A stretch of 64,000 bases of DNA, taken from positions 67,394,001 to 67,458,000 of the forward strand of contig OX597816.1 of assembly GCA_951406725.2 (NCBI GenBank), given 5' to 3'. Shown here one piece after another: positions 1-64,000 of this stretch. The position numbers were made by a program, and so were the translations under genes. Positions within the stretch are counted from its first letter, which is position 1. Each line of letters begins with the position of its first letter. Source of the DNA: Octopus vulgaris. Its lineage: Eukaryota. Below the pieces are notes generated by a model. That model worked only from the letters and a program-made list of their open reading frames with translations. It was not told the DNA's origin and searched no databases.

Positions 1-329
1 TAATTTTTGTCATGGTGCCATGGCAGAGTTAAACATGAATATCTACTGACAGATATCAAAATGTTCTGAAGATCATGATATTCATTATTATCCTTTTAAA
101 TTCATTCATTTTTTTCTGCTAGTGTGAAAGGCTCTCAGAACACCTTAACATCTTACTAGTCTTAGTGGTACATTATCCTATTAACTCGGGAATAATCTCA
201 ATGCTTTTTTCCGAAAAATATGTTGGAAATATAAATTATTTCAATAACACCTGCATTTGACTCCATTTCATAATTTATTCAGGTTATACAAAAACATTTC
301 ACTTAACCCTGAAACTTCTTCCTTTATAA

Positions 330-507
330 GTAGGGGATTGTACAGCTCTTACCAACTACTCATCTATCTCCAGTTTCCATATTGACCACCATATAAGAGA
401 TCCGGGGACCCTGTCAAAGGCTTTCTCCAAGTCAACAAAAGCTAAGTACAGAGGTTTATCTTTAGTTAGATATTTCTTCTGCAGTTGCCTTACCCCAGAA
501 ATATAGC
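330..507 (-). mobile_element. Decayed RTE-type LINE reverse transcriptase fragment
   Basis: Minus translation VRQLQKKYLTKDKPLYLAFVDLEKAFDRVPGSLIWW with frameshift and stop. Confidence 0.85.
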
Positions 508-1278
508 AAATAAGTCCAACAAATATGACCCCACATGGTTTCCATTTCGTTATTTCGTTTTATTCACAAGACTTTGTAGAAGACATTTGACCACGTGCTG
601 CCTAGTGGGATCAAACCTGAAACCATGTAACTGAGAAGCAAACATCTACTAACCACATGGCCAAGTCCAAAACGGAGAAAAAGAAGAAGAAAAAACTGAA
701 GTTGTACTGGATGTTCTGGTGTAGTTAATACAAGCAGCCAGAAATTACTTGAAAGACTTGCTGGAAGATGCAGATAAGTTCTGTGAGTCACATGACACAC
801 TTATAAATTGGGAGTGGAAGTATAAAATAGTACAATCAGTAGTTAGAGCTTGAAGCAAAAAGGAGTTTAATGGGATGCTAATATTTAACAACAGAGATAT
901 TCTCTTTGGTAAACTAAGCAAAAAAAAACTATAGGTTTTACATTGCATGATAGTGAAACACAGACAATAAATTTAATGGATGTATATGATTGAAGAGAAA
1001 CAAGTTGGGTATGAACAACCATTTATATAAAATATATACCTAGTAGGAATGTTGGGTCAAGATGTGAAGGAGTTAATAATGTAAACCAATATACATACAG
1101 AGGAGGTAAGTAATGAATGATGCAGACCAGATGAAAAGTAAAGCAACAAAAGATCTGAATGGAATAATCAGATTTTACTCTAGAGCATTTGAGCTGATAG
1201 AACATGGATTAATGTTGTATGATAATTTCTGTCATCATGAATAAAGTCTTTTAAAAATAATGACGGTAATTTACTTAC

Positions 1279-1440
1279 ATTTTTTCAATAAGATCTTTCT
1301 CATCTAGGGCTCTGGGCAAATCTCGTTTGTTTCCCAACACCAACACAGGAATACCCTGTAATTGTGGCTTGTCTAGTAAATTATGCAACTCATTTCTTGA
1401 TGCCTCCGTCTTCTCCAGGTCAGCGGCATCTACCATATAA
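1279..1440 (-). CDS. ARL8: ARL8 next coding exon: (V)[53 protein letters not shown](M)
   Basis: Manual translation (absent from ORF track) contains the G4 motif NKRD. Acceptor ttaattctAG at 1442-1441, donor GTAAGT at 1278-1273. Phase joins the 23347 exon in frame (GT|T TAT). 162 nt. Confidence 0.96.
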
Positions 1441-2159
1441 CTAGAATTAAATACAAACTAAGTTAAAGCAGCAAAAACACAAAAACAAATACATATTTTC
1501 AAAAAATTAATACACAAACACACTAGAACTTCTGAAGTATGGTATACAAGAATATTTTATTTTGGTATTTGGTTTGCAAAATTCTTGATGTGACTTGTGC
1601 ATTGAAACCTATTTTGCTATTTCTTGGGAGGATCATTTAACCAATTGACAAATAAAAACAGAGAACTGAAATAGAACCTGTGCAAGTGTTTATTATTGGC
1701 ATAGTGACCCTACTGCAATACAAATAGAAAAAGGTATTCAAGAAATCTTTTAGTTGTATCTACACTACCTTCCAACCAATATTTCTATTAGTCATTTTCA
1801 GGTGGTGTATTTTTAATGAAATATTTCCTCTGCATCTATTTAGGGATTTTTATTACTCACAGGGTTCATATTCTCTGATCCACTGTTCAACTGTCATGCA
1901 AGACTGCACTATTTGAATCACTTTGATGTTTTTAAAATCAAAATTGAAATCTCACACACTAAACCTGAATAACAGAAACTTCAAGAGTTTGTCAAGTCTG
2001 TCTCCTCTCCTCAGTGCAGTTTAATATCTTCCTGGAAAACATGTAAGATACAATATAACCTGCTTTTCCTTTGGAGGATGAAGGTAACTCTAAAGTCCCC
2101 AATATTTCTCGATTACAAGTTATATACTTTAATTATTAAGTGAATACCCCTCATTCATT

Positions 2160-2627
2160 GGACAATAACCCTTGCATGTGAAGACCTACTGAGGCAAGTG
2201 AAATCAAAATTGTTGACATGGCCAATAACAATACCACCTGATTGGCACTCGTGCCAGTGGAACATTAAAAGCATATCCGAGCGTGATTGTTGCCAGGGCC
2301 ATGGATTGGCTCCCATGCCGGTGACATGAAAAGTACCATTCAAGCGTGGTCATTGCTTGTGCCGCTGGACTGGTACCCATGCAGGTAGCATGTAAAAACA
2401 CCTTTTGAGTGTGGTCGTTGCCAGGACCGCCTGACTGGCCCTCGTGCTGCTGGCATGTAAAAGCACCCACTACACTCTCGGAGTGGTTGGCATTAGGAAG
2501 AGCATCCAGCTGTAGAAACTTTGCCAGATCAGATAGGAGCCTGGTGCAGCCTCTGGCTCACCAGTTCTCAGTCAAACCATCCAACCCATGCCAGCATGGA
2601 AAGCAGACATTAAACGATGATGATGAT
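2160..2627 (+). mobile_element. RTE LINE 3' UTR, 5'-truncated, (GAT)n tail
   Basis: Matches the 3' UTR downstream of the RT ORF at 48166-49749 (gcacgtaaaaagcacccactacact...cccatgctagcatgga...gatgatgat). Confidence 0.85.
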
Positions 2628-3570
2628 AAATATTCTAGATAAGATCCATAAATCTTATCAAACTGTAAAAGCATCAGCCAATGTGGGAGTCTATATGCAG
2701 TTGCTTGACTTGCAAGAAATAGTTGTTAGATCTCCTTAAAATAATACCCCACCTTCTTAGAAAAAAAATGTGGTCTTGAGTTCTCTGCATATTGGAAAAA
2801 AGATGGAATAGACACACTTGAATGCTTTTGATCTGAGCTGACTGGGGCTAAACAACTATAGAAACTGTTCAATTCTTATGGTTCCTCTTACTGATAAGTT
2901 CTATTAATACTGCAACAATCTTTAAAAGATTACTGTAACCTATCAGACAGCAAAGAGTGACTCCTGACTATGTTACTAGTAAATAAATCAATGACTATAA
3001 CTTAGATTCCAACACGGAGGTTAAGATCTTCTGAGCAGAGTACATATATTTAAACAATTTTTTTATTTACAGTTTTTCAGATTGGCAGAAAGAAGACTTG
3101 GTTAAAATGCTTGCAACAGAGACTACTTTGCTAAAGCCTCCTCCCACCACCACCTCTGGGCCAGGTGACCTAAGTTTATCACAAAAAAAAAAAAAAATTA
3201 AAGATAGTAAGGTAAAAAAAAAAAAAAGCTGAAGGGGATTAGGCAGTTCATTGTTGCAGATTAGACATGTTAATTAAACGATCCTCCCCCAACAGAGGAA
3301 TGTTTTATATGAAACAAAAGATTTGTAGCTTGTTCTGCTGACTACCTGGTAACACTAAATCAGAGTTGATTGGAAGCAACATGGTAACTGTGAAAACATC
3401 AACAATAGATTTTCATATACACAGCAAAGATAATTTCTAGATGATGTAACAGTGAATCTTATAAGTTTTATGAAAAGAATAAAAATTCTACTTGTACAAC
3501 TTCAAAGAATATGTTATGTAAGAGATTATAAAATTTCTAAATACTGGCAAAAACAGAAGATATATATATA

Positions 3571-3758
3571 GGGAGAGTTTACGAAAAAAAACAAAAGACG
3601 AAGACAGGTGGTGTACAAAACAAACAGATGTATTAGTATAACGCTCAGGAATAGAAAAAGTCTTTTACGTTTCGAGCCTACGCTCTTCTACAGAAAGGGA
3701 CACAGAAACAACAAGGAGAGAAAAAATGTATGCAGTGGCTAACGATCTATCATGGCGA

Positions 3759-3761
<3 letters not shown>
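3571..3761 (-). mobile_element. Short insert between (TA)n tracts with hammerhead-like motif (Penelope pLTR-like remnant)
   Basis: Flanked by TA runs. Minus strand reads cttt-CTGTAGA-A-GAGC(gtag)GCTC-GAAA-cg-TA-aaag. Confidence 0.6.
3662..3697 (-). ncRNA. Minimal type-I hammerhead-like motif (A6>U core variant)
   Basis: Stem I cttt/aaag, stem II GAGC/GCTC, GAAA, palindromic ACGT stem III, GUA cleavage triplet. Core is CUGUAGA rather than CUGANGA. Confidence 0.55.
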
Positions 3762-3819
<58 letters not shown>

Positions 3820-3884
3820 CATGACTATATATATACAAATGTTATGACTAGACACAGCAACAAAAAATGAGTTGTTAAAATTCT

Positions 3885-4334
3885 TTGAGGAGACCTGTTG
3901 AGTCAAGTACATGAACATCGAAATAAATATCAATGGAAATAGTAGTTGTGATACCTGTGCTGGTGGCACATAAAAAGCACCATCCGAACATGGCGGTCGC
4001 CAGCGCCGCCTCGACTGGCTTCTGTGCTGGTGGCACATAAAAAGCACTATCCGAACGTGGCCAATGCCAGCGCTGCCTTGGCTGGCCTCCGTGCCGGTGG
4101 CACGTTAAAAGCACCAACCGATCGTGGCCGATGCCGGACTCCCCTGGCACCTGTGCAGGTGGCACGTAAAAAGCACCCACTACACTCGCGGAGTGGTTGG
4201 CGTTAGGAAGGGCATCCAGTTGCAGAAACACTGCCAGATCAGACTGGAGCCTGGGGCAGCCCCTGGCTTCCCAGACCCCGGTCGAACCGTCCAACCTGTG
4301 CTAGCATGGAAAACGGACGTTAAACGATGATGAT
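3885..4334 (+). mobile_element. RTE LINE 3' UTR with internal ~55-60 bp tandem units
   Basis: Same tail family; ends taaacgatgatgat. Confidence 0.85.
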
Positions 4335-4744
4335 CTTGTAGATAGAAAGAATTGAGCTAAAAAGATTGACTTAAATGAGAAGCATATATGAAAATACAAC
4401 CTATGAGATTGACTCATTTATACAATCAAAAGTAAATAGTCAGCTTAATCAGAGTTAATCTTGGATTTAACAACAGTATTTTCATTCAAGAATAACAGTT
4501 GTTATAATATTTTAGGTATATTTTTTAACTATTTCTTATTCTAGTATATGTGGCATGAGTTCTGTAAATCTGAATATTAATAGGGTATGTTTTATTTACA
4601 TGTGTATGTCATTCAACATAAAAACTTGGTCGGTGTAGGAATTGAACCTCTTTGTCAGCCAGCCAAACTGAAATAAGCAGCAGTTTATTAACCCCAAATA
4701 AGCCTTGATCAGAGAGGTATGTGACCCTGAAGTCTTTCTACTAT

Positions 4745-5071
4745 ATAGTGCTAGTGCATGCATATACAGCTGCGTGCGTGTGCAGCTGTAAATCTCCGAC
4801 CAATCTCATACAGCTAGCTGGCATTCAATTGGCGTATCAAGTTTCGGGCATTTTGATTGGGTTTTGGATAGAAAATTCACAAAAAAGTCATTTCTATTGA
4901 TTTTTTAATGGCTTTGCGGGGTGACTGGGGAAATGTAAAGATGTGCACAACCACCCTTGATGATTTTGAATGACTATAGAAAGTGCAAGCCATCTAACTG
5001 AAAAATTGTGGATTTGTATAAAGGACACACACACACACAGACAGATATTTTGCTGTTTATATATAGAGAGA
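4745..5071 (-). mobile_element. Non-autonomous Helitron, 3'-truncated copy
   Basis: Highly similar to 57273-57637; 5' TC-tctatatataaa start on minus strand. Confidence 0.7.
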
Positions 5072-5611
5072 TTTGGGACTACAATATCCAAGACAGCAAG
5101 GTATGATTTGAAAGAGGTTTGGATGCTATTTCTAGCAAGTTGTTTTTGAAGCACAATTATGTATGTTGCTCTAGTGAACGTTGACAATATTCAAAGATGA
5201 CAATAATAATAATTTGAACTGGTAACAATATTGTCAACAGTAATCCTATATTATAACCTCACAGCCATTGCACTACTCCAGTTTACAATATTATCGTTAT
5301 TTATCAAACACACTAACTTCTAGCTGGCAACAGCCTAGACTGTGTGTACTCTACAGAGTAGTGATAACTGATGTAAATATGACTAATAATGATTTTTTTT
5401 TTTACTCAAGTCACAAGGCCGTAGGTTTTATTGAAGCATAAGAATGTAAGTTGCAATATCCAAGCCTACCTTCAGAAAAGTGACAGTAGAAGTGAACTGA
5501 AATAGCTTTAATGAAAATCAAATCTTCAGATTTAAGCGATGTTTAAACAGTTTTAATAAACACTTGGTAAGAAGTGAGTAATATTGGAAAGTTGTGTTTT
5601 GCTCACCAAAA

Positions 5612-5988
5612 GCTCTGTATGGTAAGTAGCTTGATTATGAACCACATTGTTCTGGGTTCAGTCCCACTGCGTGGAACCTTGGGCAAGTGTCTTCTACTAT
5701 AGCCTCGGGCCGACCAAAGCCTTGTGAGTGGATTTGGTAAACGGAAACTGAAAGAAGCCCGTTGTATATATGTATGTGTGTGTATATGTTTGTGTGTCTG
5801 TGTTTGTCCCCTGAACATTGCTTCACAACTGATGCTGGTGTGTTTACATTCCTGTAACTTAGCAGTTCGGCAAAAGAGATCAATATAATAAGTACTAGGC
5901 TTCCAAAGAATAAGTCCTGGGGTCGATTTGCTCGACTAAAGGCAGTGCTCCAGCATGGCCACAGTCACATGACTGAAAAGAGTAAAAG
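5612..5988 (+). mobile_element. tRNA-derived SINE family A (internal TA/TG microsatellite)
   Basis: Head with A-box/B-box-like tggtaag...ggttcagtccc; tail gactgaaa..agtaaaag; many copies in window. Confidence 0.85.
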
Positions 5989-7765
5989 CTATATCGAAAG
6001 CTTCTACTTTCAGAGGAATAGCCAGGACTTCTATATTTTACCATGAATACCAAACAGTAAAAGAAAAACTCCTGTGAGTCAAATAAATATGATGAGTACA
6101 AACTGAATATTATTCCAGAAATAATGAACTATTAACAGTCTTATTTCGAGAAGTTGTACATTGGAAAGGCTGACAGCTGTTTCCTCTCTAAGTAAACAAC
6201 AAACCATAAAAATACATCACCACTTAATCAAGAACAAGCAACAACTCGACAGATAATCAATACCAATGAATAATAAAAACAAAAATGAAAAAAAAAAAAT
6301 GAAGAAAATTAAAATAGAAAAAATACAACAAAAACTCACAAGATCTGTGATAAAAATCCATGTAACAAATAGTTACTGGAATAAAATAGTTTTAATTAAA
6401 CCCTCCACCATCCCACCAAAATAACATAATTGAAATGATATTTGTTTTTTGGTGTTTATTGCTTATGGAACAAGAATGAAATGTTTATTGATTTCATAAC
6501 TGATCATATAATAGAGTGGTGACTCAACACAGATTGTATTCTAGGGTAATGATCAAAGTATATCAATAAAATGACGTAGTTTATGAGTACACATGATTGC
6601 TCCTGGAATAAAACTCTACTTCTTATTACTAAGTATAACATGTTCACAGAGGGAAGCAGTTTTATTGGGATTCACAAACTAGATGATGTGAAGAATATAA
6701 CACTGGTTTAATATTCTAAGTTGTATGTCAGACTGGACTTTAAAAATAAAAATGATTTTGTTGGTTAAAAATATCAGCATCTTTCTTTATAGCTTTTGGA
6801 GAGAAAAATCTTCCATTTTCTTAATGTGACCCACGTGGAAATAAAAACAGCCTTAATCATTATTTAATTTTGATTTTTGATCATACTGCACAAAGTGGTT
6901 TTAAAGGCATTGCACTATGAATTTAAAAAGTCACATGCCAAAGTAAATTTGACAAAATCAACCGGGAAATGGGGGGCTGCTTTAAACACACTTTTAACAC
7001 GCTTTCATCATAATTTACATAAGACCCATTCTGTTAAGATTCAAACACCAGCTTCAAGAAAAGTGAACTAAATCCTAAATTCTTGATTATTTTCAATTTA
7101 CATTAATTACATCAGAAATATTCTTAGGGAATTTCACACTACTTTGAAATACCTTACTTAAATGTTCTAGTTTAACAGATCACATAATAGTTAAATCTAT
7201 TTCCTGGTAAAATTTTAAAATGTCAATGAAGTATAGCTTTGACACTGTTTGAAGTTTTACTTTTGGCAATCAGTTTAGTATTTTTTTTTTCTTTTTTCCC
7301 CTCCAGGGCCTCTGAAATTGTTGGGAGAAAGGTAGGAAGTTATCTTCAAAAAGAGACTTGTCCCAATCACTTGCAACAGAGCAAACTCTGCTAAAAACAC
7401 CAACGATCTACAAAGAGCAGGAACAAATTCTGCAAAGTATTCTTGCCAAACGTTAACAATTTGGTCCAGTAGTTTATTTTAATGATTCCAAATTGATGAA
7501 AGGCAAAACTATCACAAGGGATATCACAATCCTTTTGTCAAAGATGCTCTTACTGATGAGCATAAGTGGACACTAACACCATGTTCTTAAAGTGTCATCA
7601 AAACTTATATTTAACCTCCAACTGTCACAAAATCCTAATAAAAACAAGGCTATAACGAGACTATTTTTGTTTTGTACTTATTAATAAGGCTAGCCCTCAT
7701 TTGTTCATCTGTCCTTTTGTTTTATTTCCATTTTTACTTGCTAGCATGGGTTAGATGAATATGTA

Positions 7766-7971
7766 TTGGCACCTGTGCAGGTGGCACGTAAAAAGCACCC
7801 ACTACACTCACGGAGTGGTTGGCGTTAGGAAGGGCATCCAGCTGTAGAAACATTGCCAGATTAGACTGGAGCCTGGTGCAGCCTTCTGGCTTCCCAGAAC
7901 CCCGGTCGAACCGTCCAATCCATGCTAGCATGGAGAACGGACGTTAAACGACGACGATGATGATGATGATG
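7766..7971 (+). mobile_element. RTE LINE 3' end
   Basis: Tail family match with (GAT)n. Confidence 0.85.
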
Positions 7972-8190
7972 AAGCATTAAAAGTGGAATGCCCTTCCTGT
8001 CATTAACCGTTACCTTGTTTAACAGTTAAATTTTTTTTTCTTTTCACTCATCTTTAAAGCACAAAGCTAGAAGATGACCTTTTTGACAGGTAATGTCAAC
8101 ACAATGCCACTAATTGGTAAGCTCAGAATTTTTATGCACAGAGTGTAAAGATTCACAAAGAACAGACACAACAGGCTTCCATACAGTTTC

Positions 8191-8420
8191 TTATTTCTTT
8201 ATTGCCCAGAAGGGGCTAAACGTAGAGGGAACAAACAAGGTCAGACAAAGGGATTAAGTCGATTATATTGACCCCAGTGCGTAACTGGTACTTAATTTAT
8301 CGACCCCAAAAGGATGAAAGGCAAAGTTGACCGTGGCAGAATTTGAACTCAGAACATAGCAGCAGACGAAATACTGCTAAGCATTTCACCTGGTGGGCTA
8401 ACGTTTCTGCCAGCTCACCG
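8191..8420 (-). mobile_element. tRNA-derived SINE family B nested in an older family A copy
   Basis: Reverse complement of the 8917-9135 family; flanked by the repeated atacagtttc target sequence. Confidence 0.85.
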
Positions 8421-8916
8421 TCCTATACAGTTTCTGCCCACCAATTTTATTCACATGGTATTGGACAGTCCAGAGCTATAGAAGACAGTTGCCCAAGGTG
8501 CTGCATAGCAGGACAGAACCCAAAGCTGTGTGGTTGCAAAGCAAAAATCTTAACCACACAGTGATGTCTAACTACAAACAGACACAAGTAAACAGTTAGT
8601 GATTAACTTACGTATACATATTACGCATGTGAAATCTGAGATAGCTCACAAGATCACATGCATATTTTATGTGTATGTGTGATACTAAGATGCAGTAAAA
8701 AACAAGTGAATCACTAACTGTTTACATATAAACTAAACATTGTATTGAATGCAGGTTTTGTACATATAAACACACATTTTATATCAAGCACTTTGTAGAC
8801 AATAGTGTTAGTTACAAATTTCCAACATGTCAATCACTAATTTACAATGGCAAAAATGACCACAGAATGCCTGTGTAACTCTAGAGTAATAACTACAAGG
8901 TATATTTGTTTGAAAG

Positions 8917-9135
8917 GCGGCGAGCTGGCAGAAACGTTAGCGCACCGGGCGAACTGTGTAGCCGTATTTCGTCTGCCGTTACGTTCTGAGCTCAAATTCC
9001 GCCAAGGTCGACTTTGCCTTTCATCCTTTCAGGGTCGATAAATTAAGTACCAGTTATGCACTGGGGTTGATGTAATAGACTTACTCCGTTTGTCTGTCCT
9101 TGTTTATCCTCTCTGTGTTTAGTAAGTAAAGAAAT
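8917..9135 (+). mobile_element. tRNA-derived SINE family B (Nin/Deu-like core) with 19-bp TSD
   Basis: gagctggcagaaacgttagc head, core gcctttcatcctttc.gggtcgataaattaagtaccag; aggtatatttgtttgaaag at both 8898-8916 and 9136-9154. Confidence 0.88.
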
Positions 9136-10794
9136 AGGTATATTTGTTTGAAAGCATCAGTTTACCACTTTTATAGCTGTGTACATTTTTCACTAACACA
9201 CACACAAACAAACACACAGACATGACAGACTTCTGTACAATTTTCATCTGCAGAACCATGTTCATAAGAAATTAACCAACTCCAGGCACTTGCCTGAAGG
9301 TCTATGCAAAAGAATTGAACTCAGAACCATGTGGCTGTGAAGGTTAACTTTTTATCATGCTGCCATACTTGTACCTATAGCCTTCTATACCAAGTAATAA
9401 CTGGCTGAGACTAGTATACACAAAGAATTTACATCTGTCTATACATAACAATAGCTCACAATCTATAGATATATTCTGAAGTACTGTACAGCTTTATAAC
9501 ATTGTTAATGAACTAGTATTTTTTAAAATTCAAATTAGTTGTTATGACTCATATATGCAAATTGGTCTTTCCAATTTAATTAAGCATTTAGAGAAATCTT
9601 ATAAGCACTATCTTCATAGACACTAGAAACAATCAACAAAGGTTCTTAGTTACTGCTGAAATCTCAACAAAGGATTGAAACTAGTCTGGTTGATTCCTCT
9701 TTTTCTGTTCATGAAGATACTAAATACACCAACAAAGTATTTGGTTGGCCTTTTTTGTCGTTTGTTGACAGTATTGCTGAACCAGTAACTTAGCCATCTC
9801 TGCTGTGTCTGGGGTGTTTCCAGAAGCAAGTACCTGACTCCAAGTACACTTATGACCTTTCCACTCACAGAAAGGAAAGACAAGTCAATACATTTGCACC
9901 AACAATGGAGCTGTAGAGGATGCCAAATAATGGTTAAGTATGACTGCACATATCTATCTTAGGGTTCCTCCCTACAGATTTTCTGTAGGGGTTTACTTCC
10001 CTTAGCCCTTTTAAACTGTTCAGTAAATTAGCTCACAAAGCAGCAGGGGTTTATTATTTTCATGGGCATGGTTTTTTACAGAGCCAGTTCAACTCTCTTG
10101 TCTGTCAAACTTGTATTAGTTTGGTAAAACAAGTACCATAAGCTCAGTAGTTATCAGAACACAGGATCTGTATTGAGTTACCCTCTCTTACATGAGCAAC
10201 TTAAGAACTGAAGAGCCTTGTCTGCCACTAGACCTAGGAATGATATTGACGAAGAGGCGGTTTCACACTCCTAAACCAGGGCTCCACTACTGGATGCAGT
10301 TTAAAGTTATACCCAGAACAAGGTGTTTGCCTCTGACTATACAATGGCTAAAGATCTATAGACGAAATTTGTAGTACAGTGCCAAATGTTTTTGGTAGAC
10401 AGAAACAGGCTAGAAGCCAGTCATGTGTATACATGTGTGTGTGTGTGTGTGTGTACTACTATTGCTTAACAACTGGCATTGGTTTGTTTATATCCCTGCA
10501 AGTGCAGCTGAAGAGACCAATGAAATACAGGCTTAATAAGTACTGGAGTTGATTTGTTAGACTAAATCCATCAAGGCAGATCCCAGCATGGCCACAGTCC
10601 AATGACTGAAGCAAGTAAAAGATAAAAGAGTTGGCCATCACTGTCTACATACATGTACTCATGCTGGAGCTTTCTCAGAAAAAACCAAATAGACTTGCAT
10701 TCTTCAAATTCAACTGATTAATGGTACATTGAAGATTTGTAAAACATTCAAAAGATTCTTAATTTAAGTTCTCAGAATGAACAAATTCACACAA

Positions 10795-11425
10795 CTGGCA
10801 TGGTGATGATGGCATATGACTATAGAGGACATGTGAAGGCCTCAAAGAAATGAAACCAGCATGCTCCAGTGGATGGTTATTGTCAGTATGCATGTATGAC
10901 AGAGTGTAAATGATTTAAGCAAAAGTTATGTATAAGTGGCATTAGATGTGCGCAAGAGAGAGGACTGTGCTGATATGGTCATGTGATGCATATGGATGAG
11001 GACAGCTGCAACAAAAAGTGCTGAAGTATAATTGTGGAGGGAACATACGGAAGAGGTAGACCCAGGAAGATGTGGGATGAAGTGGTGAGAAAAGATCTTC
11101 AGACTTTGGGCCTCAGAGGAGATGACAAATGACTAAGACTTCTGGCGGTTTGCTGTGTTTGAAAAGATACGTCAGGCTAAGTAAAATTGAGGCCGTCCGT
11201 GCACACAGGCATATCTTCTACATCCCTCTCTCAGCTAGATCCTAGTCTTACGTGCTCGTGGGTGCTGGTGCCATATACAAGTGTCCATGCCGGCGCCACG
11301 TAAAAGTGCCAGTGTCACGTTAAAAGCACCCACTATACACTGCGAAGTGATTGGTGTTAGGAAGGGCATTCAGCCGTAGAAACCATACTAAAATAGACAA
11401 ATGGAGCCTGGCAGTTTCAGCCAAA
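10795..11425 (+). mobile_element. Older RTE LINE 3' fragment (RT C-terminus and UTR)
   Basis: Decayed YGHV..MDED...VEGT.GRGRPRK.WDEVV, homologous to the 48746-49156 ORF. Confidence 0.8.
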
Positions 11426-11616
11426 TGGATATTAAATAATTATAATGATATAGACATTAGCACACGCACATACTTACAAATCTCTGGAACTGTCGTAACC
11501 TCAATGTCAATGACTGGCTTGAATACTGCGATGGACTTAGAATCTCAAAAATTAAAAACAGAAACACACACACCAGTAAAGTGGTTCAACCTCGAACAGA
11601 GATATAAATATCAAAT

Positions 11617-11796
11617 ATTTCGTCTGTCGTTTATGTTCTGAGTTCAAATTCCGCCGAGGTCGACTTTGCCTTTCATCCTTTTGGGGTCGATTAAATAAGT
11701 ACCAGTCACGCACTGGGGGTTGATGTAATCGACTTAATCCATTTGTCTGTCCTGGTTTGTCCCTTCTATGTTTAGCCCCTTGTGGGTAGTAAAGAA
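11617..11796 (+). mobile_element. SINE family B, 5'-truncated, with TSD
   Basis: ataaatatcaaatattt repeated on both sides. Confidence 0.85.
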
Positions 11797-12343
11797 ATAA
11801 ATATCAAATATTTTGAAGTGTTACTATCGCTTGATAAGGGAGTTAATTTAACAATAAAACAGTTTATTTCCCTTTTACAGGTAGCTTTTGGCAGTTCAGA
11901 AATTGTTTGGTGGGCATGTGATTAAATACGACCTAGAAGTTACAGTCCACTCAGGCACCCCTCCTCCTTTTCAAACAGCCAATAACGACATTATCCAATG
12001 TGTCTTTCCTTTAAGAGAGCGAGGCGTAATTTCAGGTTAATCTGGTTGTATTTCTACCACAAAGTCGAGCGATCATACTGGTTCCAAACTATATGTAATT
12101 TCTTTGTTAAGATATAGCCTGCTGACTCGACCTGTATATATTACTAGTGTTTATCATAATGATTGTGAAGTGATAGAAAGCATAATCTATCTCAGATGAG
12201 TTTTAATATCATGAGGGATAAGGTATTAAATTGTGAGAGTAGTGAATAAACAATTACAGATCATATCGGGAAGTACAAAATAATTGTTATAATTTGTAAT
12301 AAATCAGCGAAAAGGAATATATTTTACGAAAGTTATCTATCTA

Positions 12344-12374
<31 letters not shown>

Positions 12375-12380
<6 letters not shown>

Positions 12381-13338
12381 TTAAACACACGAGGAATCCA
12401 CTTATAGGAATTCTACATGCTAGAAAGAACAGCTAGGTTCTATAACCACAAAAATTAGGGATAAAATTTGACAGGAACAAAATTGAAAAATGAAAAACAT
12501 TTTAGGCAAAATGATTTATTTAAACACATAAGGAATCCTCATAGGAATTCTACACGCTAGAAAGAACAGCTAGGTTCACGTAAAAGACACCCACAAAAAT
12601 TAGGGATAAAATTCGACAGGAACAAAATTGAAAAATGGAAATTATTTTGCCTAAAATGTAGAATTCCTATGAGTGGATTCCTCATGTGTTTAAATATACA
12701 CTATATCGTATGACTAATATATAGTCTTTTTGACTAAATCTTTATACTTTAGACCACTGGAAATGTAAATTTTAATTAATTTCCATTTCCCTTAAAGGTA
12801 TTTTTTAATATGTTGGTCATTGATAACATTTTTTTTCGAAAAAATTTTATTCTATATTAGATATAAATTTAATAGTGTTCACTTCTGGACTCTCCCACTC
12901 TGTGAGTGCCTCAGTTCAAATCGCACATGTCTTGAATGGGCTGGAGTATTTCTATTTTGGATTTATTTGGGGTATTTAGTTGTGCTCATGACTTAGTGTT
13001 TGCTTTTTCCATGGGTATGAGTAAGTATCTCAATTACTTCTTTGCTACACGTATCACTGACGAAGGGAGGGTTCTTTTTGAACTAACCCTGAAATCGGTC
13101 CGATATGGTAATAATGGAATTTTTTAGAGATTTTCTGTCGACCTTTTTTCAAGTAGCGTGCATACTGGGAAAAATTATATGGTAAATGGACAATATGTCC
13201 AATTTTCGGCATATTTGGCATTAGAAATTTTTTCATTAGCCCTTATTTATAAGTTGTTTATAATTTAACTTTTAAAGGTGTTTTTTAATATGCTGGCCAT
13301 TGATAAAATTTTTTAAAAAATTTTATCCTATATTAGAT
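12375..13338 (+). mobile_element. Penelope-like/retrozyme-like composite insert next to a (TA)n tract
   Basis: ~139-bp tandem pair (12375, 12514), inverted copy at 12657-12696, ~70-bp direct repeat 480 bp apart (12791/13271), internal hammerhead. Confidence 0.6.
13051..13106 (+). ncRNA. Type-I hammerhead ribozyme motif
   Basis: gtatca-CTGACGA-aggg.ggttc(ttttt)gaact.ccct-GAAA-tcgg-TC-cgatat. Full conserved core, stems I and II pair, near-palindromic stem III. Confidence 0.75.
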
Positions 13339-13533
13339 TTCACGTAAAAAGCACCCACTACACTCACGGAGTGGTTGGCGTTAGGAAGGGCATCCAGCCG
13401 TAGAAACACTGCCAGATCTGACTGGGCCTGATGAAGCCTTCCAGCTTCACAGATCCCAGTTGAACCATTCAACCCATGCTAGCATGGAGAACGGACGCTA
13501 AATGATGATGATGATGATATATATACACACATG

Positions 13534-13562
<29 letters not shown>

Positions 13563-13568
<6 letters not shown>

Positions 13569-13787
13569 TTCAGAAAGACTCTCTGAGGTAACTATGTAAT
13601 GGTTTTCAGGCGAATCTTGCACACTGATCCATTACTTGCTCCCCAGACAAAAAAGTCTGGCAGTGTTAAATCAGCTGATCTTAGTGGCCAGAAATAATCC
13701 ATTCACTGAAAAACTCTTGAAGTAGCGCCATGGTGATACGCCGAATAAAAAAAAAATTCACTGTGGAGAGACTTTTTGAACACCCTG
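13563..13787 (-). mobile_element. Tc1/mariner deletion derivative
   Basis: Imperfect TIRs gtgttcagaaagactctc / gagagactttttgaacaccctgTA; internal minus-strand WPLRSADLTLPDFFVWG transposase motif. Confidence 0.75.
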
Positions 13788-14582
13788 TATAACATCAATG
13801 CAACACCAAGTGCCTCAATTGGTCGCCCACTACAAGGTTCAACAGAACCTACTGAAACAAGCCAACACGTTCATGCTATTACTTTGAGGAAGCACCCTTA
13901 CGGGCGTCACCTGGCACCTCTGTAAGGTGAGCTGCCAATGATGACAAGAACTTCGCCATTAACGGCCCAGCCCCTTCAAACGTCTCAAATGCCATAGGCT
14001 GGAAGAGAGAGTTCACTGCTAGGTCTCAATACTTCAGGGTTTTGTTTCGTTTGGTTACGGAATCTGTACCGCCTCTATCCCACACCATTTACCACAGATC
14101 CAGGATGTGGGAGAGAACAAAGAAGTCACAGACTGTGGCACCCCAGATGTGGCATCTCTCCAGGGACAGAGGGTAAGACCATCTGGTCTCTTCCCAAGTG
14201 AATTGAGAGTTCAAATTCACTGCAGAAACGTTAGCATGCTGGGCAAAATGCTTTTAATGATTTCGGGGTGGGGGTAGGGAGAGTAGCATTCATGATCTTC
14301 TAAGACTGTTGGTGACAAAAAAAAAAAAGGGTTGGGGGAAGAAGAAACAATGGTACACATTAATCCAGTGATGAACAGCACATGAAGATAAAACTGACTG
14401 AAAATTTGATTTGAATGCTTGCAAAAACATGAAGCCAAAGGCCTGGTGATGGTGTTAAGGACAATGATTTTTTTTTATAGTACATCTTTGCAAAGGTATA
14501 ATTCATTCAGCTTCATGACAGAGCTAAATTACTGTTCTCTGACATTAAGCAAAGAAGTGGTGGATTTTCACTTTCATTTCTT

Positions 14583-15645
14583 TAGCTTGGGCAAAGTTCA
14601 GAGAGCTCTTACCTCTGCTGGTGACAAAGGGCCTCTCGCTCAGAGTAAACAGTAGACTGTATGACGCATGTGTACGAACAGCCATGCTACATGGCAGTGA
14701 AACATGGGCCGTGACTGCTGAGGACATGTGTAAGCTCACAAGGAATGAAGCCAGTATGTTCCAATGTGTAATGTCAGTGTGCATACTCAACAGTGTGTTA
14801 GTACCTTGAGAGAAAAGTTGAACCTAAGATGCATCAGATGTGGTGTGCAAGAGAGATGACTGCGCTGGTATGGACATGTGGCAAGAATGAATGTGAATAG
14901 CTGTATAAAAAGTGCCACACCCTAGCGTTGAGGGAACCTGTGGAAGAAGTAGCCCCACGAAGACCTGGGGTGAAGTGGTGAAGCACGACCTTCGAACATT
15001 AGGTCTCACTGAGGCAATGACTAGTGATCGAGACCTTTGGAAATATGCTGTGCTTGAGAAGACTCGGCAAGCCAAGTGAGACCATAACCTCGTAGCCTAT
15101 GCCAGGGGTATAACCAGCCCACTTATGCATACTTTTCCTTCACTGGAACTAAACTCTGCTTGCGAAGACCTGTTGAGGCAAGTGAAATCAAAATCAAATT
15201 TGATCACTGGCATCCGTGCTAGTGGAGTGCTAAGAGCACCATCCAAGCATGATCGCTGCCAGAGCAGCAAACTGGCTTCCATGCTGGTGGCACGTAAAAG
15301 ACACCATTTGAGTGTGATCTTTACAACGTTGCCTTACTGGCACATGAAAAAACATTAGAGCAAGGTTGTTGCCAATGCGGCTAGACTGGCTCCTGTGCAG
15401 GTGGCATGTAAAAAACACCATTTGAGCGTGGCTGTTGCCAGTACCACCTGACTGGCCCTCGTGCCGGTGGCATGTAAAAGCACCCACTACACTCTCAGAG
15501 TGGTTGGTGTTAGAAAGGGCACCCAGCTGTAGAAACTCTGCTAGATGAGATAGGAGTCTGGTGCAGCCATCTGGTTTGCCAGTCCTCAGTCAAATCGTCC
15601 AACCCATGCTAGCATGGAAAGCGGACGTTAAACGATGATGATGAT
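14583..15645 (+). mobile_element. RTE LINE 3' portion (RT C-terminus and UTR)
   Basis: ORF 14621 TKGLSLRVNSRLYDACVRTAMLHGSETWAVT; (GAT)n tail. Confidence 0.9.
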
Positions 15646-16111
15646 TTCTTATTAATTAAATTTAGATCATGTAATTCTTTATCACTCAAAAAGTGTAAGT
15701 CCACAATTATATACAGATATATGGAATTTGATAATTTCAACACTTTAAAGTTGAAGAATTACAATCTTTGGATTTGTCTATTGAATGAGGTTAACACTGG
15801 AGATGCTAAGCTGCATCGTCTTGAAAAGAAAAAATGGAATAAGTGAAGAATTCTTAGTTGGCAGTCTGCCAGCCAATAAAGCTGAAAATGATAAATAGTC
15901 TTCAGATGAGATATTTGGTATTTCTCTCTCCTTGAAAATCAGCTCTAGACATTATATCAACTGCGTCTAAGTTGAAAATGGATCATGTAAGATTACTTCA
16001 TTGTTCTGATATATTTCTACAGTGAGTGCACTGTCATAGTTTTACAAGGACTTCTGAACTGAATTAACCATTCCACTAGTTCTCATTCCAAAACTTTAAA
16101 ATTAATTTTAA

Positions 16112-16197
<86 letters not shown>

Positions 16198-16280
16198 CAA
16201 GTAGGTATGTGTGTGTGTGAAATTGTAATAATATTTTAATAGTTTTCCATTCTGACAGGAGTTGGGATATTGTACAGTAT

Positions 16281-16744
16281 CGAATCAAATTCGATGACTG
16301 GCACCTATGCCAGTGGAGCGCTAAGAGCATCATGTGAGCGTGATTGTTGCCACTGGCTTCCGTGCCGGTGGCATGTAAAAAGCACTATTTGAACGTGATT
16401 GTTACCAGCATTGCCTTACTTGCACTTGTGCCAGTGGCACGTGAAAAAACATTTGAGTGAGGTTGTTGCCAGTGCCGCTGGACTGGCTCCTGTGCAGGTG
16501 ACATGTAAAAAACACCATTCGAGCATGGCTGTTGCCAGTACCACCTGACTGGCCCTTGTGCTGGTGGCATGTAAAAGCACCCACTACACTCTCGGAGTGG
16601 TTGGAGTTAGGAAGGGCATCCAGCTGTAGAAACTCTGCCAGATCAGATTGGAGCCTGGTGCAGCCATCTGGTTCACCAGTCCTCAGTTAACTCGTCCAAC
16701 CCATGCCAGCATGGAAAGCAGACTTTAAATGATGATGATGATGA
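16281..16744 (+). mobile_element. RTE LINE 3' UTR
   Basis: Tail family match with (GAT)n. Confidence 0.85.
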
Positions 16745-17422
16745 CTACAATTGATATTGGTTTTGTATAAGTTTATCAAGGAGAATGAACATTTTGAAAT
16801 TTGACCTCACCACTTCTGTCTTTCTCTGCCACTGGTATCTTCCATCATCAGTATACATTAGCTATTCACACAAGTTTTGTATTTATCTTCTGATACCTTT
16901 AGTGACCAGGCACTCTCAGCTTGCTTGTACTCCATCTTCCATGAAAATTAACGTTGTATATCTCACAGATCATTCTTATTTCATTTCTCTCCTGCTTTCA
17001 TAGAAGCACCAATTTTTGTGTCTATGTTCCTCTATCATGCAGCACCACACTTTTGTTGCTAATAGCTCTGTGTACTTTGTTCATCCCTTCCTTATTCCAG
17101 CTTCTTTACAAACACCTCAACCACCCCCAACACCCATCAGGTTTCCTTGGTAACAAACTCAACTATATCTACTGAGCCATCTGAGCAGCTCATAAACTTT
17201 GTGCTCCAGCTGCAAATGATTCCTGTGCAACTATCATCTCTGAGGTGATAATTATCTCTCACCCTTCAGTGATCCTGCCACATATTTTCCATACAAGTTC
17301 CTTTCAACTCTTACATGTCCAGCATGATCACATCCAGAATACTGAAATATTGATGTAATGTAAAATCTAGGCTTTTGGACTATCTATCCATATAGGATAC
17401 AAATACACACACATATGTATGC

Positions 17423-17479
<57 letters not shown>

Positions 17480-17804
17480 TGTATAAGGATAAAAACTTCT
17501 TAAGTCTTATCTAAACATTCCCCAGTTTTCTTTAGACTTTTACTGATTCAAATATTTTTCTCATCAAGTATGACGTGACTGAAATTATGTTTGAAGCTAG
17601 TAAAATCAGGTTATGGAAGTATTAGAATTTAAGAAAGAGCTAAAAAGAATACAATGAAATGCATATGATGGACTATATTTTAAAGATGTGTTATTATTAA
17701 TAGTATTCATTAAGAAGAGGTTAATAGTTTAAAAAATTTATGCAATCTGTTAGATAAAATTCTAGTGTAACAATAAGCAATAGATAATAGGGAAGTCAGG
17801 TGTA

Positions 17805-18087
17805 GTTTTGTTTTTGTTCCTTTTCGAGCCATGCCTGGCTCATAAGGGCTGGTTTCCTTGGCGTATAGGTTCCCCACCTGGATGGGACGCTGGTCTGCTA
17901 GATGCAGGAGGAAAGAGTGAGAGAAAGTTGTGCGAAATAGTCAGCAGAAGTTCACCATTACCTTCTGCCGGAGCCGCGTGGAGCTTAGGTATTTTGCTCA
18001 TAAACACACACATCACCCTGTCTGAGATTTGAACCCGCGAACCCTCGACCACGAGTCCGCTGCTCTAACCACTAGGCCATGTGCCTC
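17805..18087 (-). mobile_element. tRNA-derived SINE, distinct family (Meta-core-like)
   Basis: Minus strand tggcctagtggttagagcagcggactc (A box), ggttcaaatct (B box), core ccagcgtcccatccaggtgggg, (CAAAA)-like tail. Confidence 0.8.
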
Positions 18088-18113
18088 TACATGGTGTAGT
18101 GGGTTGGTAAATA

Positions 18114-18366
18114 ATGGTATACAAGCACTGTTTAAACCAGGTGTATCTTGTTGGCTGATCATGGTATACAAGCAATGCATAAGCCTGATACGGCTGGTTA
18201 GCTGACTAATGATGGTATTTAAACCATATGTAGCTGGCTGGCTGGCTACTGATGGATACAAGTAATGAATAAATCAGCTCTGGCTGATTGGCTAAAAATG
18301 GTATACAAGCAACGTATAAGCCAGATATGGCTGGCTGACTAATTATGCCATACAAGCAACGTATAA
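18114..18366. repeat. Degenerate ~47-50 bp minisatellite, about 5 units
   Basis: Recurrent atggtatacaagcaa..tataagcc...ggctg.ctga units. Confidence 0.75.
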
Positions 18367-18583
18367 TGATATTATTAGGGGGGTCAGGACTAGAATTAAA
18401 CTAAGTCAAGAATTTAAAATATCTAGGTGGATATCTATAACAGATTTCGCTATAATTCTATTCTTTCCATCATATCCATTTAGAAAGCATCAGGGTAGAT
18501 GCTTACGGCAATGCCATGGTTCTGACAGAATTTCTTGAAGAGCTAAAGTAGTTTTAAAATTAGAAGAATGACCCAGAGTTAAA

Positions 18584-18804
18584 CCCTTTAGTGTTCGCAT
18601 TATTCTGCCAAAGTTAATGCTTCTTCATCCACATTGTTTTGAACTAATCATGCATTATCTCGTAGCTATGAGATTTTGATGAGGTAGCTGTTAATTTTTA
18701 AAACGATATTGTAGGGTTGGTGTGAGAGACCAGATCTGGCCAGTTTGAACATAAAACAGGCAGAATACTTTTGGCCAGATATGGCCAGTTTAAATGCTAA
18801 AGGG
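18584..18804. mobile_element. piggyBac-type MITE family 1
   Basis: CCCTTTAG...CTAAAGGG ends at a TTAA-like site; appears to interrupt a decayed RTE RT remnant. Related copies at 22274-22487, 32819-33010 and 53678-53861. Confidence 0.8.
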
Positions 18805-19558
18805 TTAAGTCAAAAAACTTGAAGGTGGACATAGTAGCTGCTAAAGTCCTAATTAGCAAAGATTTATTGTTCCAACTGAACATAGCAGAAAGAGGTAGGA
18901 AATAACTTAATACAACAAATATATAAACAATACAAATACATCTCAGTAGAATGACACATTAGAAATCAAAACATTAAGAGCAGTAGACGCATTGAAGAAT
19001 AGTTAACAGTAATTATAAGCAGCTTTTAATCTGAATCCATCTGTTACTGAGATGACTCATTGGAAGTAGTAGACAGGTTATATAGGTGAGATAATTAACA
19101 GTGGAAGTAGATGGATTTAGTAATAGCAGTAATGATGTGAGGAAGTGGAGGTTCAGAGAAATGCCAATTCTGTTAGAGAGTTTCTTCACACAAAAGACAG
19201 ATTACATGAAGTGTTGTGTTTATGATGGTGAGATGATCAATGAATACAGAGGACCATTAATAATGGATAGGCGTGAGATGATTAATACAGAGGCTTGTTA
19301 ACAAAGAAATATATGTGATGCACAACCCTTTTTTTAGAAGGTGGTCCACAAGATTCATGAGGAAATAGTCATAGACTATCAAATATAAATTCACCTGTAA
19401 CTTCATTAAGATAAATGTAAATTTCCTTTTAAATGATTTAAATTTTAGAATGTCTTACATAAAAAAAAAAAATTACTGACTTCCTTAAATCTATGAAACT
19501 CACTGTAGAGCACCAAAACTTTGGTATGGACCACAAGCAGTTCTCTGGGATTATACTG

Positions 19559-19646
19559 TGTATTACTAAAGTAAAAAGGCATTAACTGGACAAATATGCA
19601 ATTGTATTACTAAAGTAAAAAGGCATTAACTGGACAAATATGCAAT
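19559..19646. repeat. Perfect 44-bp tandem duplication
   Basis: tgtattactaaagtaaaaaggcattaactggacaaatatgcaat x2. Confidence 0.9.
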
Positions 19647-19858
19647 AAATTACGGTTCTTATGAAAAAGATTCCACTTAAAGGAGTTGAGAAAACTGAGT
19701 GTTATAATTTTTGGTTTCATGAACATGTAATTCAAATGAAAGATATGCTGGGTAAAAAATAGGTTATGAGTTTATAATATCCGACAAGTGGTAAGTGGCC
19801 ATCACAGATGTATTTTGTAGACCTTTGTAACTGTTGACAGTATTAACAAACATAATAA

Positions 19859-20176
19859 TGGCCCCGTGTCAGTGGCACGTAAAAGCACCATCCGTTCGTG
19901 TCCGTTGCCAGCATCACCTGGCCCCGTGCCGGTGACACGTAAAAGCACCATCCGTTCGTGGCCGTTCGCCAGCTCTGTCTGGCACCTGTGCAGGTGGCAT
20001 GTAAAAAACACCCACTACACTCGCGGAGTGGTTGGCGTTAGGAAGGGCATCCAGCCGTAGAAACACTGCCAGATCTGACTGGGCCTGACGAAGCCTTCCA
20101 GCTTCACAGACCCCAGTTGACCCGTCCAACCCATGCTAGCATGGAAAACGGACGCTAAACGATGATGATGATGATG
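19859..20176 (+). mobile_element. RTE LINE 3' UTR (young subfamily)
   Basis: CpG-retaining tail; same variant as 13340-13518 and 38589-38807. Confidence 0.85.
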
Positions 20177-20526
20177 AATAGTGTTTATAATGATTATCTC
20201 CAGGTCTTGAACAGTTTCTCAAGACAAGTGTATCTCATAGCCTAAATTTTACAGAACATAAAGGAGGAAATTAGTTTTTATCTCCAAAATAGAGAGACAG
20301 ACAGACAGAGAAAGATGTTCTGAGTTTAATTTAATGGTAAAAGAAGTGTAAATGAAAAATAAAATAAAAAAGTCTGAAATTGCTGACTTGTTTACAGAAT
20401 TTTGTAAATAAATGAACAATTAAATCTGAAGACAGAAAGAACCTTTAGACAGAGGTTAGAAACAGATTTTCAATGGGATCTACCATTACCACACACCACC
20501 AACAACTTTTAATATTTAACCCTGAC

Positions 20527-21556
20527 ATTTCGAGCAGCAGGTAGATTAATGGATAGGATAGTGAATAAATTAAATATTATAAAAGAATATTGACAATAAA
20601 TATTTTTATGGCTATTGTTTAGTTTAAACTAAGTTAAAAGTCTGAAGTTTTAACTTATAGTTATCTTAGAGTTTGTACATGTGAACGATCAACAGTGTTA
20701 TGTAATAAGTGTTTGTGAGAGTGCATGGGTATGTATATATGTGTGTGTGTATGTGTTTAAACCGAATAACTAACGTCTTTCCTTATCTGGGTAAAAGTTG
20801 TAGTGGCTGATGTTAGGAAATTATAGATTATAATGTTAAGTTAAACAGGTAAATAGTTTTTCATGCTGCACAGTAAGGTCAGGATGAAGTCCATTGTCAA
20901 AATGGGGGAATCTAGGTGTTGTTTGCCAAACTGAGAAACTATAACAAATTGGCTAGATCTTGGCAAACCTTTATAAGCAGAGATAATTATACCCCCAGTT
21001 TTTTGTGACAGTTTTTTCTGTGAGACAAAGTTGTTCAATTGGATTCTGGAAGCTATGATTGCCTGTTTAGTTTATGCACTTTGTGCTTTGTGTTAGGCAT
21101 TTATGGATTTATTTTATGCTCCAGGAATTTGCCAGAACGTTTGTCAGATTTTAAATAATTTCTGTGTTACATCTGGGTCCAAAGTTCGAAATCCAAGGTT
21201 TAAAAACTGAATTTGTACTAAAATGGAAATCCAGATTTTATGAAATCCAAATTTTTGGAATTCATGTTTTTGAAAAACCAAATTTGTGAGGCCAGGTTTT
21301 GTGTGAGGTCAAAAACCTGGATTCAGAGTTCAAATTTCTGAACTCTCTATATATGTTACCTTTGTAAACATTTTGACTGCACATCTGGTGTGGCATTTGC
21401 TTTTTGTTTGTGTATATATTTGTTTTGTATGTAAGCTGTTTTTATGCTGATTATTGTTAATAATATTTAACAAAAAATTTCATGGTGTGTTGTTTTGGGT
21501 TCACCCTATCCTCAATGATTTTTGTAAATTCGGGTTATAGCCACTAGGTCGTAACA
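20527..21556. mobile_element. Possible solo LTR or LTR fragment
   Basis: TG-rich unique block ending ...ctaggtcgtaACA; ctgac occurs on both flanks; no 5' TG seen. Confidence 0.3.
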
Positions 21557-22273
21557 CTGACAAAAAAAAAACTATATCTCATGAAAAAAAAAGTAAAGAA
21601 CTTAAAAGTAACCATTATTCCAGTGAAAGTATAAACAAGCAAGGGTCACACTGCTAGAGACACAGAGGCAATCATTACTGTGTCATGCTGTCTTTCTTAC
21701 AGTATCAAAAAAACTGGTGACAAAATGATCATCAGTGAAGGATTTATATAAACAAGCGGTCATCTCCTGTCCACTTCACTATGAGTTAGATTTTGCCTTA
21801 TTATCTAGCCAGACTTATGACCCAAAACTTCCCATCTGTGACCATTTAAGATTTTCTTTTATATTTATCAGTGACTATGTTACCCAATATGTACGTTTTG
21901 CCTTTTAAAGGTAGAGTGGAGTCTCCCAATGGAGATTCTACACCCATCCTTGGAAGCCGAGCCTAGTGTCCTGTAACAAGTTGTTAGGAGTTCAGTGAGA
22001 AATTATATAGGTGTGCAAATGCATTTTGAAGTTATTTTTACGTGTAATTATATGTAAGTGACCCTATTGGAAAAATAACTTCTTAGGGAAATTAGATCTA
22101 AACAAGGTCTTGGTTAAGATGGAAATTTCTTAAACCCTTTATTGTGTGATAGATTTAACACTGCCAAATCTTTCAAAGGCAGTTTTATGATTTGTCTATT
22201 CTCTTATTTAAGAAGAAAAAAATAATTTAAAGGGGCTCCTTGAGACATGGGATGTCTTTCCAGGGTTCCTTAA

Positions 22274-22487
22274 TCCTTTAACATTTAAATAAACCATACC
22301 CAGCCCAAATATTCTATTTGTTTTATGTTTGAACTGGCCAGATCTAGCCTCTTACACCTACTTTACAATGTCATTCTAAAACATAACCATCAAAACCTTA
22401 GAGGTGCAAGATATAATGTATGAGTAACTCAAAACAGTTTGAACAAATAAGCATTGTATTTGATAGGGTAATTTGAATTGTAAAGGG
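22274..22487. mobile_element. piggyBac-type MITE family 1, opposite orientation to 18584
   Basis: TTAA on both flanks; tccttta.../...taaaggg ends. Confidence 0.75.
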
Positions 22488-22824
22488 TTAAGAGTAAAAG
22501 GATAGGAAATACTAATACTATTGTAGAGTGTAATATGAGAGTGATTTAACTGCTATTTCAAGCAGTTTGAGTGGCTACATAAGTTCTCTTTGTGGTGCTT
22601 ATGATGGTGTGGCTTCACCTAGTACTTAGTTTAGACATTCAAATGATTCAGTTGAGGTAGACTTGTGTTACCTAAAGGTGATAAAAAGTCTGAAAATATG
22701 TCTAGTTACTTTAAAAGATTTTTTTCCAAGTGGCTATAGGCTTGAAATCATAAGATTTGGTTTAAAAGTTTAACAGTAATTAATTAAAGGAAGATGAAAG
22801 ATAAAGTCAACCACATAAGGATCT

Positions 22825-23220
22825 CATCATCATCATCATTGTTGTTGTTTAACGTCCATTTTCCGTGTTAGCACGGGCTGGATGGTTCGACTGGGGTCTG
22901 GGAAGCCAGGAGGCTGCACCAGGCTCCAGTCTAATCTGGCAGTGTTTCTACAGCTGGATGCCCTTCCTAATGCCAACCACTCCATGAGTTTAGTGGGTGC
23001 TTTTTACGTGCCACCGGCACAGAAGCCAGTGAAGGCGGCGCTGGCATAAGCCACGTTCGGATGGTGCTTTTTATGTGCCACCAGTACAGGTATAACAACT
23101 ACAATTTCCATTTGATATTTATTTCGATGTTGATGTACTTGACTCAATAGGTCTCTTCAAGCACAGCAGGTCATGTGCCAACGGCACCGAAGCCAGTCAA
23201 GGTGGTGCTGGCATTGGCAT
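22825..23220 (-). mobile_element. RTE LINE 3' UTR ~130 bp downstream of the ARL8 exon
   Basis: Reverse complement of the tail family, (CAT)n start. Confidence 0.85.
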
Positions 23221-23346
23221 TCTGAATACAGAATTTAAGTGTATAACTAAATACTGTAAAGACATCAGTTTTTGCACTGAAACCACTATTCAATACCTTC
23301 TTTTAATGAAAAAAAGTAAGAAGAAATTTATGCATTCTATACTTAC

Positions 23347-23501
23347 ACAATGGCATTGACTCCTCGACAGTATCGTTCCCACATACTACGGAATCTTGGC
23401 TGACCACCAATATCCCATAACTTGATTGTCACATTCCCTTTAGTAATCTTTCTCATATTGAAACCAACTGTTGGAATCATATCTTCACTGAACTGACCAG
23501 A
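23347..23501 (-). CDS. ARL8: ARL8 coding exon (switch I/II region): [51 protein letters not shown](V)
   Basis: Translation near-identical to animal ARL8A/B. Acceptor tgtttccAG before 23501, donor GTAAGT after 23347. 155 nt, ends phase 2. Confidence 0.97.
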
Positions 23502-23662
23502 CTGGAAACAAAATAAACAAAAGAAACCATCATATAATATTGAAACATGAAATTGGATGCAACACTGAAACACTTGATTTTTAACATTAAATAATAATTA
23601 TTCTGTTGTATCTCAGATGGGTCTTTATGCCAAAAATACACACACTGGTTCTATTTCACTTC

Positions 23663-23700
<38 letters not shown>

Positions 23701-23709
23701 GTAAATTTG

Positions 23710-23921
23710 TTAACATTTAACTACTTAAGTAACTGATTGTTTGATTAATTGATTGGTCAATTAATCAATCAATCAACTAGGTTTATCAAAATCCTTTCAT
23801 AGCCATTTGTGACCTTGTCAATATGCCCCATCAACTCTACATGAATGGTGATGAATGAACTTTGACAAACCTGATTGACTCAATGATTAATCAAACAATC
23901 AGTTAATTGCTTAAGTGTTAA
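23710..23921. repeat. Imperfect inverted repeat (MITE-like) ~200 bp upstream of the ARL8 exon acceptor
   Basis: taactgattgtttgattaat / attaatcaaacaatcagtta arms with further degenerate extension. Confidence 0.6.
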
Positions 23922-24556
23922 ATTGACTAGTAATGAGATACAACAGAATCTGTTTCAACACATGAATTCATATCAAGAATCTCACAAACCAAATACAAAA
24001 ACAAAATACAACATTGAAATAATACTGATTTGCAACATTATGAAGTGGGGGTAAAGTTGGAGGCACATCAAGGGCACTGTCACTGGAGAGGAGACCAGTA
24101 AGTAGGGCCATTTGATCCAGGCATGCAGTTACCACTACAGCTACATTGGGGCCTTACAGAAGTTTTGTTAAATGGCCTGATGTATCTAGTTGCATGTGTT
24201 CTGTTTTTCTGGAAGTATGCTTTATCTATTTGGTGCTTTTAGTTTCCATTGTGTTTTGTTCTTCATTGCCTGGTACAACATGTATACTAAAATGTCTAGC
24301 TAAGACAGGTAATAATTATGAAGGCATGCCTCAAAAATTGGAGGGCAGTTTGGATACACACCTCAGCATTCTTTGATGAAAAAGCATTAGGGTGAGATTT
24401 GGTTGTTATTTCTAACAGATTGAGCAACCGCACAGAGGTTCCTCTGTTGTATGTGTAAGATAGGTTTACCTGTTTGGTAACCAAAGAATAACTATTATAA
24501 ACATTAGTTCTCTCAACTCACTGCTGAATGTGGTCAGCCTAACATGGTTGGTTTAA

Positions 24557-24776
24557 CCCTTTCATTACTATATTTATTTTGAGATGCTCTGTGTTTCTTT
24601 CAGTTACTTTAAATATAACAAAGAATTTAGAAAAATAACTTAGTTATCATTAAGTTAGTATTAGGAACATAAATTGTGATTAAAGTTTGGTGGAAGATTT
24701 TAATTCAGAACTTATGAAAACAAGACATTTGTACTCAGAGCCAGAGCCAGTTTCAGCCGGGTTGGTAATGAAAGGG
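24557..24776. mobile_element. piggyBac-type MITE family 2
   Basis: TTAA-CCCTTTCATTAC ... GTAATGAAAGGG-TTAA; 12-bp perfect TIR with TTAA TSD. Confidence 0.9.
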
Positions 24777-26871
24777 TTAAAAGCAGTTATGAGCAGACTG
24801 TGGTCAGCAGAACTTTCTGACTGGCAGACCAGCAAAAAAATTTCTTTGAATGTTTTTTAGTAGTGCACAGCTTGCCTGATGATGAGCCATATCTCATGCA
24901 ATCTGCTTCTTGAAAAAGGATGCCCATGCCTGGCTGAAAGAAGTACAGGTTACTGGTTGTTATTCCTTGTAACCGTCTCTGCTATAGATACAAATTTCAC
25001 ATCAGCAAGTGAGGGAGGTTTTTGTGTGGTCATGCAACTTTGTTGAATATTTGAAAGTTGCCAAATCTTCCAGAAAATATTGCAAAAAAAAAAAAAAAAA
25101 AGAATAATATAGTCCTGGATATACTATGAAGGGGAGAAAAAGAAAATCTCTGAAAACTGGATGTTTGTAGCTGAAACGTCTGATTATAGGTCTGGCAAAT
25201 AAGAACTGCTCTGATGATGAGAGAGAGGGAGAGAACAGTAGATGAGTGATAGAGTGAATGATAAGTATGAAAGAATGAGTGAGCAAGAGAGTAAAAATGA
25301 ATAGGTGAGAGAGAGAATGAGAGAAAATGCAAGACAGCAAGAATATAAATATAAATGCCAGTTGATGTGGAACCATATGAGAAAATAAAAGGATTGAAAA
25401 TGTAAAGGCAGAGTTTTAAGAAGTCAACAAGGATTGGCTGTCATTATCAACACCAAATTCATTTCCTCTGTCTATAATGCTATTTGTTGGTACTCTGCTG
25501 TGAGTGACACTGCATAAAAATTAAATTGTTAAATACAGAATGACGGTCAAAGATCATTCATATTCCCTGTTATCAAAATTGTTTAAGAAAGATTACAAAG
25601 TATAGATAATGAGGCTTTGTTAGGCTTGATAAATGGAACATTGAAATTCTGGTATATGTTAACATATAAAATATACTGAGACTTTTCCTCGGGTTGTTTG
25701 ATTGGCAAAATCATTAGCACTTTAGGAAATTTACCAAATTTGTTCTGAGTGCAAATCCTGCCATGATCAACTCTGTCTTTCTTTCTTTCTTCCTTCTCTC
25801 TCTCTCTCTCTCTGAGAGGCACAAGCAGCTATATGCACATATACACACACAGCAGTAACTTCCACCTACCAAATTCAATCACAAAACTTCGGTCAGCCCG
25901 GGGCTATAGCAGAAGACACTTGCCCAAAGTGCCACGCGGTGGGACTGAACCCGAAGCCATGTAGCTAGGAAGGAAGCTCCCTAACCACACAGCCATGTCT
26001 GCGCCTACAAAAATGTATGTACATATGCGCAGCGCTATACGTGTGGCAAGCTTTCTACGGCTGGATGCCCTTCATGACGCCAACCCCCACCTGTTGCCAA
26101 GCGAGGTAGTTCCCCACCCCCTCTCTCTCTCTCTCTCTCTCGGAGACAATAAAAGTACTAACCAAGAACTGGGATTAATTTAATCAACTGTTGATGTAAT
26201 AGTTACAGCAGGGTACAGGAGAGTTCAAATCTCTGCCTAACCATGAGTTTCCAACAACAAGTATGGTAACACACCAGTTGGATAATACAAACATCATGTC
26301 GATATTATCCTTCTGTAACAGTATATATTGTTGCCAACAGAACATATATACACATACATGAATACATTCAATCACTCACACACTCTAAAATAACACTCCA
26401 TTAAAAGAAATAGCATGAACGGGGGAAAAAAGGAAAGGGAACCTTCCTAATATAACTGATCATTATAAAATGAGTCAGAATTTTTTAAAGGCAGAAGTAT
26501 GTGTGTGGTTAAGAAGCTTGCTTTCCAACTACATGGTTATGGTTTCAGTCTTACTGTATGACACTATGGGCAAGTGCCTCCTATTATAGTCTTGGGCCGA
26601 TCAAAGCCTTATGAGTGGATTTAGTAAACAGAAACTAAAAGAAGCCCACCATATATATCATCATACATCCATTTTATGATGATGATAAATGTGTATATAT
26701 ATGTCTCTGTGTTGACATAGCATGGTAATTATAAATGAGTGTCAATGTTATACAAGCAATGTCATTTCCAATCTTCTGTGAAAACATGTCTGGCCACGTG
26801 GGGATATTAGCTTTCTTAAGAACTAGCAAGGGCTAGCAACAAAACAGGATTCCAGCCATAGAAAATCTACC

Positions 26872-27743
26872 TTAAATTCAGCAGCTGCCACTTTCTTGGA
26901 ATGTGAAGAAAACGGTGAGGCCTCGAAATGATTGGTCACCTTTTTCGCTTTATTTGCATTCTTGCAGTGTTTTTCTGTCTGCTCATGTCGTAAAATTTGG
27001 CTCAAACTACCAGCAATTTCACACTTGCATAATATGCATTTGCCTTCAGCTGTATCATTCTTGCCTCACTCCAACCAACTAGAAAATTTTTCATCGCACA
27101 ACAATTTTAGCAGAAGTTTCCTTTCATACGATGCCCATCTAGCTGCCTTCTTATCTGGTGCTTCACGTTCATTATCTGAGGAATGTTCTGTTTTCTAAGT
27201 TCTATCACTCATATCTTGCTCCAGTTATAGTTCTGTAAGATTTATTTGAATTAATCAAATTATTAAATACATTACATACCGTTTAAAATCCGGGTTAAGA
27301 AATCTTTTTTGTGTTCAGGCTGTTCAGACTGATACAGTGGGATTGTATAAATAAGTACTGTAAAACTGAGTCTAATTTATCAAACTTTTAAAAAACACAA
27401 TCATGTACCTTCAGTCTGTGAAAAAACTTCTTGTATTATGACAGCTATGGTGTGATAAACAGGACGTATATGCGGTCACCCAAAATTACAGATGCCCTTA
27501 ACCTCATTAGTCAACGCGTGCATGCATGCAGACACGTTTGCGAAAGCAGACCAGACGTACTTTTATTAAGCTCACAAACACGCATATGTGAAAAATCAAT
27601 CAATCAATGTGTCAAAGCCTGAATTTTAAAAACCAATAGCAAGATCACTAAAACGTACAGCAAATTCACCTGAATGTACAGCACATCAAAATTTTGGCCA
27701 AAAAGTACAGTTCTGTACAAATGTACAGTCATTGGCAGCACTG
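26872..27743 (-). mobile_element. hAT (Blackjack-like) transposon left end with pseudogenised N-terminal zinc finger
   Basis: Terminus CAGTGCTGCCAA at 27743 and repeated TGTACA subterminal motifs. ATG at 27212 reads ..FSSWLE*..KCILCKCEIAGSLSQILRHEQTEKH..KKVAAAEFK with in-frame stops. Confidence 0.7.
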
Positions 27744-28223
27744 GTACTCCTCTGACAAACCTTGATTCTGCTCCAAAAAATATTAGGGGCAAACATTTTA
27801 ATGCAAGTATGGGAGGCAACTCAAGATATGTTTTGGTACCATTAGACCTCATCAGTTGTAACTTTAATAAGGAAATCATTAAAGGCAATTACAGAATTGC
27901 TAACTGAGTAGGAGTCAAAAAAATTGGCATATTTAGAAAATCAAAACATTGAAGTTAATTACTTACAGATGCCCTCTACATTAGTATGACCACACGCAAA
28001 TATAACAATTAAGTTGTAATAAATATAATTGAAGTAGGACTGTAAAATGTATGAGACAGAATGTAATTACAAGAAGGGTTTAAAGTTGCCAATATTCCAG
28101 TTGGGAAAAGCTAATTCTATTTGCATAATTAATTTAGAGTGGCTAGCAGACAGGGTTTACTTAAATTTTAGATTTAATTCAAGTAACATTGATAGGAATT
28201 TTAATATTATATGACTATTTTAT

Positions 28224-28499
28224 TGTTGTGTCTGGGGAGAGTCATTTTCGTTTTGTGCCTTATTATGTAACACACTCACCAGTAGAATTTCCACTTTTTC
28301 CACTCTAGAGTCAAGTCTATTGAAAAAGTTGCAAGATGCAACAAAAATTTTAGGACAATAAAAATAAGAAAAAGGTGGAAATTTCACTGGTGAGTGTGTT
28401 AAATTATAAGGCACAAAAAGAAAATGACTCTCCCCAGACACAAGAGAATATGCTTCAACATACAAACTCATATAAAGAATCTTGCAAACCAAAAACAAA
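28224..28499. mobile_element. Fold-back insert with 15-bp target-site duplication
   Basis: atatgactattttat at 28209-28223 and 28500-28514; internal ~75-bp inverted arms at 28226-28298 and 28369-28443; related sequence near 1552-1640. Confidence 0.75.
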
Positions 28500-28529
28500 A
28501 TATGACTATTTTATAAATATATATATATG

Positions 28530-28895
28530 ACTGTTTGATTAAGAAGTTTGCTTTCCAGTCATGTGACTTCAGGTTCAGCCTTACTGCAAGATGGGCAAGC
28601 GTCTTCTCTAGTCTCAGGCCAACCAAAGCTTTCTGAGTGGATTTGATAGATGGGAACTGAAACAAGGCCATCATGTGTATATGTATGTGTGTGATCTTGT
28701 TTTGACATCATGTGACAGTTGTAAATGGGCATCATTGTCATTAGTTTCCAGTGTTGTGTGAAAATTGATCTAGCCATGAGGAAATATAATCTTACTTGGG
28801 AACAGGTGAGGGTAAATAACAAGAAAGGCATAGAAAAATCTGCCCCCAATGAACTCTGTCCAACTCATACAAACATGGATGAAGTGGATGCTAAA
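28530..28895 (+). mobile_element. Older SINE with family-A-like tRNA head and RTE-like tail
   Basis: Head matches family A; 3' part resembles the RTE terminal motif. Similar copies near 26497-26870 and 36855-37118. Confidence 0.55.
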
Positions 28896-30621
28896 ATTAT
28901 ATATATGTGTACACATACACAGACTAAATATCAGAGATTATAAGCACCACTTTCAGACAAACGAGAAACAAGCTCACTGATAGAATTAACAGTGTAACTT
29001 GCTCAGTGTTTGTTTTAGCTGTCTACATTACAGAACAACTTCTCCATTTTCTCAAAGTACTAAGAGCTGTTTTTGCTATGGTGGCTACTATTTAATCTCC
29101 CACTGTTCATTATTTTAATATTCCATTTTATAACATTTATTTATAGAATATACTGTTAATAGCAGACAAACTAAAACTTTTACTGGTTTCAATCACTGGA
29201 TTGTAGCCAAGCTGAGTCACCACCTTGAAGGGTTAGTAAGAAAGATCAACCCCATCACTTATTTTCAAGCCTGGTATTTATTCTGTCAGTCTCTTTTGAT
29301 GAGAATGCTAAGGGGTTGTAAACAAACACCAGGTCAAGTGATGATGGAGAATAAACAAACACAAAGACACACACATATACACACACACATGGGCTTCTTT
29401 CAGTTTCCATCTACCAAATTCACTTACAACACATTGGTTGGCCTGGGGCCATAGAAGATATAATTCATTGGATGATTACAAACTGACAATAAGCACACAC
29501 ACACAATCATTTGTAACTTAATAATAGGTGAGGTCTTTCTAAGAAAATTAAATCACTGAGCAAATAGATTGAGCACTTCCTTGATCCACCGAAGGAATGC
29601 CCCTATGCAGTTGGTAGGTAGAAATAGCAACCAAATCTCCCTCTAATCACATCCTATCTAAATAAAAAAAAAAGACATTACACAATCTGGTCCTAGATAT
29701 ACAATGTGAAGAAGACAGGATGCCGATTCCTTGGGTTAAACAACATTGGATGCAACCAGAGTTGAATAATTAAGAGAAAAACTAAAAAAAAAATAGTTGC
29801 CACAGTTGTTGGAAGACAGAGTTGATTTGATGTTTGTGTCATAAAAGATCTAGAAAAGAGTTAAAATAATAACATAACATGTGGCTATAACACCTCAGGA
29901 AGTAATCAGTGAGATAGCTCTAATAGTGAATAGATAATTTTTGAACAATCAATTGTTTCAGGGAGAGGAATATCAATTGAATTGATCCCAGTTTATGACA
30001 AAAATTATCTCTTGTTAGTCATTACAGCCCTATTTTTATTTTCTGTTTCCTTTGGAGGAGCAAATGTTTACTATTCAGATTTCTCTATCAAAATGTCATG
30101 CTTATTTGTATTGTTTTTGAACTATCATCCATTATCTTGTAGCTTCAAGATTTCAATGATGTGGCTGTATGTATTTAGAATGAAATTGTAGGCGTGAGAA
30201 GCTGGATCTGGCTGGTTTGAGCATAAAACAAATAGAATATTTGGACCAGTTATGGCTGGTTTAAATATACTAAACTTTGATATCTACAGTAAGAACATAG
30301 TAGGTGGTAGTCAGTAATACAGTTAATGGAGGCAAGAGAGGAAGAGCCACCCCCAAGGAAATTCTTTTATAAGGGCAGCACTTTTGGGTTTGCTGTATGA
30401 GCCCCCTTAGGCTTATAGCCTACAGAGGCAAACTCAAATGTTGCATGCTCCATAGCTATGCCAAAATTGGTTGTGCCTGTTTGTGCTCAATGTGTTCAGT
30501 TTGACCACATCAACAATAGAACATTTAAGAAAGAGATTATGATATCTTTGCTTTTGAAACATTCCTCCACTGGTGTTATGTGACCTGAAAGTTGACCACC
30601 TTCAAGACATCATAATATTGA

Positions 30622-31000
30622 TCATCATCATCGTTTAACATCCGCTTTCCATGCTAGCATGGGTTGGACGAATGACTGAGGGCTGGCGAACCAGATGGCT
30701 GCACCAGGCTTCAATCTTGATCTGGCAGAGTTTCTACAGCTGGATGCCCTTCCTAACGCCAACCACTTCGAGAGTGTAGTGGGTGCTTTTATGTGCCACC
30801 AGCACAAGGGCCAGTCAGGCAGTACTGGCAACAACCTTGCTCGAATCTTTTACACATGCCACCGGCACAGGTGCCAGTAAGGCGATGCTGGTAACGCTCA
30901 CGCTCAAATGGTGTCTTTTACATGCCACTGGCACGGAGGCCAGAAAGCCGCTCTGGCAACGATCATGCTTGGATGGTGCTCTTAATACTCTACTAGCACG
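30622..31000 (-). mobile_element. RTE LINE 3' UTR
   Basis: Reverse-complement tail match. Confidence 0.85.
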
Positions 31001-31509
31001 GGGGGGAACATTATTGTAGACACATTACATTCAGACAGCAAGATATGATTAGAGAGAGATTTAGCTGCTGTTTCTATCAAGCGACTACAGAGGAGTCTTC
31101 TCTCATTGGTTCAAGAATGTATTAATGTGCTCAATCTCTTTGCCCAGTGATTTAATTAGGCTGCAAACTGGCTGAATCTTTAGAACGAGAGAGAAAAATA
31201 CCTTTTGTTATTTTTGTTTCAGTTGTCTGTATTTGGAATTCAAATGTTTTTCATCCATTCGTTATAGTTTTAAGATACACTTTTCCATGTTTGCAGAGAT
31301 CAAGCAAAATTTATTGAGTTGGATTTTCTATGGTCAAATACCCTTCCTACAGCCAACCCTCACCTGTTCTCATGGAAGTCTGAAACAAAGGACACTGCTT
31401 CAATGATGGAGACACTCACAACTATCACACAATGTCAAGGTAAGGAGACAATTACACACACACCATTCTCTCAAAGTCACTTAATTCTTATGAAGTCAGC
31501 ACACACATA

Positions 31510-31990
31510 CATCATCATCATCATCGTTTAACGTCCATTTTCCATGCTAGCATGGGTTGGACGGTTCGACCAGGGGAGCCAGAAGGCTGCACTAGGTTCC
31601 AGTCTGATCTGGCAGTGTTTCTACAGCTAGATGCCCTTCCTAACGTCAACCACTCTGTGAGTGTAGTGGGTGCTTTTTACGTGCCACCAGCACAGGGGCC
31701 AGAGGAGGTTGGCAACGGCCACGATCAGTTGGTGCCTTTTACGTGCCAGTCAAGGCAGCGCTGACATCAGCCATGTGCTTATGGTGCTTTTTACATGCCA
31801 CTGGCATGGGTATGACACTACAATTTCCATTTAATTTTTATTTTGATGTTGATGTACTTGACTCAATAGGTCTCCTCAAGCACAGCAGGTCGCCCTACAA
31901 TCCTAGGTAAGCACAGCAGGTCGCCCTACGATCCAAGGTAAGCACAGCAGGCCGTAGTGTGAGCCATGAACTTACTTCATTGGTCAGGTC
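31510..31990 (-). mobile_element. RTE LINE 3' UTR
   Basis: Reverse-complement tail match with an internal tandem aagcacagcaggtcgccctac repeat. Confidence 0.8.
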
Positions 31991-34320
31991 TTCATGTCAG
32001 GCTTTCCCATAGTTTCTGTTTACCAAATACACTTACAAGGTATTTGATAAACCTGAATCTATAGAAGAGACACTTATTCAAGGTGCCACACAACAGGACT
32101 GAACCTGAAACCATCTGGTTGGGAAGCAAACTCCTTACCCAACAACCATGTGTAATAACAAATAAAGTAACAATCCTGGGTGAAGGATCAGTAGAATTCT
32201 TAGAGCATCAGATGAGATTTGTGCTGACATTTTGTGTTCTGAGTCCTTAATCCATTGTCTAGTTTAATACTACTACTTGGCGCTGGAGTGTTTTTAGTGG
32301 AGTTCACTCTGCTGCGGGTCTCTGAGGCCAGGTCTTTAGCTTGAGACTAATACATTACCTTTCCCCCACTGATCTTAAAGGTCCTGAAAATAAAGTGTCA
32401 TGAGTACAGCTCTCCCCTTCCTGACTAAGAGGTAAAATTAAATTAAAAATTTTTAATAACCAATTACAATTGGAATTTGAATTTAAATCAGCAGCAGACC
32501 TATACTCTAGTACAGGCACAGACAAACCTTTTTTTAGCAGCACACTGCAGGAGATGTGACCTATCATCAGGCAGACCACGCTACTAAAAATAACACAAAG
32601 TAATTTTACATTAGGCGTGTCATTCAGAAAGTCCTGCAAACTGCAGCTTGCTCATGACTGTTCTAGAATGGTGAAAGGAAAACAGAGAAGTTAAAACAGA
32701 GGGCAATGAAGCCAAAAGTGATTTTATATTTTTATTCTGTTAATTCATTTATATTCTATTTTCTATATTTGTTTGTATTCTATTAAAACAAAAAAACAAC
32801 TCTACAAAAGCATCTTAACCCTTTAGCATTTAATCCAGCCATATCCGCCCCAAGTATTATGCTTGTTTTATAATTAAAACTAATCATATCCAACATCTCA
32901 CACCTACCCTACAATGTCATTCTAAAAATATACAAACACACAACTGAAACCTTGAAACTACAAAGAGAATGTGATTAATTTAAAACAGACAAAAAAATCC
33001 GAATGCTAAATGCTAGATTTACCCCCAACCTATCCCATTAAACATTTTACTCAATATTTCTTTGTAACTTTTAACTCCACTCAAGATTTCCTTCTAACCA
33101 CTAATCTGCAACAACTGAAAATAAAATTAACAATAAACTTATTCCATCCAGTAATATTGGCTCTGAGCCAAGAAATATCAAGGTGGGGAACCAACAAAAT
33201 GAAAAAAGAAAATAGAAAATACACTGTAAAATATATATGTAAAAAAAAAAAAAAATTAAGGAGTGGGAGGAAAAATTCCCTAAACAGATTCTGAAGTACT
33301 TACAAAAGATAACTAATAAAAATTTCAATTAAAAAACATTTAATTGTCTTAAAATGGAGAGCATGTATTATCATACTTAAAAAGCAACACATTTATATAG
33401 ACACAGACTAATAAAGAAGTCATCAATAAATAATCTGCTTCATATATAAATATTGCTCTCTCTCTCTCTCTCACTCACACATACACAAATAACTGATATT
33501 TTTGTAAGGGAAATAAATATACACTGAAAATGGCACAACAACCTAATTTTCAATCCAACATATTTAAACAGTCGGCAAATGTCAAAGGTCATGAGAGAAT
33601 AGAGAAAAGAATTTTTAAATGCAAAACAATTTCCAAAGCTGAGAAGATATATGACAGAAGTGGCAGAGGAATAAATAACAGAAGCAAAACAATAACGACG
33701 AGGGTAAATAATTAGTGAAATCACACACACTATATATGTGTGTGTGTGTGTGTGTGTACGCGTGCTTGTACATACACATAAGTATACATATGTACACACC
33801 CACTCATATATATAGAGAGAGAGCAATGACACTACTAGAACGTGGGTAGATAACTCAATATCATGTGACTGCAAAAAAGTAAAAACAAAACTAACAAACA
33901 AAAACTACAACTTCCATTTCTAAACTGAAAGAGAAGAAAAGAGAGGAGTCGGCATTAGTAGATCCATAAGAAAAGAGAAGCCAGTGACATCAGATATATT
34001 TTTGTTTCTTTGAGAAGTTGAGTTCAATTGAGTTCTATATAAATCATAACAAATGCTTTGAAGTACTGTAAAAATTACATTACGAGCCAAAACGGACTAT
34101 TGGTATAATTATAAGTAAGGAATTCAGATAAAAAAATCTTTCAAGTTCACCTTTTTATGGCTATATTTATAACGAAATACAAAGTCCATATGATTCAATA
34201 AATTTTGATAAAATAATTAACAGTCTGAAAGTAATTAAGTAAAATAGCTAAATTTTTAATTCATTGGGTGGCGATGGTAGTGGATATTTAGCTCCAAGTT
34301 GGCCTTGCTTGAACAATATC

Positions 34321-34540
34321 TATTTCTTTACTACCCACAAGGGGCTAAACACAGAGAGGACAAACAGATTAAGTCAATTACATTGACCCCAGTGTGTAAC
34401 TGGTACTTAATTTATTGACCCCGAAAAGATGAAAGGCAAAGTCGACCTCGGTGGAATTTGAACTCAGAACGTAACAGCAGACAAAATACAGCTACACATT
34501 TCGCCCAGCGTGCTAATGTTTCTGCCAGCTCGCCGCCTTC
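34321..34540 (-). mobile_element. SINE family B
   Basis: Full-length reverse-complement copy. Confidence 0.85.
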
Positions 34541-34624
34541 TCGATCTATGATCAAAGGTGTTGTAATTGCAACCATCACTTATTTTCTTTTTTTCAAGCA
34601 CTAATCTACATTATCTTTTATAGC

Positions 34625-35263
34625 GGACATAATGGAAATTAATATGCACAAGTCAAATTTTGTGACATCACTACATCACATATGAAAAATAACATTGCTT
34701 AAATGGCAGCCATTTTTGGCTTCATACATCCATGCTCTTCCTAAAACTTTTGGTCATTCAAAGTAGACCTCATGGTTCCAGCAAGATGGGGCAACTGTTC
34801 ATACCACACGGGAAACAATGCAGTTGCTATGGCAGTGCTTTGGAGAGAGAATAATCTCCCACTATGGTAATGTCAAACTGGCCTTCACATTCCCCAGACT
34901 TGACTAGTATGGATTTTTTCTAGTGGGGGATACTGGAAAAAGAGGGTTTACGTCAACAAAATCAAGACCCTGGTGCAACTGAAGGAGAACATCAATAGAG
35001 AAATCAGAGAAATGGGGTCTGAAACTCTTGAGGGGTATTATGGTGTAAGTTTTAGAAAAAGCAAAGGGCATGCAAAGCTGAAATTGGCTGCCATTTAAGC
35101 GATGTCATTTTCCATATGTGATGTAATGGTGTCACAAAATTTGACTTGTGCATATTAATTTCCATTATGTCCATTATATTGTATCAAAATTTCATGCATT
35201 TATTTGTAAGGTTAAGGAAGTTATTAAAAATTGAAACCCACCAGTGACTTTTGAAACACCCTG
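34625..35263 (+). mobile_element. Tc1/mariner-superfamily (maT/rosa-like) transposase C-terminal remnant with right TIR
   Basis: WFQQDGATVHTTRETMQLL..FGERIIS / WPSHSPDLTSMDFF*WG with frameshifts; ends aaacaccctg-TA. Confidence 0.85.
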
Positions 35264-35570
35264 TATATACATACAATGGGCTTCTTTCAGTTTCCATCTA
35301 CCAAATCTAATCACAAGGCTTTGGTCAGCCAGGGTTATAGTAGAAGACATATGCTCAAGGTAGAGACTGAACCAAAGACCACATGGTTAGGAAGCAAGTT
35401 TCTCAACCACAAAACCATTCCTGCCCCAATTTATATATAAATAATAATCAGACATATGTTATTTGTTTAACCCACATCACCTTTAACTCTGATGGTTTCA
35501 GCCATGACCATCCCACATTTTAAAGTTTTGTTTCTAGGCCACAGTATATCTAGAACTACAGTACCGAATA

Positions 35571-35934
35571 CTCTTTTACTTGCTTCAGTCATTTGACTGC
35601 GGCCATGCTGGAGCACCGCCTTTAGTTGAGCAAATCGACCCTAGGACTTATTCTTTGTAAGCCTAGTACTTATTCTATCGGTCTATTTTGCCGAACCGCT
35701 AAGTTACGGGGACGTAAACACACCACCATCGGTTGTCAAGCGATATTGGGGGGGGGGGGGACAAACAGACATATATATATATGATGGGCTTCTTTCAGTT
35801 TCCATCTACCAAATCCACTCACAAGGCTTTGGTTGGCCCGAGGCTATAGTAGAAGACACTTTCCACGCAGTGGGACTGAACCCAGAACCATGTGGTTGGT
35901 AAGCGAGCTACTAACCACACAGCCATGCCTGCAC
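35571..35934 (-). mobile_element. SINE family A
   Basis: Near full-length reverse-complement copy. Confidence 0.88.
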
Positions 35935-36254
35935 ACCCTTTTTTACTATAATAGTATGATGAGGGAGATTTAACAATTATTTCTAGCAGGATGATATACC
36001 ACTTAGAGGCTCAATTGTTGGCTTTGCCATATTAAAACTCATACACCAAACAGTCTCAGTCTTACTGTAAAATCTGTTTCATGCAAGCTGTTTCAATAAC
36101 GACAATGAAAACATCCAGTTACTCTGATCAATACCATTCTCATGCCCTGAAAATATTTCACAGTAAATACTATCATCATTGCTTTAATGTCCACTTTAAA
36201 TATGCTTGACGATGATGGGCTTCCACACAGTTTCCATTATCAAATTTCACTATA

Positions 36255-36564
36255 TGCCAGTGGCATGTAAAAAGCACCAACCGATCGTGGCCGTTGCCAG
36301 CCTCGCCTGGCATCTGTCCCGGTGGCACATAAAACGCACCAACCAATTGTGGCCGTTGCCAGCCTCGCCTGGCATCTGTGCCGGTGGCACGTAAAATTCA
36401 CCCACTACACTCAGGGAATGGTTGGCGTTAGGAAGGGCATCCAGCTATAGAAACGCTGCCAGATCAGAATGGAGCCTGGTGCAGCCTCCTGGCTTCCCAG
36501 GCCCCAGTCGAACCGTCCAACCCATGCTAGCATGGAAAGCGGATGTTAAACGATGATGATGATG
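36255..36564 (+). mobile_element. RTE LINE 3' UTR
   Basis: Tail family match. Confidence 0.85.
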
Positions 36565-37467
36565 ACTATCAATGCATTGGTAAACCCAGGGATATGGTAG
36601 TAAAGCCTTTTCTCAAGATGTCATGCACTAAGATCAAACTTGGTGCCACTTAGTTAGGAAATGAAATATTTTAGTGTTTCTTGGTGGAAACCTTCAAGAT
36701 GTTTAAAATTTAAATATCTGCTTATTAACCAGTCCTATTTGTTTTGTTTTTAAATGACTAAACATCAGTTCTTTGGCAAAATGACAGACAGAATTTCTGT
36801 TAGAATACTATGAGGTTAACAAATTTTTTTTTTTTTTTATGTGTGTAAATTATCAGATGGAAACTGAAAGAAGCTTGTTGTGCATGTGCACATCCCCTTG
36901 TTTTGACATTATGATAACTGTAAATGAGTGCCACTGTTATACAAGCAGTGTCATTAATTTCCAATATTCTGTGGAAACTTTACCTTGCTTGGAAGTGGGT
37001 AAGGGTTGGCATTGCTTGGAAATGGGTATCAGTTTGGCAACAGAAAGGGCACCTAGCATAGAAAAATATGCCTCAATAAACTGAACCATGCAAGCATGGA
37101 AAAGTAGATGTTATGATGATAGCTCAACAAGGGAATATGAGGGTGAAAAAAATTGGAATGAATGTGTGTGTGTAGGTAGATGGATAATTAAATGATTCTT
37201 TAAAACTTTGGTCAGAAGGAATACCAACAGAATTGTTAAAAGAATTGCCAACACAGTATAAAGGTGAAACCAAAATGCTTGGTGGCATTTTGTCCATCTT
37301 TGTGCTTTGAGTTCAAATTCCACGAAGGTTGACTTTGCCTTTCATCTTTTTGGGGGTCAATGAAATAAGTACCAGTTGAACTCGGGGGAGGGAGGGGGTC
37401 TGATGTAATCGACTTACTCTCCCGGCTGAAGTTGCTGACCTTGCATCAAGATTTGAAATCAATATAT

Positions 37468-37620
37468 AGGAGTGGCTGTGTGGTAAGAAGCTTGCTACCC
37501 AACCACATGGTTCCGGTTTCGGTCCCACTGTGTGGAACCTTGAACAAGTGTCTTCTTCCACAGCCTCAGGCCAACCAAAGTCTTGTGAGTGGAATTGGTA
37601 GATGGAAACTGAAAGAAGCT

Positions 37621-37671
<51 letters not shown>

Positions 37672-38220
37672 CTTTTAACATCTGCTTTCCATGCTGGCAT
37701 GGGTTGGATGGTTTGACTGACAACTGGCAAGCCAGGAGGCTGCACTAGGCTCCAGTCTGATCTGGCAAGGTTTCTACAGTTGGATGCCCTTCCTAATGCC
37801 AACCACTCGGAGAGTGTAGCGAGTGCTTTTTACATGCCACCAGCAAGGGGGCCAATCAGGTGGTAATGGCATTGACCATGCTCAAATGATGCTTTTTACA
37901 TGCCACCGGCTGGGGTCGATAAATTAAGTACCAGTTGCATGCTGGGGTCAATGAAATCGACTGGCCTCCTCCCCCAAAATTTCAGGCCTTGTGCCTAGAG
38001 TAGAAAAGAATATACATATATATATGTATATGCATGTTTTTCCCTCCACTATCACCTGACAGCTGATGTTGGTGTGTTTACATCCCCGTAACTTAGTTTG
38101 GCAAAGGATACTGATAGAATAAGTACTAGGCTTACAAAGAACAAGTCCTGGAGTCGATTTGTTCAACTTAAGGTAGTGCTCAGCATAGCTGCAGTCAAAT
38201 GACTGAAGCAAGTAAAAGAG
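37468..38220 (+). mobile_element. SINE family A interrupted in its microsatellite by an antisense RTE tail and a SINE B-like fragment
   Basis: Head 37468-37625, tail ~38040-38220, insert ~37675-38010. Confidence 0.75.
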
Positions 38221-38418
38221 CATACATTTCAAGGCAGTGAGCTGGCAGAATCGTTAGCAGCATTTCAGGGCTCAAATTCTGTTGAGGTTGACTTTGCTTT
38301 TCATCCTTTCGGGGTTGATAAATTAAATATCAGATGAGTACTGGGCACTGTAATCGACTTACCCCACCCACCACTAAATTGCTGAAATTTGAAACCAACA
38401 TATGAATATATTTCCTGA

Positions 38419-38806
38419 GAGTGGCTGTGTGGTAAGTAGCTTGCTTACCAACCACATGGCTCTGGGTTCAGTCCCACTGTGTGGCACCTTGGGCAAGTTT
38501 CTTCTGCTATAGCCTCGGGCTGGCCAAAGCCTTGTGAGTGGATTTGGTAAATGGAAACTGAAAGAAGCCGGTCAAATATATATAAATATCATCATCATCA
38601 TCATCGTTTAGCGTCCGTTTTCCATGCTAGCATGGGTTGGACGGTTCAACTGGGGTCTGTGAAGCCAGAAGGCTTCATCAGGCCCAGTCAGATCTGGCAG
38701 TGTTTCTACGGCTGGATGCCCTTCTTAACGCCAACCACTCCGTGAGTGTAGTGGGTGCTTTTTACGTGCCACCCGCACAGGTGCCAGACAGAGCTGGCAA
38801 ACGGCC

Positions 38807-38840
<34 letters not shown>

Positions 38841-39058
38841 ATGTATATATGTTTGTGTGTCTGTGTTTGTCCTCCCAACATCGCTTGACAACTGATGGTG
38901 GTGTGTTTACGTCCCCGTAACTTAGTTTGGCAAAAGAAACCAATAAAATAAGTACTAGGCCTACAAAGAATTAGTCCTGGGGTTGATTTGCTCGACTAAA
39001 GGCGGTGCTCCAGCATGGCCACAGTCAAATGACTGAAACAAGTAAAAGAGTAAAAAGA
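38419..39058 (+). mobile_element. SINE family A with an antisense RTE tail (38589-38807) inserted in its microsatellite
   Basis: Head and tail of family A flank the reverse-complement RTE 3' end. Confidence 0.85.
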
Positions 39059-39976
39059 GATATCCACTGTAGTTGAATAAATGAATCACAACTTAATCGC
39101 CACCCTTTGTTATAATAATCCATCATAACAATGTACAGTTTCAAACCTATGTGTGTATAACACTTTGTCAGAGTTGTAAATTTAGTCACAGGTCAGCCCT
39201 GATCAAGCAGACCCATGTTCAAAGAGAGTCTAGCCATGACTATTCCATTTTTATTTTCATGTAATGTAAAGATAAAACTTCCCAGGAGGGTGACATATGA
39301 GAGATTCTCTCACTGGCACATGTTTGTCAAAGTAAAATCTGCTCGTGTAACAAAGCAGCTGTCTAATGCTGTGTGTGTGTGTGTGTAGGAGGCTGAGTTC
39401 CACGTGATGATTCATGACTTAATATAAAAAAAAAGTGCACTAGAAATAGCAGTCAAATATCCCTCATAACACAAGGACATTGGAACGTGTAGTTCTAAAC
39501 ATAGAAGATTGAATACCTTTGATCACAGTCCAGCTTAATCAGGACTTGAAATTCATCAAATAACAATAATACTAAAATGCAATTACAATTAAAAGAGGAC
39601 CACACCTTCTTTATTCATAAACAATACACATGTAGGACTCTCAAATTGACCCTTTATTCATCAGGTTTAATTAAAGCAAAATTTTTTTCAAGGTTTCTGA
39701 AGCTGGAGACAGTGGAACCTGTTAAAGGCAGCCAAAGGCCAATATACACTGCTTTACAACCACTGTTCCCTCCTAAAGTTTGTGTACATGCTCATGTTTT
39801 GGAATCATAGTCCAAAAGTTAATTACCTAAAATAATGTAGTAATTTATATACTAATTTATATACTAATTCTATACATACATCAATTTGTTACAAGACAAA
39901 GAAAAAAAAAATGCTGTGTAACTAACAATTAAAAATCAAAGGGAACATTATTTCTCCTAATCTCTGGATGATTATT

Positions 39977-40070
39977 CAAGGTGACCTCACATTTACATCA
40001 TTGCCAATGATATTCAAAAGGCAAGGTGACCTCACATTTACATCATTGCCAGTGTGTTCAAAAGGCAAGG
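39977..40070. repeat. ~45-bp tandem duplication
   Basis: caaggtgacctcacatttacatcattgcca...ttcaaaagg x2. Confidence 0.85.
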
Positions 40071-41842
40071 CCTCATCTTCAGTACCAGAACATACTTAGG
40101 CACTAAACAGCAGCTGACGCTACACTAAGTGCAAATGTAACCCATATAAAATTATTCCTACACATCTGGGATGGGACGGTGCTGCTAACACATGCACACT
40201 ACATTCCTAAACTACGTAATGCCTGCAAGATTTCACAGCTCTAGCATCACTCCTTTGTAGTCAACCTATAAACTTTCCAGCACACTCTCATACATTAAAA
40301 CAGACAATGTGAAGGGTTGACAAGCATTTCTCTCCACAAACACACATTCATGAGCATTTATACCAGCACACTGATTAGTGTACTATTACAATAGCAGCTG
40401 ATGCACACTTCCAGGCCATGGTGCCCTAAGTCATACAGACTTATGATCATAGGTGTTCCAGTTTTTCTTTTTTTGTTTCTTTTGATGCGATTTAGGGGAG
40501 GTTTGAGGAGCAATCACTGAAGATCCAAGATGATCTTGCCTACATTTTCTCTGCAGCTATGAAATGTAACCAGTCCAAGAAGTGGACAGTATGCAGAGAT
40601 TATAAAGGTTTCTCTCAGCCATAAACGTATTGTGAAAAGAATGGATACTGCCAGGCTGTCTTCTAGAAACACCACATAAAAAGACTGTGCTTACCACTAC
40701 AAACCAATGAAATATGGGACTGGCATCATGTTAGGCCTGATTTTGATTATCAATACTCCAAGCATGATAGAATTAATTCACATTGCTAAAACAATAAATC
40801 AAAGATTGCAACTATACTCTTCTCTTAAAGTCAGATTGACACCACTATTGAAAGTCCTGTTAAAGAGAGTATTTCCAATTGAATGGTCACATATTCAAAC
40901 TTTGCTGCTACAGGCATGGGCATATCCTCTTTGGACAGGAGGAAAAGCTGCTTGCTTTAGTTTTCCCAGCTGACACATACTTCTCTCTTATGCTATAAGC
41001 AAGCATTTAATGCTTAGAAGAGCATCCAATCTTACCACACCAGACATACTCTAACTATAAGCAAATGTACAGAACTCTTGTATGGGAAAACAAAAACAGA
41101 AATAAAAACAAACCCTGATTATTTAGCTTTAATCAACATTTTAAAATAAGTTGTTATCAATTATATTAGCTTAAATTACAAAAAAGTCTATAAAACATTT
41201 TAATAATGTGTGACCTACATTTTGGACGCGAAATAAATGTTACAAGCTTTCAAACATTAAGTTCATAAGGAGTTTCGGAGCAGTACTCGTGACTTGTTGG
41301 TCCTCTAAGATTGATAAGATTGATATGGTTGATCTCCATTTTCGCCCGGATGGATTAGTTTGGAATAAAAGTTCTTATGGACACAAAGTCCGAGATTGTG
41401 TATGTATGGCTGTTGCTGATAAGACATCTCCCTCACTGAAGACTCCAATCTATTGCCATTAAATAATGCAATATGGACATCTCGGGAGATTTTTGGACTA
41501 GCTATCATTTGTTGATGTCTGTGTGTTTGCATAGAATACAGCAGGATATTTCACATACTTACTGAGGTTAAAAGGGTGAAGGTGGTGGCATATTTGTCAC
41601 AGTGAAGAATTAATATTACTAAGAAGCTTAAATAATAGAAACATACAAATTGAAGTTGATTCAGTGAACTATGGTCTCTTTTTAGAACAGTTGCCTCATA
41701 TATTTAGGGGTAAATAAAGCAGTATTTGTCAACACGAGAAGAAAAGAATTAGTGATCAAGAGGAAAAATACCAAAGACAGATGAATTACAGAAGCGCTGA
41801 ACTTGTAACTTGTGATATATTTTATAGAACATAAAATATGTC

Positions 41843-42040
41843 TCTTTATTACCCACAAGGGGCTAAATACAGAGGGGACAAACGAATTAAGTCGACTCCA
41901 GTGCATAACTGGTACTTAATTTATCGACCCCGAAAGGATGAAAGGCAAAGTTGACCTCGGCAGAATTTGAACTCAGAACGTAATGGCAGACGAAATACGG
42001 CTACGCATTTCGCCCGGCGTGCTAACAGTTCTGCCAGCTC
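41843..42040 (-). mobile_element. SINE family B
   Basis: Reverse-complement family match. Confidence 0.85.
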
Positions 42041-43689
42041 ATATTAGGAACATCTTCCTAGCTTTCAACAAAGTCATATGCATGAAGGCTTTACCTATCT
42101 CTCTCTCTCTCTCTCATGATATCACACACAGAGTTTATTTTGTGGTAATGAAACAAAAGAGTTCAATAAACCTTCATGTTAAGAAATGTAGAATGAAATA
42201 TGTTTAAATAATAGTGTAAACATGATTACATTATCTGAATCAAAGTCTCAGTCAATCAACCTTTTGGTTGACTTATTCTCAAATTTGACGCATACAGTCA
42301 ATAAATAGGCTGCTGAATCTTGGTTTGGATACATAATCCTGCTTACCTTGCATATGGGTCTAGCTAGCTATCTGATAGAAACTTGCCTGTCGTCGTAACT
42401 TCACTTTTCATAACTGGAGAACAACTTTAGTCTGAAATATCACTATGTTGAAATAAAGAGGAATTGGAATGCCTTTCATTATGTCTGCTGCTTTAATCAA
42501 GGCTGATCTGCTGCTACTCAACATATGGTCCATGATCCTGCTTTTAGCTTCAAAAATATCAACAAGGATCATCGAATGTTTAAACTAATTAGCAATGGGT
42601 TTTTTTTTAATCATTTTTGTTCAAACCAGACAGTTGAGTATATAGTGCTTGAATGGAATTTTGAGATCCTAATGTTTTTCTCAGTCATATTGCATTACAT
42701 ATATGGGTAGTGATCATCATGACATGACCTCAGATCAGCATTCCAGTCATGACCATCTTATTTTTTATTTAGACAGGTTACAAAGTATTATATCAATTAA
42801 TGTATCCTTTCCCTCTAAAGAAAGTAGGATACGACTTGAAGGAGACTCAGCTGCTATTTCCAGCAAGCCAAGCAACTGAACAGAGACAAACCATTGGACA
42901 TAAAAACTTAATAATATTTACCTTCCCTCACTTCACACAAGTTTAAATTTGATTGTCTCTCATTGCTGACAGTGAAACAAATACTAGCCCAATTTGGTTG
43001 ATTTAATTGATATAGTAGGTTAGCTTTCAAAATCTATTACACCAATGTTAAATGAGCCTATTACACAAGATACACGACTTTACAATTTTCTCTCTGTGTG
43101 TAGGTTAGCATAAACTACTAAAAACTTCAGAACTGTGTCACCTACACACAACTGACATAACCAGCCTTTCTTCTTTCTGTCTCACTCTTAATTACTGAAA
43201 CCCTTTACTCAGTTTTTACTATCTACAACCTTATTCATTTGGAAAACTCTGTGCCCACATTTTCCCTTGCATCCTGCAGAATCCAAGCTGAGCATAATCT
43301 ATATCAACTTGTCCTTCCATTGATTAATGGTAGAATAGTTACACATTTAGAAAAGACTACAAGCATACATCACTGTCCTCGTTTTATCATCCACTTTTTC
43401 ATGGTTGCATGGAACAAGTGGAGTTTATTAAGTCAGATCAATGTGTATCAATACTTATTTGTTTTGATATCTTAAAGTTCTGGACCTCACATCTTGTGAC
43501 CATATATCTCATCAGGGGTAATACAAGCTATTTCAGCAAGTGTCACAATAATCTCTCTGCTCTAGATAAATAGGGTTCATTGCAAGCACTAAATGACAGG
43601 CAATTACTTGAAAATGAAAGATATAGCAACCAAACTGCCCCACAAATTACATTCCACAATCTTAACCCCTTTGCTTGTTCAAAACATTT

Positions 43690-44260
43690 TCATAAGTTTA
43701 CCCTAATTAGCAGGCAGCTAATTTTACCCTAATTAAGCAGGCAGCCCCAGTGTCACATGACAACTTGCTGGGGCTGCCTGCTGGAGCCTATGCGGCAGGT
43801 ATTTAAAGGGAAAATTCGACAAGTCAGTCAGTCACCGGCTGACACTCGCTGATGATACATCGAAGAGGCCAGGGAACAGAAGAAAGAAGACATGCACCCA
43901 ACACCAGAGCTGAAGACACATCCGAAAGGGGGGCCCCACCACGTCAAAACGGTAGAGGAGTAGGGGCTGAAACTGGACGTGGTTCCTCCTGATGATGTCT
44001 TGAGCTAACTGGATCCTATAAAGGAGCTGTTGTGGTAGCAGACCACGAAACACGGTTGTAATTCCTGCATGTTTTCAAACTTTTAGTTAGCCCTTGTTTC
44101 GTACATTCTGAGTTAAGTCCCTGGTTACTCTGGTAACTGAAAAGAATGTTAGAAATGTGTATTATATATGATGCATGAACATCACATGCGATACACAGGG
44201 CAAGCATATTAGTTAAGAGAAAGGAAAGGATATTATATAATGTAATCATAGACACCCCGA
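43690..44260 (+). mobile_element. Possible LTR fragment
   Basis: GC/CpG-richer island with TATA-like tatttaaagg, a short tandem duplication and a 15-bp hairpin; termini not identified. Confidence 0.3.
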
Positions 44261-44434
44261 CAAGACGGGATAGTTCCGGTTGGAGTACTTTTGATCATAG
44301 ATCAACCTAGTGCTAAACAAACTTTCCAGTTCACCAGTCAAGAGTTACAGAATTTAATTATTACAATGATAAGTGGGTGTATGATATCAGCTATATTTGT
44401 CCTACAAAACATTTATTATACTAACAGATATACA

Positions 44435-44599
44435 TCTCTATATATATAATCGACAAAATGTCTGTGTGCGTGTCCTTTATACAAATCCACAATTTTTCAG
44501 TTAGAGGACTCGCACTTTCTATGGTCATTCAAAACTGTCCAAGGGTGGTCGTGCACATCTTTACATTTCCCCAGTCACCCCGCAAAGCCATTAAAAAAT
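44435..44599 (+). mobile_element. Helitron 5' fragment
   Basis: a|TCtctatatatataa start; matches the 57273-57637 family. Confidence 0.7.
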
Positions 44600-45061
44600 A
44601 TATATACACATATAGTCTGCTGGAATGAATTGATAAGCCCACATATAACATCCAAAGGTACATTGTTTTTTGCTCTGATGAAATTATACTCATGTCACAT
44701 AAATGTAAATTTAATGTACAAATTTGTAATTAAATTGAGTATTAATTGAAATAGCTGAAAGAAGCGAAGATGAGCAGTGTGGTAAGTCGCTTGCTTACCA
44801 ACCACATGGTTCCGGGTTCAGTCCCACTGTGTGGGACTTTGGGCAAGTGTCTTCTTCTATAGCCTCAGGCCGACCAAAACCTTGTGAGTGGATTTGGTAG
44901 ATGGAAACTGAAAGAAGGCTGTCGTATATATATATATATATACAATAAAAGCAATTAAGATTCAAGTCAATTCTAATGAATTCACTTGAATGCGGTACTT
45001 AACTTAGATGCACCAGAAAACTATATGGTGTTAACCATACAGTAATGTGGGGTAATTATAA

Positions 45062-45302
45062 ACGAGAAAGAAGCAACAAGAATGGATTAGTTTTTAGTAC
45101 AATTGTTTCATACAAAGACAGGCTTTATTAAAAGTTGCAAATATTGCAGCAGATAAAAGTGTCCCGTACTCATCAGCTTGTGTTTTAGCTGATGAGTACG
45201 GGACACTTTTATCTGCTGCAATATTTGCAACTTTTAATAAAGCCTGTCTTTGTATGAAACAATTGTACTAAAAACTAATCCATTCTTGTTGCTTCTTTCT
45301 CG

Positions 45303-45303
<1 letters not shown>
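45062..45303. repeat. Perfect 117-bp inverted repeat with 8-nt loop
   Basis: 45062-45178 is the exact reverse complement of 45187-45303; loop tgtgtttt. Confidence 0.97.
45183..45273 (+). ncRNA. Type-I hammerhead ribozyme with intact core
   Basis: ttttag-CTGATGA-[long stem II gtacgggaca...tgtctttgtat]-GAAA-caattg-TA-ctaaaa. 6-bp stem I, palindromic stem III, GUA site at 45265-45267. Confidence 0.8.
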
Positions 45304-45334
<31 letters not shown>

Positions 45335-45657
45335 CAACCCATGCTAGCATGGAAAGCGGACGTTAAACGATGATGATGATGATGATGATATGTATATGTA
45401 TATATATGTTTGTGTGTGTTTGCCCCCCCCAACATCACTTGACAACCGATGCTGGTGTGTTTACGTCCCCGTAACTTAGCAGTTTGGCAAAAGAGACCGA
45501 TAGAATAAGTACTAGGCTTACAAAGAATAAGTCCTGGGGCCGATTTGCTCGGCTAAAGGCGGTGCTCCAGCATGGCCGCAGTCAAATGACTGAAACAAGT
45601 AAAAGAGAGTAAAGAGTAATAAACAATTAACTTCCTTATCTCCATTTTCTTTTAAAT

Positions 45658-45693
<36 letters not shown>

Positions 45694-45964
45694 ATTATTT
45701 GAGGGAATATTGTTCCTAACTTACAGGGAAAAATTCAATTTTCTAATATTCCTTCAAATTTCACAAAATATAATATATATAAAAATTAGAAAAAAAACAC
45801 CTTTTATCAATTCAAAAGGAACAATTAAATTACACCACCTAGAAAATTACATAAATAGAAATATTTAAAATAAAATAACAATAATATACCGATGATTAAG
45901 TAAATTGCAAAATAATAATAAAAACATATATTTGGTAGAATTGATAAAAGGGTTTTTTCTAATT

Positions 45965-45998
<34 letters not shown>

Positions 45999-47359
45999 AA
46001 GAGAGAGGCTTATAGAAGGTATGCGCCAGTCCAAATGTATGATTTACACTAATATCTAAATAGCTAGAGGGATAGTAATAGTGGCTTCATGACTAGCTAC
46101 ATATACAAGTATTTATTCACTAACAGGAAACAGAGCATTGTATTATCAGCACAGAGGTAAAAGGCAGACTATATTATTACTGTATTTAGTCTCAGCTTTC
46201 TGTGTTCTAAGTTCAAATCCAACGAAGGTTGATAAAACACATTCACGTCTTGGTTCAATTTTATAGATTGGAATTAGACAAGTTTCCTTGACGAAGAGAC
46301 AGCAGCTGGGAATTCTGAATAAATTGTCTTAGCACTGTCTTGCACATTTAACCCTTTCACTGTGAAATTATATTTTGTGGTCATTTTAGTAATGATGTTA
46401 AGTATCTACCCAAAAAATCTTATTGGTATTTTCTGCAAACTTGGACATGTCTCAACAGAAAATAGCTTCAAACACGACATTCCTCAATAAAGGGTAGATT
46501 GATATATAAAACTGCTTTCCTTTGATGAAATTTTGAGTGGATATATATGTTTCCCATAGTAAAAGGAATATTAGAAAATAAAGTTATAGTATTCTTGTGA
46601 GAAGCAGCAACCACAGAATATTATGAGCTTTGAAAGACTATGATAAAACATGTCACAAATCTGTGAGAAATAGGTTTCACATCCACCATCATGTCCAACA
46701 TAATCTGATAGAAGATGATTGGCTACATATGGAATATTTTTGATCACAAACTGATTTGAGGCTTCACAACAAAGCCACCACCATCAACTGGCCAATGGGG
46801 GAGCTGTATGTAGTCACTCAGCCTGCTGGAGAAAAGCAGCCCAATGGGCCTTCAAATCACACCCTACCATCTTGAAAAAGATGGGATACTTTAATATAGT
46901 CTGATATAAACTGTGTGAATAAAAGACAGGATGGTCATAGTTGGAATACTTGCGATTACAGAAGTGGTTAGACAGGGTTGGCCAGGTCCTAAACATGGTA
47001 ATTTCTAAACACTTTGAAGACAGTACATAACATTTACTGTAAATACAACTCAATAACTATTAATCCCTTACCTAATAATAACTTCTTACTAAAATAGTTT
47101 CAAATTTAGGCACAAGGCCAGCAATTTTAGGGGGAGGGGGGCAAGCTGATTACATTGATCTCAATACTCAACTGATACTTATTTTATTGACCTTTCACCA
47201 AAAGATGACAGGTAAAATTGACCTTGGTGAAATTCGAACTCAGGATGTAAAAAGCTGGAAGAAATGCTGCTATGTGTATCTGGCCAATGTGCTAACAATT
47301 TCAAACTATCTATTTCAAGCTAATCAGAATTTTGTAAGTGAAACTGTTGCACATATTTT

Positions 47360-47752
47360 TATTTCTTTATTACCCACAAGGGGCTAAACACAGAGAGGAC
47401 AAACAAGGACAGACAAATGGATTAAGTCGATTATATTGACCCCAGTGCGTAACTGGTACATATTTAATCGACCCTGAAAGGATGAAAAGCAAAGTCGACC
47501 TCGGCAGAATTTGAACTCACAACGTAGCGGCAGACGACATACCTATTTCTTTACTACCCACAAGGGGCTAAATACAGAGGGGACAAACAGATTAAGTCGA
47601 TTATATTGACCCCAGTGCGTAACTGGTACTTATTTAATCGACCCCGAAAGAATGAAAGGCAAAGTCGACCTCGGCAGGATTTGAACTCACGTAGCAGCAG
47701 ACGAAATACCGCTAAGCATTTCGCCCGGCGTGCTAACATTTCTGCCAACTCT
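47360..47752 (-). mobile_element. Two tandem SINE family B copies
   Basis: Units start near 47360 and 47544. Confidence 0.85.
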
Positions 47753-48165
47753 CTGGCGCATATTGCACATATTCTACTGTACACTGAACATTTGCAATTA
47801 ACTGTTGTATATGTTATGTGACATTACCAGGTCACCGTTATCGCTTCTATTCCCTTAATTACATTGTTAAGAGTTTATGAAAATTACTATGTTTGTTTTA
47901 CATCTGTTTTTCCATGCTAATATTGGTTAGATGAATATATTATTGAGGCATTACTTTATAGATAAATGCCTTTCATGGTGCTAGCTCTTACCAGTTTTTA
48001 AAGTAAGGAATCTCTTGTTCTTAGAAGTTACAAAGTCAGTGGATGATTTGTTTACAGGAGAAACGACACAATGTTACCACTTGTATCCAGTGATTTTGGA
48101 GAAGTGCAAATGTTAACAGACCAAACACACCCACACAGGTGTGTGTGTGTGTATGTATATATATA

Positions 48166-49749
48166 TATCATAGTCCTCCAGGCAATAACGGAGGAATTCA
48201 AGACAGGATGCCCCTGGGAGCTCCTCTATGCTGATGACCTTGCTCTAATTGCTGAGTCACTATCAGAACTGGAGGAGAAGTTTCAGGTGTGGAAGCAAGG
48301 ATTAGAATCGAAGGGTCTTAGAGTCAATCTAGCTAAAACCAAAGTCCTAATAAGTAGGAAGGTAGACAAATCACAAACGCCTTCAGGTAGATGGCCCTGC
48401 TCGATCTGTAGAAAAGGTGTAGGTAGAAACTCTATAAGATGCACCAAGTGTAAGCTATGGACACATAAGAGGTGCAGCAATGTCAAAGGAAGGCTAACTA
48501 GGAAGATGGTTTTTGTATGTGGCAGATGCTCGGGAGTATTAACCTCTGAAAATCTGCAGAAAACAACTTCCGTCACTTTCCAGGGGGAAAAACCAGAAGT
48601 AGTTGATAGCTTCCGTTAGTGGGGGTGGGTGTGCTGAAAGTGTAATGGCTAGAGTAAGAATAGCCTGGACAAAGTTTAGGGAGCTCTTACCTCTGCTGGT
48701 GACTAAAGGCCTCTCGCTCAGAGTAAAAGGCAGACTGTATGATGCATGTGTACGAACAGCCACGCTACATGGCAGCGAAACATGACTGCTGAGGACATGC
48801 GTAAGCTTACGAGAAATGAAGCCTGTATGCTCCGATGGATGTGTAATGTCAGTGTGCACGCTCGACAGAGCGTTAGTACCCTGAGAGAAATGTTGGACCT
48901 AAGGAGCATCAGTTGTGGTGTGCAAGAGAGACGATTGCGCTGGTATGGTCATGTGGCAAGAATGGATGAAGATAGGTGTGTGAAAAAGTGCCAATCCCTA
49001 GCAGTGGAGGGAACCCGTGGAAGAGGTAGACCCAGGAAAACTTGGGACGAAGTGGTGAAGCACAACCTTCGAACTTTAGGTCTCACTGAGGAAATGACCA
49101 GCGACCGAGACCTTTGGAAATATGCTGTGCGTGAAAAGACCAGGCAGGACAAGTGAGCCCAGCCCACTTATGCATGCCTTTCCTCCCTTGGACACACAAA
49201 GACCTGTTGAGGCAAGCGAAGTCAATATCGAACCTCATCCGACGACAGGCACCTATGCCAACCCCCCTTTGCTTGCGAAGACCTGTTGGGGCAAGTGAAA
49301 TCGAAATCGGAATCAAAATTGAACCAATCCTATGACTGGCACCCGGCAGATGCCAGGACCCCTGGACTGGAGATACGTAAAAAGCACTATCCGAATCGTG
49401 GCCGTTGCCAGCGCCGCCTCGACTGGCTTCCGTGTCGGTGGCATGTAAAAAGCACCATCCAAATCATGGCCGAAGCCAGTGCCACCTTGACTGGCTTCCG
49501 TGCAGGTGGCACGTAAAATGCACCAATCCGACCGTGGCCGATGCCAGCCTCGCCTGGCACCAGTGCAGGTGGCACGTAAAAAGCACCCACTACACTCACG
49601 GAGTGGTTTGCGTTAGGAAGGGCATCTAGCTGTAGAAACATTGCCAGATAAGACCGGAGCCTGGTGCAGCCTTCTGGCTTCCCAGATCCCCGGTCGAACC
49701 GTCCAACCCATGCTAGCATAGAGAATGGACGTTAAACGATGATGATGAT
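48166..49749 (+). mobile_element. 5'-truncated RTE-clade LINE: RT (YADD) pseudo-ORF with C4HC3 finger, thumb region, 3' UTR and (GAT)n tail
   Basis: PWELLYADDLALIAES..GLRVNLAKTK..; RRLRWYGHVARM..GRGRPRKTW; frameshifting deletions near 48616 and 48783. Confidence 0.93.
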
Positions 49750-49750
49750 A

Positions 49751-49865
49751 TATCATCGTTTAATGTCCGTTTTCCATACTAGCATGGGTTAGACGGTTTG
49801 ACTGGGGTCTGGGAAGCCAGGAGGCTGCACCAGGCTCCAGTCTCATTTGGCAGTGTTTCTACGGT
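49751..49865 (-). mobile_element. RTE 3' terminus, tail-to-tail with the preceding copy
   Basis: Reverse complement of ~49628-49750. Confidence 0.85.
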
Positions 49866-50187
49866 CATGACAGGAACATAGGTCAGTTTGTTCAAGGATT
49901 ACTTAAGGCTGAACAACAACTAACCAACCATGATAAAAATTACTGTTTTCTTTTGTGTTTATTACTAGGAAGGTCATCGTGTGAGGAATTCTAGTACACA
50001 AGTTGTTAACAGACATTTATAGACTAGGAATAAATGAAAAGCTAAAATGTAAATGATAGTATATGCACCAATTTAGACAAAATAAAGCAATATGTCCAAT
50101 GATCAGATGAGAACCTTCTAAACATCTATTGTATGCAAGTGCATCACCAACTTCACTTCAAAGCAGCACACACCATTTCATCTTAAA

Positions 50188-50522
50188 TTAATAATAATAA
50201 TAATAATGAAATTATTGTATACAGTGCTCAGGTGCACCACAACTTGTCAAAAGTACATATAAAGCATATGCAGTAATGTACAAATGTCTGGAAAGTGAAC
50301 AGTGTATGAGTCAGATACATGCTTGCGTGTGTATGAAGGGGAGAAAATCAGGTGTAGTGTTGGCGAATCTCAGGAAGCATGGAAGTTTTGAAGGATGCAG
50401 TGCTCCAACAACTAACAACTGATGCCGGCAGTTTGTTCCATGCTTCAGCAACTCCAAGTGTGAAAAAATGTTTCAAAAAGTCATGGGAGCTGTGCTGTTT
50501 TCTGACTTTTTAAACATGTCCA
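50188..50522 (-). mobile_element. CR1-group LINE 3' end with (ATT)n tail
   Basis: Minus translation GHV*KVRKQHSSHDFLKHFFTLGVAEAWNKLPASVVSCWSTASFKT, typical of the CR1/L2 ORF2 C-terminus. Confidence 0.8.
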
Positions 50523-50936
50523 TTAGATACTACATATAACACACAGGACAAATGAGAGCTCCTACAAGACCTGTTGAGGGTTAGATAAATGAGATCTTTG
50601 GTTAGTACAAGACTCCAGCCAGATGAAGGAGTAACTTGGTAGCGGAAAAGTTATACTGTAAATAATGTCATAAATGCAAGTAGACAGGATTGGAAAGACT
50701 GGGAGAAAAGGAGCAGTGGAGAACAATACCAAATAACTAGAAGAGAAGCAGAAAGTAGGAGGTTTGCCAATGTTCTGCAATGCAAGGATCAAAGGATGTG
50801 AGGCATTCCGAATGACAAGACAGTGTGCTTGAGAGAAAAACTGGATACATGAGAAATCAAATCTATGTGCACTGGAATGGGTGTAAGGTGTTTATAAAGA
50901 ATGTTAGCTGTATAAAGCATTGAGCAACTAAAATAT

Positions 50937-51167
50937 ATTTCTTTACTGCCCACAAGGGGCTAAACATAGAGGGGACAAACAAGGACAGACAAAGGGATTA
51001 AGTCGATTACATCGACCCCAGTGTTAAACTGGTACTTTATTTATCAACCCCGAAAGGATGAAAGGCAAAGTCAACCTCAGTGGAATTTGAACTCAGAATG
51101 TAACGACAGACTAAATACCGCTAAGCATTTCGCCTGGCACGCTAACATTTCTGCCAGCTCACTGCCA
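50937..51167 (-). mobile_element. SINE family B with 15-bp TSD
   Basis: tgagcaactaaaata on both flanks. Confidence 0.88.
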
Positions 51168-53677
51168 TGAGCAACTAAAATAGAATAAGTAAAAGAGCAA
51201 CCAAAATAGAACCAATGAAAAAAACCTGGAGAGCCTGAGATGAAGTGATGAAGATGGATCTCAAAATGCTGAGATTCATGAAGGAGATGACTAAAGATTG
51301 TAATGATTGTCAACATGCAGTGCTAGAGAAGACCTGCCTACACATGCAAGCATGGCAAAATGAATATTAAAATGATAGTAATGGAGACAGCAATACAACA
51401 TTTGAAATCTCTCATTAAATTCTTGTTAAGCCTCTATCTACTGCCCTCACTTCTTCAATACCCTCTCATCTATTACTCACTCTCTCCTAATAACTGTATT
51501 ATGCTGTTTCCATAATGAGAGGTGGTTTTGAATTTGTCCATATTCAATCCACTCCTACTACCATCCTTATCACACACACACACTCTCTCTCTCATCATGA
51601 TGCTTGTATAACAAGGGATTGCACCAAATCTGTATAAGATGAATCCACCATCATCCTGTACTGCTATTATTCCTTCTTCTGCAAGTCACTTATAACAGAC
51701 ATCTATCACTCGCTTACCATTGCCCACCTCTTACTACCACTCATTCCCTCTCTTCCTCCTCACCAGCAAGTATGTAAATTCTTTCACTGTCTCTCTTGCA
51801 TTACTCCCTCCAGCAAGGTCTCTTCCATGCTCTACCACTTTCTCAGTCCAATCCTATTTCTCCCATCCTATTCTTGCTCCCTTCACCTTCTTTCTCATCA
51901 AACCATATGAAAAAGAAATGAACTTTGAATAAGAACCAATTTAGACCATGATCTGTCCAGCCTACATCAGTATGGAAAGTAAGCAAAATATTTTTTCTGC
52001 TCTTTTGATTGTGCTTTTTTCTCTGCTCAAGATAATTAAGTCAACCACATAGCACTCTCTCTGCAGTGTAACATTGGTAACCTAGTCATTGAACAAAAGA
52101 TAAGGTATGTGGCTAAAGTATTGTTAGTCAGTGAACTTGGTTGTTCTTTTTTTTTTTCTAACCATTTTTTTCTCTATTACTGGTTTGCTCCGACAGAAAG
52201 GGGCTGTATCCATGGCATTCACAAAGTCACTAATACCAAAAAGATCAATATGGTTCATGTTCCTCTTGACAGCTGCAGAAAAAGCATGGAGAAGGAATTC
52301 CGGTGGGGAGATGTTCTGGGAAGGAAGGACTGCACACAAGGAGTGGTTCTTTTCTCAGTTTTGAATTTTGGCACAAGACCAGTAAGGTTAGGGGGCTGGG
52401 GTAAGTCGATTACATCAGGCCCTCCATGCACAACTGATCCTAAAAGGATAAAAGGTAAAGTTAACTTTGGTAGAATTTGAACTCAGAGCATTAGGATAGA
52501 CAAAATGTTGCCAAGCATTTTGCCTGGTGTGCTAACAATTCTGCCAGCTTCACTACCCCAACTGGTGCTAAAAGTATTTTATACTTTCAGGGTGTTAAGA
52601 TGGATCTGAGCAGACTTGAGTAAATAAACATTAAAGAAAATTAGAGCAATTCTTTATAAGATTGATATATTGAATGAGAACAACAAGATGAATGTGAAGG
52701 TTATGTTGTTACAGTTTATTATTTAGCTATATCTTTGAAATAGTTAGAAGTCAGCCAGATATTGCATTGATGTTTAATGATTATCAAAGGAAAATTGACA
52801 AGATTACAAGAGGAACAGAATCCTACCTCACTAACAGTGAAGTCAAAATAGGAGCCTCTATGATCATTCAGCTTGCTAAGAATAGCAGCTCTGTCTCCCT
52901 TCAATCACATCCTACATTTGAAAAAAAAAGTACACTGGACAATGCAGTACTAGATATACAAATGTACAGGACGGTCAGGCTTAAAATGCCTTTGAATATG
53001 TGTTTGATCAGACCTGACCTAAGATTACATATCATCCTCCAAAACAAGGGGCAAAAAGCAGATAAGATGGCTATGATTGGAATGTTTTCGATCAAAGGTC
53101 AGTTTGATCAAGACTGACCTGGGGCGACATCTTGCCTGTCAACAGTGTATATACATTAAGTATGATACACAGATGGCTAGCAGGGAGCTGTCCAGACTCC
53201 AGCCGTCTGTTGAGGCATGGTTTCTACAACTGGATGCCCTTCCTAATGCCAACCACTTAACAGGCTGGGTGCTTTATCTGATACTCTAAAACAGTGGGTC
53301 TCAACTGGGGTTCAGTAAAAATTTTGTTAAAAATTATGTGCAATAAATTGGTTCTAATTCTACAATAATCAAAATATTTTAATTTTCTTATACAATTCTT
53401 AATAATATTTAATTTAAAGTATAATAGGATTTTTTGTTCTAAAGCCAGATATTTCTTAAGTTCTTAGTGTTTCCTTAATATCTTAATGTTCTTCCTAATT
53501 CAAAAATAGACTCGATTCTGAAGTAGGACTGACACATTTATTTTTCATATAGATAAAAACCAGGAACTTTACTGTGTATTTCTGTATGATATATTAGTCG
53601 TTATGACTAAAGTATAATGCCTGAAATAAAATCTTTAGCCAAATTGATTAACATAAGTTGTGGGACTTCTTTATTAA

Positions 53678-53861
53678 CCCTTTAGCATTTAAACAGGCCA
53701 TATCTGGCCCAGATGTCCTACCAGTTTTAAGTTCAAACCAGCCAGATCTCATCTCTCACATCTATCCTATGTCATCCTCAAAGTTACAAGATCATGATTA
53801 ATTCGAAACAATGTGAATAAATATGAATTACATTTACCAGAATAATCTGAATGCTAAAGTG
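53678..53861. mobile_element. piggyBac-type MITE family 1
   Basis: TTAA-CCCTTTAGCATT ... AATGCTAAAGTG-TTAA. Confidence 0.8.
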
Positions 53862-54161
53862 TTAATCAATTGAGTCAGTGTATCCTTAGTTACCTACATA
53901 GTAATGTGTATTCCACAGAATTAGATACCATCACTAAATTACAATCTTAGCATTATGAGGCGTACTATCATGAAGCAACTATGATAAAACTGGTATTTGA
54001 TATTAAAACCCATATTTGAGAAAAGAACAATATTCACAAAATGTATTGTTTCCTCATTACCATTTCTACAGCAACTAAAGGCCTCTGTTCTTTGAAGATT
54101 AATTTTTCTTTTTTTGTTACCATGTTTCTGAAATACACTATGTTTTAATGAATTTTGAAAA

Positions 54162-54522
54162 TACTCTTTTACTTGTTTCAGTCATTTGACTGCGGCCATG
54201 CTGGAGCACCGCCTTTAGTCGAGCAAATCGACCCCAGGACTTATTCTTTGTAAGCCTAGTACATATTCTATTGGTCTCTTTTGCCGAACCACTAAGTTAC
54301 AGGGATGTAAACACACCAGCATCAGTTGTCAAGCGATGTTGGTGGGGACAAACACAGACACACATACATACATATATATGATGGGCTTCTTTCAGTTTCC
54401 GTCTACCAAATCCACTCACAAGGCTTTGGTCGGTCTGAGGCTATAGAAGACACTTGCCCAAGGTGCCACGCACTGGGACTGAACCCAGAATCATGTGGTT
54501 GGTAAGCAAGCTACTTACCACA
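54162..54522 (-). mobile_element. SINE family A
   Basis: Near full-length reverse-complement copy. Confidence 0.88.
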
Positions 54523-55470
54523 CTGAAGTCTTAATGGCGTGATTTAAATATATTTTAAAGTTTCTACACATGACTACATTGATAGAATTCAAATGTAATC
54601 TGTAATAACACGTTATATCTTATAACATATATTACTTGATGTAGGGATACTTTTATGAAAAGTTGAAACTGTCCAAATCAACGCGTAAGATTAATACTTA
54701 ACCATGGCTTCTGAAACATAATTTCCATTACGTTTTATAAGAAACTCTTCTCCTGAAGACTTTAGTAAAATAATTAATTATTAGGTTGGTGTTTGGAACA
54801 TAAGATGAGGAAGATAGAATATTTTCTTCTGTGTTACTGGATAACAAAGTGACAATGTATGTCTGCTGGTCCAAATAGCATTTGCTTGGTTAATTGACCA
54901 ACTGGAAATAGCAGCAAAATCTCTCTCAAATTGTACTCAATCATCTTAAAGGACATTGAATGCAGTTCTTGATATACAGAAAAATACTGGATGGTCATAA
55001 AAGGAACATTCTTGATCAAGGATGTTCCTTGGAGCCAAACAACAACAAAGTATACTTTGAGTCAATGAAAAAAAAAGTGGGGATGATGATTTCTTAAAAT
55101 CAGCAACCAAATTTCCCTAAACCACATCCTACAGCTTTAAAATAGTGAAAGTCACATATGGAACAACAATAGGCTTGTGTTGTCCAATGTGGCATTAGTC
55201 TTACATAGTCCATCATCATTTTAACATCTACTTTTCCATGCTTGCATGGGTTTGACAATTTGTTGGAATAACTTTTCTACAGCCAGATGCCATTCCTAGC
55301 TAACCCTTCCCTGTTTCCAAGTAAGGTAATATTTTTCCCAGAATAGGTTTTCACAGAAGATTGGTAATGAAGGAAACCACTTACATGATGACCATGTTTA
55401 TTTGCAACTATCCCATGAAGTTAAAGCAAAAAAAAATGACACACACACATAATGAGCGTCTTTCACTTTC

Positions 55471-55700
55471 TTATTTCTTTATTGCCCACAAGGGGCTAAA
55501 CGTAGAGGGGACAAACAAGGACAGACAAACAGATTAAGTCGATTATATCGCCCTCCAGTGCGTAACTGGTACTTATTTAATCGACCCTGAAAGGATGAAA
55601 GGCAAAGTTGACCTTAGCGGAATTTGAACTCAGAACGTATCGGCAGACGAAATACCATTAAGCATTTCGCCTGGCGTGCTAATGATTCTGCCAGTTTGCC
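55471..55700 (-). mobile_element. SINE family B nested in an older family-A-headed SINE
   Basis: Flanks gtctttcactttct / gtctttcaccttct. Confidence 0.85.
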
Positions 55701-56405
55701 GTCTTTCACCTTCTGTCATCTAAATCCACTGAAAAGGATTTGGTTGACCTGGGACTATAGTATAGGTGCCACACAATGGAACTGACCCTAGAACCCTGTG
55801 GTTGGGAAGCAAACGTCTTACCGCACAGCCAAGGACACCAAAATCTTGAATAATGAACAACTTTCATTATACTCCAGTTTTATGATGAGAAACCTAACTA
55901 TACACACATGCAAATATACTTTGTAAGACAGGGAGGTCTGCTCCCACACATTTCATCATGATATTTATACACACAAAGATAAAATGGAAATTACTTAGGG
56001 GGCAGCTTTTTTCCCTAGTAACTCTATGAGACAAAAATATTTCAGTATTTTAACTGTGTAATCCTCTCATGTCAATGTGTAACAACCCTAGACTGACTAT
56101 ATGTGTAGGAATTTTGAGCAATTTAGTAAATTATCTGTAAATTGTTTAGCTCCAGGTCAAACCAAAATTAGCAGATCTACGATCAAACTGTTCCACTTCT
56201 GACTTGCTGTTATCTAGTCAGTGTATCTAGGAGTATGTTATGTAGGTGCATCCTGGTTTTCCTATCTTTAATATGTAAATATCAGACTCCCCTCTTTCAT
56301 CCTTCTCTTCAAGCTGCCACCTCAAACATCCAGTCATCCCCTTCATATTCCTGTCGTTCTCCCTTTCATAGTAGTAGTAGTTCTTAACCTTTTCTATCCA
56401 CTGTG

Positions 56406-56818
56406 TTGCTAGTGGAGCGCTAAGAGTACCATACAAGTGAGATCGTTGCCAGAGCAACAAGCTGGCCTTCGTGCTGATGGCACGTTAAACACACCATTCA
56501 AGCGCGATTGTTACCGCATCGCCTTACTAGCACTTGTGCTGGTGGCACGTGAAACATTCGAGCGAGGTCGTCGCCAGTGCTGCTGGACTGGCTCCTGTGC
56601 AGGTGGCACATAAAAAGCACCATTTGGACGTGGCCATTGCCAGTACCACCAAACTGGCACATAAAAGCACCCACTAACTATCGAAGTGGTTGGCGTTAGG
56701 AAGGGCATCCAGCTGTAGAAACTCTGTCAGATCAGATTGGAGTCTGGTATGCCAGACCTCAGTCAAATCATCCAACCCATGCTAGCATGGAAAGCAGACG
56801 TTAAATGATGATGATGAT
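56406..56818 (+). mobile_element. RTE LINE 3' UTR
   Basis: Tail family match. Confidence 0.85.
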
Positions 56819-57239
56819 ATATTAGTTCATTGTTTCATAGAATGGCGCAAACTCTTTTGTTCTACAGGGTACATGGCACATGTGGTAGTACCATAATAAA
56901 AATGTACCTAGAACACTCTTTAAAACAGTTGTGAAAGTGTGAGGCCTGGTGCACTCATGATTGCGAGATTGTGGTTTCAATTCCCAGACTGGCTGTGCAT
57001 TGTATTCTCAAAGCAAAACCATTTTGTGTTGCTCCAGTTCACTCAGCTGTAAATGGGTAACCTTGAGATGGATCAACATGCAATTATGAGATGGTGATGC
57101 AGAAAAAACACCCCAAACAGAGGTCCCACAAGCCACATTCTCTGTTCAGCAATTCAAAAGATGAACAGTACAAACTGTACTGTGAATCCCAATATATAGA
57201 ATATCCTACTATGCTTCAAGCGAACTACAATACTCTCCC

Positions 57240-57272
<33 letters not shown>

Positions 57273-57637
57273 CTAGCACTATGACCTGGCAACGCCGGGT
57301 CATAGTGCTAGTGCATGCATATACAGCTGCGTGTGTGCGCACATACACGCGAGTACTGTCCAAATCTCCGACCAATCACATACAGCTAGCTGGCATTCAA
57401 TTGGCATATCAAGTTTCGGGTATTTTGATTGGGTTTTGGATAGAAAATTCACAAAAAAGTCACTTCTATTGATTTTTTTCATGGCTTTGTGGGGTGACTG
57501 GGGAAATGTAAAGATGTGCTCGACCACCCTCGGACGGTTTTGAATGACCATAGAAAGTGCGAGCCCTCTAACTGAAAAATTGTGGATTTGTATAAAGGAC
57601 ACACACACAGACATTTTGCCATTTATATATATAGAGA
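57273..57637 (-). mobile_element. Complete non-autonomous Helitron
   Basis: Minus strand A|TCtctatatatataaa ... GC hairpin ... CTAG|T; inserted between A and T with no TSD. Confidence 0.82.
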
Positions 57638-57660
57638 TAGAGATATATGTGTGTGTGTGT

Positions 57661-57998
57661 ACTCTTTTACTTGTTTCAGTCATTTGACTGAGGCCATGCT
57701 GGAGCACCGCCTTTAGTTGAGTAAATCGACCCCAGGACTTATTCTTTGTAAGCCTAGTACTTATTCTGTCGGCCTTTTTGCCGAACCACAAGTTATGGGG
57801 ACATAACACACTACCATCTGTTGTCAAGTGATGTTGGGGGGAGAAACAGAGACACACAAACGTATACACACATATATAGACATATATACGACCGGCTACT
57901 TTCAGTTTCCATCTACCAAATCCACTCACAAGGCTTTGGTCGGCCCAAGGCTATAGAAGAGACTTGCCCAAGGTGCCACGCAGTGGAACTGAACCCAG
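57661..57998 (-). mobile_element. SINE family A
   Basis: Reverse-complement copy. Confidence 0.85.
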
Positions 57999-58075
57999 TG
58001 CAAACTTTCAGTAGCAACAGGAACATACTGTATAATTCATATGTGGTTTGTTCCTGCTGTTCTTATTTGCCATAC

Positions 58076-58132
<57 letters not shown>

Positions 58133-60972
58133 CATACACACTTCATAAACATATGGTCATTAAATGATACAAGAGTTCAGAGAAATCGCAGATATTGACT
58201 TTTGATACATTAATACACAGCTGCTGATGATGATAATGGATTCTGTTTTAGGCACAAAGTCAATTTTGAAAGAAGCGGGTTAGTTAATACAATCAACTCC
58301 AGTATCTGACTAGAACTTTATTTTATAAACCTTGAAAAGGTGAAAGAAACAGATGACCTTGGTGAGATTTGAATTCAGAATATCAAGAACCAAAACAAAT
58401 ACCACATTGAATTGTTCCTAATTTTAGCACAAGTACAACGATTTTGGTCAAAACAATGAAGTACCAGTCAAATACTGGGATCAATACCATTGCCCTCTGT
58501 AGCTGACTGTACTTTATTGTATCAACCTCAAAGAGATGAAAGGCAATAATAATAAACATACCAATAATACACTAAAATCATATTCCTCTTCAAACTGGCC
58601 AGTGGAAGAGCGAGGGAGCCTGTACACAGCAGCTCCATTTGTTAGAAATAGTAGCTAAATCTCCAAATTATATCCTACTACCTTGAACAATTTACTGAAT
58701 AATGTGGCCCAGAGTGCTCTGTGAGAATGGTCATGGCTAGACTGTCTTTCACAAGGTCTGCTTCCTTGAGACCAAACAAATGGTTTTATACCAAATCAAA
58801 AGAAATAATTTCTGTTGAAATAGTGGCGGAAATAAAAAGTCACTTTTTTTCCCAATATGCTGAGTTTTAGATCTCATTTCATTCTCTAGCTGAACACAAT
58901 TCACTTTCCTTTAGTTACTAATGCTCTTGTCCTGCGTAAGACTAAACTAGTAATCGGGTCCAGCTTAGCCTTCATTGCGCCCAGGTCCACTCCGACTTGG
59001 AGTAGTAGCACCTACCAGGGTCTAATGTTATTGCATGTTATGAAACTGTCTCTGGAAGGTCATTCACAGACATTTCAAGAGACCCCAGGGTAGATGAGAG
59101 ACTTCAGCTCCTTAGTCGCTCATTTAAAAGAAGGTAATGCCATACATATCTTACACCTTGGTAACTTCTGGGCTCATGGCACTTGTTGCATCAGACTAAT
59201 GCAAATTTGAAGGATGAAAGAGTGGGACTGGTTTTGCATAAGCTATGCCCACTACAACAATATTCATCATGCAGGTTGTTCATCAAACCAAGATATCAGT
59301 ACTATCACACTTTCGCGTAAGTCCAGTGGTAATCGGGAAAGAAATGACGAATAGTTGGAGGATGCTACAGGCAGCCTTCAGTTTAGACCCCGCATACAAA
59401 TAGCCATAGGGTGATATCTGTTTTTAGCAGCTGTGTCTTGCTGAACCCAAGTGAGTCCAACAATGATGTTCTTGTGAACAAGATGAAAGAACACAAAATA
59501 ATCTCAGTCCCTTTTCTGGGAATGTGATCTCGTGCCTAAATCAGAAAATATTACTACAATGTTAATGCCTTTGAGACAAGCCTGAACATCACATGTCCAT
59601 TTCTTTAAATATCAAATCTCATACTTGCATAACAATGATGATGATTTCTAACTTTGAACAAATCTAAATATTTGGAGGAAAAGACTAGCTGATTAGATCA
59701 ACCCCAGTAGTTGAATAGATGAAACATTGAGGAAGGAAGCCTCCATCGTGGTCGTTTGAACTTTAGAAATAACAGCCCAATCTCCCTTAAAATACATCAG
59801 GTCGTCTTAAAAATGAAAAACATTTGATAATGTAGTCCCACTTTAATATAAGGCTGAGAAAAAGGTGAGGTGGGCTTGGTTGGAATGCCTATGACTGTAG
59901 GTCTTTTCAATCGAGGTTGGTTAAGGGGGTTAACCAACATCTGGTACTCATCAATCTGGAAAGGGTAACAAGTAAAATCGACCTAGGGAGGTTTTTAACC
60001 CAGAATGTAAATGCATGTCACTAAATACAATGCATTTCATCAAATACTTGACATCTACCAACAGGAATTTGGTGCAATCACAAGAATTTCATCCTCAAAA
60101 GCTTCATTTCCAAGTAAAATTCCTCAAAATTTCAGGAAAGAGAATAGTTGATTCATTTGGTGTTAGTGATCCCCAAAAATAGCTGAAAGGCAGAACTGGC
60201 CTTAGTGGGATTTGAACTTAGAATATGAAGGGACATCATCAAATGCTGAAATATAACATAGCAGTCCGATTCTTACATCAACTCCTGTTAATGCTTCTAA
60301 TACACAGAAAGCTACAAGTTTTGAAGTAGGATATAACCAGTTTGCTTAACCTCAGTACTTGACTGGTCCTCCTAATCTTTTTACAGAAATCAGGTGTATC
60401 TACTCAAAATTTCATTACCCTTATCTGTGGAAAGTAGTCATACATACCAATCTATCTTTTGTTGAAGAATGCCATGTTTGAAACTATTTTTTATTGAGAT
60501 ATGTCAAGTTCAATGAGGCAACATGACATGCAAAAAATACCAATTCTATTTTTTGGAAAAAATTTTATTTTGCAATTAAAGGGTTAATCCTAACCCTTGT
60601 GGATTTGAACTAAGTAAAGGGGTATAACTCACCTCGACAAGGCATATTTTGTTTGACATACTCTGATTTGGGTTAATCCTCACTCTTACAACAACAAAGC
60701 AAATGTTCTTATGAAGGAGAATAGAAGCAACAGCTGAGAAAATTGCTATATCCCAGTACATCACTGATACTTTATTCTATGGATTCTGACAGGATTTGAA
60801 TTCAAAATGTAAAGGGATACATCTAAACCACGAGCAGCATTTACTAGTGTTTCTACAACTAACAACCCTGAGATATGACAATGCCTTTGATTTCAAATCC
60901 TGCAGAAATTGATGATAAAATGAGTAAACCTACGAACAATCTCCTTCCCAACAAATAACATTGAAATTAATA

Positions 60973-61312
60973 GGCACAGGCATGGTCGTGCAGTTTAGAA
61001 GCTCACTTTGCAATCATGTGGTTTCAGTCACATTGTATGAGATTTTGGGCAGTCTCCTACTTTATAACCCCATGCCAACCAATGCCTTGTGAATGAATTT
61101 GGCAGATGAAAACTATATGGAAGCCCACTATGTATATGTCTTTGTGTCTGTGTTTTTCCTAACCCACTGTTTTACAACTGGTGTTAGTTTATGTCCCTGC
61201 AAGTTGGTGATTCAGTATTAAGATGTTAATGAGCATCCGACATAAAGCATATGTACTGGGGATCATTCAGAGTAGGGTCCCAACATGGCTGCAGCCCAAT
61301 GACTGAAACAAA
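60973..61312 (+). mobile_element. Old diverged SINE family A
   Basis: Recognisable head and gactgaaacaa tail. Confidence 0.65.
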
Positions 61313-62787
61313 AGATATTTAGTAACATAAATAATCTAGATTTCTGTTGGAGTTAAAGCAGAACAAAAGAGAGGATTTAATCAATCTGAGCAGATGACTG
61401 GTATTTCATTTCAGTCACCTAAGAAACTTAAAGAGGACGAGAGTTTTGTAACTTGCTTAAAGCACTGATAAATATGCAGAAAATTAGTATTATCGAAGGC
61501 TGTGGATAGGCAGGTCAAAAATTAAAAACCAAAAATAATGATGCAAGTGAAATGTTAACTAAGATATATTTAATTACCATATTTACTCATGTATAAGTCA
61601 TTACTTTATATGTGGTTTTAACTGATAAAACTGAGGAAAAGATAAAACTATAACAGGGAAAAAGTCTCGTAACAAGATTTAACACAAAATTAGAGGTGCA
61701 TATGAGTAAATACAATAGTAGCAAGATTTCAGGTAAAATACACCTTTTCAAAGGCGCTAAGAAAATGAAAGAAATGTCCTTTCGCTTGGCATGCCAAAAA
61801 ATATCAAGTCTAGTATTTCTAAGCCAACATTTCAATATCTTTTTTTGTTGCTTGCAGCCTTCAATAACATTGGTTTTCTTTTCTTTTTTTTTAAGGTGTA
61901 GCTCTTTATAGGTTTATGTGAAGAGGCCTTGAAATCTGCTCTAATGAAACCAGTTCCAAGCAAAGAACTAATATATCAGAAGACCGAACAACTACCTTGC
62001 CAGGAGGTTGGGTGGAAAGAATATTCCTCCTCCTACTACTACCACCACCACCACCACCGATGTTGATGATAATTTCCAACATATGTAGAAAAACCAATTA
62101 TTTTAGATGTTGTCGATTAAACTATCGCAGTACATGACTTGCACTTTTCTTCTATCGACTCAGAGATAAAAGGCCAGGTTGACATCAGCGAGGTTTGAAC
62201 TCGGAACATAAAGGGACGTAACTATATGAAAAAAATTTAATCCGCTTCTTTATTGATTTTATCCTGACTTCAACAATAATAATAGTTTGACATATTCACA
62301 AGGTCACATCTTTTACTTTTTACATAGAAAGAGGGGTGGTAAAGGGGGCAGTCAATTATATCAAACTAATACATTGACCGGTGCTTCATTCCAATCAACC
62401 CGGTGAAAGATAAAACGAAAATACCGACCTCGTTGGAATTCGAACTCAGAACGACATAAAGACAGTCGCATAATGTTAGCGGTAATAACATAAGAATAAG
62501 CAATATAGCAATGCTCGCTCAGTACCCCCCCCCCCCCCAACAGGATGTAGAAATTTGAAAATAAATAGTCGCGTCGCAAGCATTAACATCAATTTAGTAA
62601 ACAAGTGCTCTGGTGTATTTAAGCAGGTGGAGGGGAGAAAATGAAGATAAGAATAGGGGTGAGGGTAGGAGTGAAAAAGGCGATGGGAAGGAAGGGGATG
62701 TGGAGATAAAGACAAAGCAGACTATAGGACAGATGCGACTGAGATTATTAATACCCACCAGATATACTAAACAATGAAATCTGACAT

Positions 62788-62997
62788 GGGAGCCTCTACG
62801 TGGTTGTTTGAAATGTTAGAAATAGCAGTTAAATCTCACTTATATCACACTGCCGTTTAAAAAAATGAGTAAGTTTATAATGGACGATGTAAACCTAGAG
62901 ACATTACTAAAAACAAATAAGACGATAGTCACGGATGAATTACTACTGATCCTAAATCTGACCGATCAGAACTGATCTGAGATTAAACAACAATAAC
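62788..62997 (+). repeat. Ancient dispersed repeat with (AAC)-like tail (representative copy)
   Basis: Motif tagaaatagcag..aaatctc.ct recurs near 2715, 29620, 39440, 52880, 54905, 58645 and 59765, and inverted near 5120, 24400, 31060, 35970 and 42850. Confidence 0.6.
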
Positions 62998-63488
62998 GGT
63001 TTCTGATTTAGGCACAAAGCCAGCAATTTTGAATTTAGTTGATTCTATCGACATCAGTACTTGATTGGGACTTTAATGACCACGGAAGGATGAAAGGCAA
63101 CAAAATTGACCTCGGCAGGATTAGAACTCAGACCATAAAGAACCCGAGCAAATACTACAAGGTATTTTCTCCGACGCCATAACGATTCTGCCAACAGGCA
63201 TGGTCATATTTCCAAGTAGCAGCAAAGTCTCCCTCAAATTATATCTTGCCCACTAATAAAAGGAATGATATCAATAGTCACTGATATATTACAGCGTCAG
63301 CATTAAAATAAATGGTAGTGGTGGTGGTAAGATAGGAATGAGTACGCTTGAAATGCCCTTTGGTGGTTATGGGTCTAACCCGAGCGGGGCTGACCTGCAG
63401 AACAACGAAATCCTGTGACACTATAATAAATACAACAGAAAACTGTTGGTGGATGTATATGTGGTGCTTCTTTTTAGTTAAAGATACG

Positions 63489-63544
<56 letters not shown>

Positions 63545-64000
63545 CACACACACAAAACAAACGTTTTCAATTTGTCACATGAAACCCGAAGAGAAATCAA
63601 TTTGACAATCGATTCACATTATCCCCCTCTCCCATTCTAATGTCTGTTCCTCTTTATATTTACATCCTGTTTTTGTAGTTCGCATCATCTTCGTTTAACG
63701 ATAAAATAAAAAATATTGAGAATTTTATGAAATTTAATATATTTATGTAATAGAAATGAATTAATTTAAATAAAGGGAGACGAGCAGGAGAAGAAGTAAA
63801 TTGCGTGTCACCAGAAGGATCGCACAGTTTTAAAGTGCGACGGAGTGAATCATCGGCTTAGAACATTTTTAGCTACATGTGTGTGTACATATGTACAAAA
63901 TTTTATACACATGTACACACATTGTGTATATTCAGGTAAAACTTCATAAGTAGTGTGATGTGTAAGCGATGGTCAAAATCTTGAAATGTACATTAAGCAT

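What the first reader, a model, noticed from the sequence alone, without database searches (positions are those of the whole stretch)
44943..45303. Intact hammerhead ribozyme locked inside a perfect 117-bp hairpin, inserted in a SINE's (TA)n tract
Seen: a 361-bp insert between two (TA)n runs ends in a perfect 117-bp inverted repeat with an 8-nt loop. The right arm plus loop forms a complete type-I hammerhead (CUGAUGA, long stem II, GAAA, palindromic ACAAUUGU, GUA site, 6-bp stem I). The left arm gives a minus-strand copy with only 2 bp of stem I. Established: Penelope-like element pseudo-LTRs carry minimal hammerheads with palindromic stem III that probably act as dimers, and often show inverted terminal duplications. 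Inference: this is a recent PLE/retrozyme fold-back insertion. In ARL8 pre-mRNA it would be a perfect dsRNA (ADAR/Dicer substrate) that masks the ribozyme.
Basis: partly seen in the sequence, partly recalled or inferred. Interest (0 to 1): 0.75.

Follow-up and report, generated by a model that had tools for sequence, protein, structure and literature searches.

The report
Folded-back Penelope retrotransposon end with hammerhead
This hairpin is an ordinary stub of a common Penelope-type jumping gene: two copies of its tail end sit head to head in a TA repeat, and the complete copy of its likely self-cutting RNA motif lies on the strand opposite to the host gene.

Summary
The 117-bp perfect inverted repeat, 8-nt loop, hammerhead motif and SINE (TA)n site are confirmed. 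The insert is an extremely 5'-truncated, two-armed copy of a young, ORF-bearing Hydra-clade Penelope-like element (RT, RWK, DKT, CxCX5C, GIY-YIG). It is not a retrozyme. At least 219 insertions share one of its ends exactly. All 42 head-to-head pairs examined have one short end and one end 120 nt longer. Seven other loci fold back as tightly. The stems covary across three families. ARL8 runs on the minus strand, so its pre-mRNA would carry only the copy with a 2-bp stem I; the intact ribozyme is antisense. Arm ends do not pile up at the cut site (3 vs 2.8 expected) but do inside loop 2 (26 vs 7). The layout is published, and this scan found it before on other DNA in this genome. Mildly unusual: a 60-nt helix II/loop 2 and the 120-nt tail. 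Cleavage, editing and read support for the junction are untested.

The parts
44774..44942 (+). 5' half of the host SINE, ending in the left (TA)n run
   Evidence: Collinear with the 3' half in 37 hit pairs in the fetched DNA (3 of them are this locus), median gap 22 nt. The SINE class label is recalled; ARAGORN finds no tRNA.
44943..45062 (-). 120-nt 'tail' of the long arm, between the two fixed 3' ends of the element
   Evidence: Present on exactly one arm in 42 of 42 head-to-head pairs; length
44943..45178 (-). Long arm: 3' end of a Hydra-clade Penelope-like element, cut 2 nt upstream of the hammerhead core; sense to ARL8
   Evidence: 98-100% identical to 40 other places; junction mapped
45098..45178 (-). 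Minus-strand hammerhead copy with only 2 bp of stem I (predicted inactive)
45179..45186 (+). 8-nt hairpin loop; native element sequence belonging to the short arm; blunt junction at 45178/45179
45179..45303 (+). Short arm: same element end, from 10 nt upstream of the core to the short 3' end; antisense to ARL8
45183..45273 (+). Complete type-I hammerhead motif (stem I 6 bp, core 45189-45195, 60-nt helix II/loop 2, GAAA 45256, palindromic stem III, predicted cut after 45267)
45303..45330 (+). Right (TA)n run
45331..45389 (+). Short piece of another abundant repeat with a (GAT)n tail, in the same TA tract
   Evidence: Its first 42 nt match 15 other places in the window
45388..45616 (+). 3' half of the host SINE
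23346..23501 (-). ARL8 coding exon 2. Exon 1 lies about 2.1 kb beyond the window end (L079:2187-2065), so the insert is mid-intron 1 (about 42.6 kb), about 21 kb from either splice site

Best explanation
The insert is a severely 5'-truncated, two-armed copy of a young Hydra-clade Penelope-like retrotransposon, likely made when both strands of a nicked (TA)n target primed reverse transcription from two fixed sites 120 nt apart and the two short cDNAs were joined head to head. Shown: family identity, ORF-bearing parents, TA target, one short plus one long end per two-armed insertion, and junctions at many positions. Inferred: the two-strand priming and end-joining steps, and an uncut RNA template. 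The hairpin is a by-product of both arms stopping 8 nt apart just upstream of the pLTR hammerhead. The hammerhead likely belongs to the element's own life cycle (dimer- or protein-assisted cleavage). At this locus it is likely inert: the intact copy is antisense to ARL8, the sense copy lacks stem I, and either strand would fold into the 117-bp duplex.
For: Family: 2808 candidates, 40 scored, 41 near-full matches at 98-100%; 219 exact short-end insertions, control 0. Parent ORF: RT motifs, CxCX5C linker, GIY-YIG, RWK and DKT in L041, matching the Hydra definition (PMC8557442 section 11 passages). 289 protein relatives; named ones are from Argonauta and corals. Two-end rule: 42 of 42 pairs. In 90 of the 219 taken in coordinate order, 47 had an adjoining inverted arm: 39 long, 4 ran off the fetched DNA, 4 other, 0 short. 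Junctions in 33 loci: 14 overlap, 9 blunt, 10 with inserted bases; arm offsets 0-2769 nt. All 90 short arms reach or cross the cut site; no excess of ends there (3 vs 2.8). Precedent: inverted pLTR with the tail on one arm (PMC3846280 passages); tail = interval between two RT start sites, uncut RNA as main substrate (PMC11167929 parts 1-2). Covariation: 5 of 12 pairs change on both sides, 95.7% of cells paired vs 21-52% when slid.
Against: No raw or long reads cross this junction; among the contig pieces shown from five runs none spans the loop. Two-strand priming is inferred from geometry only; Arkhipova 2013 explains inverted junctions by self-priming on an antisense template. Pfam gave only a sub-threshold GIY-YIG hit (E 0.0013) and nothing for the 783-aa L043 frame. 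No phylogeny with reference Hydra proteins was built. The covariation set is 8 sequences from only 3 lineages. 43 of 90 short arms had no adjoining inverted arm, so two arms are common but not obligatory.
Confidence: 0.85

Rival explanations
1. Single-cDNA fold-back: one reverse-transcription product stalled, self-primed and copied itself back, giving the inverted arm.
For: The arms here are 100% identical. 14 of 33 junctions show overlaps of 2 nt or more. Arm ends pile up at +15..+40, which holds a near-palindrome. Self-priming was proposed for Penelope inverted junctions (PMC3846280).
Against: Here the short arm holds 8 nt of element sequence that the long arm lacks, so it cannot be a copy of the long arm's cDNA; the junction is blunt. 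Copy-back gives no obvious reason for the second arm always to stop at one fixed site 120 nt before the first arm's end.
Confidence: 0.2
2. A functional riboswitch-like lock: the hairpin in ARL8 pre-mRNA is an ADAR/Dicer substrate that controls a self-cleaving ribozyme.
For: The perfect 117-bp duplex is predicted on the ARL8 strand (-203.7 kcal/mol) and is the most perfect inverted repeat in the window part of intron 1.
Against: The ARL8 strand has no complete hammerhead. The insert is very young and about 21 kb from both splice sites. The intron has 34 other inverted pairs. Family junctions often destroy the motif: only 61 of 90 short arms and 18 of 43 long arms keep full stem I.
Confidence: 0.04
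3. The palindrome is an assembly or library artefact (chimeric fold-back read).
For: No contig shown from five public runs spans the loop.
Against: The insert is asymmetric in exactly the family's manner (tail on one arm, native loop, TA on both sides, SINE halves in order). Near twins exist elsewhere, e.g. L127 with arms ending at -1 and -9, and L025. Contigs drop rare variants and break in a repeat this abundant.
Confidence: 0.04
4. A non-autonomous retrozyme (tandem 200-600-nt hammerhead repeat spread by rolling circle).
For: The insert itself is short, non-coding and hammerhead-bearing; retrozymes are reported to derive from PLE pLTRs (10.64898/2026.07.22.740005 passages).
Against: Upstream sequence of longer copies runs continuously into an RT-EN ORF over more than 3.6 kb. 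No tandem unit was seen at this locus.
Confidence: 0.03

Closest known systems
Hydra clade of C-terminal EN+ Penelope-like elements (Craig et al. 2021, PMC8557442; passages, Files S1/S2 part 2 and alignment excerpts read), e.g. Hydra-1_Obim, Penelope-13_HM
   Same: RWK, DKT, CxCX5C linker, CxxC and CxH around the EN end, (TA)n target, 3' type-I hammerhead with short palindromic stem III. G-U at 10.1/11.1 also occurs in Hydra-1_oBim, Penelope-13_HM and -17_HM. Penelope-13_HM has a 5'-truncated inverted copy with the hammerhead on both strands.
   Different: Helix II/loop 2 is 60 nt versus 12-26 nt in the Hydra rows of File S2 (my count). The tail is 120 nt versus the 30-40 nt described for PLEs. 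The element exceeds 3.9 kb with Asn-rich inserts and a long 3' region versus generally under 3 kb. By eye it is a different family from Hydra-1_Obim.
Adineta vaga Penelope elements with inverted pLTR and optional tail (Arkhipova et al. 2013, PMC3846280; passages read)
   Same: Head-to-head inverted pLTR, tail on one of the inverted ends, palindromes at junctions, Asn-rich inserts between RT and EN.
   Different: Different family and host; 31-bp tail; target-site duplications are visible there but hidden in (TA)n here.
Poseidon_Ac (Frangieh et al. 2024, PMC11167929; parts 1-2 of 4 read)
   Same: Two internal RT start sites bracket the tail, both target strands are cut and extended, and uncut RNA is the main template. 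This matches the two fixed ends and the lack of ends at the cut site.
   Different: Poseidon clade. Inverted products were not addressed in the parts I read. Its hammerhead overlaps the ORF start.
Minimal hammerheads of metazoan PLEs (Cervera and de la Pena 2014, PMC4209133; parts 1-2 of 4 read)
   Same: Type I, palindromic stem III suited to dimers, dispersed in truncated copies; pairs on opposite strands 100-700 bp apart were already reported.
   Different: No extra nucleotide between A9 and 10.1, G-U instead of the usual G10.1-C11.1, much longer loop 2.

Membership tests
Hydra-clade PLE | Single ORF with RT and C-terminal GIY-YIG endonuclease | tested here: met
   783-aa frame in L043 and 672-aa frame in L048; weak Pfam GIY-YIG
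Hydra-clade PLE | RWK motif, and DKG changed to DKT | tested here: met
   L041 (both) and L043 (DKT)
Hydra-clade PLE | CxCX5C linker instead of CX2-5CxxC; CxxC and CxH beside the conserved E and N; no CCHH | tested here: met
   Read from the translations of L033, L037, L040 against the definition
Hydra-clade PLE | Insertion into (TA)n | tested here: met
   219 short ends followed by TA (by pattern); long ends followed by TA
Hydra-clade PLE | Generally short (<3 kb) | tested here: not met
   Copies span more than 3.6 kb without reaching the ORF start; a tendency in the paper, not a diagnostic
Hydra-clade PLE | Groups with Hydra in an RT phylogeny | not tested
   Reference proteins were only viewed in the supplement
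EN+ PLE insertion layout | Inverted 5'-truncated copy with the tail on one end only | tested here: met
   42 of 42 pairs; 39 long, 0 short among 47 adjoining arms
Type-I hammerhead ribozyme | Core CUGANGA, GAAA, NUH in type-I order | tested here: met
Type-I hammerhead ribozyme | Stems I-III supported by compensatory change | tested here: met
   5 of 12 pairs change on both sides across 3 families; stem III pairs do not covary
Type-I hammerhead ribozyme | G10.1-C11.1 pair | tested here: not met
   G-U here; G-C in most sister-family copies; G-U has precedent in Hydra
Type-I hammerhead ribozyme | Self-cleavage | not testable with these tools
   No excess of genomic arm ends at the cut site; no raw RNA reads offered
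Non-LTR retrozyme | Non-coding, tandem units with one hammerhead each | tested here: not met
   ORF-bearing parents; no tandem unit here
Neptune-clade PLE | CX2-5CxxC linker and CCHH motif | tested here: not met
   Linker is CxCX5C

The most novel reading that the evidence does not exclude
This family gives a clean genomic record of how Hydra-clade Penelope elements integrate. Both target strands prime on uncut RNA at two fixed sites 120 nt apart, and the cDNAs stall or join preferentially inside a greatly enlarged (60-nt) helix II of the hammerhead. The ribozyme's fold, not its cut, shapes the insertions, and this long-helix-II variant is a working ribozyme that standard descriptors miss.
Probability: 0.35. 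Interest if true: 0.5.

Novelty: new member of a known kind. Interest (0 to 1): 0.24.

Why it matters
The locus itself matters little: it is one of hundreds of young stubs and is unlikely to act on ARL8 beyond adding one intronic dsRNA. The family is more useful. How Penelope-like elements make inverted insertions is stated as open (PMC8557442). The strict one-short, one-long rule, the lack of ends at the ribozyme cut and the junction hotspot in loop 2 give concrete predictions for an in vitro system. Each such insertion also creates a perfect dsRNA, which could matter in an animal lineage known (recalled) for heavy A-to-I editing, but that was not tested.

Tried and rejected
Rfam scan: 20 hits at E<=5, mostly miRNA-type hairpin models, all below gathering score, no hammerhead. 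Unconstrained folding of single arms gave z 0.28, 0.75 and -0.57 and not the hammerhead fold. I first took the parent for Neptune; rejected after reading the clade definitions. An apparent pile-up of junctions at the 5' strand of stem I (-15..+2) in the first 30 loci was a selection effect of my query: 4 vs 3.8 expected in the unselected sample. A cluster of 16 'ends' at -224/-226 is an internal duplication in one subfamily; 17 chained arms were censored at -226, two of them (L193, L210) needlessly. Two pairs scored short+short are long ends with an internal deletion, and look like one locus held twice. Contigs of five runs (X1, X2, X3, X4, X6) neither confirmed nor excluded the junction or an empty site; both tables were cut. 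No raw RNA reads were offered, so editing and small RNAs were not tested. Loci L129-L158 were fetched but not analysed. No copy with a tandem 5' pLTR was found among the 12 long loci. Paper searches listed no paper on this family or on twin priming in PLEs; only listings were seen for papers not cited, and the library lacks most subscription journals. Supplements of the bioRxiv retrozyme preprint were not seen.

Full report
Observation. The window shows a perfect 117-bp inverted repeat (45062-45178 and 45187-45303) around an 8-nt loop. It ends a 361-bp insert between TA runs. Those runs separate two halves of a SINE that are collinear in 37 hit pairs in the fetched DNA (3 are this locus), with a median gap of 22 nt. 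A 59-nt piece of another repeat shares the same TA tract. The plus arm has CUGAUGA at 45189, GAAA at 45256, ACAAUUGU, a GUA site cut after 45267 and a 6-bp stem I. The minus copy keeps 2 bp of stem I. The first stem II pair is G-U, and 60 nt lie between the two core halves. The hammerhead fold costs 5.7 kcal/mol over the best fold of the lone arm and about 130 kcal/mol against the hairpin. Rfam finds no hammerhead among 20 hits.

What it is. The insert is repetitive: 2808 candidates, 40 scored, 41 near-full matches at 98-100%, and 219 exact copies of the short end followed by TA. Longer copies run upstream into an ORF with RT motifs, Asn-rich stretches, a CxCX5C linker and a GIY-YIG domain, with RWK and DKT near the N terminus. 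These are the stated marks of the Hydra clade of Penelope-like elements, which target (TA)n and carry 3' hammerheads (PMC8557442 passages and Files S1/S2). The RT region has 289 relatives; the few named ones are from Argonauta and corals, so the host is probably a cephalopod (inference). I built no phylogeny. A sister family about 75% identical has the same layout. On 8 sequences from 3 families, 5 of 12 hammerhead pairs change on both sides and 95.7% of cells pair, against 21-52% for slid controls. With three lineages this is supportive, not a formal test.

Anatomy of insertions. The element has two fixed 3' ends 120 nt apart. Among 103 ends in the loci head-to-head pairs were found, and all have one short and one long end (40 by script, 2 by inspection). 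19 ends had no partner in the fetched DNA, and 30 loci had been picked with a tail-containing query. In a sample free of that bias (the first 90 of 219 in coordinate order, this locus left out), 47 had an adjoining inverted arm: 39 long, 4 running off the fetched DNA, 4 other, none short; 43 had none. Junctions in 33 loci were overlapping (14), blunt (9) or with inserted bases (10), with arm offsets from 0 to 2769 nt. This locus is the small end of that range: arms stop at -2 and -10 from the core and join bluntly. Eight loci genome-wide match a tight head-to-head pattern, control 0; L127 stops at -1 and -9.

Where arms stop. All 90 short arms reach or cross the predicted cut. Ends at +75..+84 number 3 against 2.8 expected, and at -15..+2 4 against 3.8. 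Ends at +15..+40, inside loop 2 and over a near-palindrome, number 26 against 7.0 (Poisson P 3e-8). That window was chosen after seeing the data, paired arms are not independent, and 17 arms were censored. Only 61 of 90 short arms and 18 of 43 long arms keep a full stem I, so an intact ribozyme in a stub is incidental.

Host gene. Exons at 23346-23501 and 1278-1439 (minus strand) match Arf in Pfam, and the first matches ARL8A/B in PDB (E about 1e-31). Exon 1 lies 2.1 kb past the window end, also minus. The insert is in the middle of a 42.6-kb intron 1. ARL8 pre-mRNA would therefore hold the hairpin and the 2-bp-stem-I copy; the complete motif is antisense. The window part of that intron has 35 inverted pairs of 100 nt or more, 6 within 2 kb, this being the most perfect. 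Transcription, editing and small RNAs were not testable.

Mechanism. Most likely (about 0.65 for the steps, above 0.9 for the identity): the element's protein nicks both strands of (TA)n, each 3' end primes reverse transcription of uncut RNA, one at each fixed site, both stop early, and the cDNAs are end-joined head to head. This joins published pieces: both-strand cutting, two internal start sites bracketing the tail and uncut template (PMC11167929 parts 1-2); inverted pLTR with one tail (PMC3846280 passages; PMC8557442). Simple copy-back of the long arm cannot give this locus, because the short arm has 8 nt the long arm lacks. An artefact is unlikely given the family-typical asymmetry, but no contig piece shown from five runs spans the junction.

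Comparison and verdict. Opposite-strand hammerhead pairs in truncated PLEs were reported in 2014 (PMC4209133 parts 1-2). Penelope-13_HM, a Hydra element, has an inverted copy, hammerheads on both strands and the same G-U pair. Earlier notes of this scan describe the same layout on other DNA of this genome and long helix II motifs in other genomes; they are unchecked AI notes and not counted as support. What differs from print, as far as searches reach, is quantitative: 60-nt helix II/loop 2 (12-26 nt in the published Hydra rows), a 120-nt tail, and the junction statistics. New member of a known kind; interest 0.24.

Noticed in passing
Family-wide, +15..+40 from the hammerhead core (window 45204-45229): Arm 5' ends pile up inside loop 2 of the hammerhead, 26 vs 7.0 expected, over a near-palindrome.
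   Followed up: partly
L161, L165, L167 and others (16 of 90 loci): A subfamily carries an internal duplication of about 106 nt upstream of the hammerhead, joining -120 to -226.
   Followed up: partly
L032:7303(+), L062, L075:2030(+), L077:346(+): Other hammerhead-like motifs with 43-64 nt between the core halves turned up in flanks with a loose descriptor; no chance control was run.
   Followed up: no
L049-L078: Sister family (2675 candidates) with G-C at 10.1/11.1, covarying stems and the same short/long ends and tight hairpins.
   Followed up: partly
L021, L122, L123: Junctions hold short tandem re-copies of the stem I/core region, suggesting repeated template re-engagement.
   Followed up: no
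L005 (G000:C8:102950863-102951576): Two near-identical two-armed insertions side by side in one TA tract, with slightly different junctions.
   Followed up: no
L126 (G000:C12:33081507): A palindrome of at least 150 bp per arm from an unrelated hammerhead family, folded 4 nt upstream of its core.
   Followed up: no
L043, L037, L048 ORFs: Long Asn-rich inserts between RT and endonuclease, as described for rotifer Penelope elements.
   Followed up: no
L040:3004-1967 (minus, oriented): A second, divergent Hydra-type endonuclease end lies next to a copy of this family.
   Followed up: no
window 48047-49156 (+): Broken ORFs resembling an RTE-type LINE reverse transcriptase (label recalled) in ARL8 intron 1.
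   Followed up: no
window 49632-49862 and 28226-28443: Two further imperfect local palindromes (86% and 75%) in the same intron.
   Followed up: no
L091 (C57) and L104 (C13): Same insertion with the same tail deletion on a chromosome and on a small contig; probably one locus assembled twice.
   Followed up: no
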